This document shows positions 1 through 64,000 of a stretch of DNA of 64,000 bases, one piece after another; positions within the stretch are counted from its first letter, which is position 1, and every line of letters begins with the position of its first letter. Where the stretch lies: positions 1-64,000 of the IMG/VR virus record IMGVR_UViG_3300020391_000005; one strand, given 5' to 3'. A model generated the notes under the pieces. That model was not told the DNA's origin, did no database searches, and saw only the letters and a program-made list of their open reading frames with translations. This DNA is from a virus. The translations under genes and the position numbers were made by a program.

Positions 1-23
1 AAAATGAAAGAGAAGTCTTTATA

Positions 24-311
24 ATGTGGGAAGTATTTTGTATTCTTAGTTTTTTGATAAATATATTTTTAGCACTTTATATTAGATGGTTACTGAAATA
101 CGTGGCATCAAATGCTGAGGATGTAAAAAGTTTGTCTATTATGATTGCTAGCTTTTCAGATCATATATCGAAAATATATGAATTAGAGATGTTCTATGGA
201 GATGAAACTTTAAAATCTTTAATGCAGCATGCCAAAGAAGTAATAGAGTCTATAGAGGAAATGGATTTAATAATAGAAAATGATGAAACAGACACAGAAA
301 AAATTGTTTAA
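24..311 (+). CDS. Hypothetical protein with N-terminal transmembrane helix
   Basis: 95-aa ORF; hydrophobic N-terminus (VFCILSFLINIFLALYI); TAATG overlap with a truncated upstream ORF. Confidence 0.7.
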   Translation: MWEVFCILSFLINIFLALYIRWLLKYVASNAEDVKSLSIMIASFSDHISKIYELEMFYGDETLKSLMQHAKEVIESIEEMDLIIENDETDTEKIV

Positions 312-1005
312 AAAACCTAGAAAAAAAAGAACAAAAAACAATTACTTTACAAAAGTTCATGAGGAAGCGATTGTTAAATATGCTAATACTTCCTGTATTA
401 AGGAAAGAACAGAATTGTATTCATCATTAATACAACCGGCATTTAATGAAATGGTTAATAAAATTATTTTCACATATAAATTTAATAATCTTCCCAATAT
501 TGACCCACTCAGAGAAGATTGTAAAATTTGGCTTACAACAATTTTAGATAAATATGATCCGAATAAAGGATCAAAAGCGTTTTCTTATTTTTCTGTTGTT
601 ACAAAAAACTGGTTTATACATAAAACGAAAAAGAATACAAAAAGAATGAAGAAAGAAGTTTCTTATGAAACTCTTGTTGAAAGTGGAGGCCCAGATATAT
701 TGGGAACATCAGATGATCACAGCTTATCATATACTTCACAAAGAGAAGAGATGGAATTTTGGAACTCGCTGCTAACTCAAGTAGATCGTTGGGATACAGG
801 AAATTTAAAAAATAATGAAAAGGCAGTCCTAGATGCTGTTAGAATTTTGCTTCACAATATAGAAGATATAGAAATATTTAATAAAAAAGCTGTATATCTA
901 TATTTAAGAGAGTTGACCGGACTTAACACCAAACAAGTTGTTAATAATTTGAACAAAATAAGAGAAAAATATAGAACTTTTAAATACAAATGGGATAGAG
1001 AATAA
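280..1005 (+). CDS. Phage RNA polymerase sigma factor (T4 gp55-like late sigma)
   Basis: Sigma region-2-like motif LDKYDPNKGSKAFSYFSVVTKNWFI; C-terminal HTH-like LRELTGLNTKQVVNNLNKIR. Confidence 0.75.
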   Translation: MMKQTQKKLFKKPRKKRTKNNYFTKVHEEAIVKYANTSCIKERTELYSSLIQPAFNEMVNKIIFTYKFNNLPNIDPLREDCKIWLTTILDKYDPNKGSKAFSYFSVVTKNWFIHKTKKNTKRMKKEVSYETLVESGGPDILGTSDDHSLSYTSQREEMEFWNSLLTQVDRWDTGNLKNNEKAVLDAVRILLHNIEDIEIFNKKAVYLYLRELTGLNTKQVVNNLNKIREKYRTFKYKWDRE

Positions 1006-1021
1006 ATAAAAAATATTTATT

Positions 1022-1032
1022 TCTATTTATTA
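1022..1032 (+). promoter_or_regulatory. Putative late promoter motif (CTATTTATTA)
   Basis: Copy of the recurring (A)CTANTTA intergenic motif, immediately upstream of ATG 1034. Confidence 0.5.
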
Positions 1033-1033
1033 T

Positions 1034-1336
1034 ATGAGTAAAAAACTAAATGATTTTATTGAAAAAGCCACAAATAATATAATTGATGATAGAGCAGCAA
1101 CACAAGCTTTGCTTGTTACTCTTATGAAATATATGCAAGTTTCTGAAGATAGACACAAAGAGGTTGGATTAGTTGCTGCAAAATATCTTGAAACTTTACA
1201 AAGATCAAATGAACAATTAGTAAAGCTAGCAGCTTTGGTGCAAAAAAATCAAACATCTAATCAGGGAATTACAGAAGAAGACAAAAAAGACTTATTTGAT
1301 TTAATTAGTTCTGATCCTGGAGACACGAATGGTTAA
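1034..1336 (+). CDS. Hypothetical helical protein
   Basis: 100-aa ORF in operon context. Confidence 0.75.
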   Translation: MSKKLNDFIEKATNNIIDDRAATQALLVTLMKYMQVSEDRHKEVGLVAAKYLETLQRSNEQLVKLAALVQKNQTSNQGITEEDKKDLFDLISSDPGDTNG

Positions 1337-2135
1337 ATATGTAGACAAAGATATAGATCAACTAGCTTTTGGTACACCTGGTAACTCTCCGGTGCAAACA
1401 CCAGCTGATTCCATGTCGGCAACTGACTTTTTTGATCAAGTTTTAGCAAGTCAGAAACATACTGAAAAAGAAATAAACAAAAAACATAAAGAATATAAAT
1501 TTCCTGGCTTAGTGCTAGATGCAACTAAAATAACAGCAGAGGATCTTCGACTTAGAACTTCACAAGATTTTTATAATTATATATCTAGAGGTAATAATTT
1601 AGAAGAGGGTGTCATAGAGTACAGAGTTCACATAAAAGAGTTAACCAGTTATCTACCAGTTCCTACTTTAACAGATTTAAATTTATATCATACTAGAGGT
1701 ACGGGAGCCGAACAATTAACAGAACAAGAAATATCTGATGCAAAAAAATATGGCGTTTCCCTTACTGAACAGCCAGCAGATGATCAAACTGCAAGAAGGA
1801 TAAAAAGATTTCCATGTTTTTACAAAAGTGTTAAGGATGGCGGCAAGGTAGACTTCATGTTCACTTGCAAGGTTAAATTTTTAGATCAAAATAGAATGTT
1901 TTATGGTGTAATGGAATCTATAGATAAACAAATAGAGATACTATCTATAGGTAAAGAATTAGTTGATAGTATAAATCGATCAGCCGCAGCCGAGAAGAGG
2001 AATGAGATATCTAGGGCAAAACGTCTAGCAACTAGGACTCCGGAACAAATAAAGAAAGATGAAGAGGCCGCCGCGGAGTTGCGAAAACTATTAAATCAAG
2101 TTCCTAGTCTACCAAGTACAGAGGGAAATAATTAA
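1329..2135 (+). CDS. Hypothetical protein (baseplate region)
   Basis: 268-aa ORF with GGAG RBS; overlaps the previous stop. Confidence 0.75.
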   Translation: MVKYVDKDIDQLAFGTPGNSPVQTPADSMSATDFFDQVLASQKHTEKEINKKHKEYKFPGLVLDATKITAEDLRLRTSQDFYNYISRGNNLEEGVIEYRVHIKELTSYLPVPTLTDLNLYHTRGTGAEQLTEQEISDAKKYGVSLTEQPADDQTARRIKRFPCFYKSVKDGGKVDFMFTCKVKFLDQNRMFYGVMESIDKQIEILSIGKELVDSINRSAAAEKRNEISRAKRLATRTPEQIKKDEEAAAELRKLLNQVPSLPSTEGNN

Positions 2136-2138
2136 ACA

Positions 2139-3383
2139 ATGTCACACAATGATTATAACTGGGGGAATCCAATCTCAGCGGATGGCGATGAAGATGGCAC
2201 CGACGCGGGTAGCTCTGAGCAAAACCAAGAACAAAACCAACAACAAAACCAAGAACAAAACCAAGAACAAAACCAAGAACAGGAAGAATTCCAGGAACCT
2301 AACCCTCCTCCTTTAAGAGACTTTGTTAAAATAGAATCCGGCAAATCTCATGTATTTTGGCCACCCTTTGAGACAGGGCAAAATGGGGAAAATGAATCTG
2401 CTTTAAGTGAACCAATACCTGAATATTTTGCTCGCACTGGAGATTGTATTATAAATGCTGGAACCATGAAGCAAGGTGTAGATAATAATACCATGATTAT
2501 ATTGGGTCGCGACAGAACAGGTATTGGAGAAAAAGACACAATATTAACAGATAAAAATTCAAAATCAGGATACTCTAATTATATGGGAGCCGGACAAATT
2601 GACCTTGTTGCTGGGAGAATGGCTCCATTCCCTGTAGAACTACCAGGTTACTCATTAGGGCCTCTATATCTTACGCACCATAATATACCAGAGCTTAAAA
2701 TGCAAGCATTAACAGGCAAAAATCCTACTGATTTTATAACATTTCATCCAGGCTATGCGATGGATGCATCTAGAATACTAATAAGTCAAATGACTAATAT
2801 TGACGAAAATTTTGCCATAGATCGTAATCCAGACGGCCGCAGACCTTACGGGTATGCTCGACGCGGGAAAGACCCCGCTGCTTCAGCTATAATGCTAAAA
2901 TCAGATAAAATTCGCTTTCATTCTCGGCAAGACATAAAAATTGTAACCGGTGGCAATTTAGAAGATATTAATTCACAAGGAAACGAAATATTGAGAGTGG
3001 GTGGGGTTCACTTAATGGCCAATAATTGTAGTTATCCAGCCGGCAGAACTCAACCAATTCCAAAAGGTGGAAATCTTTTAGAAGCAATGAATAAAATGAT
3101 GGACCAGATGTATGAAATTTGTGACATACTGTTTAAATTTATGGAAATAGAACAAAAATTTGCAAAAGTTGTAAAAGATCATGTCCATATATCGCCTGTC
3201 AATGGCAAGCCAACTTCATTTTCTCCGACCGTTGCACCAGGTGCATCTGTGGCCATAAATCAAATTCGAGCAGCTGGAAAGAGAATAGAAGTTGCAGAAA
3301 AAAGAATGAAAAATTTTCAAAATCAATATTTAAGAGCAGGTGGCAATTTTTATGTAAATAGCTACTATAACACAACGAATTAG
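2139..3383 (+). CDS. Baseplate central spike-like protein (gp5/gpV-type C-terminus)
   Basis: Beta-strand run (SAIMLKSDKIRFHSRQDIKIVTG), then a helix and HVH at 3180-3188, matching the metal-binding HxH of spike tips; lies upstream of gp25/gp6. Confidence 0.55.
   Translation: MSHNDYNWGNPISADGDEDGTDAGSSEQNQEQNQQQNQEQNQEQNQEQEEFQEPNPPPLRDFVKIESGKSHVFWPPFETGQNGENESALSEPIPEYFARTGDCIINAGTMKQGVDNNTMIILGRDRTGIGEKDTILTDKNSKSGYSNYMGAGQIDLVAGRMAPFPVELPGYSLGPLYLTHHNIPELKMQALTGKNPTDFITFHPGYAMDASRILISQMTNIDENFAIDRNPDGRRPYGYARRGKDPAASAIMLKSDKIRFHSRQDIKIVTGGNLEDINSQGNEILRVGGVHLMANNCSYPAGRTQPIPKGGNLLEAMNKMMDQMYEICDILFKFMEIEQKFAKVVKDHVHISPVNGKPTSFSPTVAPGASVAINQIRAAGKRIEVAEKRMKNFQNQYLRAGGNFYVNSYYNTTN
2217..2282 (+). 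repeat. 12-bp in-frame tandem repeat (GAACAAAACCAA, about 5.5 copies) encoding EQNQ
   Basis: Read directly: gagcaaaaccaa gaacaaaaccaa caacaaaaccaa gaacaaaaccaa gaacaaaaccaa gaacag. Confidence 0.95.
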
Positions 3384-3396
3384 GTGATAAATAAAT

Positions 3397-6300
3397 ATGC
3401 CAACCATTGCAGATAAAATATTTCTTATTACTCATCAAAATGAGCAAATAACTTTTTTTCCTAGATTTATGCAGCAAAAAGGAAGAGATATCTTATGTGT
3501 AAAAATCGCTCTTGGCCAAGTTATTTCACCGCCCGCAGAGAATAGATCACCTTCAGATTCTACAGTTGGAACACAGTGGTTTGATTGTGATTCGGGTAAA
3601 GAACTAACTATAGATAGTGGAGTAACATTTGACAAAAAATTAAAAAGATATTTAATGTCATATCAGTTACAAAATCAATTTTTAATTTTAAGTTATTATT
3701 TTGAAAAATATTCTGTAGAAAAGCTAAAAACAAAAGAAGATCTTTTAAAGCAAGTGTATGCTTGTATAGCGTTTTTTGATAATGAATTTGGTAATATTAA
3801 TGAGGCAACACTAGCAGTTTTACATGGCTGGCGTCCTGATTCTGTATTTTCTAATAAGTCATACTCTAGCGATGAGGATAATCCTGTTGATCAAGTATCT
3901 GGTTTTTTGTGGCAACTTTGCAAAGACGGAACTATATCTTTTCCAGATGATGCATTAGTAGAAGAAACAATCGAAAAAACACCTGAGCAATTAAATTTGT
4001 GGGAACAAACAAAACGTGATTTTTCAACAAGAAAACAATCATATAGAAATTGGGCTTTAAATATAGAGAGCGAGTATCCAGAAGTATATATTAAGTACAA
4101 AAAAGCAGATGAAGAAAGTTTATTATTTTCAGCATCTAAAAATGTTGCTGAAGCTGCAATAGAAATGCAACAAGATGAAATGACACCACAACAAAAGGTA
4201 GATTTAGCATCCAGAGCTTTTGAACCTAATATGGCTATAGATCCAGATCCCTTTGATATTAATAGTAAAAAAATAGGATATTTTTTAAGAACAGAATATA
4301 CTTTTATAAATTTACCACTTTTTTCTGGAGACGATGATTTCAGAGAACAAACTAAAACTTTAACTGATAGTGCTCTATCTGAAGTGTTAAAATTTTATAA
4401 TAAACCAGTTATATGGGGGTCTTCATTTGAGGATCCAAAAAACGTAAGATTGTATTTTGACAATACAGACTCTATGAATCTTGCCAGTTCTAGTCCAAGA
4501 GTAACTACAAATACGTTTATAGACGAAATGCAGATAAATGAAGATCAATATGATTCTTTATATCAAGATTATGATTCATTAATGAACGAACCTTTAATAA
4601 CTTTTGTAGAATTTAGGAGCCCATCGCTAAGACCTGGTGACGTATACCGAGCATATTTTGAAATAAATAAAGAAAAATTTGATATTATTACGACAGAGTC
4701 TTTTGAAAATAATCAGCAAACTGATTTTTTTATTCCTGATTCTAAAAAAATATTACAAGATTTTAGTGATGAATTAAATACTGTATACTGCGCAGATGAT
4801 GCTCCTTTAACAGAAGAACAAGCTAGGAATCAATATGCTAGATATAGAGCATTTGCATCAAAAAAGAAACTTGAAATATCTCGTCAAATTAGAGCGGCTT
4901 ATATGAAAGCCATTGAGAATGGCCAAGATATAGATGATGTAGAGGTTGATTTAGGTGTTTTTGGTAAAATTAATTTATCAGACGAAGAAATAATCAACAC
5001 AACACTAAATGCCACATTTCTAGGTTTATCAGAAGGTGTAGGGGCACTGCTAAATACTGATTCATTATCGGAAGTAAAGGGTTTAATTCAAGATGATGTG
5101 TCAAATGAGTTAACTTTAACTTTTGAAGAGTTAGAAATAGGATGTAAGGAAATAGCAGAAAATTTAGCAAATGCAGAGCCGGATTTGAAAAATTTTGATA
5201 TTAGAAATCAAAATGGACAAAAATATAATGCAACTGGTGAAGGCAATAAAGTAAAGTCTATACCAAGTATAATTATTATAATGGCTCGTAGGAATGCTGG
5301 TCTAAGGTCAAGTGTAAGAGATAATGACGGGTTTGATGATGTTGAATCTTATTTAAGAGGACCACCCGGACAGTTATTTAAAGGTCCATCACAAAGAACT
5401 AATATAGAATTTAAATTTTTAATAAATAATCAGGGTGATACTGAAATAGAGCATATTAAAGTTTATAATAAAGAATATTCAGAGATAGGAACACATTATA
5501 TATTTAGACAAGGCACCGGAGGGACTCAATTATTATCATCCTTAACAGATTCTAGATCAGTAGAGTATTTGAGAAATATTTATGGTATGACATCTTTAGC
5601 AGATGGTGTTGGGTCTTATATAGGACAAATATTTGATTTGTCAGGTCCGGGCTGTGGCCCTGCAGGTTCACAATTAGGCTTAGGCATGGCTTACGTTAAA
5701 AAATTTACAAAAGATATACAAATTGCGCAAAGTTTTAATTCTTATGTTCCATTGCACCATTGGAAAGAAAATGTTATAAATCAAGCACCTATTAAATCAC
5801 TTGAAAAAACAACAGATGAAATTGGCAGTTATTTTCAGAGACAATTTTCAAAAGAAGCCATTGATACTAATTTGCTTGAAATGACCGGACTTGCCGACGC
5901 AGTACCCTTGATAGGCCCAGATTGCAGTAGAGAATCAATATATCATGATGTGGCTCAAACATTTCAACTTAAAAAACTTATATGTAACTATGCAGCTTGT
6001 TTAAAACTGCCAGATTTTGAATTTAAAACACCAAACTTGAACTGGCCAGATATAGGAGAAATACCAATATTTAAAATTAATTTTGGACTCGATCAGCTAG
6101 ATGACTTTTTACAACAAGTTCTTACTAGAGCAATATGCGCTTTCATAAATGGATTATTGGATATACTTAAAACTCCATTTTGTCAAGAGCAACTCGCTCC
6201 AGCGCTGTATGGAGCTGGATCTGACACTAGCCCAATAATACAAAGAGCACTAGTTGATGGCATTTTAGATATTGGTATTCCAATCGGAAAAATGGAGAAT

Positions 6301-9300
6301 GCAAAGTCTCTTGTAGACAAGCTGTTAAACTTGCTAACTCCAAGAGAAATTTGTGCCCTATTGGAAGGCAAGACCTTAAATGATGAAGTTATATTTTTGA
6401 TATATCGCATAGCCGAACAAGAAAATTTATCAATAGAAATATCCAGCCCTGAATCAGTTATAGAATTTTTTACAACTTTGGGACAGTTTATTGATGAAGA
6501 AGTCTGTGAGCAGCTTAATAAATTTGATGAAACACTAGGAACGTATACTTGTACGTCAGTATCCGATATGCTGAGTGAGATCAGGAAATCAATTATAAAA
6601 GGCAAAGAGGTTAGTGCAGAGCAAATTAATGAAGCTGTTAAACTTGCAAATGATAACTTAATGGACAAAACAAAGGCTTTACAATCTTTAGGGAATGGTG
6701 GATCTTTAGCGGATTTAATACCTGAATTATACGATTTGGATTCTATTGTAAACCAAAACTCTATTCCAGTCACTGCTATGGAAAAGTTAGCAGCTTCATC
6801 CGCGTTTGAAACGGCCCGTTTGAATTTTTTAAATTCAATGAATTCTTTTGTAGACTCGATGTATCTTGAATCACCCAGGGTAGCAGAATATAATGACCCT
6901 GGGTACGACCCAGAGGCAACAAGGATAGTTCAACGCGCTACGGCTAATTTACAAAGATTATCTCATTTTGCAGGTACAAGTTTAGAATCTGTTTTCTCAA
7001 CTATTAGAGAACAAAGCACAACTAATTATTTGAGAAGAACTTTACTTTACTGCTCAGATGATTATAAAACTCAAACTGTCCAGAATTTTTTAGGTGAAGA
7101 TATACAAATTTATACACCTCTACAAATAGAAGATGAAAATCAAGCAGGCGCAACTCCAGACGATCAAAAGGCATATCTATCTGGATCATTAGTTCGTTTA
7201 AATGATATTTTAGCTCAAGCTCCGGACAATGATGAAAATATTTCTGATGTAGTAAATAAACTTGAAAATAGAAGAGTTTTAGAAACTGTGTTTCCTATTG
7301 TTGTTGGAAGTTTTCCAAACCCTGAAGATCTTGTTGGTGAGTCTACCCCACCAGAAAATATTACAACATATAGAGACTTTCTTCGAGATGTATTTATAAA
7401 CCCAGAACCGGACGCTCAAGCTCAAACTGATAACATAGAGCACCTAAATAGAGCGTATGTTGCAAAAATTGTAAGTTTAATAGATATATACAAAAGGCAA
7501 ATAGAGAGCAATATTGACAAAGCTTATAGAATAATATCAGAGCCTGATTTTTTAAAAATATTAAAAGATTTTTATGATACTTCTAAAGAAGTTATTAGAT
7601 TACAAAATAATCAAGAAATAATAAAAGTTACAACAGAGGGAAATACATTAGTAACAAAATTATCAGAACCTTCAGATACGTATCAGACTTCAATAACAAT
7701 GATTGATAAACCAACAGTAGGGGGCTTGGAATATGAAATAACTGTTGATGATGAATTTTTCTTTGGTGGAAACAAAAAGTTTGTAGGCTGCGACACTCTA
7801 CCCGAGCAATACAGTGATTTATTTGATAGTTCGGAAGATATAGTTAATCCAAGAGCAAAATCTTACAGGATATCTATATTGAAAAATTTACAAGATTTGT
7901 ATTCAAAGTATAAACTATCAGGCATGCCTCAGTATTCTCAAATTTTACAAGAGTACCCCTCTATTGAAAATGACTTAGAAAAATTATCCTTTTCCAATAC
8001 TTATGAGGGATCTCTAGAACAGTTAATAAATCTTGTTGGAGACTCAAAACTATTTAGTGATTCTCAATTTGTTAATAGGATGGATGCAAAGCTTCAAAGC
8101 AAATCTTATTACGATCCGCTATCTCTCTGTGTTAAGAATCCAAGAGGTTTACCCTCTTTTGGAATACTCAATTTTGAAAATATCGTTTTTGATATATTTG
8201 AGGAAGAAAGTAAAAAAGAGTCTCTACTTCCGATAAATTCTATTTTATTGCAAGATCCACTAAAACCGGGAGCATATGAAAAAGCTATACAAAATACAGC
8301 TGTTAGGGGATTCGTTAGAATATGTTTGCTAGAAATGGTTATGAAAGGTGCAGTTTCATACTCTGCTTGGGATATAGAGTATATAAAAAATGATAATTTT
8401 TTTAAAGAATATGTATATAGATTTATAAAAAATCAGTTAGAAAATCAAAATCTTTTTTCAAATAATTTACCGGACTTGCACAGATGCCTTGAAAGAATAA
8501 CAGGTAAGAAAAATATTGAAGCCTCATTAAGACAAATAGTGTTAGAAGAATCAGATTTTGTTTTTAAGTATTCAAAAACTTTATATGAAAATAATAAAAA
8601 TATTGATTATAGAATGTGGTTCTTAGAACAATTAGAACATGTTGAAGTTCCATCTAGCAAAGTCCTTGACACTAGCTTATCAAAAAATGTGTGGATAAGT
8701 AATCTTGAAAAATCAGTCCTTCAACAATCAGAAAATAATTTTGTATTTCTAGAAAGGTATATCAGAATATTCGGAGCTTTAAGAGGATCTGGCGCAGACG
8801 CGTCTGGTATTGCTCAAGCTCAATATCAATCTTTTTTGCAAAATTTAGATTCACTAAACACAGCTGTTGACAAAACTGGCTTTAATAGGCTTGGTTTAGA
8901 ATCTTACAATATATCCGACTCTTCTTCTGTTACGATAAGTGAATATGTAGACGATGATGATTTTCCAGACAAAGAATTATTATCAATTTCAGATCTTACA
9001 AAAGTTATCAATTCTCTTTTTGACAATAATTCTGAAATAAATAGGTATTTTCATGACTTAACCAGAAGGATTTATAACCCTGGAAACATACTACATTCAC
9101 TTCCAAGAGCTATAAGTAGACTGCCTGCAAAACTTATAATTAGAAAAAGAAATAGATATGTTTTTTCAACAAATAATGCTTTTAGCGCTCATTTAAGAAA
9201 TGATCCAGATCTAGCTCCATTTACTCAGCGACGATTTGAATCTAATATATACCAGGATCAAGTTGAACCACAACGTTCAGATGGTGAGATTGATCCTTCA

Positions 9301-12300
9301 GTTGGCGGCGCAGCAGGTTTAGGCGCTGAAAAAGCTCAAGCAGATGAAAGGTTCTCGGACGAAGATAGATATTATGTTATTCCAATAGATGGAGCACAGG
9401 GTCTTCCTGAAGCAGAATCCATAAAAGCCGGGGGCCAGTTTTTTACTAACAACCCCAATGAGGATGTAGAAAATTTTGGGTTTGAACCTTCTGCTGCTTT
9501 TTCTGGAAATGAACCTGGACTGATTATGAAAGATGTGGTTTTAGAAGGAGAGAGAAAAAGACCTTTAGATCCGACAGCCAGCTGGCTAAATGTATCAGAT
9601 ACAACTAGCGAACGACCACCCGAAGATGTTATTTTTAAAAGAGTCCCTGTGCCCAGAAATCCAAATTTTACTACCATTCGAAAAGTTTTTGATAATATAT
9701 ACGGACAAGTAAATCAAGAGCAGTTTAATAATATAAGTAATACTAATCAAATTGCAGAAGAGATTTGGGAAGAGTCTGTTATAGACCTTGTAGGTGACGC
9801 AGCTCCAATATTTAATTTTCCTGGTGATTCTAAATTTATTCCTAATGATCACATGTCTACATCAGATAAAAGTAACCTGGGGTATTATCTCGAAACCGCA
9901 AGTAGATATTATAAATCTGGTACCGGTCGCAACCGAGGCGCATGCAACTTTTATAACAGTGAGGACCGTCAAAAAATATTTGAACAAACAAGCTTTGACT
10001 CAGGTAACGTATTTACAGTTCAGGGAGAAGTTGATAGCGAGTACGGCGCGCCATCACCGAATGCAGTAATATCTAGACCCATGGGATTAGAAGACCACCC
10101 TGGGGGTGCAAATGATTTAACTTTTGCCAGTAACAATGTTAGTCTGGGTGCAGTTCCAGGGAGCCCAGATGCTAATTGGAGGGTAAAAGGTGAGCATGAA
10201 TTATTAGGTAGAAATGATTACAAAGTTCCGATTAGAATTTTAATAACACAAATAAAAGAAGCATCAACAGGAAGAATAATGCAGGTTTTTGTAAAATATG
10301 TTATACCTGAATTAATGGATTTTGCAGATACTTCTTTAAATCCTGATCGAGCACGCGCGCTAAAAGATGCTGCTGTAGAATGCTTGCAGGCTTTTAAAAC
10401 ATTTATCGAGAATGGATTCAACGATCTTAAGAACGACCCCGGCAGAAATGGTCAAATTCTTCGCGACGATGGCCACATAGCTAATGCGGAAGACACTACG
10501 CCCGCAGCAGATTTAGGCATGCGCGTAAAAGCTAATGAATCATCTAAACATTTTTGCGTTTATTTAGCCATGGGTAACGACCGTGTTAAAGTTCCTGTTC
10601 TTTTTAGGCAGAAAGGTGCACCAAATTTTGGCGCTTCAAGTGCTCCATCTTTTTGTTCAATATCAAAATTTTATAGCATTGCGGCTCTTAATGAAGCAAA
10701 AGACCAAAAAGGAAATTTTAAGATAGATCAAGCTTCAATTGACAATCACTTTGCAGATCCAGGAAAACTTTTGAGAAATTCAGACTATGATATTAATTCC
10801 TCATATTCAGTTCTTGATGAAGGTAGAGCAGCATTTACACAACACAGTTTTTATGCAGATTCAGTTCGTAACATAATTAAAGTGTCTGGTGTTGATTTTG
10901 ATTCGCAATCTGTTGATGATAATTATGATCCAAAACGTACCCTTGTAAGTATTGGGAACCTAGTAAGTTGGTTTTCTCAAAAAAGAAACGACGCATTTTG
11001 GGGTAGAACGCACAAAACGCAACCTGATAGTCAAGCCATTTTTACTAGGTGTGGACCAAGTCTTTTTTACGGCGATGGCCGCGGCTCAATAAAACAGTTT
11101 TTCGTAGCGGGAAAAGAAGCAATACTTAATTCCATGAGAGACACACCAGCCGATGCTAATATAGCACTAATTGATCATATTCAAAACTTGTACAATCAAG
11201 ATGAAGTTGACAATAAAACGCTGGCCACTAGACTGACGACTGCGATTGCAGATCAAAAACAGGCATTACAATTTTATAGAACATTATTTGAAACTCCAGC
11301 CGGAGAAAGAACCGAAGTAAACAATTCAAATTTTGCTACTCTCGCTCAGGATCCTACATTTGGAAATTTTGATGTTACTCAATTTGGATATGGCAGCGAC
11401 CCTCCAAGAATCAATTATAGCATGGGTCATTTTCTTAACGGTGATGACACCAATTTGATTAGAGTATTTCAGGGTGGTAACTCTAGTGTTAAAAGTATAA
11501 CTTATGAAACTTTACAAAATTTAAACTTTTATAAGATTCATAATTCTGCTAATACTGAAAAATATATGAATACTGCTATGAACATGAGAGCTAGGTACAA
11601 TGCTGGTCTAGAAGAAACTGAAATATTAAATTTTATGGAGCAGATATTAACTTCTTTTTTCATTCAAAATGAAGATGGTGAAAGTGTTATTAAAAATATT
11701 ATTCAGGAGTCAAGCATTAAAATAGGGTTAAGAGCAGTTTTGGCGACTAATGGAGACAATGGAAACCTTGAGTCATTTGTTACAAAGACGTTTAATGAAA
11801 CTTCACAAGTATCTGAAGAAGAGCGAACGGGTCTGGTAAAGATAGGAGAAGATAATGCTTATGAAAACTTACATTGTATTCCAATTGCATCTTTTGAAGC
11901 AGATCTTTTATACCCCTCGTGTTTTAATATTGATAATTTGTCAGGATTAACTGAAGTGGTGGATTCTTTCAAACCGCAACTGATGCAAGGTTTATTGGAT
12001 TCAGATCAATATAAGCAATTTTTTGATTTTTCGATTCCTCAAAAAAGACAAGCATCTGTAATTTCTTTGCATAGTACTTCTTTATTAGCAGGTTATAGTA
12101 CTATGCCTGATGTATTATCTTCTGTTAAGGATTCTTTAGCAGGCACATTTTATTTAGCCTTTCAGACAGACACCACATCTAGCTCCGAACTTAGTTTTGA
12201 TTTATCATCAGCTGATCTTTTAGCAGTAACGGATCAATTTATGACCTCTGATGGTCTTAGAATTGATTGTATGAACTTTCCTGGACTAGGCGATTGGATG

Positions 12301-12900
12301 AAATTGCTCTCTGAAATCATTAAGAAATTTGTTAAACAGTTTCCTTCAATAGTTTTGAGAGGTATAGCAAATGAAATTGATCCTGCTTATAAAGAAATGC
12401 GTCGACACTATCTAGCATGCGAAATAGAAGATTTAAGATTTAAGGGGTTGCATTACACTGGTGGCGAAGGCAAAAATCCTCTCGGACTTAGAGGTGGTAC
12501 AGTTGGCGAGAAGAAGTACATACCTTTGAACGTTGGTTTGCCATACGATATAACCGTTGGTGGCTACAGAGCTATATTTGAAGGGAATCCTAGATTATTG
12601 GCAGCTAGTATTTCTAAGCTTGTAGGTTATATATTTGGCGGCCCATTAGCATTGCTAGACCCAAGTTATGCATTTAGGGTTCCGTGTAAAGATGTAGATA
12701 TTTCTGGTGAAGGTATTTTTAACTGGGAAAAATTTACTATTGGTAATATGGGTAGATATGGTCATCCATTAACTCCAATCACTTTGCTGGCATTGTCAAC
12801 AAAACAACTTCCAGGAGACATAGATCAAAAGAATGCATTCTGTATGGATAGAGAGACTATGTTTAACCCACAATTGTTCTGTTTCGAAACTGAAGAATAG
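3397..12900 (+). CDS. Giant hypothetical virion/baseplate-associated protein (3167 aa)
   Basis: Uninterrupted 9.5-kb ORF between the spike-like gene and gp25; acidic, with scattered Cys clusters; no domain recognised. Confidence 0.85.
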   Translation: MPTIADKIFLITHQNEQITFFPRFMQQKGRDILCVKIALGQVISPPAENRSPSDSTVGTQWFDCDSGKELTIDSGVTFDKKLKRYLMSYQLQNQFLILSYYFEKYSVEKLKTKEDLLKQVYACIAFFDNEFGNINEATLAVLHGWRPDSVFSNKSYSSDEDNPVDQVSGFLWQLCKDGTISFPDDALVEETIEKTPEQLNLWEQTKRDFSTRKQSYRNWALNIESEYPEVYIKYKKADEESLLFSASKNVAEAAIEMQQDEMTPQQKVDLASRAFEPNMAIDPDPFDINSKKIGYFLRTEYTFINLPLFSGDDDFREQTKTLTDSALSEVLKFYNKPVIWGSSFEDPKNVRLYFDNTDSMNLASSSPRVTTNTFIDEMQINEDQYDSLYQDYDSLMNEPLITFVEFRSPSLRPGDVYRAYFEINKEKFDIITTESFENNQQTDFFIPDSKKILQDFSDELNTVYCADDAPLTEEQARNQYARYRAFASKKKLEISRQIRAAYMKAIENGQDIDDVEVDLGVFGKINLSDEEIINTTLNATFLGLSEGVGALLNTDSLSEVKGLIQDDVSNELTLTFEELEIGCKEIAENLANAEPDLKNFDIRNQNGQKYNATGEGNKVKSIPSIIIIMARRNAGLRSSVRDNDGFDDVESYLRGPPGQLFKGPSQRTNIEFKFLINNQGDTEIEHIKVYNKEYSEIGTHYIFRQGTGGTQLLSSLTDSRSVEYLRNIYGMTSLADGVGSYIGQIFDLSGPGCGPAGSQLGLGMAYVKKFTKDIQIAQSFNSYVPLHHWKENVINQAPIKSLEKTTDEIGSYFQRQFSKEAIDTNLLEMTGLADAVPLIGPDCSRESIYHDVAQTFQLKKLICNYAACLKLPDFEFKTPNLNWPDIGEIPIFKINFGLDQLDDFLQQVLTRAICAFINGLLDILKTPFCQEQLAPALYGAGSDTSPIIQRALVDGILDIGIPIGKMENAKSLVDKLLNLLTPREICALLEGKTLNDEVIFLIYRIAEQENLSIEISSPESVIEFFTTLGQFIDEEVCEQLNKFDETLGTYTCTSVSDMLSEIRKSIIKGKEVSAEQINEAVKLANDNLMDKTKALQSLGNGGSLADLIPELYDLDSIVNQNSIPVTAMEKLAASSAFETARLNFLNSMNSFVDSMYLESPRVAEYNDPGYDPEATRIVQRATANLQRLSHFAGTSLESVFSTIREQSTTNYLRRTLLYCSDDYKTQTVQNFLGEDIQIYTPLQIEDENQAGATPDDQKAYLSGSLVRLNDILAQAPDNDENISDVVNKLENRRVLETVFPIVVGSFPNPEDLVGESTPPENITTYRDFLRDVFINPEPDAQAQTDNIEHLNRAYVAKIVSLIDIYKRQIESNIDKAYRIISEPDFLKILKDFYDTSKEVIRLQNNQEIIKVTTEGNTLVTKLSEPSDTYQTSITMIDKPTVGGLEYEITVDDEFFFGGNKKFVGCDTLPEQYSDLFDSSEDIVNPRAKSYRISILKNLQDLYSKYKLSGMPQYSQILQEYPSIENDLEKLSFSNTYEGSLEQLINLVGDSKLFSDSQFVNRMDAKLQSKSYYDPLSLCVKNPRGLPSFGILNFENIVFDIFEEESKKESLLPINSILLQDPLKPGAYEKAIQNTAVRGFVRICLLEMVMKGAVSYSAWDIEYIKNDNFFKEYVYRFIKNQLENQNLFSNNLPDLHRCLERITGKKNIEASLRQIVLEESDFVFKYSKTLYENNKNIDYRMWFLEQLEHVEVPSSKVLDTSLSKNVWISNLEKSVLQQSENNFVFLERYIRIFGALRGSGADASGIAQAQYQSFLQNLDSLNTAVDKTGFNRLGLESYNISDSSSVTISEYVDDDDFPDKELLSISDLTKVINSLFDNNSEINRYFHDLTRRIYNPGNILHSLPRAISRLPAKLIIRKRNRYVFSTNNAFSAHLRNDPDLAPFTQRRFESNIYQDQVEPQRSDGEIDPSVGGAAGLGAEKAQADERFSDEDRYYVIPIDGAQGLPEAESIKAGGQFFTNNPNEDVENFGFEPSAAFSGNEPGLIMKDVVLEGERKRPLDPTASWLNVSDTTSERPPEDVIFKRVPVPRNPNFTTIRKVFDNIYGQVNQEQFNNISNTNQIAEEIWEESVIDLVGDAAPIFNFPGDSKFIPNDHMSTSDKSNLGYYLETASRYYKSGTGRNRGACNFYNSEDRQKIFEQTSFDSGNVFTVQGEVDSEYGAPSPNAVISRPMGLEDHPGGANDLTFASNNVSLGAVPGSPDANWRVKGEHELLGRNDYKVPIRILITQIKEASTGRIMQVFVKYVIPELMDFADTSLNPDRARALKDAAVECLQAFKTFIENGFNDLKNDPGRNGQILRDDGHIANAEDTTPAADLGMRVKANESSKHFCVYLAMGNDRVKVPVLFRQKGAPNFGASSAPSFCSISKFYSIAALNEAKDQKGNFKIDQASIDNHFADPGKLLRNSDYDINSSYSVLDEGRAAFTQHSFYADSVRNIIKVSGVDFDSQSVDDNYDPKRTLVSIGNLVSWFSQKRNDAFWGRTHKTQPDSQAIFTRCGPSLFYGDGRGSIKQFFVAGKEAILNSMRDTPADANIALIDHIQNLYNQDEVDNKTLATRLTTAIADQKQALQFYRTLFETPAGERTEVNNSNFATLAQDPTFGNFDVTQFGYGSDPPRINYSMGHFLNGDDTNLIRVFQGGNSSVKSITYETLQNLNFYKIHNSANTEKYMNTAMNMRARYNAGLEETEILNFMEQILTSFFIQNEDGESVIKNIIQESSIKIGLRAVLATNGDNGNLESFVTKTFNETSQVSEEERTGLVKIGEDNAYENLHCIPIASFEADLLYPSCFNIDNLSGLTEVVDSFKPQLMQGLLDSDQYKQFFDFSIPQKRQASVISLHSTSLLAGYSTMPDVLSSVKDSLAGTFYLAFQTDTTSSSELSFDLSSADLLAVTDQFMTSDGLRIDCMNFPGLGDWMKLLSEIIKKFVKQFPSIVLRGIANEIDPAYKEMRRHYLACEIEDLRFKGLHYTGGEGKNPLGLRGGTVGEKKYIPLNVGLPYDITVGGYRAIFEGNPRLLAASISKLVGYIFGGPLALLDPSYAFRVPCKDVDISGEGIFNWEKFTIGNMGRYGHPLTPITLLALSTKQLPGDIDQKNAFCMDRETMFNPQLFCFETEE

Positions 12901-12902
12901 AT

Positions 12903-12911
12903 ACTACTTAG
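12903..12911 (+). promoter_or_regulatory. Putative late promoter motif (ACTACTTAG)
   Basis: ACTANTTA copy just upstream of the AGGAG RBS of the gp25-like gene. Confidence 0.45.
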
Positions 12912-12931
12912 TAAGAGGAGAGAAGACAACA

Positions 12932-13327
12932 GTGTTTCAGCCAAAGTTCCCATTACAAATTTCAGATTTAGATGGTGCTTATAAATCTATTAAAGATATA
13001 AAAGAAAATATTAAACAAAATGTATTATTTTTATTATCAACCGCGCCTGGCGAATGGCCTGGGAATCCTGAAATTGGAGTAGGGGTAAGAAGGTTCCTAT
13101 TTGAAAACTATCCATCTCCAGAACTTCTTGATTTACATAAAAAAATAAAAGATCAATTTTCTACTTTTTTGCCATTCTTAGATGTACGAAGCGAATTTAT
13201 AGAGAAAGATGGTTATGGTAGAAATTTAATTGAATCAGGAGAACTAAAATTAGTCGTTAAATATAATATTAAACCTTTAGGAGTTGCAGACTCAGTTACT
13301 ATGGGTATATCTGAAGATACTATGTAG
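12932..13327 (+). CDS. Baseplate wedge subunit, gp25/GpW-like
   Basis: IKQNVLFLLSTAPGEWPGNPEIGVGVRRFLFE matches the gp25 family pattern; start moved to GTG 12932 (AGGAG at 12916-12920). Confidence 0.85.
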   Translation: MFQPKFPLQISDLDGAYKSIKDIKENIKQNVLFLLSTAPGEWPGNPEIGVGVRRFLFENYPSPELLDLHKKIKDQFSTFLPFLDVRSEFIEKDGYGRNLIESGELKLVVKYNIKPLGVADSVTMGISEDTM

Positions 13328-13340
13328 AAGATATATTTTA

Positions 13341-13356
13341 CTTAGCACTAATTATT
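13341..13356 (+). promoter_or_regulatory. Putative late promoter motif (CTTAGCACTAATTATT)
   Basis: ACTANTTA copy; shares the CTTAGCACTA prefix with the copy at 54150. Confidence 0.55.
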
Positions 13357-13378
13357 AATGAAAAAGAGGATAATATAA

Positions 13379-15178
13379 ATGTCAAAAAAAATAGTTCCGG
13401 TAGACTACACCAGCGCCGACTTTGAAAAAATAAAAAAAGATCTTTTAAATTACGCAAAAAGATATTATCCAGAAACATATAAAGATTTTAACGAAGTATC
13501 TTTTGGTTCTCTGATGACAGACCTTGTATCTTATGTTGGAGACAATCTTTCTTTTTACCTGGACTATCAAGCTAACGAATCTTTTATAAATACAAGTTTA
13601 GAATATGATAATGTTTTAGCACATGCAAGACAGCTTGGATACAAACATAGTCCTGTTAGAAGTTCAGTGGGAGAAGTAGACGTATATATTCCTGTCCCGG
13701 CAGACAATGCAAATGTCGCCCCAGATTTACAATACTTGCCCAAAATGTTAAAAGGAACCCTTTTTACTACTGTAAGTGGAAACACATTTACACTAAATAA
13801 AGATATTGAATTTTTTTCAAATAGTGTCGAGGTCGTCGGCAGTGAAGTATCTTCGGATGGCTCAAAAACAACCTACTATATACTTAGGGCGAGAGGAGAG
13901 GTGGTATCTGGTCAAGACAAGCAAGCTGTCGTAGAGGTTGGAGATTTTAAGAGATTTTTGAAGTTACCAGTACCCGGAGCAGAAGTTTCAGAAATAATCT
14001 CAGTTGTTGACTCTAACGGAAATGAATATTACGAGGTTGATTATTTAAGCCAAAATACAGTTTATAGATCGGTAGTTAATAGAAATGAGTCATTACCAGA
14101 CAGTTCTGCACCATCAGTTATGAAGCCGTTCCCGGTACCAAGAAGATTTGTTGTGGAGAGAAATGGTCTGGATATGCATCTTGTTTTTGGATATGGCTCA
14201 GAAGCAGAATTAAAAGACAACAAAGTTGCAGATCCTAGTGAAGTAGTTATGCAAATAACAGGTAAAAATTACATTTCTGATGCGACATTTGATCCATCAA
14301 AACTTTTATCAACAGATAAGTTTGGAGTCGCTCCAACAAATACAGATCTAGTTATAACTTATAGAACAAATAATTCAAGCAATGTAAATGCAGCTGCTGG
14401 AACTTTAAATGCAGTTATAGATCCCTTAATAGAATTTAGAAATATACAGAATTTAGATACCGCAAAAATTAATTTTATTTTATCGAATATACAAATCTTC
14501 AATGAGGATCCAATAAATGGCGACATTTCAGTACCAACAACAGAAGAAATAAAAAGAAGAGCAAATGCTGCATTTGCAATGCAGGGTAGAGCAGTAACAT
14601 TACAGGACTATGTTTCTGCAACATATGCAATGCCTGCATCTTTCGGTGCAGTTAAGAGAGCAGCTATTTATAGAGATACTGACGATCTTAGAAGAAATTT
14701 AAATATGTATGTAATCTCAGAAAATTCAGAACAAAAACTTGAAAAATCAAGTACTGTTCTTAAAAATAATCTTAAAACTTGGCTAAATTCAGTTAGGATG
14801 ATAAATGATAGTTTAGACATATTAGACGCAACTATAATTAATCTTGGAGTTGAATTTGACGTGATTGCTCAAAAAGATATAAATAAGAACAATGTTTTCA
14901 ATATAGCGAAAGAATCAATTTTTAAAGAACTAAATGAAATAAAGCCAGAAATTGGTGAGCCATTTCAGATTACAGAAGTATTTAGAATATTGAAAGACGT
15001 TCAAGAAGTTTTAGATGTAGTAAACATAAAGATAACCTCAAAAACAGGATCTCAATATTCAACATTTATGTATGACATAGAATCTAATATATCACCAGAG
15101 GGTCGAACTATTTACATACCACACAACTGTATATGGGAAATAAAATTTAAAAGTGATATAGTAGGGAGTGTAAGATAA
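13379..15178 (+). CDS. Baseplate wedge protein, T4 gp6/baseplate J-like
   Basis: DYTSADFEKIKKDL...KDFNEVSFG...SYVGDNLSFYLD...ARQLGY; FGYG; QGRAVTLQDY. Confidence 0.9.
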   Translation: MSKKIVPVDYTSADFEKIKKDLLNYAKRYYPETYKDFNEVSFGSLMTDLVSYVGDNLSFYLDYQANESFINTSLEYDNVLAHARQLGYKHSPVRSSVGEVDVYIPVPADNANVAPDLQYLPKMLKGTLFTTVSGNTFTLNKDIEFFSNSVEVVGSEVSSDGSKTTYYILRARGEVVSGQDKQAVVEVGDFKRFLKLPVPGAEVSEIISVVDSNGNEYYEVDYLSQNTVYRSVVNRNESLPDSSAPSVMKPFPVPRRFVVERNGLDMHLVFGYGSEAELKDNKVADPSEVVMQITGKNYISDATFDPSKLLSTDKFGVAPTNTDLVITYRTNNSSNVNAAAGTLNAVIDPLIEFRNIQNLDTAKINFILSNIQIFNEDPINGDISVPTTEEIKRRANAAFAMQGRAVTLQDYVSATYAMPASFGAVKRAAIYRDTDDLRRNLNMYVISENSEQKLEKSSTVLKNNLKTWLNSVRMINDSLDILDATIINLGVEFDVIAQKDINKNNVFNIAKESIFKELNEIKPEIGEPFQITEVFRILKDVQEVLDVVNIKITSKTGSQYSTFMYDIESNISPEGRTIYIPHNCIWEIKFKSDIVGSVR

Positions 15179-17007
15179 TGTCAATAAAAAGATATACATC
15201 TATAAAAGATAATACTATTTCATCTGCGTTTAAACTAAACCTATCAAGCCGCGGCACTGATGCAAATATGGGAGCCTCTGATATTTTAGAAATGTATTCT
15301 ATATTTGCACAAGCTAGTTCATCTTCAATAGAGCAATCAAGAATTTTAGTTGAATTTCCTTTAGCTACAATATCATCTCAAAGAGACTCAGGTATAATAC
15401 CTACTTCTGGATCTGTAACTTTTAAACTAAAAATGTTTAATGCTGAACACAATCAAACTACTCCAAGTGATGTTACTGTTGAAACAAGAATATTGACGCA
15501 AAAATGGTCAGAGGGCTCTGGTTTAGACATGGAAAGTTTTTTAGACTCTGGTGCAAGTAGTTGGACATCTGCATCAACTGGCAACGCGTGGTTTACAACA
15601 GGAGGTGATTTTTTATCATCTAGCTATATAGCTTCATCACCAGTCCCGTTATCGTACACTCAATTTTTAAGTGAGGGTACAGAAAACTTAGATATAGACG
15701 TAACCCCAATTGTAGAAGAGTATATTAAAAACGTGAAAAGCACAGGAACAAATGCAACTGGTTCAATAGTGTTTAATACTACACATGCACCATCAGTTGG
15801 CCAATCTTTTAAAATATATACATATCAGGGTGATCACAGAATATTTCAGTTTTCTAATACTTCAGGATCTTCCGGTAAGACGGTGTTTGTCTTAACAGGA
15901 TCTTCTGCCTCTGGATCATCTAGTAATCTTATAGATGCTATTAATACAAATTTGGGGTCCTTTATTGCAGCTACTGGTCAAGACAATGATTTAACAGCTA
16001 GCTTATCTCAAAGGGCGGCAACTTTTTATGGAAATACTATAATATCATCATCCGTTGCCTCAGCAACAGCGTCAGTAACAAACTTTACAGGCGGCTCAGG
16101 CGCGATAAACTATGGCTTTATCTTAAAGCTTAGCGGATCACAAGAAGATGGATCGGCATCTAGATCTTATTATACAAAAAAGTTTTTCGCCAGATCTAGC
16201 CATCATCAACTTGAGAGACCAGTGTTGGAAGCACAGTGGGATTCATCTGTAAAAGATGATAGAGCTGATGTAATAAAATCTAGTAGTCTTGCACCAGCTA
16301 GTGATAATCTTAATAACATATATTTATATAACAGAATAAGAAATAAGTTAGTGGATATTCCTAACACTGGGTCCTTGTTGTTAACAAGATTATTAGCATC
16401 AACAAAAACTGGACTGCCCGTTACAGCATCAGGGCCTAGCGCATCTGGAACTTTTATTACCGCAAGTAAAAATTCAACAGGTATCTACAAAGCTCAATTT
16501 GCTTATAACGGATCAGAAACTACTTTGTATGATGTTTGGCAAGCTTCATCTTCCTCTGGCATAACCACTTTGTTTACAGGATCTGCGATTACTGTCTCAG
16601 CAAAAACGCCAGAATCTTTTTATCAAATACCAACATATTTGACAAAAATAACAAATTTAAAATCATCTTATGCAGCTAATGAACAAGCTACTTTTAGGGT
16701 ATTCACTAGAGACAAAAATAAAAAACCAAATATTTATACGGTTGCAAGTAACCAAGCTCAAGTAACAACCATAAGAGAAGGATATTATAAAATATGCAGA
16801 GTGGCAGATGATATGACAATAATAGATTATTCCACAAGTAGTGTACCTAGTTATTCCTCTTTATCTTATGATGCAAGTGGTTCTTACTTCGATTTAGACA
16901 TGTCAATTTTGGAACCAAACTATTTATATGAGATACGTCTTTTATATAAAGATGAGAATGATTATATAGAGCAGAAAGAAAAGTTTAAGTTCCGGGTTGA
17001 TCCATGA
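15178..17007 (+). CDS. Ser/Thr-rich baseplate/virion structural protein
   Basis: 609 aa; SRILVEF...WSEGSG...W..TGGDF...YGFILK...KKFFAR..RPVLEAQWD resembles DNRLRE/CBM96-like beta sandwiches; translationally coupled to gp6. Confidence 0.7.
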   Translation: MSIKRYTSIKDNTISSAFKLNLSSRGTDANMGASDILEMYSIFAQASSSSIEQSRILVEFPLATISSQRDSGIIPTSGSVTFKLKMFNAEHNQTTPSDVTVETRILTQKWSEGSGLDMESFLDSGASSWTSASTGNAWFTTGGDFLSSSYIASSPVPLSYTQFLSEGTENLDIDVTPIVEEYIKNVKSTGTNATGSIVFNTTHAPSVGQSFKIYTYQGDHRIFQFSNTSGSSGKTVFVLTGSSASGSSSNLIDAINTNLGSFIAATGQDNDLTASLSQRAATFYGNTIISSSVASATASVTNFTGGSGAINYGFILKLSGSQEDGSASRSYYTKKFFARSSHHQLERPVLEAQWDSSVKDDRADVIKSSSLAPASDNLNNIYLYNRIRNKLVDIPNTGSLLLTRLLASTKTGLPVTASGPSASGTFITASKNSTGIYKAQFAYNGSETTLYDVWQASSSSGITTLFTGSAITVSAKTPESFYQIPTYLTKITNLKSSYAANEQATFRVFTRDKNKKPNIYTVASNQAQVTTIREGYYKICRVADDMTIIDYSTSSVPSYSSLSYDASGSYFDLDMSILEPNYLYEIRLLYKDENDYIEQKEKFKFRVDP

Positions 17008-20000
17008 CTAATTATAGAGATAAATTTCAAAATAATCCTACAGAAAAATTGAGTGAAATAGACACTTTAAACAAAAGTAGGGTTTTCAACTTAAATGGCT
17101 CAAAGGTTACAATATCTCAAACAGATAATTCTTATCTTACTGAAGCAGAATCTGAAAGATATGTTAAAGCCTTTATTAAGCAAAAATCTAGATATATCCC
17201 TTCAATAGATTATCTAAATCCATCTACTTTTTGTTTTTATGGTTCTGCAGCAAAGTATTACGAAGACTCTATAAAAAATATTTATAATGCATATCCTTAT
17301 GATGGTTCACGCGCTGAAAAAATGGAGTGGTCAATTTCCGCTTCTCATTTAGACTTGTACATGTTAGAGCATGTGTACCCTAAGAGCACTGGACATGTTA
17401 TATTTGACAGATCTTCAGACACTATTACAAACGATACACATTATCCAACAACCAATAACCCTCAATATATTAAGTTTACTGGTGGTCCACAAATAGGCAC
17501 AATATATAACTCATCAAAAAACCGAGAAGGTAATTTAAAAATAAATGGATCTGTCGGAAACACAGTTGAATTTTGGCTAAAAAAGTCAGCTACATCTTGG
17601 TATGACGCCGGACGTAAAGAAGTAATTTTTGACACGACTACACCAAGTGCAATCTCTGGTGTTCAAACGGGTAGATTATCTATAGAGCTAGAAAATCCTT
17701 CATCAGCAGGGGCGAGTCCATTTTTGTTCACGTACTTATCAGGTACTACAGGAGCTACACAGCTTAGGTTAGGTAGTTCAAATGTTACAAAAAATTCAGT
17801 TGGTGATAATAATTGGCATCATTATGCAGTAACAACCGAAACTAGCGGATCAAATACACTCTACAAACTCTATGTTGATGGTACACTAGACTCAGTATCA
17901 AAGCAATCACACATGGTTGGTCCGGTTGATAGGGCAATGATTGCATCAATTGGTGCCCTCCGATCTGCTAACAGTGTTGGTGGTGCTCTTGGTGCTGGTA
18001 AACTATCTGGATCTATTGATGAATTTAGGTTTTGGAAAGAAACAAGAAGCCAAAAAGATATTGGAAGGTTTTGGTATCATTCTGTTCATGGCGGAACAGG
18101 AGGTAAATATGGAGATCATAACAACGCAAATTTAGGTGTGTATTTTAAATTTAATGAAGGAATAACAAATGTACAAGCTTATGATGAGGTAGTTCTAGAT
18201 TATTCGGGTAGAATTAATAATGGCACATTTGTCAATTGGAATTCAGCAGTTAGGTCTTTAGAATCTGCAATAAATCAATCTTTGTATCTGCCTGAAAAAT
18301 CTTTTACAGAAGTACCTGACCCAATTATTAACTCACAAAACACATTAGTTCAAAATATACTAGATTTGTATAAGACAAAAGGAGAAGCTTTTGACAAACA
18401 AAATAATTCTTCACTGATTAACAGTGTTCCTTCTTTTTTGCCAAATCAAGATAAAAATTTGTTTCCTGAATTGCTTCAAATTATGGCATCATCATTTGAT
18501 GATATATTTTTAAAGATAAAAAATCTACCAAAAATAAAAGATTTTGCATTTCAAGAATTTTTTGAAAATAAAGGCTCGTTTAGAAAATTTGATAATTCAA
18601 AATTTTTATTAGGTTGTGAAGACCAGATTTTATTTCAATTTACAGGAAATCACACAAAACCATGGGTAAATCATATACTAGAACACTTTGGCTTAGTAAC
18701 AACAGAAATATTTCCAAATGCTACATTATTTGAAAATTTTCTAAAAAGATCTGAAAAAGTATCTTTTCAACATGATTTAACAGAAGTTAAGAACTCTATT
18801 CTATCAAATATACATAAAAATTTAATACACATTTATAAAACAAAAGGCACAGAAGAGTCATTTAGAAATTTAATAAGGTGCTTTGGAGTTGATAGTGAAC
18901 TTATAAAACTATATGCATACGGTCATAATGAAGAATATATATTATCAACAAAGCCGATATATGTTTCTGCAAAGACAAAAGCAGCTAGTTTCGAAAAGAA
19001 AAACTTTGAAGCTTCTATACATCAAACAGCATCTTCAAGTGAAGAAATATCATATATTCCTCGCGTAAACAATCCTGTTCCATATACTCTAGAGGCTAAC
19101 ATATTGTTCCCTAATAAAATAAAAGAAGGGGTAAATAACTTTTCTGAGACTTCTTTATTTGGCATGCACTCTGTGAAAGGATCAGATGCTAATCCTGGAG
19201 ATAGTTCTTTAAACTGGTCAGTCCAAGATTCAGGAAGCTTACAGGTACAGTTTGTAAAAAGAACTGCCACAGCAAAAGGAGGATATTTTCAATTAACATC
19301 TTCAGCTGGTGTGATTACTGCTTTAACTTCTGATCATCTAACAAATATTTATGATAATACACATTGGAACATTTCTGTTCGTATAGGTGCTAAATCTGAT
19401 ATAGATTTTAATATAATACCAACAGGATCTTCTACAACTTACTTGGTTGAATTTTCTGGGTACAATTATGATTTAGATGTTTTAAAAAATTCTTTCCATG
19501 TATCAGCTAGTATTAGTAAAGAATTGTATAGAGATATATCGAGACAAGATAAAGCAGTATTTGTAGGTTCTCACTTGCAAAACTTTTCTGGATCTGTGTT
19601 GCAGAGATCTGATGTAAGGATACTGTCATTTAATGCTTGGAAGGATATTCTTAAAGAGTCAGAATTAAAAGAGCATGCTCAAAATCCAAAAGTTTTTGGC
19701 AGAAGAAAGCCTCAAAGTATTTCAAATTTTGATGATGGCTCAAATCTAGTTTCTTCTGATAGTCTCATATTAAGATGGCAATTTGAAAATTTAACTGCTT
19801 CAAACTCTTCAAATCAAATAGACGTAGTTGATTTTTCAAGTGGTTCTTTAGCGTTAGTATCAAGTGATTTTGTAACTGGATATAAATATCCAGGTAAAGG
19901 CATAGATTTTGTTGATCACGATGCCGCGATATCACAAAATTTTATTCCAAGTGTAGAGTATGCTGGACCTGATAACGGTCACTCAAGTGATAGAGTCCAA

Positions 20001-23000
20001 GTATTAACCACTGATACTCAAATTTTTAATACAGATAACAAGCCTGTAACATATTTTTACAATTTTGAAAAGAGTATGTACCAAACAATATCATCAGAAA
20101 TGATTAAATTTTTTGCTGGAGTTGTTGGTTACAACAATCTTATTGGTGAACCCGTAAACAAGTATCGTGACAGATATAAACTTATGGAAAAACTTCGAGA
20201 AAAGTTTTTTGCAAGAGTAGAAAATGAAATAAATTTAGAAAAGTTTGTTGAATATTATAGGTGGATTGATTCAGCACTTTCAAGTTTTTTAAACCAGCTA
20301 ATTCCGGCCAGTTCAAACTTTGGATCAGGCATTAGTGACGTGATAGAGAGTCATATTTTAGAAAGAAACAAGTATCGACACAAAGCACCAACTATAGAAT
20401 TCAAAGATCCAGCAGATAAAATTTTTCCTATTCTTAGTATTAATGAGCTTTTATATGATTGGGAGCACGGCCATGCGCCTTTAATTAGAGATGGTAATAC
20501 AAATTGTTTGTGGGAAAAAGACAGAGCAGAAAGGTCAGATACCAATAGAGAAAAAATAAGAAAAATTGTTATATCAGAAGTTAGTGGCAGCACATATGCA
20601 CTAAGAAAATTAACAAAACCATATAAATTTTCAGTTGATAGTAGAAAAACAATTTCAACTGGTCATAACAGAAAAGCTAATAAATTTTTAAATGCATTCA
20701 CTTTAGTGAATCAAAATAAACAGATTACATTAGCAAGTTCGAATATAATAGAACAACCAGTCTGTAAAGATATAATAAACCCAGAAGAAAAAGAAACATA
20801 TAGGGGTGCAACCGATGTTCTTGGCACAACTGGGTATTTAGACTTAGATTCTGATCAAATTTTTCCTTTTACTCTAGTATCTTCATCAGTTGGAACAGAT
20901 TTTAGTATTTTTAAGCAAAATCTCACTATTGCAAACCAGCACCTGCCACTAAGTATAACTGGTGAAGCATCTTTAAGAGGTCCATTCGCAGAAACACACG
21001 TTGGTGGTATGCCACATCAAAAAACAGAAATAAGCCAGTCAAATAGGCCAGAGGCATATGCAATTTCTGCAGATTCTAGCACCTTAACTATGACACAGGT
21101 ACCTATTGCTAATCCTAAGTCAATGTTTTTTAGACATCGAAGCGCCACAAGTTTTTCGACTATTTCAAACATAAGGCACACTACCGCTTCGTTTTTCTTA
21201 GGAAATTACAGTAACAATTACGAGATTGTTCAAACTGCCGGCAGATTTAACAACAATAGATTTTTTGTAGATCAAGAAGGTTCATTTGTTACAGACGCGC
21301 CTGTCGCGTCTCAATATATATCTGGTGTTATTGATTATGCTCGACCAACTAGAACTAGAACAACTCATATCTTTGTCAATAAATTTGGAGCCCCAGGTGG
21401 ACCAGAGTCTATTTCAGATATTGGCTTAGATCGCGCTTCGGGAGAATTTTCAGTTTATAACTCTTTAAATTATAGAAATCCTGTTGTCAGAGACGTTGTA
21501 GATATACTAGCTTCAGAACACACAGAACAATTTGGGTTTAGAGCAGAGCATACAGCCGAAGACGAAGCAAAAGCTACTGCAACAATAGAATTTGTATCCG
21601 GTGCTTTACCTCAAAATGATGCTAAATTTGTAATAACATCAGCACCATCTCTTAGTCTGGATGTTGAGGCACTATCTGTAACATATACATTTAAAAATAG
21701 TAGCCCAACAGCATCAAACCAAGAGTTTTCCGGAACTAATCATCAATTGGCAGCGACTAATTTAGCAAATTTAATAACTTCAGTTAATGGTCATCTGGAT
21801 AGAATAACTGTTAGTAATGATCATGATGGAAAAATTACATTAACTCAGCACTTTCCTGGTGCTGCAGGTAATGTAGCTATAGTCTCTAATGCAAATAATG
21901 TAAACATATCTGGATTTAATAGTGGTAAATCAATATTGGGGTCAACTCACAAAACAAATAGAAATCCACAAAGATTTACTGGTTCTTTAGGAAGAGAATT
22001 TAATCGAGACAACTTTTTTGTTCAACACCCAATTCCACAATCAGAATATCAATATTCTTGGATAACTGCGTCTGTTAACGATAGTGTATATGATTTTTTA
22101 AATCGAAATGAAAACATGGGATATGTTCACAACTTCGGAATAAAAACATCTAAAATTACTGATACATTTAACGATAACACTACTAGCAAAGCGCCGTCTG
22201 TATTCACAACAAATCAGTCTGACGAAAGTAAAATAATAACAACAACAACATTTGTAACGGGTGTTTTTGGATCGGATGATTCAGAGTCTGGCCCCACTGA
22301 CAACCCGGAGGAATTTGGAAAATTTGTTTCCTCCATGAAGATTAGAAATAATCGCGCAATAGTCGGCAATCCCAATGATGATTTTACTGCTTTTTTTGGC
22401 TTCAAGGCTAGAGGAAAAGTATTTACCTATGTATCAGGTAGTCCATGGTCATCTATGGCAATACTAACATCATCACAATCTTATAGTATGTTAGGGACTA
22501 GTAATTCAGATAAATTTGGATCCTCTGTACAACTTTCAAATAATTTCGCGTTTGTTGGAGCACCAGAAAATGATGCACATGGCACCACCAGTGCTGGCGC
22601 CATATACATATATTCTGCTTCCGGTGGGACTTGGAACAATTATCAATTTATCACAGCTTCCACCATCGCCGCCTCCGGAAAATTTGGACAAGAGTATATA
22701 TCTGCTACTGACGATAAGATGATTACAATTGGAAAACAGCGTACAGATAATTTATATGGTCAAGTATATGTATTTGACAGGACTGGATCACACTGGGATG
22801 AAACACAGGTTATAAATCTTTCATCTAGTCAAGTTAGACCTACTGCGGCATCTTTCAACGACACGCATCTTTTTGTAAATGGAAAAGATTTAACTGACGA
22901 AGAAGGTGATACTTATAGGGTTTATATATATGCTTCATCATCAGGTGCTGGATATTCTCTAAATCAAACAATAAATAGCAGCGCAAGAGTTATTCCAGCT

Positions 23001-26000
23001 TGTACTAACACACATTTAGCTGTTGCTCAAGGTGTGGATAATCTATTTGATACAACTGCATCTGTGGGGGTTTATACGTACAATGGTTCATCGTGGACAA
23101 TACAGCAAACTGTAACAGGTAGTGATACTGTTCCGGGAGATGGATTTGTGGCACCGTATCAAACAGATACTGGTCTGCCTCCTTCCTCTCCTACAATCGC
23201 AATAAGTGGTAATGTTTTGGTTGTTGGGTCTTGGATAGACGATATATCTTTAGGTCCAAAAAATTCAACAGAAGCTAAAAATAGTAATTACGGAAGTGTT
23301 TATTTGTTTGGCCTACATTCAGATTCTATCTGGCGACAGGAAAGAAAGTTACAGTTTAATAATTTTACCAATTTTGCAAATGCTAAATCTTTTGGCAGCT
23401 CTGTTGATATTTCTTCAAATTATATTGCCGCAGGTACCTCAAGAGCACACTTAGAAATTAGTAGTGATAATCAAATATCTCATTTTGCTATTTTATCATA
23501 TGTAACCTCATCTACAGAACAAAGTAGATTAGATGAAGGTCCAATAGTCAAAGAGTTATCAACTGATTCAACCAAAAAAATATTAGCTCTTGTGGGTGAT
23601 AAAGACGTTCCGATGGAAGTGGATCAGATACCAGATATTTATAAAAACTCACTCGATATTGAACACAGATTTGTATCTAGAGTTATAAATACGAAATCTG
23701 AATTCGTAAATATATCATTTGACTATATCAGAGGATCTTCAAATAGTAACGATTTATCTTACAAATATGGCTTAACGGCTGCACCTAGGGAAAATGATTA
23801 CTTAGTAGTGCAGTATAAGATCGGTTCTGGTAATTACCAGACTCTTGAAAATATTGCAGGCGGTGCAATATCAGGCTCTACAGATCAAAATAATTTCAGC
23901 AGAAAAGTTTATTCGATTCAAAATACAGAAAAAGATAAAATTACAGTTCGTTTAGTCGCAGGCACTTCAACCACTGGTACTGATGCCAATTGGGGTATAG
24001 ATAATTTTATACATGAAAAAGCTGCTTATTCTGTAAAACCATCTAATCAAATTGGCTTTACAAGAGATCTTAGATTTGATAGAACAAGCACAGAATTAGA
24101 TATAAATTGTGCAGAGCTGAATGTGTTCAACACACAAGATATTGGTTCGGCAGGAGAAGGTTTTCAAACCTTAAATACCAGACAGGTTCAATCACCTCAT
24201 TTAGCTTTTTCTGGCTCAGATGGTACCGACGATCCTTTTTCTGTGGCGGCTTGGATTAAGCCTAATATTGTAGATCATTCATCTGTAGAAAGTTCGGTAT
24301 CTGGCAGTGCAATTGTTACCAATGAGGGGAACTATTCTATTCATTATGACTATCAGGGAAAAATAACTTTTAAACTTTTAGGAGATACAACTCAAAAAAA
24401 GGTAAATTTTATAAGTACAGTTTTTTATTCAGATAAAACACCATTTTTAGCTGTTCAGACAGCAAATAAAGTTTTATCTTCTGGTGATTGGAAAATGGTG
24501 ACCTGCACATATGATGGATCAAAAGACGCTTCCGGTTTAAGCATATACGTTAATGGGGTCAAGCAGGCAGTTGAAGTACGAAAAGCTGGTTCATATCAGG
24601 GAATGATCGGAGTAGACAACGGAACAGATGCAAAACTTGGAGCAGGCCTTGTCAACATCGGCTATCACCAGTATATACATGAAACTAATTTTGGATCTGG
24701 TTTTCCAGTAGATGATACTGAAAGATACCTTTCAGATTTCAATATAAGATCTTTGCTGGTACATAATGAAAAACTTTCTCAAGAAAAAGTAACTGAGCTT
24801 TACAATCTTAGAAATATAAAGCCATTTGAAAATAATGCTAAGGGAGTTTATATACCATTTGAAAATTTTTCATCTTACAGTAATGTTGTCGCACACTGGA
24901 GATTTTCGAATCCAACTACAATAACAACAGGTAGTCAAACATACATAGCGTATGTTGATAAAAAGAATTCTATTGCTTTATTGCATGCAACTAGAACATT
25001 GAGAAATGCTTCAGCATCTAATGCTCCCGGTTTTCGATTCGCAAATGCATTTGGTAAATCTCCAGAGGTATCAAACAAATTTGCTAAATTTGAAACAGAA
25101 AGAAATTTAGTGAATGAAATCTCTTCATCTATGTCAGACACTAGTGATACATTTCAGTATTTAGGATTAACAATAGGAGAAAATAGTTACCCTTCTTGGA
25201 AGCAAATAAGAGCAGGTGAGACACCAATTGGCAGATATCAAAAATCTAAAAATATAATAACAATATCAACAAGAGATACTGAAGTTTTTCCTAGTCCTAT
25301 AGTAGATTATAAATATGATATCAATAAAGACCTTGCAAATCTCCCGCTTGAGTCAACTAGGACTAGTGCCAGAGAAGTGTCTAGTTTTAATGAAATATTA
25401 ACAACTAATAGATTTAAACCTATAACTATAACTTTTCACAGTGAAATACCCACAGAGAGAAATATAAGAGAGGAGATAGATCAAAAAACTCAAGAAAATT
25501 TGTGGATCCAAGATTTAACATCTTTAATGTCATTTAGTCAAAATTTCTCTGCAAAAGATTCTAGAATAATATCTATAAAATCAACTCTTCAAAATGATTT
25601 AACTTCTTTTTCTAATAAGTCATTAACAGATAAATTAAAAATCAATGATTACAAGCATAATAAATTTAGTGATCCTGAAACCGGCACCTTTTCTAGATTG
25701 TCAAGTATCGCAGGATCATTCGAAAGTGTTTTTGGTGTAGAAATTAACTATGTAGAAACTTTATATCCTAAAGAAGTAAATACGTTTACTGAAAACGCCC
25801 GCAGAAGAACTTTATTTGATTTTTTTGGATGGAGAACATTAAGAAGTGATCGATCTTTAATTCTAACAGGATCAAATGTATATGGTAATTTTATCACTAG
25901 ATTTGGAGATAATATAGCATTCCCTGAAATAAGCATAGATAAAAATAATTTTAAAAATACAAATAGCAGTTTTGTTGATGTAGTTGATTTTGAATCTAAG

Positions 26001-29000
26001 TTTAAGCCTTTAACGTATTCCCATATAACATCTTCACGATGGCCTTTAGATTCTAGATCAGATTTTACAAAAAAGCCATTAGATATTTCTGTTTCATATT
26101 TTAATAAGGGTGATAAGTTTTATAATTCTAAGCAATCAGGTAGAGATGGTTCTGGTGTATTCCAAAATGATTATAGTATTTTTGGATTAGGTTACAATGG
26201 CGTACACGGCACGCCACCTGTTGCTCTAATATATAATAGGCGTATACCACAGGTATCAGGGTCTAGTGTGTATTTATCGGGAGAATCTAGATGGCAAGCA
26301 GCAGAACAATCAAACTATGCACCATTTGGAAATAGCTATTTGGATCACATAGATAACTTATCTCCACTGGCTCAAGATCACTCATTAGTGCCAGAATATA
26401 AGGTGTCTGATTTTGTAGAAGATATAGTGAATCAATCAGAAGGTGATTATACAAAAGTTAGTGAAAAGGTAAATTATTTATCAGTAACTGGTGCCGTATA
26501 TCACACTTCGTCTCAGGAACTATTAGTTGGATCTAAATTTTTTAAAACATATGGAACAACTGATTTCATGAAATACTTTGGACTAGTTTCAGAGATGGTG
26601 GAAGACAATAATATTGGCTCTGCTTCGCGAATAACATTAAGGTGCAAAGCAGCACTAAAATTTACTCCATATAGAGGATTTTACCCTGCAGAAAGAGTGC
26701 TACAAATAGGAGAGCTTTTTTCTAGAGGATATATGCCAGATTTTAGTTTTGATGATATTAGAGACACAACACCCGGTAGTGCAGATTTGAAGCAAGTTTC
26801 AGATCCTACAAAATTATTAGAAAAGAAAATAAGAGCAAATTTACAGCAAACTATAAAGCCTTTCATGGCACCTGGTGTTTTAATGAATTCTATAAAAAGT
26901 GGAATTGCTGTTGATTATCCGATTTTTGGATCTGATTCAAATGATACTGCACTAAATAATTTTAATACAGCCATAAAACAAACAACCACTTCAAAAACCT
27001 CTTTTGATAGTAGTTTAAACAATTTAACCATGTTTACAGGTTCAATTATTAACTCAACTCATGGCATTGGTGGCGTACCTAGACTTAGTGGTTCTGTGAC
27101 AAGAAGAATTACCTTTGATGACCTACTTGACCCACAGCGAGTTATTGGAACAAAAATTTATGATAATGAGCCTCATCAGTCTGCAAGCATATATTATGGT
27201 GATGGAGCATTAACAAAAGTGTTTGATTATCCTTTTACTTTTGGAAGGTTGGATGATACTAACAATAAGCAAAAGATATTTGCAGACGACTTTGTGCTGA
27301 AAAAATCATTAAACGATACATTAACACCGTACAAAATGGCCATCAATAACTTTTGTGCTGAAACTGTAAACTTCTTTTTAGAAGGAGGTAAATTATCAAG
27401 TTTTGAATCAGATCAGGTTGTGTCGCCATTTTTATCTGCTAGCGCTAACTATAAAATGAGAATAACTTTTAAAAATAGTAATTTAAAAATGTATGACAGA
27501 CATTCAGCCTTCGGACCGCCTGTAGACGAAGGTGCAGGTCTGACAAAGACAAGGATTACTGGATCTCTTACAACCGCACCTGGGGCTGGCTCTACCGCGG
27601 ATTTTGGAGATACGCGACCTGCAGGTTTTCTTGTGGTATCATCGGATTTAACTGGCTCGACAGATGCTAAACTACATGGATTCACAATGACCACACCAGC
27701 ATCAAACACTGTTTCAGTTAAAGTGTTCAAGTCAGGATCTTACATGCCTTCATCTAGTGCAGGTGAATACCTTTACATATCATCTGGGTCAGAGGGATTT
27801 CAAACATCATCATATGATGTATCTTCTTTTGGTGATGTTTACGCAAATGGTACGAGTTCATACATTGACCTTGCAAGTATAGAAAGTAAGCAAACCGGAA
27901 CTGCTGCCAGGGGCCTAGCCTTTAACAGACTGCTTGAGGTCGCAATTAATCATCATCGATGGCATAGTGGTTCTAAAATAGAAGCTGGTTTCGTAGATGG
28001 TAATAATGTTAGGGTTAGGCAGATTTTAACCGGCACCGCCGGTGATACAACTATAACTCAACATGGTGGCACTAGTTCATTTGGTGTTGCAAGCCCAATG
28101 GCAAATTATTTTTCATCATTTCCCTCTTCTTTTTCATCGGGAATAAACCAGGCGACAACTTTAACAAATGTTACAACCAGCACCATAACTGAAAACGATT
28201 CGCATGAATATGCACCATTTGTGCCGCCTTTCTTAGACAAAGGATCTGACCCATATGTAGAAATAAATTTTACACCAGATAAATCAGAGGAATATACATT
28301 GAGCAAAATATTTGACGGTGCACAGTATACCTATAGAAACTTTAAAGATACACCTTCAAATCACAATGTAAATACAAACTTTAAAGAAGCTATGAACCTG
28401 TCAGCTTCATTTGATTTATCTAATTTTTCCGTATATAAAGAAGATGAATCACAGGCTGGTGTAACAACACTTGAACAGAGAAAAAGGTGGGTGATACAAA
28501 CTAAGTGGGAAACACCAATACTTAATTTTATAAATGCATCTTCAAGTGCACTAAACTTAAGCAGTAGCACCGTTGATCAAGTTGTAGGATCACCATGGCA
28601 AGATAGAACATGGGATAGGTATCTAACAAAATCTGTTATTAGTACACCAACCCCGTATATAACTTCTTCAACAGGTATGTGGCATCAATATGGATCAAAT
28701 CTGGAAAGTGATCAGGAAGGTTACATAATATCAATAGATAAAGTACCAGGAGTATCTGACAATCATCAACTTGCTAGAATCTTAGGATTCATTCCAGAAT
28801 CTATGGAGCCAGTTCAAATCAGACCAGGTAAAATAGCTGAAAGAAAAGAAATATCAGAAGCGGTTGTCGCAATACCTTTTTATTATAAGAGCGAACTAAT
28901 ACAAGGATCGTCACAAGCGCCGAAACTTTTTACTATGAAAGAGTCAAATCTTCAAGCAGCAATTGATTTAAATTCTGGCAAAAAAAGATCATTCGAGGAA

Positions 29001-29657
29001 GTAGTTCTTGGTCGCAGTAAAGACGATCCAACTTCTGGGTATAACATTGAATTAGAAAAGTATTTAAAATTTTACAATACACCTGGACAAGCACCAGAAG
29101 AAGTTTTAGCATATCAATTGAGAATGATGGAAAAATATGTTTTTCCTCCTCAATTTGATTTTTTAAATTATCCTGAAATGTTGCAAAAGCCAATGATGTA
29201 TATATTTCAGTTTAATGCTGAACTCACTAAGCAAGACCTAACTAATATTTGGCAAAATTTAGCTCCTCAAACAGCTAGATCTGCAGCAAGGGCTAGAAAC
29301 TCAGGAATAGATACTAATATAGAAAAATTTGGAGTTAGAGAAGACGTTCAATATGTATCTCATTTGTTTAATCAAAGAGATATACCGGTTGAAGAACGAG
29401 AGCAATTTTTAGAAAAAAATGTTAGATGGGTTATATTCAAAGTCAAGCAAAGAGCGGAAGCTGATTTGTCAAAGATAAAGATTAATTCACTTCCAGGCTC
29501 CAGAAGAAACCTTGTTGTTGATCCATCAGTGTCATCCCTAAAGCCATCTGATTATTTAGTAGGAAAGAAGTATAGCTTTAACTGGCCATATGATTACTTT
29601 TCTTTAGTAGAACTAATTAAACTTGAGGCAAAAGTTGATTTCTTGCCTTTTGGATAA
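17004..29657 (+). CDS. Giant baseplate wedge/adhesin protein (gp7-like) with LamG and FG-GAP domains (4217 aa)
   Basis: LamG motifs (TVEFWLKK..WHHYAVT..LYVDG..GSIDEFRFW; FSVAAWIKP..WKMVTCTYDG..IYVNG); wedge-like IYKTKGTEESFRNLIRCFG; FG-GAP repeats (DKFGSSVQLSNNFAFVGAPEND..AGAIYIY). Confidence 0.8.
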   Translation: MTNYRDKFQNNPTEKLSEIDTLNKSRVFNLNGSKVTISQTDNSYLTEAESERYVKAFIKQKSRYIPSIDYLNPSTFCFYGSAAKYYEDSIKNIYNAYPYDGSRAEKMEWSISASHLDLYMLEHVYPKSTGHVIFDRSSDTITNDTHYPTTNNPQYIKFTGGPQIGTIYNSSKNREGNLKINGSVGNTVEFWLKKSATSWYDAGRKEVIFDTTTPSAISGVQTGRLSIELENPSSAGASPFLFTYLSGTTGATQLRLGSSNVTKNSVGDNNWHHYAVTTETSGSNTLYKLYVDGTLDSVSKQSHMVGPVDRAMIASIGALRSANSVGGALGAGKLSGSIDEFRFWKETRSQKDIGRFWYHSVHGGTGGKYGDHNNANLGVYFKFNEGITNVQAYDEVVLDYSGRINNGTFVNWNSAVRSLESAINQSLYLPEKSFTEVPDPIINSQNTLVQNILDLYKTKGEAFDKQNNSSLINSVPSFLPNQDKNLFPELLQIMASSFDDIFLKIKNLPKIKDFAFQEFFENKGSFRKFDNSKFLLGCEDQILFQFTGNHTKPWVNHILEHFGLVTTEIFPNATLFENFLKRSEKVSFQHDLTEVKNSILSNIHKNLIHIYKTKGTEESFRNLIRCFGVDSELIKLYAYGHNEEYILSTKPIYVSAKTKAASFEKKNFEASIHQTASSSEEISYIPRVNNPVPYTLEANILFPNKIKEGVNNFSETSLFGMHSVKGSDANPGDSSLNWSVQDSGSLQVQFVKRTATAKGGYFQLTSSAGVITALTSDHLTNIYDNTHWNISVRIGAKSDIDFNIIPTGSSTTYLVEFSGYNYDLDVLKNSFHVSASISKELYRDISRQDKAVFVGSHLQNFSGSVLQRSDVRILSFNAWKDILKESELKEHAQNPKVFGRRKPQSISNFDDGSNLVSSDSLILRWQFENLTASNSSNQIDVVDFSSGSLALVSSDFVTGYKYPGKGIDFVDHDAAISQNFIPSVEYAGPDNGHSSDRVQVLTTDTQIFNTDNKPVTYFYNFEKSMYQTISSEMIKFFAGVVGYNNLIGEPVNKYRDRYKLMEKLREKFFARVENEINLEKFVEYYRWIDSALSSFLNQLIPASSNFGSGISDVIESHILERNKYRHKAPTIEFKDPADKIFPILSINELLYDWEHGHAPLIRDGNTNCLWEKDRAERSDTNREKIRKIVISEVSGSTYALRKLTKPYKFSVDSRKTISTGHNRKANKFLNAFTLVNQNKQITLASSNIIEQPVCKDIINPEEKETYRGATDVLGTTGYLDLDSDQIFPFTLVSSSVGTDFSIFKQNLTIANQHLPLSITGEASLRGPFAETHVGGMPHQKTEISQSNRPEAYAISADSSTLTMTQVPIANPKSMFFRHRSATSFSTISNIRHTTASFFLGNYSNNYEIVQTAGRFNNNRFFVDQEGSFVTDAPVASQYISGVIDYARPTRTRTTHIFVNKFGAPGGPESISDIGLDRASGEFSVYNSLNYRNPVVRDVVDILASEHTEQFGFRAEHTAEDEAKATATIEFVSGALPQNDAKFVITSAPSLSLDVEALSVTYTFKNSSPTASNQEFSGTNHQLAATNLANLITSVNGHLDRITVSNDHDGKITLTQHFPGAAGNVAIVSNANNVNISGFNSGKSILGSTHKTNRNPQRFTGSLGREFNRDNFFVQHPIPQSEYQYSWITASVNDSVYDFLNRNENMGYVHNFGIKTSKITDTFNDNTTSKAPSVFTTNQSDESKIITTTTFVTGVFGSDDSESGPTDNPEEFGKFVSSMKIRNNRAIVGNPNDDFTAFFGFKARGKVFTYVSGSPWSSMAILTSSQSYSMLGTSNSDKFGSSVQLSNNFAFVGAPENDAHGTTSAGAIYIYSASGGTWNNYQFITASTIAASGKFGQEYISATDDKMITIGKQRTDNLYGQVYVFDRTGSHWDETQVINLSSSQVRPTAASFNDTHLFVNGKDLTDEEGDTYRVYIYASSSGAGYSLNQTINSSARVIPACTNTHLAVAQGVDNLFDTTASVGVYTYNGSSWTIQQTVTGSDTVPGDGFVAPYQTDTGLPPSSPTIAISGNVLVVGSWIDDISLGPKNSTEAKNSNYGSVYLFGLHSDSIWRQERKLQFNNFTNFANAKSFGSSVDISSNYIAAGTSRAHLEISSDNQISHFAILSYVTSSTEQSRLDEGPIVKELSTDSTKKILALVGDKDVPMEVDQIPDIYKNSLDIEHRFVSRVINTKSEFVNISFDYIRGSSNSNDLSYKYGLTAAPRENDYLVVQYKIGSGNYQTLENIAGGAISGSTDQNNFSRKVYSIQNTEKDKITVRLVAGTSTTGTDANWGIDNFIHEKAAYSVKPSNQIGFTRDLRFDRTSTELDINCAELNVFNTQDIGSAGEGFQTLNTRQVQSPHLAFSGSDGTDDPFSVAAWIKPNIVDHSSVESSVSGSAIVTNEGNYSIHYDYQGKITFKLLGDTTQKKVNFISTVFYSDKTPFLAVQTANKVLSSGDWKMVTCTYDGSKDASGLSIYVNGVKQAVEVRKAGSYQGMIGVDNGTDAKLGAGLVNIGYHQYIHETNFGSGFPVDDTERYLSDFNIRSLLVHNEKLSQEKVTELYNLRNIKPFENNAKGVYIPFENFSSYSNVVAHWRFSNPTTITTGSQTYIAYVDKKNSIALLHATRTLRNASASNAPGFRFANAFGKSPEVSNKFAKFETERNLVNEISSSMSDTSDTFQYLGLTIGENSYPSWKQIRAGETPIGRYQKSKNIITISTRDTEVFPSPIVDYKYDINKDLANLPLESTRTSAREVSSFNEILTTNRFKPITITFHSEIPTERNIREEIDQKTQENLWIQDLTSLMSFSQNFSAKDSRIISIKSTLQNDLTSFSNKSLTDKLKINDYKHNKFSDPETGTFSRLSSIAGSFESVFGVEINYVETLYPKEVNTFTENARRRTLFDFFGWRTLRSDRSLILTGSNVYGNFITRFGDNIAFPEISIDKNNFKNTNSSFVDVVDFESKFKPLTYSHITSSRWPLDSRSDFTKKPLDISVSYFNKGDKFYNSKQSGRDGSGVFQNDYSIFGLGYNGVHGTPPVALIYNRRIPQVSGSSVYLSGESRWQAAEQSNYAPFGNSYLDHIDNLSPLAQDHSLVPEYKVSDFVEDIVNQSEGDYTKVSEKVNYLSVTGAVYHTSSQELLVGSKFFKTYGTTDFMKYFGLVSEMVEDNNIGSASRITLRCKAALKFTPYRGFYPAERVLQIGELFSRGYMPDFSFDDIRDTTPGSADLKQVSDPTKLLEKKIRANLQQTIKPFMAPGVLMNSIKSGIAVDYPIFGSDSNDTALNNFNTAIKQTTTSKTSFDSSLNNLTMFTGSIINSTHGIGGVPRLSGSVTRRITFDDLLDPQRVIGTKIYDNEPHQSASIYYGDGALTKVFDYPFTFGRLDDTNNKQKIFADDFVLKKSLNDTLTPYKMAINNFCAETVNFFLEGGKLSSFESDQVVSPFLSASANYKMRITFKNSNLKMYDRHSAFGPPVDEGAGLTKTRITGSLTTAPGAGSTADFGDTRPAGFLVVSSDLTGSTDAKLHGFTMTTPASNTVSVKVFKSGSYMPSSSAGEYLYISSGSEGFQTSSYDVSSFGDVYANGTSSYIDLASIESKQTGTAARGLAFNRLLEVAINHHRWHSGSKIEAGFVDGNNVRVRQILTGTAGDTTITQHGGTSSFGVASPMANYFSSFPSSFSSGINQATTLTNVTTSTITENDSHEYAPFVPPFLDKGSDPYVEINFTPDKSEEYTLSKIFDGAQYTYRNFKDTPSNHNVNTNFKEAMNLSASFDLSNFSVYKEDESQAGVTTLEQRKRWVIQTKWETPILNFINASSSALNLSSSTVDQVVGSPWQDRTWDRYLTKSVISTPTPYITSSTGMWHQYGSNLESDQEGYIISIDKVPGVSDNHQLARILGFIPESMEPVQIRPGKIAERKEISEAVVAIPFYYKSELIQGSSQAPKLFTMKESNLQAAIDLNSGKKRSFEEVVLGRSKDDPTSGYNIELEKYLKFYNTPGQAPEEVLAYQLRMMEKYVFPPQFDFLNYPEMLQKPMMYIFQFNAELTKQDLTNIWQNLAPQTARSAARARNSGIDTNIEKFGVREDVQYVSHLFNQRDIPVEEREQFLEKNVRWVIFKVKQRAEADLSKIKINSLPGSRRNLVVDPSVSSLKPSDYLVGKKYSFNWPYDYFSLVELIKLEAKVDFLPFG

Positions 29658-29666
29658 AACAGTAGT

Positions 29667-30494
29667 ATGACTTTTGTAAATAAAAAAGAAGATGTAGTTC
29701 AAATATCGCTCACTCAGCATGGTAAAAACCTACTATCAAGAGGTGCTTTTAAGCCGGTATTTTATCAATTTTTTGATGATGATGTTATTTATGACCACAA
29801 ATACGCCGGATGCACCGAAGCGCAAAACGAAATAGCAGATAGAATAGAAACAAATATTAGATTATCCAATCAACATGTAGTTGCTAGTATCGAAGACAGA
29901 TTTGATGACGAAACCGAAAAAATTGAACAGGGCCAAAGAGATATATTTTTGCCTATTACTAAAATTTTAAATGAAATAGAAAGAGAGAAGCTGCTCTCTT
30001 TTCCGATTTCCAATATGTCAACCGGTATTCAAAATACACCTTCATTTAATTTATCATCATTTGATTGCAAAATACAAAATTCTTCATCTGTGACGCATCT
30101 TACTCAATCTGGTTTTCCTGCAAAAATACCGCAAATAGACTTTAATCCTGTTTATTACTTAGAAAAAAATATAATAAACAAGCAAGATGATGACGGTTCG
30201 CTTGTAAGCGAAGAGGAGTTTAGAATAGACTTTTCAGAAACAAAAATAGAGTTTATTGATAAAACATTTTTAGAATTAAAGCCAGAAGATGTTGTGCTAT
30301 TGCTAGAAGAAAATAATGTACCATTTACAAAAGAAAATTTTAAAATAGAAGTATATGAAATTTTTGATGATAATAGTGCATCTATTATAAATGATGTAAA
30401 TGAAATATTTGAATTGTTTGAAATAGAAGTAGATGAATCTGTCAAAGAGATACCAAATGAAAAAAATATAAATAAAAACTTTTTTTCTAAATAG
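29667..30494 (+). CDS. Baseplate/tail accessory protein; N-terminus paralogous to 36519
   Basis: MTFVNKKEDVVQISLTQHGKNLLSRGAFKPVFYQFFDDDVIY aligns by eye with the N-terminus of 36519. Confidence 0.7.
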   Translation: MTFVNKKEDVVQISLTQHGKNLLSRGAFKPVFYQFFDDDVIYDHKYAGCTEAQNEIADRIETNIRLSNQHVVASIEDRFDDETEKIEQGQRDIFLPITKILNEIEREKLLSFPISNMSTGIQNTPSFNLSSFDCKIQNSSSVTHLTQSGFPAKIPQIDFNPVYYLEKNIINKQDDDGSLVSEEEFRIDFSETKIEFIDKTFLELKPEDVVLLLEENNVPFTKENFKIEVYEIFDDNSASIINDVNEIFELFEIEVDESVKEIPNEKNINKNFFSK

Positions 30495-30505
30495 GAGTTT
30501 AAAAA

Positions 30506-33500
30506 ATGTTATCTGAAAATTTGGGACCTTTTCCGTATCTAACTGTTAGAAGTGTTATTTTAGATCAGAATGAAACAACTGTAAATGCTGCCATTACAGT
30601 TAGAGATGATTCCCCACGTCCGTTTTGGCTTAACGAAAGAGAGTTTTCCGCATTTGTAAAAATATATTTGATTATGATTCCTCATACAGAACTCAGAGGC
30701 AGAGTGACTGATTTAGGTCCAACTCAGCTTGTAAATTATAAAACAAGAGCTTTTGCACAGAATAACGGACAAGATGTCTCTGCGGCGCTTAACTGGGATA
30801 AAGAATTCTATGATTCTTGTGATCATAGCATCATAACATTAACAGAGGCACTTGATAGTGCGAGTGACTCTCTTGTAACAACGTCAGAAATAGATAGAAA
30901 CGTAGATAATTTAAATGATTTAAATTTTACTGTAACTATCCCACGTACAAAATATAACTATGAAAACGAACAATTAGTTCAGCTGGACTTATACGCGCTA
31001 ACACATTTAGATGTAAAGGGCCTAGTAGAACACTATAATATGACAAGTAGAAGCTCTACAATATATAACCTTTTAGAAATTGGAGGTAATTTTTCTGTAG
31101 AGACTTTGTTAGAGAGACCTTCATCAGGACCACTACAGGTTCCTGCTACAAAAGAAATTTTAGCATATCAGGATAATACTATATTTAATGGAATATATCA
31201 TTTTCATCCGTCATCTTCACCTGGCCCTGGAGGATATGTTGGATTTATGGAGGGTCCTTCAGACCCTATGCATCCAAATGCTAAAAGGCTTAAAACAATT
31301 ACAGTTGAGTATAATAAAGTTACAGCTAATTTTCTGCTAGATGACAGTCTTTTTCTATCGGGATACAATGGGTCAAGACAGGAACTTGAAGCGCTAGATT
31401 ATTCATTTTTAACACCATATGTAGAAACCAGATCAATATATGATTCTGCAGATACAACGCTTGGTTTTCAAACAGGTTTATCAGCTGGTGTTTATGATAA
31501 TGCAGAGCAACAAAATTTGAGAAAAGAATATTTTGAAGAGTTAGCAAGAAATTCAGACTTTGAAATTGTATCCAAAACCGCTGGGTGGATTCATACAGCA
31601 GAAGATGAGGATGGGAATATTAAGGGATCTCACTCTTTATTGTTTGAAATTGATTGGGAAAAAATAGTAAGAGTCAAATCAAAATATGGATTTTTTTTAG
31701 ACCTTCTTAGAAAAAATCCAATAACTCCCTCTTCGGGTGTTGGCTTTGTATTAAAAACAGACTTAAGAACACTTCTTAATAAAGTTGATATTAAAGAGAT
31801 TACCATATATAGAACTAGGGTATCTAATCAGCCAAGGTCTAACAACCCAGTTGGCACAGCTGACTATGATACTTTTAACTTAAATGAACTACCTAAGAAA
31901 CTAATATCTACGCGTGATGAGTATAACGAAGAAGTTAATAAAAATATTTTGATTAAAAAACAAAACGAAAATTGTGTTATTGCACAAATAAATCTTAGTC
32001 GTCCATATTATAAAAAAAGGACGATAAGATTAGAAGATAAAGATATGTTTAAAAACATTAGTTTTGGCAATTATGAATACCATTTTGAAATGCGAATAGA
32101 AGATAAGATAAAGGGAATTTTTATGTTGGCTGCTAGCACCCTCCAAATCTATGCAAAAGAATATAAAAGCTTTCTTAATGCTGCATCAATACCATATATA
32201 GAAAGACCATTTTTTGGCGCTGACAGCAGTTTTATTGAACCTGGTGACACTATCGCTAGAGTAGGAAATTACATTATAAAATCGGAGCAGTACACACCAG
32301 CATTTAAGTCGGAGTCAGAAAATACTTTTGATTATAATACTCGTAGATTAATAAATCTTTATATCATAATGTCTGCATGGATAGGTCAATATGGAGAAGA
32401 TGCTGACCTTCAAGCTAGAAATAGATTAGTACAATTGTTAGAAAATTCTATAATACCAAAGAAGGGAGGAAATCTTGAATCAGCATATAAGTTTTTAGAA
32501 GCATGTCAAAGATTAATTATAGAATATAGAAGGTTACTTGATAGAGAAAACGTAGAACAAATTGATTCATTCATTCTAAATTCTTCAGTAGATTCTTACG
32601 CAAAAATAGGCAAGAAACACCCCACAAAGAGTCCAGGTAATATTGAAATTATAAAAAAAGTTATACCTGGAACAGTTACTGCTTTTAGAAAGGGTGAGAT
32701 ATTTCTTTCCTATGATATGGATGACGTAAACGAAGTTCTACAAAGAAGACAAACATATTTGGACTCACCAGTAAATTTAGATGATCCTCTCGGTATCAGA
32801 GATCTTTTGCCACCATCACGATATTTAACTCAATTAGATTCTGAAAATATTCAAATGTTAGCACAAATTAATACGATGACAGGCGGTGACTTGCAAGCGG
32901 GTATGACTGGAATAGATCTTTCTGTATTAGAAAACACACTAACAACCCCTCCTGAAAATACTTCTATTGATTTGTCTAGAGGAAGCCGACAAATTGATAA
33001 TGTTTTTGGTGCTGGAGGTGTGACTGTAACATTTCCAACTAATGAGTTCTCATTACCTAATGATGCAGATATTAGCCGGCCATTAACAGATACAAAACCA
33101 CTAGACTTAACCAGTGGACTATCTCAAAATTTAGAACAAGGATTAACAGACTCTATAACAAGAGAAGACATTACACAAACTTACACTAGAAATAGTGATG
33201 CTTTTGCTTCTCAGGCTAACTCAAGAACAGCAAATAACATTTTAGGAGAAGTTCAAAACGCACTTGGCCAAAGTGATATTTTAGAATCTGGATCACCTGC
33301 AAATCGTCGAACTGCGTTACCAAGCACAACAGATAGATTATTTGGTCAAAAAGCGTCGAGAATATCTATGGTAGTTAACCGCAATGGTCCATTTTCTGAA
33401 ACAGTTCCACTAACAGAAGAAGCAATAAATTCTGCAGACTCAGATGTTATTGTTTTAGCTGTAAGTGGAGAAGAAGGGCGCTCTTCGGGTCAAAGCTATC

Positions 33501-33727
33501 TACCAGCTAATAATGTAGCAGCAGTATCAGTTCAACAAGCAAGGGCTCTTGCCTCTGAGTCTACATCAGATTCTGATTCCAATACTAATCAATCAAATGC
33601 TTCTTCGGCGTACTCACCGCCAAGAGCTGCTCAAAACATCGAAGCGGCTCTCCCTAGAACAAATATTCCAAGGGTTGGTTCAGCTGGAAACAGGAACTTA
33701 CCCGGACGAGGAGGTTATTCTTTGTGA
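30506..33727 (+). CDS. Hypothetical virion-associated protein (1073 aa)
   Basis: Long ORF with AGGAG RBS; low-complexity S/T/N-rich C-terminus. Confidence 0.8.
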   Translation: MLSENLGPFPYLTVRSVILDQNETTVNAAITVRDDSPRPFWLNEREFSAFVKIYLIMIPHTELRGRVTDLGPTQLVNYKTRAFAQNNGQDVSAALNWDKEFYDSCDHSIITLTEALDSASDSLVTTSEIDRNVDNLNDLNFTVTIPRTKYNYENEQLVQLDLYALTHLDVKGLVEHYNMTSRSSTIYNLLEIGGNFSVETLLERPSSGPLQVPATKEILAYQDNTIFNGIYHFHPSSSPGPGGYVGFMEGPSDPMHPNAKRLKTITVEYNKVTANFLLDDSLFLSGYNGSRQELEALDYSFLTPYVETRSIYDSADTTLGFQTGLSAGVYDNAEQQNLRKEYFEELARNSDFEIVSKTAGWIHTAEDEDGNIKGSHSLLFEIDWEKIVRVKSKYGFFLDLLRKNPITPSSGVGFVLKTDLRTLLNKVDIKEITIYRTRVSNQPRSNNPVGTADYDTFNLNELPKKLISTRDEYNEEVNKNILIKKQNENCVIAQINLSRPYYKKRTIRLEDKDMFKNISFGNYEYHFEMRIEDKIKGIFMLAASTLQIYAKEYKSFLNAASIPYIERPFFGADSSFIEPGDTIARVGNYIIKSEQYTPAFKSESENTFDYNTRRLINLYIIMSAWIGQYGEDADLQARNRLVQLLENSIIPKKGGNLESAYKFLEACQRLIIEYRRLLDRENVEQIDSFILNSSVDSYAKIGKKHPTKSPGNIEIIKKVIPGTVTAFRKGEIFLSYDMDDVNEVLQRRQTYLDSPVNLDDPLGIRDLLPPSRYLTQLDSENIQMLAQINTMTGGDLQAGMTGIDLSVLENTLTTPPENTSIDLSRGSRQIDNVFGAGGVTVTFPTNEFSLPNDADISRPLTDTKPLDLTSGLSQNLEQGLTDSITREDITQTYTRNSDAFASQANSRTANNILGEVQNALGQSDILESGSPANRRTALPSTTDRLFGQKASRISMVVNRNGPFSETVPLTEEAINSADSDVIVLAVSGEEGRSSGQSYLPANNVAAVSVQQARALASESTSDSDSNTNQSNASSAYSPPRAAQNIEAALPRTNIPRVGSAGNRNLPGRGGYSL

Positions 33728-33734
33728 ATAGTGC

Positions 33735-33745
33735 CTATATAAATA
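33735..33745 (+). promoter_or_regulatory. Putative late promoter (CTATATAAATA; contains the T4-type TATAAATA)
   Basis: Intergenic, upstream of the GAGG RBS and ATG 33762. Confidence 0.4.
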
Positions 33746-33761
33746 TAGAGGATTACGATTA

Positions 33762-36452
33762 ATGCCGTTTGAGGAAGAAATATTAAATCCATGTGGCGAA
33801 CCAGACAACGATAGTGGTACAGACAACAACGATGGCGGTGGTGGCGGTACTGGTGGAGAAGTTGATGAATCCACTGATATTATTTTAGAAGAGAAGTTTC
33901 TTGTACCAAATCAAACGTTGCAAAACGAAAATGGAATTTTAACTTCTGCAGATAGAGAAATAAATTTAATACAACCAAACTTATTTTTTGACACTTCCGG
34001 TATGAGTAGACTGTCATTACGTACACAGGATTACAGAGAAAAAACAAAATTTCAAATAGCTACAACATCTTCTGCTAGTATAGATCTTTTTAGGGTATGT
34101 TTAAACAAACTGTGGTCTTGGACCGGAGTTTCTGAACAGTGGCTAGAGAATGACACTTTCTTCGGCGAACCTACTACGTACAACCAGCCGAAGGACATTT
34201 TTCAATACGAAATATCTAATGAAAGTTTTGAAAATGGATGGGGCAAATTTTGGCAGAACGATTTAAAAATAGTTTTTAATTCTGAAGATGATAGAGGCAG
34301 ATTTATAGATATTAATGATTCGACCGGTCAAACAAGTTTAAAATTTATAAAGCCATATATGATGACTGAAAATGGTGAACAACAAGGTGTATTTAACGAT
34401 TATGTTTTTTCTACAGAGCAACCATTTTTCAAAGAAGAAACCGACAAGATGATGCTATCTCAATTTACTAGTGCCGAAATAAGCGCAGAAGTTGACTATT
34501 TTAAAACACTACCAGAAGAAAAACTTGTGTTTGAGGTTCCAGAAGGAGAAACTGTAGGCGCTTATCAAGTTGAGCCTCTAGAGAGAAGATTAACAAGTTT
34601 ATATAGATATTACGATAAAACTATTAATGAAGAAGATTATATATGCTTTGAAGATGGTCACGTTCAAAAATTTACTTGTGATGCTGTAAAGAAATTAAAT
34701 GAGGCAAATGAATCAGTAGCAAATGTCTTCCCAGCAAGAGTAAACATATCTATAAATACGCAGCAAGGATCTAGAATATCAACGCTATTAGACACCTATC
34801 AAATGGATAAATATGTATTAGAATTTTTGAATAGTGATCAAATTGAGGAAAAAGATTTTGTTTTAATTTTAGATGAAACTTTATTCAACAGAGAATATAC
34901 TCTTAATGGTTTTACATTTGAGGGTGAAAATGAAAATGATAGAATTGTGAAAGAAGCAAAACAAAGAACTAGTTTAGACTTTCCAGATCCTTTTGGCCCT
35001 TCAGGTATATTTTTTAATATTCAAAACACACTGGAGCCACCAGATGGAGACTTAATTGGTATTGATAGATTAACTTATCCAATACCATTTGAATATGCTT
35101 CTAGTAATGAATATGAAATGTTATTGTTTACAGACACTATTCGATCACAAATATTTAGAAATAAATTTGAATCACTGATAATGACATCTAGAAATATAAG
35201 ATCCTTTTCAGATATAATGTCTGGTAAAAAAGCATTTTCAGAAATACTTGGATATAAAATAGAAAAATACAATATTGGAAAAGAAGTTGAAATAATAGAA
35301 TCTGATAGACCGGTACAAACATTTTATTTAATGGATAGTGATGAAATAACAACTATAAACTTTATAGACACACAAGTGAGACCTGGTTCTAAATATATTT
35401 ATAGAATTTCAACAATTAATTTTGTTTTAGGGTCTCAATATTATTATTTTCCAAATCCACAAGATCCAACAAAACCACTAGAGTATACTTACCTTGTGCA
35501 AACACTTCCACTTGGTAGAATAGTCGAAGCTCCGTTTTTTGAAAAAGTAGTGAGATTATCAGAAAAACCACCATTATCGCCTCAAGTGTCTTTTCTACCA
35601 TTTCAAGGTATTGATAATAAAATGCAAATTTTAATACAATCTAATTTTGGAGAAAGAAAAGAGATACCGATATCAATTTTACCATCAGATCAGGAAATAA
35701 TTCAAAAGATGCTAGAATCACAACAGACATCTACAGATGGATCTTTAGAATATGCAACAGATTCACTGCCAAAAATGTTTCAAGTGTTTAGACTGTCATC
35801 TCCACCTGAATCTTATGAAGATTTTAAACAATCAGATTTTATTACAGATGTAACTGTATCTGGTAGGTCTTTTTTATTTTTAGATGAAAATTTTCAACCA
35901 AATAAAAATTATTACTATATGTTCAGAGCTTTTGACGAAGTAGGAGTATCAAACCCTACAGATGTTTACAGAGTTAAAATGATTAGCTATGAAAATGGTA
36001 TATACATGGATTTAGAACAATATGAAATGCGACCAAAAGTAGATCCACTAGAAAATATATTATTTCAAAAGCTTCTTAAAATATCACCATCAAATAGACA
36101 AATAGGATTGCAGTTTGGGCCAGATGTAAGTTCTGTAGACTCTAGAGATTTTGCGTTGTCAGCACCAGATATTGAGTCAATCAAGTTAGGTTTAGTTCAA
36201 GAAAACTCTGTTTGGGGTAGAAAATTTAGGTTCAGAATAACATCACAAATATCAGGAAGAAAGATGGATATTAATGTTAGGTTTAATAAAGTTAAACAGA
36301 CTATAAGCGATTTAGAACAAAACCCTAGCGATCCAACTGATCCGTGTTCAGGTACAGATGCCTTTGATGCGAAGACTCAAAGAGCTTTGTCTAGTGGTAC
36401 TTTTGATGGTTCTATGGGTTCTGGAGAAGATTCTGGTGGCGCGTTTTATTAA
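33762..36452 (+). CDS. Hypothetical virion protein with fibronectin-III-like segments (896 aa)
   Basis: GYKIEK...FIDTQVRPGSKYIYRI and FLDENFQPNKNYYYMFRAFDEVGVSNP resemble FN3 C-terminal strands. Confidence 0.7.
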   Translation: MPFEEEILNPCGEPDNDSGTDNNDGGGGGTGGEVDESTDIILEEKFLVPNQTLQNENGILTSADREINLIQPNLFFDTSGMSRLSLRTQDYREKTKFQIATTSSASIDLFRVCLNKLWSWTGVSEQWLENDTFFGEPTTYNQPKDIFQYEISNESFENGWGKFWQNDLKIVFNSEDDRGRFIDINDSTGQTSLKFIKPYMMTENGEQQGVFNDYVFSTEQPFFKEETDKMMLSQFTSAEISAEVDYFKTLPEEKLVFEVPEGETVGAYQVEPLERRLTSLYRYYDKTINEEDYICFEDGHVQKFTCDAVKKLNEANESVANVFPARVNISINTQQGSRISTLLDTYQMDKYVLEFLNSDQIEEKDFVLILDETLFNREYTLNGFTFEGENENDRIVKEAKQRTSLDFPDPFGPSGIFFNIQNTLEPPDGDLIGIDRLTYPIPFEYASSNEYEMLLFTDTIRSQIFRNKFESLIMTSRNIRSFSDIMSGKKAFSEILGYKIEKYNIGKEVEIIESDRPVQTFYLMDSDEITTINFIDTQVRPGSKYIYRISTINFVLGSQYYYFPNPQDPTKPLEYTYLVQTLPLGRIVEAPFFEKVVRLSEKPPLSPQVSFLPFQGIDNKMQILIQSNFGERKEIPISILPSDQEIIQKMLESQQTSTDGSLEYATDSLPKMFQVFRLSSPPESYEDFKQSDFITDVTVSGRSFLFLDENFQPNKNYYYMFRAFDEVGVSNPTDVYRVKMISYENGIYMDLEQYEMRPKVDPLENILFQKLLKISPSNRQIGLQFGPDVSSVDSRDFALSAPDIESIKLGLVQENSVWGRKFRFRITSQISGRKMDINVRFNKVKQTISDLEQNPSDPTDPCSGTDAFDAKTQRALSSGTFDGSMGSGEDSGGAFY

Positions 36453-36480
36453 TATAAAAAAGAATTAATGAAACGAAAAT

Positions 36481-36491
36481 ACTATTTATTA
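36481..36491 (+). promoter_or_regulatory. Putative late promoter motif (ACTATTTATTA)
   Basis: Intergenic, upstream of the AGGAG RBS and ATG 36519. Confidence 0.6.
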
Positions 36492-36518
36492 TTGATTTAA
36501 ATACATAAGGAGCAAAAC

Positions 36519-37502
36519 ATGGCTTTTCTAGACAACTCAGGAGACATAATCTTAGATGCAGTTCTAACCGATGCAGGTCGACAAAGAATGGCAAGAGGTG
36601 AATTTAAGATTGTTAAGTTTGCGTTAAGTGACGAAGAAATAAATTATACAACATACAATTCAAATCACCCCAGCGGTTCAGCTTTTTCAGACTTAGAAAT
36701 AATGCAAACACCAGTATTAGAAGCGTTCACTAATAACACTTCTTTAATGAAAACCAAACTAATATCAATAAATAGAAATAATATTTTATATCTACCTCTC
36801 TTGAGACTTAACAACTTACGTCCTGGAACAAAAACTTTTGGTACTTTCAATGGCTTTTATTTATTAGCTGACGAAGCAACACGGAACGCTGTAGGTGCAA
36901 CCAACCCTTCTGATGGGGTTATAGACGGTACAGGTAATAATACCTTTAATAACCTAAAGCGTTATATTTCAATAGAGCAAGGTATAGAGTCTGGTGGAGA
37001 GCCACCTAGAACAACAGATATGCCGGACGACTTAGTAGAAACAGCTTTTTTGATAAGAATAGATCACAGACTATTAAGGCTAAAAGGATACAACGGAGTG
37101 GGTTATGATACAAAAACAAACTCTTTTGTTGATGATGATGCAATAGCTTCTTACTATATAGGGCTAGATGATAGTTCAATCGAATTGCCTGAAATTCGTA
37201 GAGCTGACTTTGTAGATGGAAATGGAGCGGAGAACACTTCAGCAACTTCACTAGAGATGTTTAACGGTCCGATTGGTACGACTGTAAGGTTAGCTTTGGA
37301 AACCTCAATAAATGTAAAACAATCAACAGCCCTATTTAATGAACTAGGAACAACACCCAGCCCAGGAACTCTAGATTTAAATAACGATGGTGCAAATGAA
37401 ATTGCAACGCATTCATTTATTGATACTGTGCTAAACGTTGTGGGAGTCACAACAGGATATTCGATAGATATACCAATAAGAATTATAAAAAAGTTAACAT
37501 AA
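36519..37502 (+). CDS. Tail/baseplate structural protein (tail-collar fibre anchor-like N-terminus)
   Basis: MAFLDNSGDIILDAVLTDAGRQRMARGEFKIVKFALSD resembles the LTxxG...FAxGD start of P2 gpH/DUF3751-type domains. Confidence 0.65.
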   Translation: MAFLDNSGDIILDAVLTDAGRQRMARGEFKIVKFALSDEEINYTTYNSNHPSGSAFSDLEIMQTPVLEAFTNNTSLMKTKLISINRNNILYLPLLRLNNLRPGTKTFGTFNGFYLLADEATRNAVGATNPSDGVIDGTGNNTFNNLKRYISIEQGIESGGEPPRTTDMPDDLVETAFLIRIDHRLLRLKGYNGVGYDTKTNSFVDDDAIASYYIGLDDSSIELPEIRRADFVDGNGAENTSATSLEMFNGPIGTTVRLALETSINVKQSTALFNELGTTPSPGTLDLNNDGANEIATHSFIDTVLNVVGVTTGYSIDIPIRIIKKLT

Positions 37503-37516
37503 ACTAGGAGATTACA

Positions 37517-38587
37517 ATGTCAGCAGGTACATTTTTTAAAACATTTAGCAACTCGGATAAGACAACAACAAGAACACTTTTGCATGAATCAATACCGATT
37601 ACAGGAACTTTAGTATCAGGAACTTATGCCGTATCATCAGATAGAAACGTAAACACTAAAACTTACTCACATGGAATGTTTCAATCCCAGTACGATTATC
37701 CATTTTTAAGTTCATCTGCAAATCACCTATTTGATGTTACTGTCGGTGTATCATCAGTGACAGGTGCAGGGGCAGGTCTAGACTCTTTATCAGGCTCAAT
37801 AACAAATCAGCGGTCTAAGAAAGTAAATGTGTATTCGCAAATGGCACAGGTATTGGCAGGGTATGACACTTCTGGTAATGTTAGGTCTTTTGATGCAGAT
37901 GGAGATTATTCTTCCGCCGGCGGCCATGAAAATGCTATATTTATTAATTTTTCTAGACTTCTTGTAAAAGATGAAATTAAAAAAGGATCTTTTTCGATGG
38001 TAATATCGCAGGAATTTGGTCTAGGGAACCCTGTTACAGCATCGGCAAGTTTGAGAACCATTACAGATGCTGGTTCAGCGACATCCTATAAAGTAAACTC
38101 ACCAGCCGGCGAATACGGAATTTTGAAGAGTGGATCTGCCAATGTAGGTTTAATTTATTATCAGGCAGGAGTAGCAGTTTTAACATCGTCAATATTTATT
38201 CCGGAAGCGGCCGGCGTAGATCCTCAAATATCAACCGCAGGAGGTATGCAAGCTACACTAAAAGCATCAACCATTGATACTGCTTGTGATGGAATAAGGA
38301 ACAGAATATCTAACATATCTTTCAACAATACAACAGAGCTTAACTCTTCAATTTATTTTTGTAGAGCAAATCACAATGAATTTAATTACAGTTCTAATCC
38401 GACATATCTAGATGGATCATCAATAAGAGTTAAGGGTAATGACCGCCTAGCGCCACCTAGATCGTATGTCACTACAGTTGGGCTATATTCAGCTGATAAT
38501 GAATTGTTGGCAGTTGCGAAATTATCTGAGCCCTTGAGAAAAGATCCAACTAACGAATTAACATTGAGGGTCCGCTTGGATTATTAA
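37517..38587 (+). CDS. Tail/baseplate structural protein
   Basis: C-terminus NEFNYSSNPT...YVTTVGLYSADNELLAVAKLSEPLRKD...VRLDY; paralog of the next gene; AGGAG RBS. Confidence 0.7.
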   Translation: MSAGTFFKTFSNSDKTTTRTLLHESIPITGTLVSGTYAVSSDRNVNTKTYSHGMFQSQYDYPFLSSSANHLFDVTVGVSSVTGAGAGLDSLSGSITNQRSKKVNVYSQMAQVLAGYDTSGNVRSFDADGDYSSAGGHENAIFINFSRLLVKDEIKKGSFSMVISQEFGLGNPVTASASLRTITDAGSATSYKVNSPAGEYGILKSGSANVGLIYYQAGVAVLTSSIFIPEAAGVDPQISTAGGMQATLKASTIDTACDGIRNRISNISFNNTTELNSSIYFCRANHNEFNYSSNPTYLDGSSIRVKGNDRLAPPRSYVTTVGLYSADNELLAVAKLSEPLRKDPTNELTLRVRLDY

Positions 38588-38588
38588 A

Positions 38589-39809
38589 ATGACATTCAAG
38601 AAGTTTTATAAGGATGATATTTTTTACAATACGATTGTAACGCATCCTGAGTTTGAATTCTTTGTACACAATCAAAAAGTCTATATTAATAGAGAATCTG
38701 AAGTAAATGGTGACTTTTCCAACAAAGTCAACCATGTAACACAAGGTCACATCTCTTTACACGAAATAAATGTTAATAGACCAAGTAATAGCCTTGTTAC
38801 GCCGTTTATTACAAAAGACGGTACTCGAACAGCTTTCAGAACAGTAACGACATCTAATTTTCAAGACTCATCACAATTTAGCTTTGGAGATACAATAACC
38901 GGTAAGTATCCTTTATCATCTAGTATAGGAAGAATTTTTGTCCCCGCAGGTCAAGAATCTACATCAATTAGTGGATACCCAGGACCTAATCCAGCAGAAG
39001 TTGCAGCCGCGGCAAATAAAAAATATATTAGAGCCTTAAAAAATCCTATAGAACTTAGCGGAGAAATTAATTCAGAATTTAAATATGAAAACCTAGGAAC
39101 TAAGCAAGTTAATATTATTTCAATACCTTCAATATTTTATGGGTCTTCTGTGAAAAGAGGATCATTGCAGCTTGATTTTTATGTAACAGGGACACTAACG
39201 GCACAATTAAAAGATGATAAAAAAGATGGAAGATTGATGCAAACATATGGAACTAATTCCGGCTCATGCGCAGGAATAGTTTTATACGATTATGGAACGT
39301 GTGTCTTAACAGGATCTTGGTCTTTACATGATTCTCACGTTGATAATTATTTTGACGCATCATCTACGGTACCACCTTCTTGGTTGAGTTTTGGATCTGG
39401 CATAATAGAGCCAGGACTAGATTCAACTAAATCAGGTCAAGTTGCTAGTGCTAATTCTGCATACTTAGTTAAATTAGATGGCACAAACAAAATTCCGACT
39501 GTAACGATGCTGGCACATGCTAATAAGATGGAACTTAATTACTCTACAAATCCCACTTTTGTAGATTACGATAATCAACTAACAGCTAGTATTGACTCTA
39601 TATCATATAATGAAAAACCTGGATTAATCAAAAATATTACAAAAACAAAATATGGAAATCATATAGAAGATTTTCAAAATACAACGTACATATCAAAGAT
39701 AGGAATTTATGATGAATATAAAAATCTAATAGCCATAGCACATCTTGCTAATCCTGTTAAAAAAACAGAAGTTCAAGATTATTTATTTAAACTTAAATTG
39801 GATTTCTAA
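38589..39809 (+). CDS. Tail/baseplate structural protein (paralog of 37517)
   Basis: C-terminus ELNYSTNPT...YISKIGIYDEYKNLIAIAHLANPVKK...LKLDF. Confidence 0.7.
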   Translation: MTFKKFYKDDIFYNTIVTHPEFEFFVHNQKVYINRESEVNGDFSNKVNHVTQGHISLHEINVNRPSNSLVTPFITKDGTRTAFRTVTTSNFQDSSQFSFGDTITGKYPLSSSIGRIFVPAGQESTSISGYPGPNPAEVAAAANKKYIRALKNPIELSGEINSEFKYENLGTKQVNIISIPSIFYGSSVKRGSLQLDFYVTGTLTAQLKDDKKDGRLMQTYGTNSGSCAGIVLYDYGTCVLTGSWSLHDSHVDNYFDASSTVPPSWLSFGSGIIEPGLDSTKSGQVASANSAYLVKLDGTNKIPTVTMLAHANKMELNYSTNPTFVDYDNQLTASIDSISYNEKPGLIKNITKTKYGNHIEDFQNTTYISKIGIYDEYKNLIAIAHLANPVKKTEVQDYLFKLKLDF

Positions 39810-39821
39810 TAAAATATATTT

Positions 39822-40370
39822 ATGATTAAAAAACAAACTGTACTTGGACTTGACATATCAACTTCTATCACAGGTGCCACGGTAATACAAGAGGGTAAAA
39901 TTTTAAAAACAGAGTTTTGGGATACTAGAAATAAAAACAAGTTTCCTACTTTTTATGAAAAAGCAAAATTTATTAAACAAAAAATCTTGACAGTAAAAGG
40001 TAATCATAATATAAACAGTATATATATTGAACAATCTTTACATTCTTTTAGGTCAGGCTTTTCTTCTGCTCAGACATTATCAACATTATCTAGGTTTAAT
40101 GGTGTTGTATCGTGGTTCTGTTATGAGTTGTTCGGTATTCAGCCTGAAATGATCGCCGCCACCTCCGCTCGTAAACAAGCAGGCGTGGCTATCAAACGCG
40201 GTGATAATGCAAAAGAAAAGGTTCTACAATTTATTATTGACAAATACCCTGATATTGATATACAATATACAAAGCATGGAAATCCAAAACCAGGCACATT
40301 AGATATGTGCGATAGTATTGTAATCGCGTTAGCAGGAGATAAACTTGTCAGAGAAGCTCAAACTACTTAA
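39822..40370 (+). CDS. RuvC-like Holliday junction resolvase
   Basis: RNase H-fold catalytic motifs VLGLDISTSITG, IYIEQ and DMCDSIVIA. Confidence 0.85.
   Translation: MIKKQTVLGLDISTSITGATVIQEGKILKTEFWDTRNKNKFPTFYEKAKFIKQKILTVKGNHNINSIYIEQSLHSFRSGFSSAQTLSTLSRFNGVVSWFCYELFGIQPEMIAATSARKQAGVAIKRGDNAKEKVLQFIIDKYPDIDIQYTKHGNPKPGTLDMCDSIVIALAGDKLVREAQTT
40237..40266 (+). promoter_or_regulatory. Putative sigma70-type promoter for primase
   Basis: TTGACA (40237-42), 18-nt spacer, TACAAT (40261-66); about 80 nt upstream of the primase start. Confidence 0.45.
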
Positions 40371-41262
40371 GAAAGCCTTAGGCCGTTGTTGGTCTAATGA
40401 TGACGAGCATCAGTTTCACTGCCCAAAGTGTAATCACCACAAACTAAAATTATCAGTCAACATAGAAAAGGATGTGTTCAAGTGTTGGATATGTGATTAC
40501 TCTGGCACAAAGATATCTCCGCTTATCCGCAGGTATGCACCAGCTTACTATGCAGACTGGCGTAGTCTTGCAGGTGAAGTGGACCTGTCAAAATATGACA
40601 CTATCTTCGCAGAACATGTACCAGAGCCGCCACAGATCATTGACTTACCAGAAAACTTTCAAACACTAACAGGCAAAAAGACAAGACTTAAGCGCCGCGC
40701 TTTGGAATATCTTTACTTCCGAGGGTTTACAGACAGAGACATACTAACTTGGAAAATCGGCTTTTGTGACTATGGAGAGTATCATGATAGGATTATCATC
40801 CCGAGCTTTGATGATGATGGTAACGTTAACTTCTTTGTGGCCAGATCATATACGGACGACTGGATGAAATACAAGAACCCAAGAGTCAGCAAAGATATTA
40901 TCTTCAATGACCTAAACATCGACTGGGACGATGATGTAATCTTGGCCGAAGGTGTGTTCGATGCAATGAAGTGTAAGAACGCTGTACCCTTACTTGGGTC
41001 GACCTTGCGAGAGAACTCAAGGCTATTCCAAAAGATATGTGAACGCAAACCAGATGTATACTTGGCCCTAGACGAAGATGTCAAAGGAAAAGAGTTCGGG
41101 ATAGCAAAGAAACTAAGAGAATATGGTATAAAGGTTATGTCTATTGATGTCAGCGGCTATTCAGACATCGGAGAGATGCCACAAGAGGTGGTAGAACAGA
41201 GAAAACAAAATGCGGATATTGTATCCGATTTAGACTATTTACATTATAAATTAGATTTTTAG
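40345..41262 (+). CDS. DNA primase (T4 gp61/DnaG-like)
   Basis: Zn ribbon CPKC...CWIC; RIIIP..FFVAR; KYKNP; TOPRIM AEGVFD and LALDEDV; TTG start with AGGAG RBS. Confidence 0.92.
   Translation: MSEKLKLLKKALGRCWSNDDEHQFHCPKCNHHKLKLSVNIEKDVFKCWICDYSGTKISPLIRRYAPAYYADWRSLAGEVDLSKYDTIFAEHVPEPPQIIDLPENFQTLTGKKTRLKRRALEYLYFRGFTDRDILTWKIGFCDYGEYHDRIIIPSFDDDGNVNFFVARSYTDDWMKYKNPRVSKDIIFNDLNIDWDDDVILAEGVFDAMKCKNAVPLLGSTLRENSRLFQKICERKPDVYLALDEDVKGKEFGIAKKLREYGIKVMSIDVSGYSDIGEMPQEVVEQRKQNADIVSDLDYLHYKLDF
41234..41242 (+). promoter_or_regulatory. Putative late promoter motif (ACTATTTAC)
   Basis: At the 3' end of the primase gene, about 30 nt upstream of ATG 41273. Confidence 0.5.
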
Positions 41263-41272
41263 GAGCACAATA

Positions 41273-41470
41273 ATGAAAAAATCAGAACTTAGAAAAATAA
41301 TCGCAGAAGAAGTAAAGACAGTTATCAACGAAGATATTGGTAAATTATTTGATTTGTCTACCAAAGCAGGAGACAATGCTGCGAAGAACCCACCGCTTGC
41401 CATAGGCCAGTTAGTACAGGTGCTTCAAGGTGTTTTACAAGAACTATCAACACTAAAAGGAGCACAATAA
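41273..41470 (+). CDS. Small putative internal head protein
   Basis: AGGAG RBS; N-terminus MKKSELRKIIAEE shared with 53003 and 41470. Confidence 0.75.
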   Translation: MKKSELRKIIAEEVKTVINEDIGKLFDLSTKAGDNAAKNPPLAIGQLVQVLQGVLQELSTLKGAQ

Positions 41471-41640
41471 TGGAACTTACTAAAAGAAGACTAAAAGAAA
41501 TCATCGCAGAAGAGATGAACCACTTAGCAGAAACAGGTGACCTCAACATGATCACCGAAGCAGAAAAGAAAGCATTCGCTATCATTCTTGAAAAGCTTAC
41601 GCCAAAACAACTGGAAGATCTCGGCCTTAAGAGGCTGTAA
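41470..41640 (+). CDS. Small putative internal head protein (56 aa; not in ORF track)
   Basis: MELTKRRLKEIIAEEMNHLAETGDLNMITEAEKKAFAIILEKLTPKQLEDLGLKRL; same AGGAGCACAATAATG initiation region as 41273; TAATG overlaps at both ends. Confidence 0.8.
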   Translation: MELTKRRLKEIIAEEMNHLAETGDLNMITEAEKKAFAIILEKLTPKQLEDLGLKRL

Positions 41641-41963
41641 TGATATCTTTAACAGAATTAGCAGCACAAAAGATTATAGAGATTTTTGATTCTCTAGATA
41701 ATAAACCTGTTGGAATCCAAGCAGGTGTTAAAGGCGGTGGATGTTCCGGTTTTAGTTATTATCTAGATTATGTACATGAGCATAGGGAAGATTTTAAAAT
41801 GTTTGATTCTAACGGCGTCAAAGTTTATATGGACCATAAAAGTTTTTTATATCTAATGGGCACTGAAATAGATTTTGAAGATGGTCTTTCTGGTGCCGGA
41901 TTTAAATTTGTTAACCCTAACGCAAAAAGAACTTGCGGATGCGGAGAAAGTTTTAGTATTTAG
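41640..41963 (+). CDS. iscA: A-type iron-sulfur cluster carrier (IscA/HesB family)
   Basis: GVKGGGCSGFSY and NPNAKRTCGCGESFS supply the three conserved Cys. Confidence 0.95.
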   Translation: MISLTELAAQKIIEIFDSLDNKPVGIQAGVKGGGCSGFSYYLDYVHEHREDFKMFDSNGVKVYMDHKSFLYLMGTEIDFEDGLSGAGFKFVNPNAKRTCGCGESFSI

Positions 41964-41964
41964 C

Positions 41965-41993
41965 TTGACATACCTAAAATATTTTGATAAACT
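41965..41993 (+). promoter_or_regulatory. Sigma70-type promoter
   Basis: TTGACA, 17-nt spacer, TAAACT with extended TG; intergenic, upstream of the GGAG RBS of 42024. Confidence 0.65.
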
Positions 41994-42023
41994 TATATTA
42001 CAATAACCATTTACGGAGAATAA

Positions 42024-45000
42024 ATGAAGTTTGCTCATATTGCGGATACCCATATCCGAAATTTAAAATACCATTTTGAATACAGAGAAGTATTTAAACA
42101 ATTATATCAATCATTAAAAAAAGAAAAAGTAGACTACATTATCCACTGCGGTGATATCGCCCACACAAAGACGCAGATATCACCAGAGTTTGTTGATATG
42201 TGTAGAGACTTTTTTGAGAACCTTGCAGATATAGCTCCGACTTACATCATCTTAGGTAATCATGATGGTAATCTACGCAATGGTTCAAGACAAGATGCTT
42301 TGTCCCCCATTGCAAAAGCTATTAATAATCCAAATCTTATATTGTTAAAGAACGCTGGAGAGGTAAAGATTAATGATAAGTTTTGCTTAAATGTTTTATC
42401 AGTATTTGACGAAGATAATTGGGTAGAGCCATCTGATTATAATGTAATTAATATTGCTTTATATCATGGAGCTATTGACAAATCAAAGACAGATAGTAAC
42501 TGGACTCTAGGAGGAGATCACAGTATTGAAATCTTCGAAGAGTTTGACTTTGGTTTTTTAGGAGACATCCATAAAACTCAGCAGTTAGATAAAGAAGCGC
42601 GCATTTGGTATGCAGGGTCAACAGTGCAGCAAAACTTTGGAGAAACTTTAGACAAAGGTTATTTACTTTGGGATATTGAAAGTAAAGACGAGTTTAGTAC
42701 AAAGCTCATCACTTTTGACAATCCAAAGCCCTTTGTGACACTTACTTTGAGTGAGAAGGGTAACCTTCCTAGAGCGAAGCCACCAGAAGGAGCTAGGCTT
42801 CGTATTGTATCTGAAAGTAACGTATCTTTAGATAAGGTGCGCAAAGCTGTGGATGTTGCAAAGTTTAGATATAATCCAGAGTCAGTGACTTATTTAAACA
42901 GAGCAGCCGGTAAACAAATCAAAGTTGCCGCGCCCGAAGGTATAAAAAAGCAAGACTTACGAGACTTAAAGACACAAGAAACTTTGATGGCTGAATATTT
43001 GAAAGAATATGAAGCAACTGAAGAGGTGCTTGAAAGGGTTTATCAATTAAACAAAGACTTTAATAAGCAAATAGAAGAGAACGAAGATGTCATGAGAAAT
43101 GTTAACTGGTCTTTACAAAGTTTAGAGTGGGATAGTTTATTCAACTATGCAGAGGGCAACTTCATAGATTTTACAAAACTAGAAGGGATTGTAGGTATTT
43201 TTGGAAAAAACTACTCAGGTAAGTCTTCTATTGTAGATACTTTATTATATTCTATGTACAATTCTACTTCCAAATCTATTCGCAAAAATTTGAATATTAT
43301 TAATCAAAATAAAGATGAGTGTGTTGCAACAGCAACAATTAAAATTGATGGAACAAATTATATTATTGAGCGTAAATCCAATAAATATACAAAGAGATTG
43401 AAGGGTGTTGAAACTCAAGAAGCAACAACCGATCTAGAATTTTATTCGCAGGATCCTATCGGTAATCATGTAAGTTTAAATGGCACTTCAAGACAAGATA
43501 CGGATAAAAATGTAAGAAAATATTTCGGAACACTTCAGGATTTTTTAGCAACCTCTATGGCATCTCAATTAGATTCTTTATCATTTATCAATGAAGGTTC
43601 TACTAAGAGAAAAGAATTTCTTGCAAAATTTTTAGATTTAGAGATCTTTGATAAAAAATTTAAAATGGCTAAAGAAGCATCTGCGGATATTAAAGCATCT
43701 TTAAAACGCCTGGAGGGTATTGATTTTGATACAAACATTAAATCAATAAAATCAGAAATAACAAGAGGAGAACTTGCTATTGAAAAAAATAAGGCTTTTT
43801 GTGCAATTTTAAAAAAAGAACTGGCTGATCTAATATACCAAATTAAAAATCTACAAGATAAAATAGATTCTGTACCGGCAGAAATTATTGATCCCGTTAT
43901 AACGGCTAAGAATATTGCTAAAAAAGAAAAAGCTATTTTAGAAATAAACTCAAAAAAAATAGAAGCACAAAAAAGTCTTAGTGAAGATAAGGTCAAGTAT
44001 GAAAAAATAGAAATTTTTCTAAAAGATTTTGAAATTGAAAAATATACAGAGAAAAAAGAATCGTTTACTAAAGCTAAAGAGGAACTAGATAATCTAATTT
44101 TACTTTTAAAAAACTTGTCTGAACAAAAAGCTTTACTTGTTACTGAGCAGAATAAAGTATGTGACAGTTGTGTTCCATTAGTTGGTGAAACTGTTGAACA
44201 GAAGTCTCATCAAATATCTTTAGTCTCTAAGCAGATTAATGAGATCGGAAAAGTATTCTCATATGAAGAACAAATTAAAATTAATGATTATATAAAAAAA
44301 TATAAATCGTTAATTGAAAAAAGAGATAATCTTGCAAATTCAATAGCCACTAACAATCTTATTGTTGAGCGCGCCGATAGTCTATTATTTAAGGAGCAAA
44401 TTCATTTAGACGATCTAAGAGGCAAGGCTACAGAATACGAAGACAACAAAGAAGCGATCGAAAATTTAAAGCAACTTATGTCAAATAAAGACAAGTTGAA
44501 CAATCAAGTAAAAGATAAAGAACTTGACCTAAATTCTTGTAATCAAAAGATTATGCATCTTCATAAAAAGCATGGATCTTCAGAGCAGAAGCTTCTTCAT
44601 ATGCAACAACAATATAAAGAATTCCAAGAATTAGAACAAGATTTTGCTGCATACCATCTTTTTATGGTCTGTTGTCATCCCAACGGCGTTTCATATGAAA
44701 TTATTAAGGAAAGATTGCCTTTCATTAATCAGGAAATTTCTAAGATACTGACCAATATTGTAGAGTTTGAAGTGTTTATTTCTAACAACGAAGATAAATT
44801 AGATATCTTTATCAAGCATCCCAGCCATGACCCTAGACCACTGGAGATGGGATCCGGAGCAGAAAAGACTATAGCTAGTATGGCAATTAGGCTGGCGTTT
44901 TTAACAGTGTCCAGTTTACCAAAGTCTGACCTATTTATACTTGACGAGCCAGGAACTGCTCTTGATGAAGAAAATATGGAAGGTTTTGTGCGTATCTTAG

Positions 45001-45122
45001 ACATGGTTAAAGGTTACTTCAAAACTGTTCTCCTTATCTCGCACTTAGATAGTCTAAAAGACTGTGTAGATATGCAAATAAACATCGAGAAAATAAATGG
45101 CTATGCGCATGTAAATATATAG
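42024..45122 (+). CDS. Fused Mre11/SbcD nuclease - Rad50/SbcC ATPase (T4 gp47-gp46 equivalent)
   Basis: Phosphoesterase motifs ADTH, GDIAH, GNHD, YHG, GDIH; Walker A GKNYSGKS; CDSC hook; signature MGSGAE; Walker B FILDEP; ISH. Confidence 0.93.
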   Translation: MKFAHIADTHIRNLKYHFEYREVFKQLYQSLKKEKVDYIIHCGDIAHTKTQISPEFVDMCRDFFENLADIAPTYIILGNHDGNLRNGSRQDALSPIAKAINNPNLILLKNAGEVKINDKFCLNVLSVFDEDNWVEPSDYNVINIALYHGAIDKSKTDSNWTLGGDHSIEIFEEFDFGFLGDIHKTQQLDKEARIWYAGSTVQQNFGETLDKGYLLWDIESKDEFSTKLITFDNPKPFVTLTLSEKGNLPRAKPPEGARLRIVSESNVSLDKVRKAVDVAKFRYNPESVTYLNRAAGKQIKVAAPEGIKKQDLRDLKTQETLMAEYLKEYEATEEVLERVYQLNKDFNKQIEENEDVMRNVNWSLQSLEWDSLFNYAEGNFIDFTKLEGIVGIFGKNYSGKSSIVDTLLYSMYNSTSKSIRKNLNIINQNKDECVATATIKIDGTNYIIERKSNKYTKRLKGVETQEATTDLEFYSQDPIGNHVSLNGTSRQDTDKNVRKYFGTLQDFLATSMASQLDSLSFINEGSTKRKEFLAKFLDLEIFDKKFKMAKEASADIKASLKRLEGIDFDTNIKSIKSEITRGELAIEKNKAFCAILKKELADLIYQIKNLQDKIDSVPAEIIDPVITAKNIAKKEKAILEINSKKIEAQKSLSEDKVKYEKIEIFLKDFEIEKYTEKKESFTKAKEELDNLILLLKNLSEQKALLVTEQNKVCDSCVPLVGETVEQKSHQISLVSKQINEIGKVFSYEEQIKINDYIKKYKSLIEKRDNLANSIATNNLIVERADSLLFKEQIHLDDLRGKATEYEDNKEAIENLKQLMSNKDKLNNQVKDKELDLNSCNQKIMHLHKKHGSSEQKLLHMQQQYKEFQELEQDFAAYHLFMVCCHPNGVSYEIIKERLPFINQEISKILTNIVEFEVFISNNEDKLDIFIKHPSHDPRPLEMGSGAEKTIASMAIRLAFLTVSSLPKSDLFILDEPGTALDEENMEGFVRILDMVKGYFKTVLLISHLDSLKDCVDMQINIEKINGYAHVNI

Positions 45123-45130
45123 GAGGATTT

Positions 45131-45331
45131 ATGGTGGCACGTTTAAAAGCAATTGCAGATAAATATACAGAAAGATTTATATCAAGAAAATTTTTAGCAT
45201 GGATCACAGCTACAACTTTATGCGGAATTGGAATGGTTACAAGCGGTGATTGGGTTGCTGTGACTTTAGCATACATTGGATCTCAAGCTTTGGTAGATCT
45301 TGCTGTACAATGGAAGCATGGTCCAAAATGA
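45131..45331 (+). CDS. Putative holin
   Basis: 66 aa, SRKFL followed by two hydrophobic helices; AGGAGG RBS; upstream of spanin-like genes. Confidence 0.65.
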   Translation: MVARLKAIADKYTERFISRKFLAWITATTLCGIGMVTSGDWVAVTLAYIGSQALVDLAVQWKHGPK

Positions 45332-45717
45332 TTTTTAAAATTAAAATAGCTTGGGAGTGCATTAAGAAAAACTGGAAAATAGCAATTCTCTCCATATGGT
45401 CAGTTTTAGTATGGTTTCTTTCACGAAGGTCGTCGTCAGCTGCTATTGAAGCTATGAAAGCAAATAAAAAATCTTATGAAGATCAAATAAAATCTTTAAA
45501 AGAGCAACATAAAATTGAAGTTAAAAAAAGAGAAGAACTTCGCTTAAAATATGAAGAAACTCTTGTTAAGATAGAAGAGAAGTATAAAAAGAAAAAACAA
45601 GAACTTTCAAGAATTGAAAAAAATAAAGTCAAAGAGATTGTAGAAAAAGCAAAGGATAACCCTGATGAGATTGATAAAAAGATACAAGAGTTGTTTGGTT
45701 TTACTTCTGACGCTTAG
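45328..45717 (+). CDS. Putative inner-membrane spanin (Rz-like)
   Basis: N-terminal TM (IAILSIWSVLVWFL) followed by a charged coiled coil; start moved to the ATGA overlap at 45328. Confidence 0.5.
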   Translation: MIFKIKIAWECIKKNWKIAILSIWSVLVWFLSRRSSSAAIEAMKANKKSYEDQIKSLKEQHKIEVKKREELRLKYEETLVKIEEKYKKKKQELSRIEKNKVKEIVEKAKDNPDEIDKKIQELFGFTSDA

Positions 45718-46099
45718 TCTAGCATCAACAACTTTTGCATCTCCTGGAAAATATGTTCGCCTAAAAGAGGGTGAAAAAATACCATGGCAAGGCTGGTGCT
45801 TTGATGGTCAAGCCGTAGCTGAACTAGTAGCGAGTAAAGAACTTGCAGAACAAAAGTGTGAACTGCACACAATGCAGGAGTTAGACCAACAAAAAGCACG
45901 ATTTGACTTACAGATTGGCGAGCTTCTTGCATCAATGGAATATGAAGTTCAAACAAGAGATGTTACAATTCAAGCTTTACAAGAAGAGAATTTAAAAATT
46001 GAACAAGCTTTAATACACGATACTAAGTATGGATGGATCGCCCCCACCGCGCTTGGATTTATCGCCGGCGCCTTAACTATATTTTTGGTAACATTGTGA
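45665..46099 (+). CDS. Exported coiled-coil protein with C-terminal TM (possible second spanin subunit)
   Basis: Signal peptide (LVLLLTLSLASTTFA), coiled coil, C-terminal hydrophobic tail; overlaps the previous gene by 53 nt. Confidence 0.5.
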   Translation: MRLIKRYKSCLVLLLTLSLASTTFASPGKYVRLKEGEKIPWQGWCFDGQAVAELVASKELAEQKCELHTMQELDQQKARFDLQIGELLASMEYEVQTRDVTIQALQEENLKIEQALIHDTKYGWIAPTALGFIAGALTIFLVTL

Positions 46100-46467
46100 A
46101 GAAAAAAGATTTAAATGAAATAGCAAAGATTGAAAAGGCAATAAGAGAAAAGTATGGAGAGGAGACGATACAAAATCCAAAAAAAGATTGGGATCCTGAA
46201 AAAGAAAAAAAATACTTAGAAAACCTTAGATCATTTTACTCGGAAACATCTAGAAAAAAAGAAACAACTCAAGTTAACGGATTTTTAGTAAGGAAAAGTA
46301 AAACTAAAACTGATATTAAAAGAACGTGCCCTGTATGCGGAGCTTACTCTTTTTCCTCTCAAGATGATTTATATATGACTAAGTTTAGCTGTTGCTTCAA
46401 ATGTTACATACAGTATGTTGAGGATCGAGAGGATAGATGGAAATCGGGCTGGAGACCAAACAGCTGA
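46096..46467 (+). CDS. Hypothetical Zn-finger protein
   Basis: CPVC...CCFKC; start moved to the GTGA overlap at 46096. Confidence 0.7.
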   Translation: MKKKDLNEIAKIEKAIREKYGEETIQNPKKDWDPEKEKKYLENLRSFYSETSRKKETTQVNGFLVRKSKTKTDIKRTCPVCGAYSFSSQDDLYMTKFSCCFKCYIQYVEDREDRWKSGWRPNS

Positions 46468-46476
46468 CTATTTATA
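46467..46476 (+). promoter_or_regulatory. Putative late promoter motif (ACTATTTATA)
   Basis: Intergenic, upstream of the GAGG RBS and ATG 46508. Confidence 0.6.
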
Positions 46477-46507
46477 TTAGTACACTATTTTAAGAGGAAA
46501 CAAAAAC

Positions 46508-46993
46508 ATGGCAACTACTTTAGAAATTATTAATGGCATATCACAAGTATTGGCAAATAGTTATGACGGCGCTCACGACGAATCAGGAGAGCTTGTGACT
46601 ATAGGTCTCAGAAGAGAAGAGGGAAACCCCTTGGTGGACCATCGTATTATGGATGGTTTTTCAGCTTGTGTTAAAGGCGGCCGCTTACACATCAAATATC
46701 ATGCTGAAATACCACTTAAAGAGACACATACAAATGATTTTGAGGGTGAAATGGAGCAGATGGTAGAAAAAGTAAAATCATTTATTCAAAAAGAATATAA
46801 AAAAGTTACAAAACAAGCGCTTTCACTGTCAGACCCAAGTGAAGTAGATGTGTTGGTAGAGTATCTGTCGCGTGTTAGAACAAGCGTTAAAGTACGCAAG
46901 TGTTACAAAATTGGTTCGATGCCTGTCGAGCCTGAAGTTGAAACAGACCCTCAATACGAAAAATTTGTAACGCTTAGCGGTTTAAAATCTTAA
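46508..46993 (+). CDS. Hypothetical protein directly upstream of terminase
   Basis: 161-aa ORF with RBS. Confidence 0.8.
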   Translation: MATTLEIINGISQVLANSYDGAHDESGELVTIGLRREEGNPLVDHRIMDGFSACVKGGRLHIKYHAEIPLKETHTNDFEGEMEQMVEKVKSFIQKEYKKVTKQALSLSDPSEVDVLVEYLSRVRTSVKVRKCYKIGSMPVEPEVETDPQYEKFVTLSGLKS

Positions 46994-47002
46994 GAGAAGC
47001 CA

Positions 47003-48589
47003 GTGCCAATAAAACTTACAAAGCAAGAAATAATGAGAGAAATAGTTAAGTGTGGCAAGAACCCTGACTATTTTATTTATACGTATGCTAAAATTACACA
47101 CCCCATAAAAGGCTTGATACCTTTTCACCTATATCCATTTCAAAAACAATTGATAGAAGATTTCGAAGACAATCGATTCAATGTAATATTAAAAGCTAGG
47201 CAACTTGGCATATCTACTGTAACAGCTGCATATGTAGCTTGGATGATGTTATTTCGTAGAGAAAAAAATGTGCTAGTTATTGCAACTAAATTTAACACTG
47301 CTGCAAATCTGGTAAAAAAAGTAAAAGCCATTATAAAAAATCTACCAGACTGGTTAAAAATCTCTACAGTTGAGATCGATAATAGAACATCATTCGTTTT
47401 AGACAATGGGTCACAGATAAAGGCATCTTCAACTTCTGGGGATGCAGGACGTTCCGAAGCTCTATCTCTTCTTGTTATTGATGAGGCAGCGCATGTTGAG
47501 GGATTGGAGGACTTATGGATGGGCCTGTATCCTACATTGTCAACTGGTGGTCGCTGTATTGCTTTGTCTACTCCAAACGGTGTTGGAAACTGGTTTCACA
47601 AGACATATTCCGAAGCAGAGAATAAAATAAATGATTTTTTCCCTACAAAATTACCATGGGATGTACACCCTGATAGAAATTACGACTGGTTTGAAAAAGA
47701 AACTAAAAACATGTCCAAGAGAGAGATAGCTCAAGAGCTTAAGTGTAATTTTAATATGTCTGGAGAAACAGTATTTGCTTCGGAAAATATTCAATCATAT
47801 TTAAATATGGTTTGTGAACCAAAACATAGAACAGGCTTTGATAGAAATCTTTGGATCTGGGAGGAACGAAAGCAAGAAAATACGTATTTAGTTTCTGCAG
47901 ATGTCGCACGAGGAGATGGAAAAGATTATTCAGTCTGTCATGTTTTAAAATTAGAAACTATGGAGATAGTTGCAGAATATCAAGGAAAAGTTACACCCGA
48001 TATATTTTCTAGAGTATTAAACGATGTTGGTAGAGAGTATGGAGACGCTCTCTTGGTTGTAGAAAATAATTCTGTTGGGTTTGCGGTTTTAGAAAAATTA
48101 AAAGAATTACAATATCCAAACTTATATCACTCGATAAAGTCAACTCATGAATTTGTAGAGGAATATCAAGCAGATCAAATGTCAAATGCAGTATCTGGGT
48201 TTTCGACAACTTCTAAAACTCGTCCTCTAATCGTAGCGAAGATGGAAGAATTCATTAGAAACAATCTAATTAAAATATATTCTTCAAGGCTTCTTATGGA
48301 GATGGAGACTTTTGTATGGAATAACGGCCGCGCTGAGGCGATGAGATCATACAATGATGATTTAATAATGTCTTGCGCCGTCGCCTGTTGGGTTAGGGAT
48401 ACTGCTTTGTCAAAAAACCATAAAGATCTAGAATACAATAAAGCCTTTATTGGAGCGATAACAATGAGTTCAAACCAACTAGATACTAGAATAAAAGGTA
48501 TGACTGGAACTAGAAAACTAAAAATGTCTGAAGAAATCAATAAACATGCAAAAGCAACAACTGACTTCCCTTGGTTGTTTAAAGGATAA
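47003..48589 (+). CDS. terL: Terminase large subunit (T4 gp17-like)
   Basis: LYPFQ Q-motif; KARQLGIST Walker A; LLVIDEAAH Walker B; STPNG; nuclease SADVARGDGKDYS and DDLIM. Confidence 0.97.
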   Translation: MPIKLTKQEIMREIVKCGKNPDYFIYTYAKITHPIKGLIPFHLYPFQKQLIEDFEDNRFNVILKARQLGISTVTAAYVAWMMLFRREKNVLVIATKFNTAANLVKKVKAIIKNLPDWLKISTVEIDNRTSFVLDNGSQIKASSTSGDAGRSEALSLLVIDEAAHVEGLEDLWMGLYPTLSTGGRCIALSTPNGVGNWFHKTYSEAENKINDFFPTKLPWDVHPDRNYDWFEKETKNMSKREIAQELKCNFNMSGETVFASENIQSYLNMVCEPKHRTGFDRNLWIWEERKQENTYLVSADVARGDGKDYSVCHVLKLETMEIVAEYQGKVTPDIFSRVLNDVGREYGDALLVVENNSVGFAVLEKLKELQYPNLYHSIKSTHEFVEEYQADQMSNAVSGFSTTSKTRPLIVAKMEEFIRNNLIKIYSSRLLMEMETFVWNNGRAEAMRSYNDDLIMSCAVACWVRDTALSKNHKDLEYNKAFIGAITMSSNQLDTRIKGMTGTRKLKMSEEINKHAKATTDFPWLFKG

Positions 48590-48594
48590 TAAAA

Positions 48595-50646
48595 ATGGCA
48601 ACTGGAAAGAAAAATAAAAACAATACAAGAAATCCTCAAAGTCTACTGTTTAGAAGACTAACAAGGCTTTTATCGGGCCCCATCACTCAATATAGAACAC
48701 AAAATAATCACAGGTTACGAAGAATAGACCTAGACAGGTACGCTAATAATTTCACTTCAGCGTCTGGAAAAGATTTTAAAAAAACTGCGTATAATCCATA
48801 TGACAATCTTACTGCAGCCTATATGCAAGGCCAAGTTAGAGTTGAAAGATATGTAGATTTTGATCAGATGGAATACACCCCTGAGATTGCATCGGCATTA
48901 GATATATACGCGGATGAAATGACAACTCATTCGTCTTTGACACCGATGTTAAAAGTAGATTGTGATAATCAGGAAATAAAAGCTATTTTAGAATCATTGT
49001 ATGAAAGTGTTTTAAATGTTCAACATAATTTATTTTCGTGGTGTAGAACAATGTGTAAATACGGAGATTTTTTTCTTTATTTAGATATTGATGATAGTTT
49101 GGGAATTACATCTGCGATTGGTCTCCCAGCAACAGAAATAGAAAGGCTAGAAGGAGAAGACAAAAAAAACCCTAATTACGTACAGTTTCAGTGGAACTCA
49201 GCAGGTCTTACGTTTGAGAACTGGCAAGTAGGTCACTTTAGGATTTTGGGTCAAGATAAATTCAATCCTTATGGTACATCTGTTCTAGATCCAGCAAGAA
49301 GAATATGGCGTCAGTTAACCCTACTTGAAGACGCGATGATGGCATATAGAATTGTAAGATCACCAGAAAGAAGAGCATTCTACATTGATGTTGGAAATAT
49401 TCCTCCGCAAGATGTGGAGCAATATATGCAAAAGGTGATGACAACTATGAAGAGAAATCAAGTAGTTGATGCTCAAACTGGCAGAGTTGACTTGAGATAT
49501 AACCCGCTATCAATTGAAGAAGATTATTTCATACCGGTGCGTGGCCAAAGCGCAACTAAAATTGAACCAGTAGCTGGGGGTAAATATACCGGAGACATTG
49601 ATGATGTTAAATATCTTAGAGATAAATTGTTCTCTGCCTTAAAGGTTCCAGCAGCATATATTTCTTCTGATTCTGACAAAGCATCGGAAGATAAAACTAC
49701 CTTAGCTCAAAAAGATATTCGCTTTGCAAGAACTATTCAAAGGCTTCAAAGATCTGTTATTACTGAACTAGAAAAAATTGGAATTATTCACCTTTACACA
49801 CTGGGATATAGAGATGAAGATTTAGTTTCATTCACTTGTCACCTGAACAATCCCTCCAAGATTGCGGAAATGCAGGAACTCGAACACTGGAAAACTAGAT
49901 TTGAAATTGTCGGTGGTGCTACTGAAGGATTCTTTTCAAAGCAGTGGCTTGCGAAAAAACTATTTGGATTGTCAGATGAAGAATTTGTTCAGTGTAGAAG
50001 ACAATTGTTTTACGACAAGAAATTTGATGCTATGTTAGAGACTGCCGGCGAAGCAGCACAAGCTGAAATGACTGCTGGGTTAGATGCTGGCCCAGATACA
50101 CTTGATACAGGCACCACTCCAGGCGGCGATCTTGGAGAGCCAGGTGGCACCGGTGCAGTAGGCGCAGAACCTGATTTGGCCGCGGCAGGAGCTGACGCTG
50201 GCGCTCCCGGAGAGCCCGGAACAGGCACTCCGCCCGCTACACCTGATACAGGAGCCGGAGGCACACCCGCTGATGGTGGTCTCTTAACAGCACCACCGGG
50301 AAACAAAAGAGATGAAATATCAAAAATAACTTATAAAGATGGAAGCACTTCAACGCCTAAATCACATGGCAAGTATAAGCCAGTAGGTAACAAAGACGGG
50401 CGCAAATCTCGAGGCCCTAGGCTAAAAAATATGAAAAGAGCAGCATCTCCAGAATTTGGTACAATGAGGAGTTTGTTTGCTGGTTCTGGTGAACTATCAC
50501 AATTAGTAAGAGGTACAAGTACTTATGCTACTGAAAATACTATTTATAAAGTAGAGGAAAAAAAGATCTTAAAAAATCAAAAAGAATTAGATTCTTTATT
50601 TGAAAGCTTGAAAGCAAGGAATAAAAAAGATGAGACTAAAACATAA
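48595..50646 (+). CDS. Portal protein (T4 gp20-like)
   Basis: PEIASALDIYADE; LLEDAMMAYRIVRSPERRAFYIDVGNIPP; EEDYFIPVRG; DVKYLRDKLFSALKVP. Confidence 0.95.
   Translation: MATGKKNKNNTRNPQSLLFRRLTRLLSGPITQYRTQNNHRLRRIDLDRYANNFTSASGKDFKKTAYNPYDNLTAAYMQGQVRVERYVDFDQMEYTPEIASALDIYADEMTTHSSLTPMLKVDCDNQEIKAILESLYESVLNVQHNLFSWCRTMCKYGDFFLYLDIDDSLGITSAIGLPATEIERLEGEDKKNPNYVQFQWNSAGLTFENWQVGHFRILGQDKFNPYGTSVLDPARRIWRQLTLLEDAMMAYRIVRSPERRAFYIDVGNIPPQDVEQYMQKVMTTMKRNQVVDAQTGRVDLRYNPLSIEEDYFIPVRGQSATKIEPVAGGKYTGDIDDVKYLRDKLFSALKVPAAYISSDSDKASEDKTTLAQKDIRFARTIQRLQRSVITELEKIGIIHLYTLGYRDEDLVSFTCHLNNPSKIAEMQELEHWKTRFEIVGGATEGFFSKQWLAKKLFGLSDEEFVQCRRQLFYDKKFDAMLETAGEAAQAEMTAGLDAGPDTLDTGTTPGGDLGEPGGTGAVGAEPDLAAAGADAGAPGEPGTGTPPATPDTGAGGTPADGGLLTAPPGNKRDEISKITYKDGSTSTPKSHGKYKPVGNKDGRKSRGPRLKNMKRAASPEFGTMRSLFAGSGELSQLVRGTSTYATENTIYKVEEKKILKNQKELDSLFESLKARNKKDETKT
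50539..50548 (+). promoter_or_regulatory. Putative late promoter motif (ACTATTTATA)
   Basis: In the portal 3' end, about 80 nt upstream of ATG 50630. Confidence 0.45.
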
Positions 50647-51451
50647 TAAGAAAAGAAACACTGCATTTGTTTATGAGGCATTAGTTAGGGAACTAACTGA
50701 GTCAGTTGTCAAGAATAATAAAAACAAGCAAAACAAAATAGTTTCAATCTTAAAAGATCACTTTAAAAAAGGATCTATGTTGAATGAGGAATTAAATCTT
50801 TACAAATCAATATATGAAACAAGAGAAATAGAAAAAAATATAGCAGAAAAAATAGTTGTAGAAGTAAAACAAAAGCACGATAGCATTAGCAAAAAACATT
50901 TATTTCAAGAGCAATCTGCTCTTATAAATAAGATAAATAGAATACTTTCTAATAAGGTCTATAATAATTTTGTTCCAAATTACAAAACAATAGCATCTGT
51001 TTATTCTATTTTTCAAGATGCCCTTCCTGTTAAGGATAGAGTCTTATTAGAAGAAAATATAGTAGAACAAATGTCTTCATCTGTTGAGCAGAAGCAAGAA
51101 ATTCAACAGCCAATAGATTCTATTGTCTACGGTACATTTGTAAATAAATTTAATGAAGAATATTCAGAAATTCTTAGTGAAAATCAAAAGCAACTTTTAT
51201 GTCATTATATATCGTCTTTTGCAGATGAAGGTCTAGAGATGAAGCTTTATCTAAACGAAGAAATAGGAAGATTAAAAAATAAACTTACTGAATCTATAAA
51301 AGGACAGTCATTGGGAGATGTTATGAAAGAAAAAGTAACAAAAGTATATAGTATTCTCGATAATACTAAAACTTCTGAAATCTCTACTGATACGATAGAA
51401 ATCGTGTTAAAAACACAAGATTTAGTGGAAGAACTAGATAATGACGATTAA
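50630..51451 (+). CDS. Hypothetical head-morphogenesis protein
   Basis: 273-aa helical ORF between portal and protease; many L-x-E motifs. Confidence 0.75.
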   Translation: MRLKHNKKRNTAFVYEALVRELTESVVKNNKNKQNKIVSILKDHFKKGSMLNEELNLYKSIYETREIEKNIAEKIVVEVKQKHDSISKKHLFQEQSALINKINRILSNKVYNNFVPNYKTIASVYSIFQDALPVKDRVLLEENIVEQMSSSVEQKQEIQQPIDSIVYGTFVNKFNEEYSEILSENQKQLLCHYISSFADEGLEMKLYLNEEIGRLKNKLTESIKGQSLGDVMKEKVTKVYSILDNTKTSEISTDTIEIVLKTQDLVEELDNDD

Positions 51452-51983
51452 GGCAAGTATAAAATTAGATCCTAGAATTAAACTAAAGGCTAGAAGAAGT
51501 TTAAGTGGTGACATAATGATATTAGATCATGAAGATATAGATATAGTCTTGATGAACGAAAAGAAGAAATGTGTCGCCTTTCAAAAAGAATCTTCAATCG
51601 AAAAAACATATGATGCTCAAAATCGCATGTTTGAGTTTTTGGCAAAAAAAGGGCTGATAAATAGGGAAACTGTTCAGGGTGGTAACGTATTTGGCTCAAT
51701 AGAAGCAAATTTTCAAGAGTCAAAAATTCCCGGCGTTGATACTATTCAAGCTTTACTGTTTGGCATAAACGAATATATAACAGGTGAAAAGCCATTCTTT
51801 AAACAATCAATACAATATGATGATGAAAGATTGGATGCCATGCTTCGCCCGTCACCAGAAGACTCCACTGAACTGGGTGATGTACCACAATCTGATAGAA
51901 AAGGTAGCATGCATAAACAAGTTGGTCCATATGGGTTTGAATACAACTACTCTCTCTTGCGAGAGGATGAAAGTGAGGATTAA
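51441..51983 (+). CDS. Hypothetical protein
   Basis: 180-aa ORF overlapping both neighbours. Confidence 0.75.
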   Translation: MTIKASIKLDPRIKLKARRSLSGDIMILDHEDIDIVLMNEKKKCVAFQKESSIEKTYDAQNRMFEFLAKKGLINRETVQGGNVFGSIEANFQESKIPGVDTIQALLFGINEYITGEKPFFKQSIQYDDERLDAMLRPSPEDSTELGDVPQSDRKGSMHKQVGPYGFEYNYSLLREDESED

Positions 51984-52306
51984 TGACATTTATCTGGTTT
52001 TGTCTTATTTCATATGGCCTAACACAAATAATCGTATACGGAAAAATATTCGACCCAATTCGTCCAACAAAAGGAAAGTTAGGGCAATTGCTTGAGTGTC
52101 CAATGTGTACTGGCTTTTGGGTGGGTGTATTTTTATGGTTCGTAAACGATTACACACAACTATTTACTTTTGATAAATCTATGATCACAGGTATGCTACT
52201 TGGTTTTGCAGGTTCTGCCGCAGCCTATATTGGTAATATGATATTTGGCGACTATGGATTTAGAATAGAACAGAAAATTGTAAGTGATAGGAGTAAAAAT
52301 GAATAA
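51983..52306 (+). CDS. Membrane protein with CxxC (DUF1360-like)
   Basis: Three hydrophobic segments; LLECPMCTGFWVG. Confidence 0.7.
   Translation: MTFIWFCLISYGLTQIIVYGKIFDPIRPTKGKLGQLLECPMCTGFWVGVFLWFVNDYTQLFTFDKSMITGMLLGFAGSAAAYIGNMIFGDYGFRIEQKIVSDRSKNE
52159..52167 (+). promoter_or_regulatory. Putative late promoter motif (ACTATTTAC)
   Basis: Internal copy, upstream of the 52299 peptide and the protease. Confidence 0.35.
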
Positions 52307-52364
52307 GTTAGTGAGCAAAAAAAGAATATTGAGACCTGTTCGTCGCTGCAAAGCTGGCTGCTGA
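52299..52364 (+). CDS. 21-aa Cys/Arg-rich peptide (not in ORF track)
   Basis: AGGAG at 52289-93; MNKLVSKKRILRPVRRCKAGC-TGA; in frame with the protease. Confidence 0.55.
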   Translation: MNKLVSKKRILRPVRRCKAGC

Positions 52365-52397
52365 CTGATGCGGGTGATCCCCGCAATGAGGAAAGTT

Positions 52398-53006
52398 ATG
52401 AAACTTATAAGAGAATATTATGAATTATGCGATGGAGGCATATGCCAAGACCTTTTAACAGAGGCTGAAAAAAGAGAGGTATCAGAAGGAGCTATTTATC
52501 TTTCTGGCGTTGTACAAAAATGTAACACTGAAAATGCTAATGGTAGAATATACGAGAAAAAAACTTTGTTTAGAGAGGTTGAAAAATATAAAAAGCTTGT
52601 ATCAGAAAGGAGAGCATTGGGGGAGCTAGATCATCCAGATAATTCTGTTATATCTTTAGATCGTGTCTCCCATATGGTAACAGCGATCTGGTGTGAGGGC
52701 GATGAAGTCCGTGCAAAAATAAAAGTTTTGCAAGAGCTTCCGTGCGGTAAAATTTTAGCAGGTCTTATAAACGAGGGTGTTAAATGCGGAATATCATCTA
52801 GAGGTACAGGATCTGTGAGAGAGCAAAACGGAATCACAATGGTCGAAGATGACTTCCAACTTATTTGTTTTGATATGGTCTCAGACCCTTCTACTCCTGG
52901 CGCTTTTATGTTAAAAGAGGCAAAACAAATAGCGCAAAACGCAACTAAAATAAATTCAGCCACAAATATGGTCGATAATATTATCAATAAGTTTGGAGTG
53001 AAATGA
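52398..53006 (+). CDS. Prohead core protease (T4 gp21-like)
   Basis: NANGRIY, ALGELDHP, GISSRGTGS, FDMVSDPSTPGA; likely start ATG 52398 (GAGG RBS), while the track start is 52368. Confidence 0.93.
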   Translation: MKLIREYYELCDGGICQDLLTEAEKREVSEGAIYLSGVVQKCNTENANGRIYEKKTLFREVEKYKKLVSERRALGELDHPDNSVISLDRVSHMVTAIWCEGDEVRAKIKVLQELPCGKILAGLINEGVKCGISSRGTGSVREQNGITMVEDDFQLICFDMVSDPSTPGAFMLKEAKQIAQNATKINSATNMVDNIINKFGVK

Positions 53007-53416
53007 AAAAGTCAGAATTAAAAAGTATCGTAAAAGAATGTATAAAAGAAATTTTATTTGACGAGGGAGTGTTATCAAATCTGGTAGCTGAAGTTGCGGT
53101 TGGTATAACTAGGGCCCAAGGTATGGTTTTAGAAAACCAACACACTGAGCAAGCCATAGCTAATAAAGAATCTGATCTTGTCAGAGAACATCAAAGAAAA
53201 CAAAAATTAATGGAAACAAAGAAGAAAATGTTAGATGCAATATCCGATTCTAAAATGCAGAATGTTTTTGAAGGAACAACGCCGTTAAGAGAGGCAGGTA
53301 CACCTAATCAGGCATCACCTCATTCACCATTAGCGAACAGAGATCCTTCGGATTCAGGTGTAGATATATCTGGTCTTTTTAATATGGCCGGACACAAATG
53401 GAATACTCTAAAGTGA
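53003..53416 (+). CDS. Hypothetical prohead-associated protein
   Basis: MKKSELKSIVKECIKEILFDE N-terminus shared with 41273; ATGA-coupled to the protease. Confidence 0.75.
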   Translation: MKKSELKSIVKECIKEILFDEGVLSNLVAEVAVGITRAQGMVLENQHTEQAIANKESDLVREHQRKQKLMETKKKMLDAISDSKMQNVFEGTTPLREAGTPNQASPHSPLANRDPSDSGVDISGLFNMAGHKWNTLK

Positions 53417-53426
53417 AGGAGATACA

Positions 53427-53663
53427 ATGAGTAGAGGTAAACCATGTCACGTTGAAATAGTGATACATGATCAGAATCAAGTAGAGAGGATGATCAAAAA
53501 ATTTACAAGAAAATGTAAAAAGCAAGGTCTTTTTGATGAATTAAAAAACAGGAGATATTTTAAAAAGAAATCTCTTAAAATGAAAGAAAAAAGGGAAAAT
53601 AAAAAGAGGTTGTCCCAAAAATCAACCCAAAAATATAAAGATAAGTTTAATAAATTAGATTAG
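53427..53663 (+). CDS. rpsU: Phage-encoded ribosomal protein bS21
   Basis: VERMIKKFTRKCKKQGLFDELKNRRYFKKKS fits the bS21 pattern (ExALRRFKRxxxKxGxLxExRxRxxYxKPS); AAGGAG RBS. Confidence 0.82.
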   Translation: MSRGKPCHVEIVIHDQNQVERMIKKFTRKCKKQGLFDELKNRRYFKKKSLKMKEKRENKKRLSQKSTQKYKDKFNKLD

Positions 53664-53675
53664 GAGAATAAAAAA

Positions 53676-54116
53676 ATGGCAGGATTTAATAACACGCCCC
53701 CACCATCAGAGTTTCACAGATACAGTAGCTGGGGCCGAACGCGCAGACCAAAGAACATTGCTGGGCCAGACGGGACAAAAGTGGTCTCTGTAGCTAATCT
53801 CACAGCATGTAAAAACATTACAGATTTGATTGCTGATATTAATAAAGCAAAACCGTCAAGTGGAGTGTACAGCACGCAAAATCAGCGATTTTTGCATGTA
53901 ACAACCACCAACGGTGGCCAAGTAGATGAAATTTACGTTTATCATTATGCTTCAGCGGTTTGGTCACAACTAGTTTATTCCGGACACGATCAAAATAATG
54001 CCAGCATTACTGTTCCTGGTAATACTTGTAAGGTAATTGAAATCGCTGGTGCTGATTTGGTTGCGTTCAAACTATCAGACAGTACTGATGTATACGCTGC
54101 TTGTTCCACCTTCTAA
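53676..54116 (+). CDS. Hypothetical protein (beta-rich, possible head component)
   Basis: 146 aa; AGGAG RBS. Confidence 0.75.
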   Translation: MAGFNNTPPPSEFHRYSSWGRTRRPKNIAGPDGTKVVSVANLTACKNITDLIADINKAKPSSGVYSTQNQRFLHVTTTNGGQVDEIYVYHYASAVWSQLVYSGHDQNNASITVPGNTCKVIEIAGADLVAFKLSDSTDVYAACSTF

Positions 54117-54149
54117 AGCCTCAAAAATTTTTCCTTCCCTTTACAGGCT

Positions 54150-54164
54150 CTTAGCACTATTTAC
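54150..54164 (+). promoter_or_regulatory. Putative late promoter (CTTAGCACTATTTAC) for scaffold and capsid genes
   Basis: Intergenic ACTANTTA copy. Confidence 0.6.
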
Positions 54165-54219
54165 TTAGAGGCAAACCCTTTTGTCTGTATACGTACATTT
54201 TGTTAGGAGTTAAAAAACA

Positions 54220-55410
54220 ATGTCAGATTTACTCGAAAAAGCCATTATTGATGCAAAGGCTTTGAAAGAAGCAGCACTCAAAAATGCAGAGCAGCTTGTT
54301 ATCGAAAAGTATTCTCAAGAAATAAAACAAGCTATGACTAGAATCCTCGAAGAAGAAGATGAAAATTTAACAGAAGCCCCAGAAGATGACCCAATGGCTG
54401 ACCTGTTTGGTGATGATGCACAAACACCGACACCAGGCCCCGAAGATCCAAACGCAGAAAATCCAGCTACAGACAATAAAATAGATTCCGAAGATATAAG
54501 AGCAGAAATTCCAGACTCATTCAGAACAGATGAAGAAGAACTTATAAGTATACAACTTGATTCTTTAGAAGATGATTTTGATTTTGATGACACCGGCGCT
54601 TTCGCAAGCGGAGATGAACTAGGCGATGACGATATTGGAATAGATTTAACTGATGATGAAGTAAGTTCAGATGTAGAAGCAACGCCAGACATAGATACAA
54701 CCCCAGACACTGAAGCAGGTTTAGGAATAGACGTTGCAGGAATTGAGCCAGCAGCTTTGGAAGAAATGATAAAAGATGCAATTGAGGGTGCTATTGGAGA
54801 ACAATTAGAACAAGAAGAAATAGAATCAGACGAACTTGCTGAAAGAGTTAGAGTAGAAGGCATGCCACAAAAATCCGGCTGGGCTGGTACTCCAGAATCT
54901 ATTATGCAAGAATATGAAGCGTTACTATTAGCCACAGAGCAGGACACCGAAGTTAAGGAACAGAATGCCGAACTTCGAAAAATAGTATCAAATTTACAAA
55001 AAGAAAATAAAAAGTTAACATCCGCTGCTAGAAAATTAGTAGAACGGAACAAGAAATATGAATCAGCATTTGATACTTTGCAAGAAAAGTTAGAAACCAT
55101 GAATGTTTCCAACGCAAAGTTGCTGTACATAAACCAGGCTCTAGAAAATGCCTCCTTGAATGAGCGACAAAAGAGAAAAATTGTCGAAGCCATTTCAAAA
55201 GCCGAAACTGTACAAGAAGCAAAGATAGTTTTTAATACGATTACTGAAACTGTCTCCACTACTTTGGACGCAAAGAAGGAGATGACGTTAAATGAAATGG
55301 TATCTAGAAAATCTTCACTACTTGTCGCGGCTCGTAAAGAGCAACCCACAAAGGATGCCAATCCTATGTATACAAGATTACAGAAATTGGCAGGAATAAA
55401 GACAACATAA
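54220..55410 (+). CDS. Prohead core scaffolding protein (gp22-like)
   Basis: Very acidic centre, C-terminal coiled coil and terminal RLQKLAGI; immediately before the capsid gene. Confidence 0.8.
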   Translation: MSDLLEKAIIDAKALKEAALKNAEQLVIEKYSQEIKQAMTRILEEEDENLTEAPEDDPMADLFGDDAQTPTPGPEDPNAENPATDNKIDSEDIRAEIPDSFRTDEEELISIQLDSLEDDFDFDDTGAFASGDELGDDDIGIDLTDDEVSSDVEATPDIDTTPDTEAGLGIDVAGIEPAALEEMIKDAIEGAIGEQLEQEEIESDELAERVRVEGMPQKSGWAGTPESIMQEYEALLLATEQDTEVKEQNAELRKIVSNLQKENKKLTSAARKLVERNKKYESAFDTLQEKLETMNVSNAKLLYINQALENASLNERQKRKIVEAISKAETVQEAKIVFNTITETVSTTLDAKKEMTLNEMVSRKSSLLVAARKEQPTKDANPMYTRLQKLAGIKTT

Positions 55411-55444
55411 TTCTAAAATTTATAGAAAAGGAGGTGAATTTATA

Positions 55445-57253
55445 ATGTCTATTTTACAAAAATTAACAGAAGGCGTTCAGAACCGTAATATGGAAGCTGA
55501 AGGAAACGCTCTTCTTCAAAAGTGGGAAGCAACTGGATTGCTTGAAGGTCTTAATGAAGGCCACAACAAGCAGGGAATGGCAGTTCTTCTCGAAAACCAG
55601 GCAAAAGAACTTCTTCGCGAAGCATCCGCAATGGGTAGCGGCGATGTTGAAGGTTTTGCGTCTGTAGCATTCCCAATCGTTCGCCGTGTTTTCGGCGGCT
55701 TGATTGCAAATGATCTTGTATCGGTACAGCCAATGAGCTTACCATCAGGACTTATTTTCTTTCTTGACTTTCTTAAGAGCCCAGACGTCCGTCCTAACCA
55801 GCCTGGTTCCGACCAGTCTGTATATGGCGGAAACGTCATCGGTAGCCAAATAACCGGTGGTGTCGATCTCGGTAGCGAGACAAAAGTTGAACCAGGTCAG
55901 TTCTATGATCTTGATACTGGCTTTTCTCACGCCACAGGTTCAGCTGTTGCTGCAAAAGACGCCAACAGCTACTCTGGAGGTCTTCAAGTAGATACAGTTC
56001 AAGTACAAAACAAGCTTGTTTCTGAACTTACAGAAGCAGAAAAGAAGCTAATTCGTTTTGATGCGGACTTGCTTGAAAACAATTCTGCAGATAAGATTGT
56101 AATCCTTGACTGTGATATTACAAAGCTTGATAACTTTAACAGAGATGCCGCAACTGCAGTTCATGCAGGTTCTGGTACGTCTATTAAGTTTGTTGATGAC
56201 TCGGTTGGCGATAACGTTATCACCGACGCCGGCGCAAATGTACGTCAAGTTCGAAGGCTTACTCAAGTTGTTGATAATGCAACGTTACGTATTGTACTCG
56301 TTGATCTCAGCGGTGCAGACATTGGACCAAGCGCCGGACAAACATGGGCCGCAGACGATGCCGTTGGTATCTTGGCATATCCATTTACCGATGATCGTGA
56401 AGCTGTAACGAACGGTCTTGGTGCAATCAACCTTGATACTACCGCAACAGGCTTTGGCATACCGCTTGAAAAGGCGCAAGACATGGCTGAAATCGATATT
56501 AAGGTCGATTCAATCGCCGTGACCGCACAGACCAAGAAGTTGAAGGCTAAGTGGACTCCTGAGTTGGGACAAGACCTTAATGCTTATCACAATTTGGATG
56601 CTGAGGTTGAGCTTACAGGTATTCTTTCAGAGCAAATCGCTCTAGAAATTGATCGTGAGCTTCTTGGTGATCTTGTTCAGGGTGCAAAGGCTGGTACACG
56701 TTACTGGAGCCGCGCCCCGGGTCTTTTCGTTGACTCACAAGGTAGAGAACTTGGTGCTTCTTCGGCAGCTCCTGACTTCACCGGTACAGTTAGCGAGTGG
56801 TATGAGACTCTCATTGAAACAATCAATGACGTAAGCGCTCAGATCCACAGAAAGACACTTCGTGGCGGTGCAAACTTTGTTGTTTGCTCTCCAGAGATTG
56901 CTAACATCCTTGAGTTCACAAGTGGTTTCCGCGCAAGCGTTACTGCTGATCAGGACCGAGGCACCATCGGCGCTATCCGCGCTGGTAGCTTGAGTAAGAA
57001 GTTTGACGTTTACGTTGATCCTTACTTCTTGCGTAACGTTATCCTCGTAGGTCGTAAGGGTAGCTCGTTCCTTGAGAGCGGCTTTGTATATGCTCCTTAT
57101 GTACCATTGCAGGTAACACCTACCATTTTCGGTACGGAAGACTTCGTACCACGTAAGGGCGTTATGACCCGTTACGCTAAGAAGATGGTACGACCTGATA
57201 TGTACGGTCTTGTTATTTGTCGTGGTCTCCTCGGTGAGGAAGGCTCTAAGTAA
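55445..57253 (+). CDS. Major capsid protein (T4 gp23-like)
   Basis: AVLLENQ; FPIVRRVF..LIANDLVSVQPMSLPSGLIFFL; VTAQTKKLKAKWTPELGQDL.AYH.LDAE.EL; YAPYVPL; KGVMTRYA; AGGAGGT RBS. Confidence 0.97.
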   Translation: MSILQKLTEGVQNRNMEAEGNALLQKWEATGLLEGLNEGHNKQGMAVLLENQAKELLREASAMGSGDVEGFASVAFPIVRRVFGGLIANDLVSVQPMSLPSGLIFFLDFLKSPDVRPNQPGSDQSVYGGNVIGSQITGGVDLGSETKVEPGQFYDLDTGFSHATGSAVAAKDANSYSGGLQVDTVQVQNKLVSELTEAEKKLIRFDADLLENNSADKIVILDCDITKLDNFNRDAATAVHAGSGTSIKFVDDSVGDNVITDAGANVRQVRRLTQVVDNATLRIVLVDLSGADIGPSAGQTWAADDAVGILAYPFTDDREAVTNGLGAINLDTTATGFGIPLEKAQDMAEIDIKVDSIAVTAQTKKLKAKWTPELGQDLNAYHNLDAEVELTGILSEQIALEIDRELLGDLVQGAKAGTRYWSRAPGLFVDSQGRELGASSAAPDFTGTVSEWYETLIETINDVSAQIHRKTLRGGANFVVCSPEIANILEFTSGFRASVTADQDRGTIGAIRAGSLSKKFDVYVDPYFLRNVILVGRKGSSFLESGFVYAPYVPLQVTPTIFGTEDFVPRKGVMTRYAKKMVRPDMYGLVICRGLLGEEGSK

Positions 57254-57279
57254 TAAAACTTAGCAACAGCCAAAAGATT

Positions 57280-57316
57280 AAGCCTCATCATTAATTTGGT
57301 GGGGCTTTTCTTTTTT
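57280..57316 (+). terminator. Rho-independent terminator after the capsid gene
   Basis: AAGCCTCATCA-ttaatt-TGGTGGGGCTT stem (two G.U pairs) followed by TTCTTTTTT. Confidence 0.85.
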
Positions 57317-57323
57317 CTGAAAG

Positions 57324-57333
57324 CTATTTATTA
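57324..57333 (+). promoter_or_regulatory. Putative late promoter motif (CTATTTATTA)
   Basis: Directly after the terminator and about 10 nt before the structured RNA. Confidence 0.6.
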
Positions 57334-57343
57334 TAACTTGGAA

Positions 57344-57435
57344 TAACCTCCTGGGTCGTAAAGCCACTGGCCCTTGAAGAGATACAACAGAGGTGGCTGG
57401 TTGTGTTTCGTGGAAGTTCGAGGTTAACGTTAACC
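57344..57435 (+). ncRNA. Candidate structured RNA (three-way junction with kissing loops), family unrecognised
   Basis: P1 57344-50/57420-26; P2 57353-57/57369-73; P3 57379-88/57400-09; loop-loop pairing AGCCAC(57362-67)/GTGGCT(57393-98); GC-richer than the flanks. Confidence 0.65.
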
Positions 57436-57458
57436 ACATAATAAGGAGGAAATAAATT

Positions 57459-58043
57459 ATGGGTAGTAGAAGATTAGGTAGAAGGAGATTATTCTCTTTA
57501 GATAAAGCAGGTCAGGAAGTAGACCTCGGTGCCGGAGAAGGAATTAAAGACGCTATTGTGTCAACAACACAAAAAAGAGAAGGTCATCAAATAATCACAG
57601 AAATTGCATTAGACCTTGGTACGTCGAAGGCTGAAATAAAAACCTCAGGTACCGGAGGCAACGGCGCGAGGAAGCCTTTCGGTGTTGCTGACAAGGAGGC
57701 TAGTATAGGACAGTTAACAGTAGCAAAGGTTGGGGTAGTCAATGAAGTGAGAGTTCAGGTCTTAGAAGCCATAGTCGGTGGTACCACCACATTTGATCTT
57801 GAGAGCGCCAACGATGGAGTTGGTAAATCAGGCGCTGTCGGGGCCCTAGGTACGGGCAACACTGCTCAACTCGACGCTATAACAAACACTGTCGGTGTAG
57901 ACATATCAAAATTGTTTGACGCTAACGAGCTAGCAGATAAATTTCTTTATGTTTGCCAGGGTGAAGACGACAACGCTGCAGCACTCACAGCTGGAAAGCT
58001 TCTTATTACGATCTATGGGGCTGCGGTCCCAGCGGATCTGTAA
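57459..58043 (+). CDS. Hypothetical protein (possible head decoration) with Arg-rich N-terminus
   Basis: AAGGAGG RBS; MGSRRLGRRRL followed by a Gly/Ala/Thr-rich beta domain. Confidence 0.8.
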   Translation: MGSRRLGRRRLFSLDKAGQEVDLGAGEGIKDAIVSTTQKREGHQIITEIALDLGTSKAEIKTSGTGGNGARKPFGVADKEASIGQLTVAKVGVVNEVRVQVLEAIVGGTTTFDLESANDGVGKSGAVGALGTGNTAQLDAITNTVGVDISKLFDANELADKFLYVCQGEDDNAAALTAGKLLITIYGAAVPADL

Positions 58044-58056
58044 GGAGGAGTGAATC

Positions 58057-58167
58057 ATGTCTAGAGCAAGAAGAGCGAAAGCGAGAAAATCTACCTCTAA
58101 AAAGGCACCACCAAAAAAGGTGAAGAAGGCCGAAAAGCCAAAGGCTGAAGAGGTCAAAGAAGAGTAA
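58057..58167 (+). CDS. 36-aa basic Lys/Ala/Pro-rich peptide (not in ORF track)
   Basis: AAGGAGG RBS; MSRARRAKARKSTSKKAPPKKVKKAEKPKAEEVKEE. Confidence 0.75.
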   Translation: MSRARRAKARKSTSKKAPPKKVKKAEKPKAEEVKEE

Positions 58168-58176
58168 AACCTTCAC

Positions 58177-58205
58177 GCCCCCCTGCAAAGGGGGGCTTTT
58201 TATTT
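58177..58205 (+). terminator. Rho-independent terminator
   Basis: GCCCCCCT-GCAA-AGGGGGGC followed by TTTTTATTT. Confidence 0.9.
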
Positions 58206-58221
58206 CACGAAAGGAAAAACA

Positions 58222-58503
58222 ATGGGAAAGAAAAAGAAAGCAATCTTAAAAAATAAGAGAATTGGAAATTTAGGCAAGTATGCAGCAAAGTTTTCAGCAT
58301 TAATAAAAACAACCACAGAAATTATAGAAGATAAAGTAGAAGAAGTTTTAGACAAGGTGGAAGAAACTTTGGACAAGACTCAAGAAATTATAGATTCTGC
58401 AAAGGAAGAGCCAAAGGTTGAGAAACCAAAGACCACAACGAAAAAGAAAACTACCCCTACAACACGTAGAAAGCGAACCACTAAAACTAAAACAGACACC
58501 TAG
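58222..58503 (+). CDS. Small protein with basic termini and an acidic core
   Basis: 93 aa; AAGGA RBS; K/T/R-rich tail. Confidence 0.7.
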   Translation: MGKKKKAILKNKRIGNLGKYAAKFSALIKTTTEIIEDKVEEVLDKVEETLDKTQEIIDSAKEEPKVEKPKTTTKKKTTPTTRRKRTTKTKTDT

Positions 58504-58523
58504 GTGAAATGCTATCTTGAACA

Positions 58524-58533
58524 ACTAGTTATA
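58524..58533 (+). promoter_or_regulatory. Putative late promoter motif (ACTAGTTATA)
   Basis: Intergenic, upstream of the neck genes. Confidence 0.5.
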
Positions 58534-58564
58534 ATGAATAGCTATAACTTGTGAGGGTCTATGC

Positions 58565-59824
58565 ATGTCAGCACCAATTTTAACACCGGCAAGTACTTTG
58601 TCTGCGATTGTCTTACCTATAACAGGCACGTTATCAAATGTAAATGATACATTGCCATATAAAATTTATTCAGATACATCTTCGCCTTTGTTTTCATCAG
58701 CTTTTGTGAGTGGTGCTGTTGACCAAGTTTCATATGTATTTAAGAAACTTGGAGGCGATATATTAGATGTTGAGCTAACAGAAGGTAATGTTTATACTGC
58801 ATATGAAGAATCGGTATTAGAATACTCTTACCTTGTAAATGTCCACCAAGCATCTAATATTTTATCTGATGCACTAGGAAATACTACAGGGTCTTTTGAT
58901 TCAAAGGGTAACATTCAAGCTGGATCTTTATCTTCATCTTTAGGTGGTGAACATGTAGCTTTAAAATATCCAAAATTTGATTATAGTATGACAAGGAGAA
59001 TTTCAGATGGTATTGGTTCTGAAGTTGGTTTAAATGGTTCTGTTCAGTTTTCTGCTTCGTTTGATATTGTTAGAAATCAGCAAGATTATGATTTGCAAGA
59101 AATTGTATCTACATCCACAGCATATTCCGGATCGGTCGCCGGGAAAAAGATTTTAATAAAAAAGGTTTTTTATAAAACGCCTCACGCGATGTGGAGGTTC
59201 TATGGCTACTATGGAGGCTTAAATGTGGTTGGGAATCTACACAACTATGGTCAATTTTCAGATGATTCTACATTTCAACTTGTTCCTACATGGCAAAACA
59301 AGCAACAAGCTTTGGCTTTTGAAGATGCAATATATACAAGGATGTCTCACTTTTCTTATGAGTTAAGGAACAATAAATTAAGATTATTTCCAATACCATT
59401 GCATGGCACACCAGAATCAATGTGGGTTGAATTTTCGATACCGACTGATATTTGGGATAATACTGAAACAGAAACTGATGGTATTAATAACATGAATACT
59501 TTGCCACTGGGTAATTTGCCTTTTGAAAATATAAACGCAATAGGAAAGCAATGGATTCGTAGGTTTGCATTATCACTTTGTAAAGAAATGCTAGGACAGG
59601 TAAGGTCTAAATTTGGAAACATACCAATACCAGGAGATCAAGTAACTCTTAATGGAACTGCCCTTTTATCAGAAGCAAAAGCAGAACAAGATAAGCTAAG
59701 AGAGGAGCTTAAAACCACCTTAGCAGAATTAACTTACGCTAAACTAGCGGAAAAAGATGCAACAATGTTAGATAATACAGAAAAGGTATTAGATAAAGTG
59801 CCAAATTATATTTTCGTGGGGTAG
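58565..59824 (+). CDS. Neck protein/head-tail adaptor (T4 gp13-like)
   Basis: KKLGGDILDVELT; WIRRFALSLCKEMLGQVRSKFGNIPIPGDQVTLNG..L.SEA..EQDKLREEL. Confidence 0.85.
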   Translation: MSAPILTPASTLSAIVLPITGTLSNVNDTLPYKIYSDTSSPLFSSAFVSGAVDQVSYVFKKLGGDILDVELTEGNVYTAYEESVLEYSYLVNVHQASNILSDALGNTTGSFDSKGNIQAGSLSSSLGGEHVALKYPKFDYSMTRRISDGIGSEVGLNGSVQFSASFDIVRNQQDYDLQEIVSTSTAYSGSVAGKKILIKKVFYKTPHAMWRFYGYYGGLNVVGNLHNYGQFSDDSTFQLVPTWQNKQQALAFEDAIYTRMSHFSYELRNNKLRLFPIPLHGTPESMWVEFSIPTDIWDNTETETDGINNMNTLPLGNLPFENINAIGKQWIRRFALSLCKEMLGQVRSKFGNIPIPGDQVTLNGTALLSEAKAEQDKLREELKTTLAELTYAKLAEKDATMLDNTEKVLDKVPNYIFVG

Positions 59825-59829
59825 TGTGA

Positions 59830-60318
59830 ATGTCAGATGATAATAAATGGGAACAACCAGCACAGCCACCTCCACCTCTTTTTACTGGAAAAAAAGAGAA
59901 AGACTTTGTTAAACAAGTAAATGACGAAGTTATAGAGAGAGTTGTCGGTCAGACTATAGCTTACTATCCAGTTAGTTTGGAACATACTAATTTTCATCCG
60001 ATATACGGCGAGGCAATAGAAAAAAGTTTTTTAAATCCGATTAGAGTTTATGCAATGGTTAAGTATGAATCGCAAAATACTACAACAACGCCATTAGGCG
60101 TAGATAGAGTGGAAAAAATAAGTGTTTTCTTTCATAAAAGAAGGCTATCAGAAGATCAAGATCTTTTTGTTAGAGAGGGAGATTTTGTTCAATATGGAGA
60201 ACACTTTTATGAAATTCTTAGTTTGGTAGAACCAAAATGGCTTTTCGGTCAAGTAGAGTCAAGGTTTGAAATTGCTGCATCATGTATTAGGGCTAGAGAG
60301 GGCTTATTTAATGTCTAA
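59830..60318 (+). CDS. Neck/head-closure protein (T4 gp14-like)
   Basis: EVIERVVGQTIAYY...HPIYGEA..KSF; FVREGDFV; follows gp13. Confidence 0.7.
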   Translation: MSDDNKWEQPAQPPPPLFTGKKEKDFVKQVNDEVIERVVGQTIAYYPVSLEHTNFHPIYGEAIEKSFLNPIRVYAMVKYESQNTTTTPLGVDRVEKISVFFHKRRLSEDQDLFVREGDFVQYGEHFYEILSLVEPKWLFGQVESRFEIAASCIRAREGLFNV

Positions 60319-61555
60319 AAAAATAACAGATCAAGAATCATCACTAAGAAAAGTACATTTTGAGCCGTCGACGTTGGAAACTATAGATAAATCCATGCTT
60401 AATTATATAGAAGGTTTAGATCTCTTTACTAACACTAATACTGGATGGCGGAAGGTGCCGATAATTTGGGGCTCTGCAGAGAGATCATATCAAGCAAAAA
60501 AACACAGTGAAGTTAGAGATACTCAAGGTATGTTAATTTTACCTATCATAACAATAAGAAGAATGTCAGTTGAAAAAGATATGGCGAGTAAAGGTGTTTT
60601 TCATGGAACAATTCCAGATTTCAAAGATCAGCAGGGAGGTACATTAGCTGTCTCCAGAGTTATATACCAAGAAAAAACCTCAAAATTTGCAGATGCGGAT
60701 GCTCTTAGATTACATAACCAATCTAATTACCCTAGACCTAACGCAAAGATTGTATATAGAACAGTGTCTGTACCAATGCCAGTTAATGTTACGGTTATGT
60801 ATGAGATAACTGTTAGGACAGAATATCAGCAACAGCTAAATCAACTAGTTCTTCCTTTTATAACTAACCCTGGAACGATAAACTACATTAGATTGTTTGA
60901 AGGTGATCATCGATTTGAAGGTTTTATCCAGGGCAATTTTTCATCAAATGATAATTTATCAGATTTTTCATCCGACGAAAGAAAATTTGAATTAAAAATT
61001 CCCATAAAAGTGATAGGATATCTTGTAGGCCAAAGTGATAATAGAGACAAGCCTCATTATGCTATTAGAGAAAATGCTGTGGAAGTAAAAATACCAAGAG
61101 AAAGAATCTCTTTGAACGAAATACCAGAACATGAGTATGGAGCTTATTACGGACTCTCAGGTGTACCTGGTAACATTATTCATCCTGGTTTTCCAACCCC
61201 TTTTATTTTATCTAACGTTCCAGCGGTCGGCGCTGGTTCAAGCACGGGAGGCGGAGGCGGTGGAGGCTCTTCTACCTCTGGCAATATCATTACAACAGAA
61301 AACTTTAGCGAAACTTTATCTAATAATATGGTAATCCGTGAAGTTTTGAAGTTAGACGGTGCTGCCCCACCAGACCCTAGGCAATACACTGTTACTGCAG
61401 CGACTGTAAGAGCAAACACTGAGTCCGTATATGTAAACGGCATGATTCAAGCAGTTGGTGCATCTAACGATTATACTATAAGTGGGAATATTATAACTTT
61501 TACATATGATATAATAGATAAAGATTCTATTTATGTAACCTACATAAAAGGTTAG
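60311..61555 (+). CDS. Tail terminator/sheath stabiliser (T4 gp15-like) with an appended C-terminal domain
   Basis: KVPIIWGSAER, LILPIITI, PVNVTVMYEITVRT...QLVLPF; poly-Gly linker then a beta domain; likely start ATG 60311. Confidence 0.7.
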   Translation: MSKKITDQESSLRKVHFEPSTLETIDKSMLNYIEGLDLFTNTNTGWRKVPIIWGSAERSYQAKKHSEVRDTQGMLILPIITIRRMSVEKDMASKGVFHGTIPDFKDQQGGTLAVSRVIYQEKTSKFADADALRLHNQSNYPRPNAKIVYRTVSVPMPVNVTVMYEITVRTEYQQQLNQLVLPFITNPGTINYIRLFEGDHRFEGFIQGNFSSNDNLSDFSSDERKFELKIPIKVIGYLVGQSDNRDKPHYAIRENAVEVKIPRERISLNEIPEHEYGAYYGLSGVPGNIIHPGFPTPFILSNVPAVGAGSSTGGGGGGGSSTSGNIITTENFSETLSNNMVIREVLKLDGAAPPDPRQYTVTAATVRANTESVYVNGMIQAVGASNDYTISGNIITFTYDIIDKDSIYVTYIKG

Positions 61556-61579
61556 TGACAAAAAAGAAAGGAAAAAACA

Positions 61580-61927
61580 ATGTCATCAGAAAATACAACA
61601 GAAGAATTACTAAATGAAAATAATGAAGAGAGTCAAGAAACATTTGACCCTTCTGAAATAGTAGAGGTTCCTTGGGAACAGGTAGAAAAGCTTTACAACC
61701 AAAGAAATGCTGTAATACAATTTGAAAAAGATGTTTCAGACTTTATATTACAGTCAGAAAAGCAAAAAAATAGATTATTAAGTCAATTATCAGAAGCAGA
61801 AAGAGGCTTATATTCCACAGCAACAGAGCTTCAACAGGAAATGAGTTTAAGTTCAGATCTTACTTATGAATTAAAAATGCCAGCTTCTCCTGGAGAAAAG
61901 GCATACTTTATAAGAAAAGACTCGTAA
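61580..61927 (+). CDS. Hypothetical acidic coiled-coil protein
   Basis: 115 aa; AAGGA RBS. Confidence 0.75.
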   Translation: MSSENTTEELLNENNEESQETFDPSEIVEVPWEQVEKLYNQRNAVIQFEKDVSDFILQSEKQKNRLLSQLSEAERGLYSTATELQQEMSLSSDLTYELKMPASPGEKAYFIRKDS

Positions 61928-61943
61928 ATCTCAATACTTTTGA

Positions 61944-61953
61944 ACTAGTTATG
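61944..61953 (+). promoter_or_regulatory. Putative late promoter motif (ACTAGTTATG)
   Basis: Intergenic ACTANTTA copy. Confidence 0.45.
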
Positions 61954-61990
61954 GTATCTATATATATAATATTTATTAGGGTGAGATGAT

Positions 61991-62227
61991 ATGGAGAACC
62001 AAAAAAATTTAAATACTTACGCTACTAGTGACATCGGCATCGCAGCTTACTTACAACTTAAAAAATTTAAATTATTACAATGCAAGCGTTTAGTATCGGG
62101 TAAATTTTATTTTTGTTTTGAAGACGAAAATATAGAGTGTCCCACAATAGCATTGGAATATTTAGATTCAGACTTTTGTCGGTTTGACAATAATGTTCGA
62201 AACCTTAAAAAAATATTATTTTCATAA
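61991..62227 (+). CDS. Small hypothetical protein (DUF5659-like)
   Basis: YATSDIGIAAYL...FYFCF pattern. Confidence 0.6.
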   Translation: MENQKNLNTYATSDIGIAAYLQLKKFKLLQCKRLVSGKFYFCFEDENIECPTIALEYLDSDFCRFDNNVRNLKKILFS

Positions 62228-62367
62228 TTTTATATTCTATTTAAAGAAGACAGTTTTTTTCTTTTATTAAAATCCCCTATTTTATAATATTACATTACCT
62301 TTATTCCATTCAAATTTGTTTATTAATATAATATTGAATATTGAACATATTTAGGAGGTAATAAAAT

Positions 62368-64000
62368 ATGGCTAATTCAAAACTAAGAAATTTTCAGCTC
62401 GAAAAGTTGACCGATTTTAACAAAGTTGATTCAGCAGCTGTCAACTTGACGGGCTCTTCTGCACACAGTTCTGCAATCGCTGACGAAGATGTGTTACTAA
62501 TCCAAGCAAACGCCGGTGGCGGTGCAAAAAAAGTAACGGCAGCGATACTTCAGAATTATTTTTCAAAAGTAGATATCTCTGAAAGTCAAGACGACGCAGA
62601 TCAGAGAATCATTTTCGCAAACGCAGGATCAGGAGATTTAAACTCTGATGCTTCTGCAGGTTCTGTCCTTGAGTTCGCTCATGGTGATGAACCATTTACC
62701 TTTAACGCGTCTTCGGGCTTGTTGAAGGTACCAGCTCTTCAAAATAGAAGTGGCTCTTTTACAGTTTCTTCAGCAGGTGCTCTAGTTGCATCAACAGCAA
62801 GAGTTTCTGACCTTTCAAGCGGCCGCGTTGTACTCGCTGGCAGCTCCGGTGAAATTGAAGATAGTGCAAATCTTTTGTTCGATGGGACAGTGTTAACACT
62901 TTCGGCATCATCTGGAACAGTCCTACGAAATAACGGATCTGAGTTTACTGTAACGGCTGCCGGTGCACTCGTAGCTGCAACCGCAAAAATTTCAGATCTT
63001 ACTTCTGGTCGCGTAACATTTGCTGGTACTAGTGGTGAACTTGAAGATAGTTCTAATCTTACATTTGATGGTACAGATTTGACAGTAGCTAGTGCTAAGG
63101 TATCTGATTTAACGTCTGGTAGAATCGTACTAGCAGGCACATCTGGTGCTCTTGAAGATAGTAACAAACTAACATTTGATGGTTCAACATTAGTAGTGAC
63201 TGGCGCTGTGGCAAACAGTGGAGGAACATTTTCAGTTACATCTGGCGGCGCTCTTGTAGCTGCTAGTGCCAAAGTATCTGATCTATCATCTGGCAGGGTT
63301 GTTCTTGCTGGTGGCTCTGGTGAGCTTGAGGATAGCAGTAACTTAACCTTTAATGGTTCGCAGTTAGCAGTAACTGGTATCATTTCGGGCTCTAGTCATC
63401 TTCACATCAATGGCGCAGCTGTGATTGCATCTTCTGCATCCGTTGGAGAAACATTAGGTGTCACTGGTATTGCTACCTTTAGTTCTGCTATAGATGCTAA
63501 TAGCACTGCAGACATTGCTGACACCCTTACATTAAGCAAGGGTTCCGGAACAGCATTGAGCGTAAGCTCCGGCGGCGGTGCAGTATTTTTAGGCACTGTC
63601 TCTGGCTCTAGCACACTACAAATTGGTGGCCAGGGTACTTTTGGAGATGTACTTACAGCTAATGGCGCAGGTAACGGTCTTGTTGTGGCTAACAATGCGG
63701 ACATTAACGGCGATCTTGATGCTGCCGGTACAGTACAACTTGGTACAAGCGGTGGTTCCGCCGACACAACTGTACGTGGTGATCTTGCAGTTGGTGAAAA
63801 TCTTACTGTAACTGGTAATTTTACCGTTAATGGTACAAGCACTGTTGTTGATAGTACAATCACAACGTTGAAAGACCCATTGATTGTTTTAGGTTCTGGC
63901 AACACAAGCAATATAAGAGACTTAGGTCTTATTCTTGAGCAGTCTGGATCAAGCACAAATCTAGGTTTCTTCTATGATAGAGATCAGTCAGAGTTTGCAG
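62368..64000 (+). CDS. Tail fibre-like protein, 5' part (runs off the window; not in ORF track)
   Basis: AGGAGG RBS; open frame MANSKLRNFQLEKL... to the window end; S/G/A/T-rich repeats; GNFTVNGTSTVVDSTITTLKDPLIVLG fibre-type motif. Confidence 0.85.
   Translation, partial: MANSKLRNFQLEKLTDFNKVDSAAVNLTGSSAHSSAIADEDVLLIQANAGGGAKKVTAAILQNYFSKVDISESQDDADQRIIFANAGSGDLNSDASAGSVLEFAHGDEPFTFNASSGLLKVPALQNRSGSFTVSSAGALVASTARVSDLSSGRVVLAGSSGEIEDSANLLFDGTVLTLSASSGTVLRNNGSEFTVTAAGALVAATAKISDLTSGRVTFAGTSGELEDSSNLTFDGTDLTVASAKVSDLTSGRIVLAGTSGALEDSNKLTFDGSTLVVTGAVANSGGTFSVTSGGALVAASAKVSDLSSGRVVLAGGSGELEDSSNLTFNGSQLAVTGIISGSSHLHINGAAVIASSASVGETLGVTGIATFSSAIDANSTADIADTLTLSKGSGTALSVSSGGGAVFLGTVSGSSTLQIGGQGTFGDVLTANGAGNGLVVANNADINGDLDAAGTVQLGTSGGSADTTVRGDLAVGENLTVTGNFTVNGTSTVVDSTITTLKDPLIVLGSGNTSNIRDLGLILEQSGSSTNLGFFYDRDQSEFA
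62797..63357 (+). repeat. Four about 30-aa coding repeats A(K/R)(V/I)SDL(S/T)SGR(V/I)xxAGxSGxxEDSxxLxF(D/N)G
   Basis: Copies start at 62797, 62983, 63094 and 63268. Confidence 0.9.

Follow-up and report, generated by a model that had tools for sequence, protein, structure and literature searches.

What is the RNA encoded between the major head gene of this phage and the gene that follows it, and what does it do? The window (the whole stretch of 64,000 nucleotides analyzed here, to which all coordinates refer) carries the stop codon of the capsid gene at 57253, and the next ORF begins about 200 nucleotides further on. We favor, with moderate confidence, the answer that the intervening stretch is the 5′ leader of the mRNA that follows the major head gene, that it acts in cis as a translational switch and that it represents a new RNA family. 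Its features are as follows.

57281–57316 (approximate), + strand: intrinsic terminator (hairpin and U-run) of the major head gene, read directly; weak Rfam matches align there
57324–57331, + strand: CTATTTAT box, a promoter-like motif and putative late promoter
57334–57344, + strand: P1 5′ strand of the family type, UAACUU (P1a), G, GAAU (P1b)
57344–57350, + strand: TAACCTC, P1 5′ strand of the initial annotation, with partner GAGGTTA at 57420–57426; an alternative of one subgroup only
57347–57352, + strand: anti-SD CCUCCU in junction strand J1/2, partner of the SD in the minimum free-energy (MFE) fold
57353–57373, + strand: P2 hairpin, GGGUC (57353–57357) with GGCCC (57369–57373), one U.G pair
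57358–57368, + strand: L2, GTAAAGCCACT, 11 nt, with kiss bases GCCAC at 57363–57367
57374–57378, + strand: J2/3, UUGAA
57379–57409, + strand: P3 hairpin, GAGATACAAC (57379–57388) with GTTGTGTTTC (57400–57409), 10 bp, two G.U pairs
57389–57399, + strand: L3, AGAGGTGGCTG, with kiss bases GUGGC at 57393–57397
57363–57367 with 57393–57397, + strand: L2–L3 kiss (pseudoknot)
57410–57415, + strand: J3/1, GUGGAA, of which GUG is conserved
57416–57426, + strand: P1 3′ strand, GUUC, G, AGGUUA, overlapping GAGGTTA and the 5′ half of P4
57422–57435, + strand: P4, palindromic hairpin GGUUAACGUUAACC (palindrome GGTTAACGTTAACC), exclusive with P1a
57443–57449, + strand: Shine–Dalgarno sequence (SD) AAGGAGG, 7 bases beyond the palindrome, partner of the anti-SD in the MFE fold
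57459–58043, + strand: ORF under presumed control, ATG at 57459, 194 aa, N-terminus MGSRRLGRRRL

Direct reading finds every helix, loop, palindrome and SD of the initial annotation where it had placed them, and the two loops are complementary as letters (AGCCAC, 57362–57367, with GTGGCT, 57393–57398). A hairpin with a U-run lies 3′ of the capsid gene in relatives too. In the CTATTTAT box, C1, T2 and A3 never vary among 52 leaders and T5, T6 and A7 hardly do; the window holds 15 copies against 6.9 expected, several of them 18–50 nt upstream of the SD-ATG of structural genes. Another long leader, which follows a box at 62237, is without structure (z = −0.05). The window also contains a scaffold-like ORF at 54220–55410, which is very acidic.

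Every complete leader found sits between a CTAnTTA box and an SD-ATGGG start, and 84.8 kb of the record (∼47% of the genome) hold a single copy. Among 80 capsid-linked loci, 12 carry the leader, always just 3′ of the capsid gene and on the coding strand. The element leads the gene that follows in a phage of the gp23 type, distantly T4-like, for whose capsid the annotated phage collection holds only distant relatives (Mel-JY01, 35.5%; RM378, 32.9%; Flavobacterium phage immuto, 45.9% over 66% of the query). A DNA search of 56800–58100 against the annotated phage collection gave no match, and the exact pattern, a scope that leaves diverged copies aside, occurs in none of 185,579 species genomes, giving no host or prophage clue. 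Metatranscriptome contigs, from which neither 5′ end nor strand nor level can be read, cover the leader in parts, which is weak evidence of expression since DNA carry-over is possible, and gaps in the cover carry no information.

Covariation in P2, P3 and the kissing loops

Taken by itself, the window sequence has a fold not beyond chance (MFE −38.1 kcal/mol, z = −1.61; 16 of 200 shuffles fold equally well), and comparison is decisive. This MFE fold pairs CCUCC with the SD and does not use the P1 of the initial annotation. Contigs of marine viruses and metagenomes supplied 59 homologous leaders that are complete and distinct from one another. A pattern with TTGAAG, TTTCGTG, GCCNC and GNGGCT fixed found 52 leaders, so that the invariance of these letters within the 52-leader set is by construction. 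Two alignments carry the analysis: a MAFFT alignment of the 52 leaders (A2), made independently of structure, and a model-fitted alignment of 61 matches in 51 distinct rows. Short exact-pattern scans (37 stretches; more than 119) gave mostly chance matches, and only those confirmed by blastn were used. L299 (G+C-rich, without box or ATG) and L312 (5′ end cut) were omitted from A2 and A3, with L312 kept in A4; L290, whose locus start is too near the leader, was omitted from the counts of anti-SD:SD duplexes, P4 and variable pairs; L035 (E = 0.18, minus strand) was counted as a chance match.

P2, P3 and the kiss, all proposed from the single sequence, rise above chance by covariation in these relatives. 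In the model-fitted alignment, 94.2% of their cells are paired, with 15 double-changed pairs; slid controls are paired in only 29–50%, and none of 500 shuffles reaches any of five measures. The MAFFT alignment gives 95.2% paired cells and 11 double-changed pairs, with 0/500 shuffles as high on four measures and 6/500 on the fifth. Taking the elements separately in the model-fitted alignment, P2 is paired in 95.7% of cells with four of five pairs double-changed, P3 is paired in 90.8% with nine of 11 pairs double-changed, and the kiss is paired in 100% of cells over the 51 distinct rows. The kiss nevertheless varies: column 23–59 is AU in 41 rows, GC in eight and CG in two, and column 22–60 is CG in 49 and GC in two. 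Four fully complementary versions occur (GCCAC/GUGGC, GCCGC/GCGGC, GCGGC/GCCGC and GCCCC/GGGGC), two of them from members found by a model without kiss information. Regarding the strand, G.U pairs are frequent in the relatives (at one P3 pair, for example, 18 rows have GU and 15 have AU) and would be C.A on the other strand, so the RNA is the + strand. Judged by this comparison, the element is a conserved, structured + strand RNA with a three-way junction, and its loop–loop kiss is proven by covariation.

The two arms are of different length, P2 having 5 bp and a loop of 9–11 nt and P3 having 10–11 bp and a loop of 9–11 nt, which makes an intramolecular kiss geometrically demanding; covariation gives the same signal for an intramolecular and an intermolecular kiss. 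In the junction, UUGAA of J2/3 and TTTCGTG at J3/1 are invariant in the 52 pattern-found leaders, where the pattern requires them. In eight divergent members J2/3 is UAGAAA-like in five, absent in two and retained in L030, and J3/1 reads CAUUGA in five divergent members. These differences of J2/3 and J3/1 in the eight most divergent members are unlike a strict small-molecule pocket. J2/3 UUGAAG(A) is similar to the hammerhead core.

The closing helix and the helices around the SD

The P1 that the initial annotation proposed as closing helix is limited to the subgroup of the window: all seven pairs are standard in only 3 of 52 leaders, six of seven in 11, and five or fewer in 38. The family-wide closing helix is a different, two-part P1 (P1a and P1b) that starts from the presumed 5′ end of the RNA. 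In the window this duplex (57334–57344 with 57416–57426) has an energy of −9.9 kcal/mol (z = −4.08; 0/300 shuffles equal it), its 5′ strand is homologous to P1a/P1b of other subgroups, and it also appears in the constrained SD-free fold, giving a P1-closed junction. The P1 duplex is better than shuffles (p ≤ 0.05) in 36 of 46 distinct strand pairs, and in a 36-row subgroup alignment it is 92.8% paired versus 16–45% when slid. Compensatory changes in that alignment comprise three pairs and six cells, numbers that 47 and 9 of 500 shuffles, respectively, also reach, and the covariation score is not above that of shuffles; the best compensations sit in rows misaligned by MAFFT and were read by eye. 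Also by eye, P1b occurs as AAUUA/UGAUU, GCGCG/CGCGC (L058), UUCUGG/CCAGAA (L020), UCAA/UUGA (L288) and, in the window, GAAU/GUUC. Subgroup B (L085, L087, L278, L262 and L283) shows no convincing P1 (p 0.22–0.79 versus shuffles), and its P4 does not overlap any P1 strand. Swapping cognate for foreign P1 strands changes the mean energy from −9.2 to −8.1 kcal/mol with widely spread ranks, a test that is uninformative because most members share P1a and the 5′ piece included promoter letters. A transcription start downstream of the presumed one would leave the RNA without part of P1a.

Mutually exclusive helices beside the SD had already been recognized, and they stand, but the earlier model left out a conserved pairing of the SD itself. 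The anti-SD YC(U/G)CC is conserved in 59 of 59 leaders. Its first position against the base after GGAG is U-A in 26, C-G in 24, U.G in eight and C.A in one (standard in 58/59), a covariation whose basis may be as little as one ancestral subgroup split and which involves an SD already constrained by the ribosome. The duplex has −10.8 kcal/mol in the window and ranges from −3.9 to −13.4 kcal/mol across the 59 leaders, the two weakest (L264 and L007) being broken by a G mismatch. In 50 of 52 leaders the SD-free fold is less stable than the unconstrained MFE, the mean difference being 4.4 kcal/mol; anti-SD:SD pairing dominates the predicted ground state.

The palindrome noticed at the outset is real as a conserved hairpin, P4, which overlaps the P1 3′ strand and lies 7 nt before the SD. 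Of the 59 leaders, 57 have a palindrome of at least 12 nt, which comes in four sequence versions, and the departures from it, of five kinds, are all G.U on the + strand and never A.C. On A2, P4 is paired in 96.2% of cells, with two double-changed pairs, and its shared outer GUUA/UAAC halves are spaced by 2, 4 or 6 nt. Except in subgroup B, P4 shares 3–7 nt with the P1a 3′ strand, and in L285 it covers the entire strand. In L282, L284 and L292, an A-to-G change in the shared strand is pairable in both P1 and P4.

A proposed switch and its alternatives

In the switch that we favor, the three-way junction, with its two-part P1, short G+C-rich P2 and long, freely covarying P3, would be a sensor-like domain in which five Watson–Crick pairs lock the P2 and P3 loops together. 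The YCUCCU anti-SD, complementary to the SD, would be held in the strand between P1 and P2, and the platform would consist of P4, whose 5′ half is the P1 3′ strand, followed by the SD and the AUG. What we observe across the family is the set of helices, the kiss, the complementarity between anti-SD and SD, and the overlaps among the helices; the alternation of states, the assignment of the 'on' state and the trigger are what we infer. In the closed state, which is the predicted ground state, P4 would be formed, P1 open and the anti-SD paired with the SD, blocking initiation. In the open state, P1 would close the junction, capture the 5′ half of P4 and keep the anti-SD within the junction, leaving the SD free. 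Translation would then be turned on by whatever stabilizes the kissing three-way junction, and candidate stabilizers are co-transcriptional folding alone, a protein or a small ligand. The leader probably controls how much of the next protein gets made. P1 and anti-SD:SD could, on the other hand, coexist as a pseudoknot, and then there would be no switch. A more specific proposal, which we offer tentatively and do not expect to hold in full, is a new ligand-sensing leader class, confined to marine T4-type phages, in which a head-assembly signal gates translation of a hypervariable capsid-associated protein. As such a signal, the free Arg-rich N-terminal arm of the encoded protein would be the most attractive candidate. 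In this proposal the self-complementary hairpin might also allow two leaders to pair.

In every case the gene downstream of the leader is hypervariable but keeps an Arg-rich N-terminus: MG-x-R-(R/L/I/V) opens all 60 of the leader-linked ORFs that were examined, whose bodies are of at least five unrelated types (149–302 aa). For the 194-aa product, no Pfam, PHROG or PDB relative was found at threshold, tblastn against the annotated phage collection gave no match, and the Atlas search with the protein returned viral hypothetical clusters only, plus a weak cement-protein lead at 0.77. All 12 model-positive loci among the 80 capsid-linked loci start with MG-x-R-(R/L) (11 with MG-x-R-R, and L014 with MGKRL). 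A further 24 of the 80 pass the looser test MG-x-[RK]-[RIVL] without a model match; these are mostly MG[TS]KR and have another leader, which differs even where the protein body is homologous (L024 versus L022). Since synonymous sites vary in the arm codons (by eye), the peptide is the conserved thing.

One sub-case of the switch names its trigger: the leader would be an autoregulatory operator whose junction is bound by the Arg-rich arm (MG-x-RR-x-G-x-[RK]-R), so that protein outside capsids feeds back on translation. The constancy of the arm in 60 of 60 ORFs despite at least five unrelated bodies, its presence in 12 of 12 model-positive loci with another leader in the 24 others, and its conservation as peptide all speak for this sub-case. 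It also has precedents, as Arg-rich peptides of lambda N, P22 N and HIV Rev bind RNA hairpins and the P22 scaffolding protein autoregulates post-transcriptionally; T4 gp32 binds a pseudoknot in its own leader (PMC3014915). However, the arm codons lie 10–40 nt from the leader, so near that linkage in a recombining cassette alone explains the association. Among divergent members, moreover, no peptide change tracks an RNA change, and the arm equally could be a capsid or scaffold anchor, given the very acidic scaffold-like ORF. We regard the operator as possible, though doubtful.

A fixed structure might also suffice, protecting the 5′ end from RNases and keeping translation low and constant relative to the capsid protein, with no switching. 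A 5′-terminal helix is a known stabilizer, in relatives that lack the motif, too, a hairpin immediately downstream of the box opens the homologous mRNA, and for 50 of 52 leaders the SD-closed state is predicted to be the most stable. Such a static leader is nevertheless rather unlikely: P1, P4 and anti-SD:SD mutually overlap yet are all conserved, which would be costly if only one fold were ever used, and the A-to-G change in the shared strand of L282, L284 and L292 keeps both P1 and P4 pairing.

Another sub-case of the switch is a small-molecule riboswitch, in which the junction would bind a metabolite or ion and turn on translation as in the adenine (add) riboswitch. The outline architecture is alike (a junction, an L2–L3 kiss and a P1 3′ strand with an alternative partner near the SD), and conservation is much higher in the unpaired letters of junction and loops than in the stems. 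This sub-case is unlikely, as there is no Rfam match even at E ≤ 10, the junction strands vary by subfamily (UUGAAG/CGUG versus UAGAAAG/CAUUG, with neither in L020 and L058), a single type of gene is controlled, namely a hypervariable virion-region gene without metabolic link, and the exact pattern is absent from the 185,579 species genomes.

The initial annotation had proposed a riboswitch-like leader or an oligomerizing RNA. The leader part stands, in that the element leads the next gene; oligomerization is required by nothing, the element occurring once in the 84.8 kb and abutting the SD. As an oligomerizing or trans-acting RNA, it would form dimers or rings with a structural or packaging role, through an intermolecular kiss as in phi29 pRNA and through the palindrome joining RNAs. 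The covariation fits intra- and intermolecular kisses alike, P2 and P3 are of unequal length, and P4 is self-complementary through its center in 57 of 59 leaders and in four versions, which a plain hairpin does not need. We consider this role very unlikely, because the element always adjoins an SD and start codon with no terminator between, occurs once in the 84.8 kb, has no match to the pRNA family in Rfam and belongs to a phage with a gp23-type head module. Phages of this type are not known to need a packaging RNA. Lastly, a DNA-level element, with the palindrome as the site of a dimeric protein or of recombination at the border of a hypervariable cassette, would suit palindromes perfect through the center and a downstream gene exchanged among at least five unrelated bodies, but it is highly improbable, as the half-site spacing is variable (2, 4 or 6 nt), five of five kinds of palindrome departure are G.U on the + strand and none A.C, and P2, P3 and the kiss are left unexplained.

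Few structured cis-regulatory RNAs are known for late structural genes of DNA phages, and the structured leaders of T4 are small hairpins or one pseudoknot. At ∼110 nt, the leader described here has all the parts of a switch: its junction is accompanied by a kiss of five pairs, in four covarying versions, by an anti-SD and by a hairpin that competes. Many uncultured marine phages conserve it, and it has no matching family in Rfam. For structural studies it is compact and well defined, and it lends itself to tests of translational control at the capsid locus. In these genomes the element is a marker of a cassette border as well, since the gene under its control has a fixed Arg-rich arm and is hypervariable beyond it. 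If the trigger is a ligand or the protein's own arm, this would be a new sensor class, and arm sensing in particular would mean that an RNA device links virion assembly with translation. Otherwise it is still a new, strongly supported RNA family fit for Rfam.

Comparison with known RNA systems

The novelty claimed for the element was checked with Infernal: cmscan of 56800–58000 against Rfam at E ≤ 10 gives 14 matches, none at the gathering score, and those weak matches span 57211–57322, all on the terminator hairpin and U-run. No described family thus matches the leader, and none of the matches is a purine family, in keeping with the doubt about a purine aptamer voiced earlier. The full-text literature search found no description of this element. 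Intergenic mining of IMG/VR 3.0 for covarying structures has given 8,495 new candidates, of which 879 lie no more than 25 bp in front of a gene (PMC10690425); the main text, as far as available, describes nothing like the leader, and the 8,495 candidates may include the motif.

In outline the leader resembles the purine riboswitch (RF00167, especially the translational adenine add riboswitch). Both have a P1–P2–P3 three-way junction with interacting P2 and P3 loops, although in the leader P1 has weaker support than P2, P3 and the kiss, and in both the P1 3′ strand has an alternative partner in the platform governing SD access. The details differ. In the purine riboswitch P2 and P3 are equal, with 7 bp each and 7-nt loops, whereas the arms of the leader are unequal (5 bp versus 10–11 bp). 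The purine riboswitch kiss consists of two G-C pairs within base quadruples, and that of the leader of five contiguous Watson–Crick pairs. The junction letters of the leader are other and vary between subfamilies, and the anti-SD lies inside the junction. With unequal arms and no RF00167 match, identity with the purine riboswitch is rejected.

The hammerhead ribozyme has CUGANGA between stems I and II, GAA after stem II and the single H17 between stems III and I. The leader has CGUG(G/A) rather than GAA after P3, 6–7 nt between P1 and P2 and no Rfam match, and a hammerhead is rejected as well. The phi29 pRNA (RF00044) is likewise a phage RNA with complementary loops able to kiss; pRNA, however, is an abundant RNA of its own and assembles into rings on the portal, whereas the leader is part of an mRNA. 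The leader runs into an SD and ORF without a terminator and has no RF00044 match, so identity with pRNA is rejected.

The remaining comparisons are with T4 itself. The gene 32 leader is an autogenous translational operator, formed by a small H-type pseudoknot and an unstructured A+U-rich tract to which gp32 binds cooperatively; the leader here is a kissing three-way junction with direct pairing to the SD, and binding of its product is a hypothesis only. The leaders of T4 e, soc, 49 and I-TevI provide a likeness in a T4-type phage, as their SD is hidden, in long transcripts, in an intramolecular helix, and soc encodes a capsid decoration protein (PMC3014915). In these T4 leaders the late promoter lies inside the 5′ arm of that helix, so late transcripts lack the inhibitory strand. 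The box at 57324–57331, in contrast, is not inside the 5′ arm of the SD-hiding helix but 16 nt upstream of the anti-SD (57347–57352) and upstream of both SD-hiding strands, so the e/soc mechanism is rejected, and relief of the SD must come from refolding. As in SD-sequestering leaders, a conserved anti-SD is complementary to the SD of the next gene. P1, which is not clear in subgroup B and could coexist with this pairing in a pseudoknot, is a candidate for an alternative helix that would exclude the closed state; it shares 3–7 nt with P4 in most subgroups and closes the junction in the SD-free fold.

The leader and its surroundings

The leader is the RNA stretch between a gp23-type capsid gene and an ORF of 194 aa, and direct reading of the sequence confirmed every element listed in the initial annotation. 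A terminator is followed by a CTATTTAT box; the strand pairs TAACCTC/GAGGTTA, GGGTC/GGCCC and GAGATACAAC/GTTGTGTTTC are present, together with two 11-nt loops carrying AGCCAC/GTGGCT. The features of the locus are as follows.

36482, 41235, 46468, 54157, 57324, 61527 and others, + strand: copies of the CTAnTTA box
53427-53663, + strand: ORF of 78 aa inside the head-gene module, matching bS21 of the ribosome (37.8 bits against a cut-off of 27; Pfam PF01165)
54220-55410, + strand: ORF of 396 aa upstream of the capsid gene, first half extremely acidic, second half coiled-coil-like
55445-57253: major head gene, matching phrog_138 (E = 9e-70)
57324-57461, + strand: leader region, between the major head gene and the 194-aa ORF
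57334-57344 with 57416-57426: helix P1, UAACUU-G-GAAU with GUUC-G-AGGUUA (-9.9 kcal/mol, z = -4.1)
57422-57435: 14-nt palindrome (P4), with the AAGGAGG SD seven bases further on
57459-58043: ORF of 194 aa downstream of the leader

The source IMG/VR record comprises 84,832 bases, with an estimated completeness of 47%. Its description as 'T4-like' holds in the broad sense only, because the capsid protein, although gp23-like, is remote from those of cultured phages (35.5% to Microcystis phage Mel-JY01, 32.9% to Rhodothermus phage RM378 and 45.9%, over two thirds of the query, to Flavobacterium phage immuto). The 396-aa ORF is without a family match; judged by where it lies and by its composition, it may encode a scaffolding protein. 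The CTAnTTA box recurs 18-50 nt upstream of the SD-ATG of several structural genes on the + strand, and CTATTTAT has 15 copies in the window against 6.9 expected. This box is probably a late-promoter-like motif of the phage, and it differs from the T4 late-promoter motif, TATAAATA. The late genes carry strong SD sites, alongside the phage-encoded match to bS21, a protein that adjoins the 16S anti-SD. A second box with a long A+U-rich leader (116 nt) lies at 62237-62385 (+), ahead of an ORF at 62368; this leader is predicted to fold no more stably than its shuffles do (z = -0.05).

Comparative support for the helices

The window's sequence by itself proves nothing on structure: 57324-57470 folds with an MFE of -38.1 kcal/mol (z = -1.61), a stability also reached by 16 of 200 shuffles. 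In this fold the P1 of the initial annotation (TAACCTC/GAGGTTA) is unused, and CCUCC is paired with the SD.

Relatives were collected from several sources. The annotated phage collection held nothing similar to the leader DNA or to the 194-aa ORF. IMG/VR gave 597 capsid relatives, the best 80 of which (identity 55-69%) were retained, and at most of these 80 loci the leader is short, of another kind, and carries one small hairpin. The leader of the window was recovered, with P3 altered by compensatory changes, from two relatives of the ORF and from three exact hits to a leader stretch. A structured degenerate pattern, leaving free the central base of each strand of the loop-loop kiss and four of the five positions of the P2 3' strand, matched 32 stretches in viral contigs, 58 in metagenome contigs and none in 185,579 species genomes. 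Merging identical sequences left 54; L299 (a chance match) and L312 (5'-truncated) were omitted, and 52 leaders were aligned. A covariance model of the core found eight further divergent members, missed by the pattern, among the 80 capsid loci, and one copy in the window's own record. Every model-found member directly follows the capsid gene, on its coding strand, and the source names of the collected sequences all indicate marine samples.

Covariation in these relatives bears out P2, P3 and the kiss. The MAFFT alignment of the 52 leaders, which involves no fitting to any structure, has standard pairs in 95.2% of 1,411 cells, with 11 pairs changed on both sides; none of 500 shuffles matches it in four of five measures, and 6 of 500 match the count of further pair types. 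When the partners are slid by 1-3 columns, pairing drops to 27-50%. The model-fitted alignment of 61 matches (51 distinct rows) is biased towards P2 and P3, and kiss information is absent from the model. Here 94.2% of cells are paired, 15 of 21 pairs are changed on both sides and 116 both-side-changed cells are counted against 25 expected, with none of 500 shuffles as high in any of the five measures. The kiss is paired in all 51 distinct rows; one of its pairs is A-U in 41 rows, G-C in 8 and C-G in 2, and a second is C-G in 49 and G-C in 2. Four versions occur (GCCAC/GUGGC, GCCGC/GCGGC, GCGGC/GCCGC and GCCCC/GGGGC), the last two confined to model-found members, and GCCGC/GCGGC appears by eye in at least two unrelated backgrounds (L117/L293/L265 versus L055/L271/L288/L312). 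Conservation is absent from the sixth kiss pair proposed initially (A57362 with U57398). The frequency of G.U pairs establishes the + strand as the functional one.

The closing helix is not the one first proposed, which is complete in three of the 52 leaders (the window, L086 and L084), has six of its seven pairs in 11 and at most five in 38. The family-wide P1 has two parts: in P1a the bases that open the RNA just after the box are the partner of the strand directly upstream of the palindrome, typically as AACUUGA/UCAAGUU, and P1b is a second short helix adjoining the junction. The P1 duplex is better than 95% of shuffles in 36 of 46 distinct strand pairs. For the subgroups other than the window's, a 36-row alignment has 92.8% of its cells paired versus 16-45% when slid. 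The variation is mostly one-sided (G.U), and changes on both sides affect three pairs and six cells (matched by 47 and 9 of 500 shuffles, respectively). The clearest compensations, read by eye from rows misaligned by MAFFT, are GCGCG/CGCGC (L058), UUCUGG/CCAGAA (L020) and UCAA/UUGA (L288) in P1b, and UUAAGAU/AUCUUGG (L263) in P1a. No convincing P1 is seen in subgroup B (L085, L087, L278, L262, L283). P1 thus has support, though weaker than that for P2, P3 and the kiss.

Competing helices and a putative switch

The strand between P1 and P2 (CCUCCU, 57347-57352), absent from the initial annotation, reads YC(U/G)CCU in 59 of 59 leaders and forms with the SD region a duplex of 5-9 bp (-3.9 to -13.4 kcal/mol). 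Among the rows listed, this anti-SD strand is the partner of GGAG in every leader fold. Between the first base of the anti-SD and the base following GGAG, the combination is U-A in 26 leaders, C-G in 24, U.G in 8 and C.A in 1; few events may underlie this covariation, because it mostly follows the division into subgroups. The unconstrained MFE lies below the best SD-free fold in 50 of 52 leaders (mean gap 4.4 kcal/mol, maximum 13.2), and in the two exceptions, L007 and L264, the anti-SD contains a G and the predicted fold is P1-closed.

Of 59 leaders, 57 retain the palindrome, self-complementary over 12-22 nt. Its main versions number four, with centres AACGUU, UACGUA, AUCGAU and UUGCAA, and it departs from perfect pairing only through G.U on the + strand (nine sequences of five kinds), which speaks for pairing at the RNA level. 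The 5' half of P4 has 3-7 nt in common with the P1a 3' strand, which is wholly covered in L285, and an A-to-G change in the shared strand of L282, L284 and L292 can still pair in both P1 and P4. The self-complementary centre of all four versions, at 57422-57435 and in its homologues, is beyond what a plain hairpin needs.

P1, P4 and anti-SD:SD are three conserved helices competing for common strands. When the SD is kept unpaired, folding predicts the three-way junction closed by P1; the alternative has P4 and anti-SD:SD around the same P2-P3-kiss module. In the simplest reading the leader is probably a translational switch, in which a stabilised kissing junction would hold P1 and the anti-SD, freeing the SD. 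Alternatively, P1 and anti-SD:SD may stand together in one pseudoknot. The helices and their overlaps are observed; for the switch we infer the alternation of states, its direction and its trigger. Parts of the leader are covered without mismatch by metatranscriptome contigs (X1, at 57221-57371 and at 57427-57577), and relatives' versions of the leader are also seen (X3, X5); such cover means presence in RNA libraries only.

The downstream gene, possible triggers and known systems

The 194-aa ORF has no relative in Pfam, PHROG or PDB, and the Atlas gives viral hypothetical clusters only, plus a weak phage cement-protein lead (0.77). The gene behind the leader is hypervariable. The 60 leader-linked ORFs examined all start MG-x-R-(R/L/I/V), typically MG(N/S)RR(L/I/M)G-x-(R/K)R, and by eye at least five unrelated bodies stand behind this arm (149-302 aa). 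No family reaches threshold for representatives of the other bodies; one body type (L029) has a sub-threshold ConA-like lectin match (22.4 bits versus a cut-off of 27.6). An autoregulatory protein-RNA pair, in which the arm-bearing protein would act on its own leader, fits the Arg-rich arm being present in all 12 model-positive capsid loci of the 80 (11 with MG-x-R-R, and L014 with MGKRL); however, close linkage accounts for the association equally well. The 24 model-negative capsid loci that pass a looser MG-x-[RK]-[RIVL] test, mostly MG[TS]KR, have another leader. This different, shorter leader of the MG[TS]KR relatives (L004, L009, L010, L017, L022, L041, L054, L057, L076) has a hairpin at its presumed 5' end in most of those folded, followed in L004, L017, L022, L041 and L076 by CCC, a second hairpin and a GGAGGG SD, and may represent a further design for pairing the SD. 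A small-molecule trigger is less appealing, because the junction strands differ among divergent members and a single gene type is controlled.

The Rfam comparison proposed initially matched no described family: a search of 56800-58000 at E <= 10 gave 14 weak matches, none at the gathering score, and those close to the leader either align with the capsid terminator or are noise (for example a fungal snoRNA, 15.5 bits versus a cut-off of 40). Full-text literature searches gave no description of the leader; a 2023 catalogue from IMG/VR lists 8,495 unnamed candidates (PMC10690425). On strong comparative support the leader appears to be a new RNA family, although that catalogue may already include the motif.

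Among known systems, the translational adenine riboswitch is the one whose outline the leader's mode of action would follow, but neither the model nor the dimensions of that family fit it. A pseudoknotted leader is shared with the T4 gene 32 operator, and a hidden SD with T4 e and soc. In these two genes the late promoter lies inside the inhibitory arm (PMC3014915), unlike in the leader described here.
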